In this document: piece by piece, positions 1 to 6,659 of the stretch
Layout of the letters: every line of letters starts with the position of its first letter
Numbering within the stretch: the stretch's first letter is position 1
Virus record (IMG/VR): IMGVR_UViG_2547132270_000010
Span: 1 to 6,659 of that record
From: a virus
Lineage: Duplodnaviria > Heunggongvirae > Uroviricota > Caudoviricetes
Direction: 5' to 3' (one strand)
Length of the DNA stretch: 6,659 nucleotides
Notes under the pieces: model-generated
The model's input: the letters and a program-made list of their open reading frames with translations, nothing else
Told to the model about the DNA's origin: nothing
Database searches by the model: none
Program-made: the position numbers and the translations under genes

Positions 1-6
1 AAAATC

Positions 7-46
7 AAAAAAAAAAAAAAAAAAACCCCGCCGGTCAAGGCGGTGG
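7..46 (-). terminator. Candidate intrinsic terminator: GC hairpin followed by an unusually long 19-nt U tract
   Basis: On the minus strand, CCGCC (32-28) pairs with GGCGG (43-39) around a 6-nt loop, and is followed by 19 consecutive T (plus-strand A run 7-25). The stem is short but all G/C. Confidence 0.6.
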
Positions 47-423
47 TCAAAAAGGCGCTAAAGCCCGGATTATTTTATTGGAATGTATTAGAGGTGTCGG
101 GTGCCTCCCGAAGTATCAGACAAGACATCAGATACTGTGGTCTCCCGCTAAACAATTATTTAAACCACCCTCGCACTGAGGAACACCTCTGTAGTGTTGC
201 TTACAACACCAGAATGGTGCATCACCGGTTCCTGCCAGGAAATACGAAATTCCCACCGATAATGCACCATTCTACTGTTGTAAAAAATGACACTGGAACC
301 ATAACCAATACCACTGATTACATAGCAGAATGCATTGCAAGTTAGTGACTCTACCAACCGAACTAAGCCGGCGTTAGTTCCCTGAGGGGACAGTATTATT
401 GGTGATAAGCTTCCCCAGAATCA
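26..423 (-). ncRNA. Candidate structured non-coding RNA of about 400 nt, identity unknown
   Basis: Bounded by the candidate promoter and the strong terminator. It has no credible ORF: the only two in the track start at weak codons, lack a ribosome-binding site and overlap each other on opposite strands. It contains a 22-bp imperfect inverted repeat (201-222 with 262-283, 20/22), a 7-bp stem hairpin at 360-380 and several smaller dyads. G+C looks intermediate, unlike the AT-rich DNA beside it. Confidence 0.3.
201..283. repeat. 22-bp imperfect inverted repeat (20/22) with a 39-bp spacer that itself contains the palindrome TTCCTG-C-CAGGAA
   Basis: TTACAACACCAGAATGGTGCAT at 201-222 is the reverse complement of ATGCACCATTCTACTGTTGTAA at 262-283 except for two adjacent positions. 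The spacer 223-261 contains TTCCTGCCAGGAA. Confidence 0.8.
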
Positions 424-429
424 TTGTTT

Positions 430-457
430 ATCATACAGTTAAATGACTTAATCGCAA
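430..457 (-). promoter_or_regulatory. Candidate sigma70 promoter driving leftward transcription
   Basis: On the minus strand, TTGCGA (457-452), a 16-nt spacer, then TATGAT (435-430). That is 4/6 and 5/6 matches to the consensus hexamers. The predicted start is near 423, pointing at the terminator at 7-46. Confidence 0.35.
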
Positions 458-778
458 TAAATTGCAATGTCATAATTTGTAAATGTATATATATTTTCTT
501 ATTTTACACCAATGTACGCATCAGCATATAAATAAATTTATTTTGTCCGTGATTATAAAGAGGATAAGCTTTTAATCATGATGCAAAAAAAACAAAAGTT
601 GCTCAGTACAGAAGGTATCAGTACAAGCATGTGTTATGACCACTTATTATTAAAAGTGATTAGATAAATTAAATTTTAATGTTATGAAAGTTTGTCGCTT
701 TGCCATAGCATTTTGTTAGAAAAATTCCGACAGGAATAACGACACTAATAGCCATTAATTATTTTAAGGTAGTAAAAT

Positions 779-865
779 ATGGAAAATAATAAATCTGCAC
801 ACTATGCACCTTTTTTATCGATAATTCTTTTTGTTTGTTGTTTTATTTGGGCATTATTTTTATAA
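779..865 (+). CDS. Hypothetical 28-aa small hydrophobic peptide (speculative)
   Basis: ATG at 779 with AAGG 9 nt upstream. It encodes MENNKSAHYAPFLSIILFVCCFIWALFL, a polar N-terminus followed by an 18-residue hydrophobic stretch, then a TAA stop. It is too short to appear in the ORF track. AT-rich DNA produces such ORFs by chance, hence the low confidence. Confidence 0.15.
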   Translation: MENNKSAHYAPFLSIILFVCCFIWALFL

Positions 866-875
866 AAATAAATTT

Positions 876-916
876 CAAAAAACAATCCACTGAAAAAACT
901 CCAGTAATGAGTGGAT
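876..916 (-). terminator. Weak candidate minus-strand terminator: 7-bp stem, 18-nt loop, then a U6 tract
   Basis: ATCCACT (885-891) and AGTGGAT (910-916) form an inverted repeat. On the minus strand the hairpin is followed by TGTTTTTTG (plus-strand A run 877-882). The loop is large, so function is uncertain. Confidence 0.2.
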
Positions 917-1340
917 GAAAAACAGGCATAGTGTTTTGTGATCGACTACTTTGTATAACCAATTTAATCGGCACATCTCTATGCCTGCGCGCCGGGTATA
1001 TCAAAATATCTCTCGTAATGTGTTAAATCACTTCGCAAATACCACCAAAATACTTTACTAAATGCCAGCATTGCGCTCATTAATGATACGTCGCTGATAC
1101 TAATATGTATCGGAAGTTAACAAAAATGCAGTTCAGCGGTAATCCTTCAACTTTTCGCGAAATCCGAAGCCTTGTCGGGCGACTGTATAGAAATACTTAT
1201 GGCGAGGAATTTGCTCAGCAACTCTCTGAGGGTACATAGAAGAAGGCGACGAGAATGTATCCTGATGAGAGAAAAACGTACGTGCAGATCTGATTTTTAC
1301 GTAAATGGATTGTTAAATATATTTTGGTTGTGATATAACC

Positions 1341-1427
1341 AAAAGAGACCGAATACAGAAATTCGAGTAAATTTCGGGGAGATGCCCGTAACACATTGAT
1401 TTTTAATATTAATAAAAAGAGACCGAA
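1341..1427. repeat. Two identical 13-bp direct repeats AAAAGAGACCGAA, 74 bp apart start to start
   Basis: Exact copies at 1341-1353 and 1415-1427. A related motif AAATTTCGGG occurs at about 1369-1378 and 1573-1582. Confidence 0.8.
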
Positions 1428-1693
1428 AACGATTCCTGTTTTCGTCAACAAACAAGAAACCCTTTTTAAATTAATGTGTTAAGCAAAATTACGCTCATCT
1501 TTTAATCCCAAACACGTACCATTGCATATTAATGCATTCAATTAGTTACCATTTTTTTCGAGTTTTTTAGAGAAAATTTCGGGACTATTTCAGACCAATC
1601 CAGGCAGAAATAAGCAATCTATGAGTTGAATAATTTCTCAACAATTATGTAAGATTATTTCCGGCTGACTTTCATTCAGTTTCGCATTATCGA

Positions 1694-1739
1694 ACGTACG
1701 TCAGCCATCTGCGGCACGTTCTTGCATACGACGTGCCGC
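1694..1739. repeat. GC-rich 9-bp-arm inverted repeat with 11-nt loop, preceded by the palindrome ACGTACGT
   Basis: GCGGCACGT (1711-1719) and ACGTGCCGC (1731-1739) are exact reverse complements. ACGTACGT sits at 1694-1701. On the plus strand the downstream sequence AGCTTCTATTATT is only moderately U-rich, so this could be a weak plus-strand terminator or a protein-binding site. Confidence 0.5.
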
Positions 1740-2000
1740 AGCTTCTATTATTCCAGCATAAAATTCCTAACCAACTTCAAATCCTCTGGATTATTCAACT
1801 CATCCTTCATTTTCCGCCTTTTGGCCTCCTGCTGCTGCGATAAGTTCCGGCGTGACGGTAAACGGGGCACCTTCGCCCCATTTACCGCTCTGCAACTCCT
1901 GCTAAACGGAGTAAACGAGCATTCTATCGCCATAGGTGCAAATCGTGAGCCGAGGTAAGTCTTGTAACTTCGCAATTTTTTTATTGGCTAACTGACGCGC

Positions 2001-2040
2001 AATTCTGGATGACTCCAGCGCGCTCAAAAAGTCCAGAATT
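2001..2040. promoter_or_regulatory. Composite dyad-symmetric site just after the stop codon of the 992-aa gene
   Basis: Outer arms AATTCTGGA (2001-2009) and TCCAGAATT (2032-2040) are exact reverse complements. The inner palindrome AGCGCGCT (2017-2024) shares the same centre of symmetry (2020.5). No U tract follows on either strand, so it is not a classic intrinsic terminator. Confidence 0.4.
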
Positions 2041-2056
2041 GAGCGTAAATTTAACT

Positions 2057-5035
2057 TCAAGCCATGCCGTTCTGGCGTAACGTAGTCCCCGCAAATACTT
2101 TCACTAACAAGACACAAGGCAATGCCCCATTATCTGCACTGGCTGTATCTTCCAGCGTGGACATATCCAGCGCATAGTATGGGATATCAGGCATAACAAT
2201 CTGAATTTTGATTGTTATGGTGCTGGCAGTTGCAGAAACAGAACTGACAAAATACTGAGCCGGGATATATTGTCGGCTCTGGTTCTGGTAGAGGTAGCGA
2301 GGTTCGACTATAGCGGAAACAGCGATACCAACCCCGCCAACCGAAGATTTTTTAATGGGGTTAGATACATCCAGAGTCATTGTGTAAACGCGGGAACCAT
2401 CCGGCAGGCTCTTAAATGAACTCAGGCTGCTGTTAAGTGTGCTTACTACTACCTTCGGAATTACAGGATGAGTGCCGTCAACAAGCAGTGTTTCTGATTG
2501 TTCTTTCAGCAAATTTGTTGCCGCCGTGGAAATGACAGGAGCATGGTTTCTGCACCACATCTGCATGGTGGCATTGTATGTAAATGTAATGGCCTTTCCT
2601 GCAAATATCGCTTCCGGTGCATCTGAAATCTGCACATCCTGCGTAAGGAAGGAGGTTCGTGTAACATCCTCTTTCGGTATGATTGACAGACGGCAACCAT
2701 CAACCAGACCAGGCATTATCCTGAACTGAAGATAAGAAAGCGCGGAATCGCTATCAATAAACAGCACCGTGTCACTGTTAATCGTATCCACCACTACCTG
2801 TGCGTTATTTGCGGGTTTGATATGCCGGATATTTCTTTCAGGAAAGGTAATATCTCCGCCCTCAATAACTGAACGGCCATTTATTCGCATAAAATCACGC
2901 GCGCTCATACGGGGAACGGTTCCCCATGACGAAACAGACATTGCCGCTGTAATATCTGAAATCGTTATAGCTGCCGTTTTTCTTATTTGCAGACGGCGAA
3001 GTGCTGTTGTTGCCGCAGTCTGGGAGGCAGTCACTTTGGCCACGAACGCAAAAAAGTCGCTCATGGCGAAAGTATCAATGCCTGCATAATCAGACGTGAA
3101 CAAATCGGGATATGCCCGCTGTATGGCATCAAGAACAGGCAGGCCATACTGTTCCTGTTCTGCAAGTGTACCCAGAACACCAAAACGCCACGGCGCAACA
3201 GAAAAACGGTCTTTTTGCACAAACCGGTCATTACTGGGTTCATCCGGGTAATCAGACTCGTCATAATAAGTCTTAAATCTGCTCTGGGCAGGAACAAACA
3301 GACCCAGCAGTCCTTGTTTGATGGTTTTCATTGTGGCTTCATATTGCGATACAGCCTCAGAATCATTAACCAGTCCGGCAAGAAAAACCAGGGCACGCAA
3401 TCCAGCCCAGACTTCAGCATTATCCTGACAAAAACATTGCGCATAGTGAGTATTACCGGGCGCAATATCCCCCTGAAAAACATTAACCAGATTTGCCTTA
3501 ACATTAATCTGGCGCAGAATATTATGTTCCGCTACCTGCCTGATTACATGCCATCTGGAATAATCACCGATTCCAGAAGATGCTGATAACCACGGCGCGT
3601 CGGCAATTTCAGCAATGCAGGCAAACCACAGGGACGGATAACTGTCTGTGGAATCCGGTGCCACAGGAGAGTATAAGTCGGCGGCAACATCAACAAAAAA
3701 CCATGACCATGATGACGGGATTTGTTTTTCAGTATTTCCGAGGCACTCAAGAACGACGGAGCCGGTATACACAAACTCACCACGGGATACATTGCTGACA
3801 TCAGGCACGTTTTTCCCTGTAACGCCTGCAACGTTTACGAAAAGGAGTTTGTCATCAATCATCAGACGCTGCCCCGCCTCATAGCGGCTTTCAGGCATAA
3901 ACGGAACAGTTATCCCGAGTCTGAATGCTTTTTCACAAATAACGAGCCTGTCCCTGAGAGAAAAGGCTTTACCCTCACTTTCATACATCGCAAGGAACAA
4001 AAAATACCAGTTAATTCCCCCTGTCGGATTAAGATAACGCCATATCCCGGAATAACGGCCTTCAGTTATTTGCATTGCCAGAAACTGCTTATTGGCTTCG
4101 GTGACAGAATAACGGGTGGAGACAGCAAGATGATCACTGATAAACCCTCTTACGCTGTCTGCTGCCATTTCCGCATCTTTGGCGCTCTGAGCTGATTCTT
4201 CTGCGTTTTGCCCTGATAATCTGACGTCTTCTGCCGTGGCGTTTCGATCTTCAGCTGTTGCTGCCGCGTTTTTTCGGGCTTCATCTGCAAAACGACTGGC
4301 TTCATCTCTGGCTTCAATTGCAGCCTGTGAATCTATGGCTGTTTGTTGCGCATTCTGTTGTGTATTCTGCGCGTACTGCTGCGCCTGCTGTTCACTTATA
4401 GCTGCATTATCTGCACAGTTTTTTGATTTCCCGGCACTGGTTTCTGCGTTTTCTGCCGCATCCTGCGCTGCTTTTACTGCTTCATGAACATCCTTAACAT
4501 CCTGTTGTATCTGTGACGCATTTTCTGACACCTCTGCTGCCAGTTGTTCGACCTGTCGTTTATTTTCTTCGATTGCAACTGAAGCCTGTCCGACTTTATC
4601 CGCCAGCTCTTGTGTGCATTTTTTAGCGTTTTCTGCACTGGCTGCATGCTTTTTGGCTTCATCTGCATTTTCTGCCGCAATTTCAGCACTTTGTTCAACC
4701 TGTGCCACCATCGCCTCGAAACGCTTAACCACGTCTGGCTTTAAATCGTCTTCGTCAAAAACTGTTAAAAAATCATTCAGTGTACCGGGGGTTGATTCTG
4801 GATAAACCGTGATATGACCAACACAGTACTCGTCGCGCCAGTCCTGTTTCAGATATACACAGTATTTCCCGGTCTGTGCTTCAAATGAATATTCACCGTC
4901 AGCGCCCGTTACCACGTCAGCAACAGTGCGCATCACCACTTCTGAGGTGTTTACCCGGGATTTCAGAATTATGTGGCATCCGGACATGGGGATGCCTGCG
5001 CCATCAATCAGCGCACCAGAAATTATAGCGGACAT
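2057..5035 (-). CDS. Side tail fibre / tailspike-like receptor-binding protein: Stf-type N-terminal domain, Ala/Glu-rich coiled-coil repeats, large unassigned C-terminal domain
   Basis: 992-aa ORF with ATG at 5033-5035, GGAG 7 nt upstream, TGA stop at 2057-2059. The N-terminus (MSAIISGALIDGAGIPMSGCHIILKSRVNTSEVV...GHITVYPESTPGTLNDFL) closely resembles the N-terminal tail-attachment domain of lambda-family Stf proteins such as Rac StfR, recalled from memory. Residues about 100-300 are low-complexity AENA/AQQ-type helical repeats. The C-terminal roughly 690 aa are not a typical Gly-rich fibre repeat. Confidence 0.85.
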   Translation of the reverse strand: MSAIISGALIDGAGIPMSGCHIILKSRVNTSEVVMRTVADVVTGADGEYSFEAQTGKYCVYLKQDWRDEYCVGHITVYPESTPGTLNDFLTVFDEDDLKPDVVKRFEAMVAQVEQSAEIAAENADEAKKHAASAENAKKCTQELADKVGQASVAIEENKRQVEQLAAEVSENASQIQQDVKDVHEAVKAAQDAAENAETSAGKSKNCADNAAISEQQAQQYAQNTQQNAQQTAIDSQAAIEARDEASRFADEARKNAAATAEDRNATAEDVRLSGQNAEESAQSAKDAEMAADSVRGFISDHLAVSTRYSVTEANKQFLAMQITEGRYSGIWRYLNPTGGINWYFLFLAMYESEGKAFSLRDRLVICEKAFRLGITVPFMPESRYEAGQRLMIDDKLLFVNVAGVTGKNVPDVSNVSRGEFVYTGSVVLECLGNTEKQIPSSWSWFFVDVAADLYSPVAPDSTDSYPSLWFACIAEIADAPWLSASSGIGDYSRWHVIRQVAEHNILRQINVKANLVNVFQGDIAPGNTHYAQCFCQDNAEVWAGLRALVFLAGLVNDSEAVSQYEATMKTIKQGLLGLFVPAQSRFKTYYDESDYPDEPSNDRFVQKDRFSVAPWRFGVLGTLAEQEQYGLPVLDAIQRAYPDLFTSDYAGIDTFAMSDFFAFVAKVTASQTAATTALRRLQIRKTAAITISDITAAMSVSSWGTVPRMSARDFMRINGRSVIEGGDITFPERNIRHIKPANNAQVVVDTINSDTVLFIDSDSALSYLQFRIMPGLVDGCRLSIIPKEDVTRTSFLTQDVQISDAPEAIFAGKAITFTYNATMQMWCRNHAPVISTAATNLLKEQSETLLVDGTHPVIPKVVVSTLNSSLSSFKSLPDGSRVYTMTLDVSNPIKKSSVGGVGIAVSAIVEPRYLYQNQSRQYIPAQYFVSSVSATASTITIKIQIVMPDIPYYALDMSTLEDTASADNGALPCVLLVKVFAGTTLRQNGMA

Positions 5036-5054
5036 ATTAACTCCAGAAAGATAA

Positions 5055-5489
5055 TTAACCAGAATGCGGAATATTATTTGAAGGTTTATCCGGCCATTCC
5101 GGTTTTTCTGTATTAACCCTGCTCACATGCACACTGTAACGCGCCCATAACTCCAGCATTTCTCGCTCAGCATCAGTAGCCATACCAAGTTTTACGGCTC
5201 GCTCCAGTGGTAATATAATAGATTCTGCTTCTGCCAGAAGTTTGGATTTCTGCCTCTCTGCTTGTTCTGTTAATTCTTCCCGAGTTGGCAGCTCTGGCTC
5301 TGTCACTACTGGCTGACCATATTCATTCGGGTTAATGGTTTTACCTTCTGATTGCTTATCCAAGAGATAACGATACCAGCGTTCTGATATTTCCAGAACA
5401 TCATCCGGCCATGTGCCATTAATATCATAATCACTTCTCAGACTGTCATCATAAAAACTATTTTCTGATGAGCTGTAATAAATCGCCAT
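5055..5489 (-). CDS. tfa: Tail fibre assembly protein (Tfa-type chaperone)
   Basis: 144-aa ORF starting at ATG 5487-5489, 1 nt after the upstream tail-fibre TAA (TAA-T-ATG coupling). The C-terminal motif [33 protein letters not shown] matches the conserved C-terminus of lambda Tfa as I recall it (...[28 protein letters not shown]). Size and position are typical. Confidence 0.85.
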
Positions 5490-5490
5490 A

Positions 5491-6659
5491 TTAGTAACCT
5501 ATAGCTGTCCAGTACATATGTCCGTTATTTTCGCTGTTAAAAGTTGCACCTGTCCTTGATAAGGATTTTACCGAGATAGAATAATCGGCGCGGGTATGTG
5601 CGTTGGTAATAGTAATACTGGTGCATGCTGACGGAAATGCTGTCGGAAAAGTAAGACCTGCCCCGGCGTTACTGAGATACCCCCACTGCGTAATAATTCC
5701 GGTTGACGCATCTTTGTGCCAGCCATTTGCTGCTTTTGATGCGGTGTTTTTAGCCTGATAACGGGCATCTGACTCCGCTTTCGTATAGGAATTTCCAGTT
5801 CTTAAATATCTGGAGTCGAAGTTACCATAATCAGAAGGGTTAACACGCCCGGTAACATTAATTGTTTTATTGCTTTGAATACCGCCACTGGTAAAACGGA
5901 GTACATGCTGCCCATTGGCATAAACATCTAGGACACCATCCCCGTTCTGCTTAAAACCTGTGTCATTGTCTCCGAGAGCAATTGAGTTACCCCCCAGCGC
6001 GTTCTGAACACCGATACCCAGCGCACCATTCACCTGAGAACCGCCGCCAACAGACACTTTATGCGACATGGATATTTCACCAGTCCGCAGATTAATAGTG
6101 AACGGGCGAAGTGGACCAATATCACCACTCTCGCCCTGATTTTCCCGAGTAGGAATGAGATGCAGGCACTCTTCCGAACGACGAAAAATAAGGCCAAAAG
6201 CCTCGTTAAAAATCCTCAGCGCATTAACGCCGCGAATTTTCAACTCTCCGGTCATCAAATCACCAGACTTTTTTACATACCTCTGATCAAAATCTGAATA
6301 AATATTGCCGGGATTTATCACGCTAAAATAGCTTTTCTCACTATCAAGAAGACAAATCAAGGGAATGCCTTTAATGATATCGTTCGCTACCAGTCTGGAT
6401 TTGTTTCCCTTATAAAGTGGGAACGTACCAAGAACCTTTCCGCCTAGTGTTAGTTGAAGTGTCGCCGCGTTGGTATTGTTCTGAACGGGGAAAACGATAA
6501 TCGGGGTTCGTAGCGTCCAATCTGTACCTCCATTAACAAAAAACGTCGAGGGAAGTTCCAGCGTCAGTGCGTTTGCAGTGCCACCAGCAACACCCGCAAT
6601 ATAATGGCCGCTCTGAAGCTGCGCTATCTGTACGAAATAGTTTTCCGAACCACGCGTGG
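5491..6659 (-). CDS. Phage tail fibre protein, C-terminal portion; 5' end lies beyond the window edge
   Basis: The minus-strand frame stays open from the window edge (6659) to a TAA stop at 5491-5493. The 289-aa ORF in the track starts at an internal TTG; the same frame reads without stops upstream (...[29 protein letters not shown]...). The Gly/Ser/Asn-rich beta-type composition and the [11 protein letters not shown] motif are typical of distal tail-fibre segments in lambda Stf, P2 H and Mu S type proteins. The stop is 1 nt from the start of a tail-fibre assembly gene. Confidence 0.8.

Follow-up and report, generated by a model that had tools for sequence, protein, structure and literature searches.

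The window analyzed here (6,659 nucleotides (nt) of tailed-phage DNA) carries, at about 457→7 on the minus strand, what is probably a small-RNA (sRNA) gene of the STnc100/PasD superfamily of lambdoid-prophage sRNAs, a divergent and unannotated sub-type whose RNA, by analogy, would be bound by Hfq and pair in trans. The region is a real, non-coding and highly structured sRNA gene and not a new RNA class; what is new in the sub-type is a 5′ domain added to a known Hfq-binding prophage sRNA family. Homology, conserved structure, strand, conservation of promoter and terminator, and the absence of coding are established for the window RNA itself. A sequence-only reading had described a self-contained, minus-strand, non-coding unit with a structured RNA, and this description holds, with every feature that it listed lying where it had been placed. 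The extent of the unit changes: 429–292 consists of a leader, a tRNA-Thr stump and a deletion scar, and the conserved functional unit is the part at ~291→7, not the whole of 457→7. The features are as follows.

469–506, minus strand: AT-rich block plus TGAC upstream of the promoter, also kept at the homologous tRNA-operon promoters, from an ungapped three-way alignment with the related loci L001 and L003; possible UP element
430–457, minus strand: sigma-70-type promoter with −35 TTGCGA (457–452), 16-nt spacer and −10 TATGAT (435–430), from a consensus scan
373–429, minus strand: transcribed leader, homologous to the promoter-to-tRNA-Thr leader of relatives (alignment A6)
334–372, minus strand: tRNA-Thr remnant, the first 39 nt (acceptor 5′ strand, D arm and 5′ half of the anticodon arm; alignment A6)
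292–333, minus strand: spacer that aligns with the 3′ end of the spacer between tRNA-Gly and the hairpin in relatives
~291→7, minus strand: conserved unit of four parts (95-nt 5′ hairpin, four-hairpin multibranch core, A/U-rich linker, terminator)
196–291, minus strand: 5′ domain, a long hairpin of 27+4 pairs (RNAalifold and pair counts)
87–191, minus strand: STnc100-like multibranch core of four hairpins with closing helix GAGGUG (189–184) and CACCUC (96–91), covered by the Rfam STnc100 alignment
97–111, minus strand: invariant hairpin UCGGG-AGGCA-CCCGA, the STnc100 superfamily signature (pattern scans)
47–86, minus strand: A/U-rich linker (consensus AUUACAAUAAAA...), partly invariant and single-stranded, with no pairing in the consensus fold
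7–46, minus strand: Rho-independent terminator, CCACCGCC-UUGAC-CGGCGGGG followed by 19 U

The structure is conserved at the level of the RNA. The fold of the 430-nt transcript has a z score of −5.66 relative to shuffles. In 22 distinct window-type RNAs, pairing is kept in 97.7% of pair cells, and compensatory changes occur at 13 pairs, compared with 1–3 in slid controls. For 108 distinct superfamily cores (alignment A4), the paired share of cells is 92.3%, and compensatory changes affect 27 of 32 pairs and 593 cells, the latter versus 73–124 in slid controls, an agreement that is somewhat inflated since the alignment was fitted to the model and the loci were picked via a shared 18-nt motif. 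Pair cells contain 213 G·U and only 3 A·C combinations, and R2, a model of the 5′ domain, scores 100 bits on the sense strand versus 43.9 bits on the antisense strand; therefore, selection acts on the minus-strand RNA.

The relationship to STnc100 was seen from both directions. The Rfam STnc100 model (RF02076) aligns over its full length (1–206) to window positions 217→45 with 26.7 bits (E about 7e-4 to 1.5e-3), well below the gathering score of 47 bits; three other window-type copies score 27.6–28.4 bits and canonical STnc100 copies 48.7–161 bits. A core model, R1, which was built from window-type sequences only and gives 114.9 bits on the window core, matches ~107 sites in STnc100-bearing loci with E values from 2e-12 down to about 1e-2. 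These matches span the full model in every case but one, which is cut off by the end of the locus, and they include sites inside Rfam STnc100 matches that pass the gathering threshold (for example, 3150–3259 within 3121–3311 of locus L023). Pattern scans with the signature hairpin motif returned >120 viral loci, and those sampled are threshold-passing STnc100. The same motif, CGGG-AGGCA-CCCG and then CACC, the 3′ strand of the closing helix, is present in the window at 111→91. One base pair of this hairpin is U-A in the window and C-G in canonical copies; at pair 303/321 of the superfamily alignment, 84 sequences have CG and 23 have UA. By BLAST, the window RNA and STnc100 show no similarity beyond an 18–25-nt motif. 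The sequence-only reading had called the RNA a candidate novel one, subject to no known family being matched; Rfam supplies the match only below threshold, and the custom covariance model supplies it reciprocally. The structured RNA thus stands and its novelty does not, as the 3′ two-thirds are a divergent copy of the STnc100 core, to which PasD is also related.

The window RNA and STnc100 have the multibranch core in common: in both, the closing helix ends GGUG...CACC, GUGCG forms the loop of the first hairpin, the third or fourth hairpin is long, and the CGGG-AGGCA-CCCG hairpin is invariant. Each also has an intrinsic terminator as well as an A/U-rich linker. Like STnc100, the other window-type copies are found in lambdoid prophages between Q/tRNA and the lysis genes, in the orientation of the late operon. 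The window RNA and STnc100 differ in that a conserved 95-nt hairpin, which the Rfam STnc100 model lacks, replaces the 5′ segment in the window RNA, and in the sequences of linker and terminator. Among annotated sRNA families, STnc100 is one of the most abundant in enterobacterial genomes; its copies include the EHEC sRNA downstream of stx2B, with which EcOnc27/sRNA103 overlaps. STnc100 copies are expressed, one having been detected by Northern blot in EDL933 (PMC5331693), and EcOnc27 binds Hfq (PMC12711010, PMC7873438).

The added 5′ domain is itself under structural constraint. A 22-bp inverted repeat at 201–283, noted in the sequence-only reading, is real and forms the middle of the 27+4-pair hairpin (~291–197). 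That reading had suggested looking in homologues for compensatory changes in this stem, and 8 of the 27 pairs of helix 1 carry them, with 98% of cells paired. The apical and internal-loop sequence is near-invariant (GGUGG...UUUCCUGGCAGG), and the palindrome TTCCTGCCAGGAA (RNA sense UUUCCUGGCAGG), likewise pointed out before, lies within this apical part.

At the 3′ end, the strong terminator that had been proposed at 46–7 is present, intrinsic and conserved in all homologues. Its stem, CCGCC/GGCGG, occupies 43–28 and can be extended to 46, and the 19 U follow at 25–7. The same terminator is found in 25 of 25 distinct homologues, there with only 7–9 U; the run length of 19 in the window is unreliable because the whole draft contig ends 6 nt beyond it. 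The linker at 47–86 is a candidate Hfq-binding or seed region by analogy with PasD, in which the seed sits at the equivalent position, just upstream of the terminator (PMC8550237 supplement).

Homologues in lambdoid prophages show the order Q, promoter, tRNA-Thr, tRNA-Gly, RNA, holin. Of the 38 other window-type copies, 35 have enough upstream sequence for comparison, and in each of these the motif is preceded by a tRNA that ends ~300 nt upstream; wherever the tblastn queries matched, the holin gene is located 260–1800 nt downstream on the same strand and Q upstream. Tandem copies and arrays also occur, for example four STnc100 copies in locus L014. The window copy, which retains the promoter and the stump of a tRNA, comes after a tail-fibre module and debris of a prophage, and its contig ends before any downstream genes. 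Between the unit and the tail-fibre gene lie 1.6 kb of AT-rich, non-coding prophage-junction debris; a Pfam scan of the small ORFs in this AT-rich segment (460–2057) returned nothing significant, and the flanks are AT-rich non-coding fragments resembling an integrase 3′ end and a prophage end. When the tail proteins of the window were used as tblastn queries, none of the 216 other motif sites had tail genes beside it. The suggestion that the RNA originated as accessory cargo of the tail-fibre module was therefore dropped, as the 38 related copies sit in the interval from Q/tRNA to the lysis genes. The earlier argument against a retron or an omega-RNA was sound: the window has no reverse transcriptase, TnpB or IscB, and the neighbors of homologues are Q, tRNAs and holins, which also rules out a transposon-associated RNA.

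The promoter, TTGCGA-16-TATGAT, matches 9 of 12 consensus positions. Judged by consensus alone it is not above chance, with 7 promoter-like sites in 1–2200 versus 7.3±2.8 in shuffles. A homologous TTGCGA-16-TAT(C/T)AT block precedes the phage tRNA-Thr in related prophages, and in 15 window-type prophage loci tRNA-Thr is preceded, at a distance of ~60 nt, by the block TTGCGATTGGAWTATTAAAYCGTATYAT. This homology emerged only by direct alignment guided by promoter scans of homologues: in the best ungapped match to relatives, the 520–334 stretch, which includes the AT-rich block at 469–506, has 96 identities in 187 positions, compared with 68.9±2.5 (maximum 82) for shuffles. On this alignment, the window promoter is homologous to the tRNA-operon promoter of relatives, and the sigma70-like promoter that the sequence-only reading had placed at 457–430 is retained despite its chance-level consensus score. 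The TTGCGA promoter could be either the late promoter pR′ or a distinct promoter for the tRNAs; in locus L003, Q is separated from this promoter by a strong hairpin that has a U-rich tail.

Downstream of the promoter, 334–372 shares 31 of 39 identities with the tRNA-Thr of L001 and L003. ARAGORN found no intact tRNA in the window, and the Rfam tRNA model gave no match at E ≤ 10. Comparison with relatives indicates that a deletion of ~200 nt after the stump took the remainder of tRNA-Thr together with tRNA-Gly and some of the spacer. A hairpin reported at 360–380 is real as sequence; it corresponds to leader and the 5′ end of the truncated tRNA-Thr and is not conserved as a hairpin. BLAST of window 296–640 against complete E. 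coli genomes gave no match.

PasD1 and PasD2 (EcOnc13, EPEC E2348/69) resemble the window RNA in being STnc100 relatives below threshold, and PasD1, an experimentally validated relative, scores 37.7 bits with the STnc100 model. Both PasD1/2 and the window-type lie between Q and the holin gene, and in both the core is followed by a single-stranded stretch and then by the terminator. PasD is 172–173 nt long, without the long 5′ hairpin of the window RNA, and is largely confined to EPEC and EHEC, whereas the window-type is found in about 430–520 of 5426 complete E. coli genomes, E. coli W included; W and E24377A both carry the sub-type in an intact context. A search of the PasD1 locus (L195) with R1 found nothing at E ≤ 1, and the window RNA does not contain UGUGAG, the PasD seed. 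Identity with PasD is thus ruled out, and targets are not transferable from relatives. PasD1/2 are Hfq-dependent and have RIL-seq targets (PMC8550237), and a shared ancestor of PasD and STnc100 has been proposed (bioRxiv 10.64898/2026.05.13.724894).

As the sequence-only reading had it, the RNA is not tmRNA, RNase P RNA, 6S RNA or CsrB: no Rfam family, including these and AgvB, AsxR and GcvB, reaches its gathering threshold. Of these families only GcvB gives any entry, at 17.6 bits versus a threshold of 42. Sub-threshold Hrs1 and GcvB matches overlap the terminator region and sub-threshold miRNA matches the long hairpin, and all were treated as stem-loop by-products. Functional analogues are known among tRNA-operon-derived sRNAs (3′ETS-leuZ) and pR′-proximal phage sRNAs (StxS, lambda 6S RNA). 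As in these, the RNA of intact relatives is co-oriented with the tRNAs, ~115 nt downstream of tRNA-Gly, shares their promoter and ends at a terminator upstream of late genes; the analogy is functional only, without similarity in sequence or structure to the window RNA. The anti-sRNAs AgvB and AsxR (RF02702, RF02703) occupy the same genomic niche as the window-type, in which "dyads" of Hfq-binding sRNAs lie between the late promoter and lysis genes (PMC7873438); their Rfam models gave no match on either strand at E ≤ 10.

Taken together, these comparisons suggest the following model. In the ancestral state, a short phage operon would have occupied the interval from the antiterminator gene Q to the lysis genes, with the RNA as its last gene, in the order promoter, tRNA-Thr, tRNA-Gly, sRNA, intrinsic terminator. 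The ~200-nt deletion in the window would have removed the tRNAs except for the 39-nt stump, such that the conserved promoter now would drive a ~415-nt transcript with the conserved RNA as its 3′ ~285 nt. By extension from its relatives, this RNA is presumably expressed in the source strain; most likely, Hfq would bind and stabilize it via the terminator U tail and the A/U-rich linker, and it would then act in trans by base pairing with host or prophage mRNAs or sRNAs. In intact prophages, the terminator may have a secondary role in stopping Q-independent transcription before the lysis genes.

That secondary role could instead be the main one. A cis-acting late-region leader/terminator would keep Q-independent transcription that starts at the tRNA promoter or pR′ from reaching the lysis genes, RNA polymerase modified by Q would read through, and the released RNA would be a by-product like the lambda "6S" RNA. 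The location of the element in all intact relatives, between Q/promoter/tRNA genes and holin on the same strand, the strong terminator kept in every copy and the existence of tandem arrays fit this explanation. However, a terminator requires neither invariant loops nor ~240 nt of structure upstream of it that compensatory changes maintain, and family members accumulate as discrete Hfq-bound RNAs (PMC7873438, PMC8550237); we consider a purely cis-acting element unlikely, and a cis terminator role and a trans sRNA role are not mutually exclusive. The core is also unusually elaborate and sequence-invariant for a plain seed-pairing sRNA, which counts against the trans-pairing sRNA that we favor. 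A fold-dependent protein-binding, sponge or scaffold RNA co-evolving with phage tRNA clusters would account for the covarying four-hairpin junction, for its invariant loops (AGGCA, GUGCG, CUGGCAGG) and for the placement directly after tRNA genes, and the neighboring phage sRNAs AgvB and AsxR act as sponges (PMC7873438). Such an RNA has no known partner, however, and relatives have RIL-seq and CRAC evidence for Hfq-mediated RNA–RNA pairing (PMC8550237), leaving this possibility quite unlikely. Extended to the entire STnc100 superfamily, the argument would make it a fold-dependent RNA tied to phage tRNA clusters, with the Hfq association of some members secondary, because of the four-hairpin junction with invariant loops, the 5′ hairpin with its invariant CUGGCAGG internal loop and the obligatory post-tRNA placement. 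Such an RNA could, for example, serve as a protein-binding scaffold or a decoy, or have a link to tRNA processing or anti-defence; we regard this broader proposal as improbable.

Two further explanations concern the window copy itself. It might be a non-functional relic, a decaying late-region fragment in prophage debris that is now neither expressed nor selected, given the deleted tRNAs, the integrase- and prophage-end-like flanks, the odd 19-U run at the contig end and an identity of only 73–80% to its nearest relatives. Yet despite the ~20–27% divergence its R1 and R2 scores (114.9 and 100 bits) match those of copies in intact contexts, promoter, structure and terminator are all intact, and the deletion took exactly the tRNAs and left promoter and RNA joined, making a relic very unlikely. 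Least probable by far is a small protein gene or an inverted repeat that acts at the DNA level, for example as a recombination site. ORFs do exist (100 aa on the plus strand, 43–345, and 65 aa on the minus strand), in one phage record the strand opposite the homologous region carries a hypothetical-protein annotation, and the inverted repeat is long. Neither ORF has a Pfam match, however, and none is conserved among homologues, in which the longest open frames vary in strand, frame and length (44–103 codons) and 1-nt indels are frequent; the protein-coding reading is thereby ruled out, in keeping with the earlier judgment that the region has no believable ORF. A DNA palindrome, in turn, would not tolerate the observed excess of G·U over A·C.

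For the window itself the outcome is modest, a real RNA gene of a known kind. Its wider interest lies in a sizeable sister lineage of STnc100, present in roughly 8–10% of complete E. coli genomes and in many IMG/VR prophages, that escapes Rfam and PGAP annotation and bears an extra conserved 5′ domain. In this window-type lineage, promoter, tRNAs, sRNA and terminator form a cassette that precedes the lysis genes, with the sRNA as its terminal gene. The 5′ domain and the cassette lead to testable ideas on how the RNA may be generated, namely by co-transcription with tRNAs, and on what makes the late leader a hot-spot for sRNAs.

The window is one complete draft contig (AEJY01000213.1 of GCA_000208505.2, 6,659 bp) with the RNA gene at its left end. 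The features of the unit and of the neighboring tail-fibre module are as follows.

457-430, minus: promoter TTGCGA-16-TATGAT (consensus scan)
429-373, minus: leader (alignment with intact relatives)
372-334, minus: tRNA-Thr 5' stump, first 39 nt, 31/39 identical to intact copies
~291-197, minus: 5' hairpin (RNAalifold consensus of window-type RNAs)
191-87, minus: multibranch core (RNAalifold consensus)
46-7, minus: terminator, CCGCC/GGCGG hairpin then 19 U
2057-5035, minus: phage_tail_N, 992 aa, prophage tail-fibre N-terminal domain
5055-5489, minus: Caudo_TAP assembly protein, 144 aa
5491-6360, minus: Gp53-like_C tail-fibre gene, running off the contig end

The promoter and terminator that a sequence-only reading had placed on the minus strand are both present, and the reading frames between them are not conserved. 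The 430-nt RNA has a folding energy of -148.5 kcal/mol (z = -5.66 versus shuffled controls). The 22-bp inverted repeat (201-283) and the palindrome of that reading are genuine and form the middle and tip of a single long hairpin; its hairpin at 360-380 exists as sequence, and alignment to intact relatives resolves it into leader plus tRNA-Thr stump. The U run is 19 nt long and the contig stops 6 nt past it. Because relatives carry 7-9 U, the length is suspect and may be an assembly artefact; the 19-nt homopolymer probably explains the contig break at the left end. Within the leader, the opposite (plus) strand carries at 377-391 a hairpin, GTTCCCTGAGGGGAC, that resembles a terminator and runs into a T-rich tail.

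We gathered 25 distinct sequences of the window type, the form of the RNA present in the window, and aligned 22 of them. Conservation extends from a T-run at window ~295 through the terminator, and the sequences diverge upstream of ~295. In the RNAalifold consensus, 27+4 pairs form a 5' hairpin whose tip (GGUGG...UUUCCUGGCAGG) is near-invariant; a GAGGUG/CACCUC helix closes a multibranch core of four hairpins, of which the last, UCGGG-AGGCA-CCCGA, is invariant; and 3' of the core come an unpaired A/U-rich linker and the terminator. Standard pairs fill 97.7% of 1,492 pair cells, and compensatory double changes occur at 13 pairs (52 cells), compared with 1-3 pairs in controls in which partners were slid by 1-3 columns. 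G·U cells outnumber A·C cells by 213 to 3 and a covariance model of the 5' hairpin (R2) scores 100 bits on the minus strand versus 44 on the plus strand, so selection acts on the minus-strand RNA and not on a DNA palindrome. No ORF is conserved among the window-type homologues, in which strand, frame and length all vary and 1-nt indels are frequent, and the window's own ORFs in the RNA region have no Pfam matches.

By consensus alone the promoter is at chance level (7 sites found, 7.3 expected), and BLAST with window 296-640 returned no homologue. In promoter scans of two intact relatives, tRNA-Thr is preceded at about 60 nt by TTGCGA-16-TATCAT or -TATTAT, and direct alignment showed window 520-405 to be collinear with these promoter regions, with an upstream AT-rich block, the -35, the -10 and the leader start in common. 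The best ungapped match has 96/187 identities versus 68.9±2.5 in shuffles (maximum 82), and 15 window-type loci carry this promoter block at a constant distance. Downstream of the tRNA-Thr stump, a ~200-nt gap takes in the rest of tRNA-Thr, the entire tRNA-Gly and most of the spacer, and homology restarts ~45 nt ahead of the 5' hairpin. Because promoter, leader and tRNA stump align with the intact relatives, comparison shows the transcription unit to be real; it arose by deletion from a phage cassette made up of promoter, tRNA-Thr, tRNA-Gly, sRNA and terminator. In L003, a retrieved locus carrying the signature motif, a strong hairpin with a U-rich tail (4737-4768, minus) lies between the stop codon of the antiterminator gene Q and the TTGCGA promoter, with an equivalent site at ~5746-5759 of locus L001. 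This hairpin might be the tR' of a very short StxS-like pR' transcript, in which case TTGCGA would be an additional promoter serving the tRNAs and the sRNA; or TTGCGA may be pR' itself.

In annotated relatives the homologous stretch lies, on the late-operon strand, between phage tRNA-Thr/tRNA-Gly (downstream of Q) and the holin/lysis genes. Of 38 other window-type copies, all 35 with enough upstream sequence have a tRNA end ~300 nt upstream of the motif, and in most a holin follows 260-1800 nt further on. The window's own unit comes after the tail-fibre module on the same strand, beyond a 1.6-kb AT-rich spacer (460-2056) that has no credible ORF and a GC content falling to 27%. Within the spacer, ~1114-1744 shares 81-84% similarity with a frameshifted Rac-like integrase pseudogene, at its 3' end region and the sequence beyond, and ~1412-1810 is ~96% similar to a DUF4376 gene end and the prophage/pphA junction of other E. 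coli. The spacer looks like prophage-junction debris, and the RNA unit like a displaced late-region piece within it. The earlier proposal of tail-fibre-module cargo is not borne out: relatives sit by tRNAs and holin, and tail genes like the window's lie beside none of 216 other motif sites.

No Rfam family passes its gathering score for the window RNA, confirming the earlier view that it is not tmRNA, RNase P RNA, 6S RNA or CsrB. A permissive search gave a single coherent match, the prophage sRNA STnc100 (RF02076), spanning the full model at window 217→45 on the minus strand with 26.7 bits against a threshold of 47 (E about 7e-4) and anchored by CGGGAGGCACCCG-CACC and the GGUG...CACC closing helix. 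Among 5,426 complete E. coli genomes, BLAST finds DNA 73-86% identical over window ~12-332 in about 430-520, as it does in a few phages; nearly all matches listed have no annotated feature beneath them. Separately, window 641-689 (49 bp) is 93.9% identical to an unannotated place in three E. coli siphophage records (vB_EcoS-666R9 and others) and may account for many 90-95%-identity matches among E. coli genomes.

A signature-motif scan of IMG/VR and GTDB genomes yielded >190 loci. Sampled loci with the C-G form of the hairpin carry STnc100 above the gathering score (52-161 bits), frequently directly after tRNAs and at times in tandem, up to four copies, as in L014 (2265-3380, four canonical copies). 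Some U-A-form copies also pass (48.7-68.9 bits), and three window-type copies that match at E ≤ 0.05 score 27.6-28.4 bits. Given this range across canonical, U-A and window-type copies, STnc100 scores form a continuum, with the window type just under Rfam's line. On the same model PasD1 of EPEC, which has been validated experimentally, also stays below threshold (37.7 bits), in line with a recently proposed common ancestor of PasD and STnc100 (bioRxiv 10.64898/2026.05.13.724894). Weak tmRNA-model matches a few hundred nt downstream of window-type RNAs in two prophage loci (L135 1479-1574, L161 771-866; 16-19 bits versus 47) are probably spurious. Two of the viral loci retrieved (L164 3379-3579, L007 4878-5066) match parts of a P1/P7-type immunity RNA system, namely C4 antisense RNA, its a1/b1 targets and isrK, and these matches are unrelated to the window RNA.

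In the reciprocal direction, a covariance model built solely from window-type cores (R1) matched about 107 sites in STnc100-carrying loci, over the full model span in all but one, which is cut by the locus end. Their E-values lie between 2e-12 and about 1e-2, and some sites fall within gathering-score Rfam STnc100 matches. In an alignment of 116 R1 matches (108 distinct), which is fitted to the model and drawn from loci picked through the motif, 92.3% of cells are paired and 27 of 32 pairs show compensatory changes (593 cells versus 73-124 in slid controls), including the basal pair of the signature hairpin, which switches C-G ↔ U-A. Every window-type copy has the R2 hairpin, and diverged forms of it precede other U-A variants and canonical STnc100 arrays (L014, L039, L049); the Rfam STnc100 model contains no equivalent. 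In several loci the element recurs about 1-2 kb apart within one late region: L180 (7031-7229) and L002 (6966-7165) each have two full copies, hairpin plus core, and L161 (1624-1715) and L187 (4128-4219) a second 5' hairpin. We rejected identity with PasD: R1 finds no match in PasD1 and the window RNA lacks the PasD seed UGUGAG, so the window type is a lineage separate from PasD.

STnc100 copies are transcribed in EHEC, one confirmed by Northern blot (PMC5331693), and EcOnc27/sRNA103, an sRNA that binds Hfq, overlaps the copy located downstream of stx2B (PMC12711010, PMC7873438). Hfq stabilises PasD1/2, for which RIL-seq gives many partners and whose pairing seed is in the single-stranded stretch directly 5' of the terminator (PMC8550237). 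Hfq-binding phage sRNAs are known to cluster between the late promoter and the lysis genes (PMC7873438). Because of these expression, Hfq and pairing data on its relatives, the best-supported model is that the window RNA would be an Hfq-dependent trans-acting sRNA. Hfq would sit on the U tail and A/U-rich linker, and pairing would run through the linker or the conserved loops. Intact phages would transcribe the RNA together with the tRNAs, and there its terminator would have a second role, shielding the lysis genes before Q comes into action.

One rival to the trans-acting model is a purely cis-acting leader and terminator. Another is a fold-dependent protein-binding or sponge RNA; because the junction fold is strongly conserved, we allow a slim chance that the STnc100/PasD superfamily is something other than ordinary base-pairing sRNAs. 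A dead relic is unlikely, since on R1 and R2 alike the window copy reaches the scores of intact-context copies.

Our data establish the anatomy and strand of the gene, its conserved fold, promoter and terminator, and the homology of its core to STnc100. The suggestion of a novel structured RNA thus stands as to a real RNA and largely as to its anatomy, and fails as to a new class, given the STnc100 relation. The window RNA is a divergent sub-type of the STnc100/PasD superfamily, missed by current annotation and set apart by an additional conserved 5' hairpin domain, a U-A base pair in the signature hairpin and its own linker; in this genome, the sub-type resides in a tRNA-deleted version of its operon.

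Follow-up and report, generated by a model that had tools for sequence, protein, structure and literature searches.

The AT-rich stretch at 360-2056, beside the tail-fibre genes, is very probably a scar zone in which at least four mobile elements have been nested in or joined to one another, and which serves no collective function. The contributors are a decayed lambda-like prophage, an insertion sequence (IS), the end of a P27-like prophage and a Mu-like transposable phage. Judged by homology, nearly all bases of the stretch are traceable to known parts of such elements; homologues were found for neither the 39 nt at 604-642 nor the approximately 20 nt at 871-889. The gap is ordinary debris of elements that inserted into, and were deleted from, one another. 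The window, that is, the whole stretch of DNA analysed, is an entire draft contig of 6659 bp, and pphA, yebY and the rest of the prophages would lie beyond it. With identities of 78-98% to E. coli, its source is presumably an Escherichia. The same combination of junctions was absent from the other genomes searched, and no E. coli genome covered 80% or more of positions 1-2200.

An earlier note, made from the sequence of the window, had described the region as AT-rich, without a credible gene and lacking any recognisable domain. The composition is as it said: G+C in 200-nt windows is 0.255-0.42 over about 400-1700, versus 0.44-0.52 in the flanking tail-fibre genes. The ORFs that it listed (1215-1451, 1722-1958, 1748-1975 and 1902-2117) are likewise real, start at TTG and overlap each other or the big gene. 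As to credible genes, the ORF list holds no intact gene of conventional size within 360-2056, but the small ORF 779-865 is conserved and bears a coding signature. Recognisable domains do occur, namely an integrase C-terminus, pieces of DUF4376 and a frameshifted N-terminus of an IS4-family transposase (981-1117). Together with a tRNA-Thr, these make four pseudogene remnants. The suggestion of a decayed cargo gene was therefore right about decay but not about cargo, since all the remnants are core mobile-element genes and none is a cargo, effector or defence gene. A frameshifted known gene and conserved non-coding phage DNA, the two findings that the note itself had said would speak against its reading, are both present in the region.

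The leftmost part of the window retains pieces of a lambdoid late region. A late-operon leader occupies 12-332 on the minus strand, outside 360-2056 but in the same decayed prophage. In related prophages this segment separates the phage tRNA genes from the holin gene, and it shares 80% identity with a prophage of E. coli TUM9757 (L005, 5001-5315) and 78-83% with the loci L003 and L007. A terminator scan found that the leader ends in a terminator-like hairpin with a T-run (43->25). The ORF 43-345, a gene call in the assembly, was considered and rejected: the open frame is lost in eight distinct homologues, and it has no Pfam, NCBIfam or PHROGs match. Beside the leader, 334-372 (minus strand) matches the beginning of tRNA-Thr in L005 and L007 and represents the 5′ 39 nt of that phage gene, the 3′ half of which has been deleted along with the adjoining tRNA-Gly. 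ARAGORN detected no complete tRNA in the window, and Rfam gave no tRNA match at E<=1. Alignment with L005 and L007 identified 373-603 (minus strand) as the DNA lying just downstream of the antiterminator gene Q in related phages; blastn pieces at 334-506 and 511-545 match related prophages. It contains a conserved promoter-like site, TTGCGA-16-TATGAT (457->430, promoter scan), which from its position is probably pR′. The 39 nt at 604-642 are a junction filler without assigned strand, at a place where relatives carry a DUF1367-DUF1364-DUF1133(Q) cassette of about 1.6-1.8 kb; L005 (5686 and 7483) and L007 both show a spacing of about 1.8 kb between the flanking blocks. The ORF 578-667 loses its frame in relatives and matches nothing in Pfam, NCBIfam or PHROGs. 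The order relative to Q, the tRNAs and holin was compared with E. coli prophages and phage 683R6. The non-coding blocks and tRNA-Thr share the order and orientation of the lambdoid Q - pR′ - phage tRNAs - lysis genes arrangement, whereas the Q cassette is absent here, tRNA-Thr is halved and tRNA-Gly is missing.

Next to the filler lies a conserved lambdoid module with a small gene (643-870, plus strand). Of 5426 complete E. coli genomes, 1176 carry it at 75-80% identity. The module adjoins the DUF1367-Q cassette in all six loci whose context was read, and among the 40 matches listed none has an annotated feature under it. It has a promoter-like site, TTAGAT-17-TATGAA, at 660-688 with a TG upstream, a 5′ UTR of about 85 nt and a Shine-Dalgarno-like AAGGT at 766-770. 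The latter is covered by a conserved helix that is 96% paired and shows two compensatory pairs. In relatives a terminator follows the module; in this window it has been replaced by the IS. The ORF at 779-865 would encode a hydrophobic peptide of 28 aa, MENNKSAHYAPFLSIILFVCCFIWALFL, with a polar N-terminus and a hydrophobic tail of 19 residues. All 28 codons are kept in each of the 126 copies examined. The pN/pS ratio, which comes from 16 related haplotypes and has limited power, is 0.30 in the coding frame versus 1.02 and 0.73 in the other two; for that half of the ORF which is free of search-pattern constraint it is 0.32. We regard ORF 779-865 as the sole intact coding candidate of the stretch, conserved and never annotated.

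Further right, an IS10-like insertion sequence of the IS4 family is represented by its left end at 890-1117 (plus strand), with the terminus CTGAAAAAACTCCAGTAATGAG. IS homology begins exactly at the CTGA terminus, and DNA identity is 72-73% to IS4-family elements of a Klebsiella plasmid (L008) and of E. coli A10 (L003). The transposase starts at 981 and has about 46 codons left, with a 1-nt frameshift and the remainder deleted; its conceptual translation is 54% identical to the N-terminus of an IS4-family transposase over 48 aa (E=1e-12). The element is a fragment of 228 bp with the left terminus only and no right end, in which it differs from a complete IS4-family element with its two terminal inverted repeats and intact DDE transposase. 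It has in common with the IS4 family, to which IS10 belongs, a similar transposase N-terminus, and its CTGA...TAATGA-type terminus would resemble the ends of IS10. Joined directly to the truncated IS are the 61 C-terminal codons of a tyrosine integrase gene (1111-1293, plus strand; tblastn and PHROGs), 64% identical to aa 298-358 of the phage pPE4 integrase over 61 aa (tblastn, E=1e-17). The ORF 1105-1239 corresponds to this integrase C-terminus (phrog_10320 at 3e-14). The remnant is a pseudogene: a stop at 1237-1239 interrupts the frame ahead of the native stop at 1291-1293, the HEIR motif reads REIR and LLGH reads LSEG, and most of the full length of about 358 aa is gone.

Downstream of the integrase remnant, 1294-1747 (no strand assigned) is an attP-type (P-O-P′) region of a P27/pPE4-like phage, as identified by homology of the core and both arms. 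The 33-bp core at 1412-1444 coincides with sdsR (ryeB) at its 3′ end and with an internal stretch of ryeA, 31 of 33 positions being identical to K-12 sdsR/ryeA; the core recurs in part at 1341-1358, and a G+C-rich hairpin occupies 1710-1745. Left of the core is a phage P arm, as in pPE4 and E. coli 12089, unlike the bacterial pphA side found in E. coli ETEC4085, and right of it is a P′ arm that follows pPE4 and is 96% identical to ETEC4085. With phage arms on both sides of the core, this is the attP of an sdsR/ryeB-integrating phage. The ryeA/ryeB (sraC/sdsR) locus is described as a prophage insertion hot spot in PMC7380047, which cites Balbontin et al. (2008, J Bacteriol 190:4075; phage PhiW104). 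The prophage end of ETEC4085 is integrated at this hot spot beside pphA, whereas the window has phage DNA in both arms and lacks pphA, yebY and any complete sRNA gene. Over 1114-1817 the window is collinear with int-attP-gp70 in pPE4 (86%) and also with E. coli 12089 (84%). It shares with P27-like, pPE4 and Rac-SA53-type phages the order int - attP - DUF4376 - tail fibre, and between 4900 and 6659 its tail genes match those of P27-like prophages at 88-89% identity; it differs from these phages in that only 61 integrase codons remain, interrupted by a stop, DUF4376 has an internal deletion and is truncated, and the body of the fibre comes from another phage type.

These results bear on the possibility that the region is kept for small functional products, either small proteins or small RNAs such as a phage-borne SdsR/RyeA-like RNA, as the earlier note had suggested in proposing a cluster of such genes. 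We consider this unlikely, although one part of it stands: ORF 779-865 is a conserved 28-codon ORF with its own promoter-like site. That ORF is part of the lambdoid module rather than peculiar to this locus; the other small ORFs, such as 578-667, are not conserved, and the remainder of the region consists of truncated genes. On the RNA side, Rfam matches to RyeA and SdsR at 1410-1513 fell below the gathering scores (SdsR/RyeB 26.4 bits versus 38, RyeA/SraC 27.4 versus 37), the similarity going no further than the 33-bp core plus a terminator hairpin. Over the whole window at E<=1, the models CssrB, RyeA, SdsR, STnc100 (26.7 bits against a gathering score of 47), Hrs1 and mir-2063 all scored below gathering; the matches to the first three are due to a terminator hairpin or the att core. 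Five related loci gave only tRNAs and sok at the gathering threshold. When the remnants and small ORFs were compared with Pfam, NCBIfam and PHROGs, only phrog_10320 (integrase C-terminus) and phrog_1141 (DUF4376/tail) scored, and no similarity emerged to the K-12 Qin prophage or to the small proteins known from it, YnfS, YnfT, YnfR and YnfU.

The right part of the scar zone consists of a DUF4376 pseudogene, the last gene of P27-like prophages, at 1748-1962 on the minus strand (tblastn against ETEC4085 DUF4376 and pPE4 gp70), and of the end of a Mu-like prophage. ORF 1748-1975 holds DUF4376 aa 167-190 and ORF 1800-1895 holds aa 51-78, with phrog_1141 matched as well; aa 79-166 have been deleted from a gene that when intact would encode about 190 aa. 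The blastn blocks 1412-1810 and 1819-1898 agree with this, about 275 bp being missing between them relative to locus L002. A Trp codon found in relatives just upstream of the ELQSGKW motif is TAG here, and the Mu-like end truncates the gene on its 5′ side. Over the 64 nt at 1899-1962 the resemblance to DUF4376 is only weak. A reading of the whole of 1899-2056 as diverged 5′ DUF4376 sequence was abandoned for 1963-2056 once the Mu-like terminus had been found.

The terminal 94 bp of the Mu-like prophage (right end, 1963-2056, minus strand) start with TGTAACTTCGC and contain two inverted CCAGAAT motifs (2002-2008 and 2033-2039). Four E. coli strains share this terminus with the window, homology beginning at the same TG in each. 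In these strains the end follows a tail-fibre gene and abuts four different truncated host genes: one for an FAD-dependent oxidoreductase beside ydiR/ydiT, one for a sugar ABC-transporter binding protein beside ytfR, an OmpW-family gene and a transketolase gene (tkt). A defined terminus set against unrelated host sequences identifies it as a Mu-like end. The prophages of strains B1172 and AH19B041 encode Mu transposase, an AAA ATPase, Mor and gpT, and the AH19B041 copy, which splits the transketolase gene, is bounded on both sides by a 5-bp duplication, AATAT. With this complete Mu-like prophage of AH19B041 the Mu-like end and tail-fibre gene are 97.8% identical over 2.9 kb. The window shares with AH19B041 and B1172 the identical terminus and the same adjoining fibre gene with unrelated DNA outside; it differs in that no more of the element than its right end and fibre gene can be seen, and in that P27-like genes, unlike those of the two prophages, lie upstream of about 4900. 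The left end of the element and its transposase genes lie outside the contig and may have been lost, and the window stops 4.7 kb into the element. At the intact tail-fibre gene (992 aa, 2057-5035, minus strand), positions 1962-4897 are Mu-like, whereas the N-terminal codons of the gene (about 45) and the genes upstream resemble P27-like prophages. We initially took the tail-fibre genes to be wholly P27-like; on these similarities the fibre gene is apparently a Mu-like/P27-like chimera. As a consequence, prophage-boundary callers would misplace the prophage end. The zone does lie immediately downstream of the tail-fibre genes by position, but the element to which most of the fibre gene belongs ends at 1963.

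The homologies are observed, as are the precise ends of the IS and of the Mu-like element, the att core and the lesions in the pseudogenes; from them we infer the following order of events. A lambdoid prophage A, with its attachment site in sdsR/ryeB, its late genes directed leftward and its integrase at the right end, has decayed; a small deletion would have taken half of tRNA-Thr together with tRNA-Gly, and the Q antiterminator cassette is missing. An IS10-like element would have inserted just after the 28-codon gene of prophage A, and a later deletion may then have fused the IS transposase at about codon 46 to the integrase at about codon 297, with loss of the whole early region. A complete P-O-P′ to the right of the integrase remnant is what would be expected between two prophages integrated in tandem at a single site, and it leads into DUF4376, presumably the end gene of a P27-like prophage B. 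A Mu-like transposable phage would subsequently have inserted into DUF4376, with its right end at 1963, carrying the body of the 992-aa fibre gene. Beyond that point, either the Mu-like prophage may continue rightward, or recombination between the fibre N-terminal domains of the two phages may have deleted the Mu body and left the chimera. The low G+C simply reflects how AT-rich the regulatory and attachment sequences of these phages are.

Another explanation for so composite a sequence would be an assembly chimera, in which prophage repeats were misjoined in a short-read or 454-era draft. The components are multi-copy in E. coli genomes, and the window is a whole draft contig of 6659 bp with a long A-run at one end and a repeated tail gene at the other. 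We nevertheless find this very unlikely: two of the junctions fall exactly at biological termini (the CTGA of the IS and the TG of the Mu-like end), the int-attP-DUF4376 stretch follows a phage genome collinearly for 700 bp, and a similar int-P-O-P′ arrangement exists in closed E. coli chromosomes. Least tenable, and extremely improbable, is the earlier note's placement of the region in the moron or cargo slot of a tail-fibre prophage, with a decayed and possibly H-NS-silenced effector or defence gene: it does have low G+C and adjoin the tail-fibre genes, and related lambdoid prophages carry hokD, DUF1971 and an S8 peptidase beside the 643-870 module, but the slot is unsupported because the Mu-like DNA bearing the body of the fibre gene stops exactly at 1963, everything to the left belongs to other elements, the remnants (integrase, transposase, tRNA and DUF4376) are all core genes, and no defence or effector family was matched in Pfam, PHROGs or NCBIfam.

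Within the scar zone thus preferred as an explanation, ORF 779-865 deserves separate consideration. About one in five complete E. coli genomes carries a relative of this 28-codon ORF, in some cases with hokD next to it. A scan of genome contigs of species representatives found the ORF only in Shigella flexneri and Escherichia ruysiae, and thus gave no evidence of it outside Escherichia/Shigella. The 28-aa ORF has no match in Pfam, NCBIfam or PHROGs, nine variants of the peptide were absent from 15 billion proteins in an exact look-up, and a literature search for the peptide sequence found no paper. Common gene callers apply a 90-nt minimum, and it is probably because of its length of 87 nt, stop included, that the ORF has escaped annotation. 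Enterobacteria have small hydrophobic proteins and type I toxins such as Ibs, ShoB, TisB, ZorO and DinQ. ORF 779-865 is like these in its polar N-terminus and hydrophobic tail, its own promoter-like site, its 5′ helix and its prophage setting, but it has no sequence similarity to any family searched. A type I system pairs a toxic small hydrophobic peptide with a cis- or trans-encoded antisense RNA; no such RNA came to light here, and what the locus displays is the peptide architecture and the helix over the Shine-Dalgarno site. We regard it as an evenly balanced proposition that the ORF and its relatives would constitute a new family of prophage-borne 28-residue membrane peptides, encoded by a moron with its own promoter, Shine-Dalgarno-sequestering 5′ helix and terminator, and possibly acting as a type I-toxin-like or exclusion factor.

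The region provides a worked example that a long, AT-rich, geneless gap beside phage tail genes need not be cargo, since here it can be explained base by base as nested IS, lambdoid, P27-like and Mu-like debris at the known sdsR/ryeB hot spot. Mu-like prophages of the type that ends in the window inactivate host genes in sequenced E. coli strains, and the small ORF of the lambdoid module is a widespread 28-codon prophage gene candidate that is systematically missing from annotation.

In the region between positions 360 and 2056, remnants of mobile elements adjoin one another, and each is of a well-known type. The window makes up the entire contig AEJY01000213.1 of draft assembly GCA_000208505.2. 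The earlier note had described an AT-rich stretch lacking a credible gene, and this descriptive half stands, since G+C in 200-nt windows is 0.255-0.42 across about 400-1700 as against 0.44-0.52 in the tail-fibre genes, the ORFs that it listed are present, start at TTG and overlap one another, and 360-2056 contains no intact gene of conventional size. What fails is the claim that nothing there is recognisable. The low G+C reflects the regulatory and attachment DNA of phages.

The left part, from 1 to about 870, represents a decayed lambdoid prophage with its late genes on the minus strand. A non-coding block at 12-332 (minus strand), ending in a terminator at 43->25 (minus strand), has counterparts of 78-83% identity in phage vB_EcoS-683R6 and in many prophages of E. 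coli, where it lies between the holin gene and the phage tRNA genes, the latter downstream of the antiterminator gene Q; E. coli genomes often hold several copies of this block type. Its similarity to Rfam STnc100 is weak (26.7 bits; gathering score 47); it may act as a late leader or as an sRNA. At the contig start, the run of about 19 A at 7-25, whose precise length is unreliable given the assembly's era, is the T-tail of that minus-strand terminator and probably explains the assembly break there. The 100-aa ORF at 43-345 (plus strand), open from base 1 and annotated in the assembly as a partial gene of 114 aa, lies over the conserved leader of the late operon. It is unlikely to be a gene, because in eight distinct homologous segments the longest same-strand open stretch is just 40-70 aa. 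Alignment to relatives identified 334-372 as the first 39 nt of a phage tRNA-Thr, the remainder of which is absent from the window together with the adjoining tRNA-Gly; ARAGORN reported no tRNA in the window. The sequence from 373 to about 603 aligns with the DNA immediately downstream of Q. Within it, at 457->430, lies a conserved promoter-like site, TTGCGA-16-TATGAT, which judging by its position is probably pR'. In relatives, a DUF1367-DUF1364-DUF1133(Q) cassette puts about 1.8 kb between this block and a further one at 643-870; the window has 39 nt of unmatched sequence instead of the cassette.

To the right of the lambdoid DNA, homology to IS4-family elements of a Klebsiella plasmid and E. 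coli A10 begins exactly at a CTGA terminus at 890, upstream of which the flanks differ. The transposase starts at 981, and its translation through a 1-nt frameshift has 54% identity over 48 aa with the transposase N-terminus. The IS remnant runs at about 1111-1117 into the final 61 codons of a tyrosine integrase, and thus a deletion beginning inside the IS took out the whole early region of the lambdoid prophage. The integrase remnant (64% identity to the integrase of phage vB_Apl-pPE4) carries an in-frame stop, and its HEIR and LLGH motifs are altered.

The segment 1114-1817 is collinear with the int-attP-gp70 region of vB_Apl-pPE4 (86%) and with the closed chromosome of E. coli strain 12089 (84%), and comprises an attachment site at 1294-1747 with phage arms on both sides of its core. 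This core lies at 1412-1444 and agrees in 31 of its 33 positions with the 3' end of K-12 sdsR, a stretch internal to ryeA. A prophage end with 96% identity occupies the same core beside pphA in E. coli ETEC4085. The ryeA/ryeB locus is an insertion hot spot, with an att site in the last 23 bp of ryeB, according to a passage of PMC7380047 citing Balbontin et al. 2008. Since the DNA left of the core is a phage P arm rather than the bacterial side, the configuration is P-O-P', as in a free phage or between tandem prophages. A partial second core copy, AAAAGAGACCGAATACAG, lies at 1341-1358 in the P arm, 74 bp upstream of the core; it is kept in pPE4 and strain 12089 and may be an integrase-binding site. 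Sub-threshold Rfam matches to RyeA, SdsR and CssrB are accounted for by the core and a hairpin at 1710-1745. The same arrangement of int, P-O-P' site and the tail end of another prophage (pinE and tail-fibre genes) occurs in closed E. coli chromosomes (positions 5107-6646 of the strain 12089 locus, L001, and the further matches H2-H5), which suggests that tandem prophages at this type of att site are recurrent; int is frameshifted in strain 12089.

The gene for the DUF4376 protein, which terminates P27-like prophages, persists as two minus-strand blocks corresponding to aa 167-190 (1751-1822) and aa 51-78 (1818-1901) of the relatives' protein. About 275 bp are deleted between them, and a TAG stands where relatives have a Trp codon, just before the conserved ELQSGKW motif. 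Searching E. coli with 1880-2075 gave matches of about 95 bp, set in many unrelated surroundings on the chromosome. Four genomes have this sequence directly after a tail-fibre gene and against a different truncated host gene each time: an FAD-dependent oxidoreductase gene beside ydiR/ydiT, a sugar ABC-transporter binding-protein gene beside ytfR, an OmpW-family gene and a transketolase gene. All four share homology from the same TG of TGTAACTTCGC onward. Mu-like prophages of this type interrupt these host genes in the sequenced E. coli isolates AH19B041, B1172, SA53-3 and C012; those of B1172 and AH19B041 are complete, each splitting a host gene and encoding Mu transposase, an AAA ATPase, Mor, GemA/gp16 and gpT. 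The AH19B041 copy shares 97.8% identity with window 1962-4897; it has a 5-bp duplication on either side and CCAGAAT-type repeats, probably transposase-binding sites, at both ends. Given the shared terminus, the disrupted host genes and the complete relatives, 1963-2056 is the right end of a transposable Mu-like phage that inserted into the DUF4376 gene. DNA left of this end lies outside the element bearing the fibre-gene body, leaving unsupported the earlier note's proposal of a moron slot beside the tail fibres.

Past about 4900 the window no longer matches Mu-like prophages, and P27-like prophages (gene order DUF4376 - fibre - assembly protein - tail protein) match instead. The breakpoint, at about 4897-4905, falls inside the 992-aa tail-fibre gene, which to its left is 97.8% identical to the AH19B041 prophage and to its right, together with the upstream tail genes, 88-89% identical to P27-like prophages; by these comparisons the gene appears to be an intact chimera of two phage types. 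Two directly oriented fibre genes may have recombined through their N-terminal domains, an event that would have deleted the Mu-like body and left the fibre gene chimeric yet intact. This is somewhat more likely than the other possibility, in which a Mu-like prophage carries a tail module of P27 type, because P27-like DNA lies on both sides of the Mu-like patch. That the odd arrangement reflects an assembly chimera is unlikely, since two of the junctions fall on exact element termini.

The sole credible gene in the "gene-less" stretch is a plus-strand ORF at 779-865, encoding MENNKSAHYAPFLSIILFVCCFIWALFL, within the 643-870 module. Of 5426 complete E. coli genomes, 1176 carry this module at 75-80% identity; all six loci whose context was read have it directly upstream of the DUF1367-Q cassette, and no annotated feature underlies any of the 40 matches listed. 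In front of the ORF lie a Shine-Dalgarno-like AAGGT and, some 90 nt upstream, a conserved TTAGAT-17-TATGAA that has a TG extension. In relatives a terminator hairpin follows the ORF, in whose place the IS stands in the window; in E. coli 3PT an IS5 (about 1476-2500 of that locus) lies between the promoter-like site and the ORF, a second independent IS hit on the module. All 126 copies, drawn from E. coli genomes and IMG/VR contigs, have 28 codons with identical start and stop. The 16 distinct haplotypes vary at 29 sites, of which 16 are third codon positions, and pN/pS is 0.30 in frame versus 1.02 and 0.73 in the two alternative frames (0.32 in the half left free by the search pattern). Residues 10-28 are strongly hydrophobic. 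The peptide was not found in a collection of 15 billion proteins, in Pfam, PHROGs or NCBIfam, or by a literature search with its sequence, and among GTDB species representatives the ORF pattern is confined to Shigella flexneri and Escherichia ruysiae. Gene callers usually require at least 90 nt; at 87 nt, stop included, the ORF falls below this minimum, which would explain the missing annotation.

RNAalifold pairs the presumed transcript start with the Shine-Dalgarno region in a conserved 11-bp helix (window about 695-775; alignment columns 6-17 with 67-78). In 12 distinct sequences it is 96% paired (slid controls, 26-54%), with two compensatory pairs and five pairs changed on one side. The predicted helix is similar to those that lock the translation of type I toxin mRNAs, and sequestration of the Shine-Dalgarno region is only hinted at, because the same sequences served to derive the structure and the position of the transcription start was a guess. 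The ORF belongs to the lambdoid module and is not specific to the locus studied here; conserved and unannotated, it is the only lead with some novelty.
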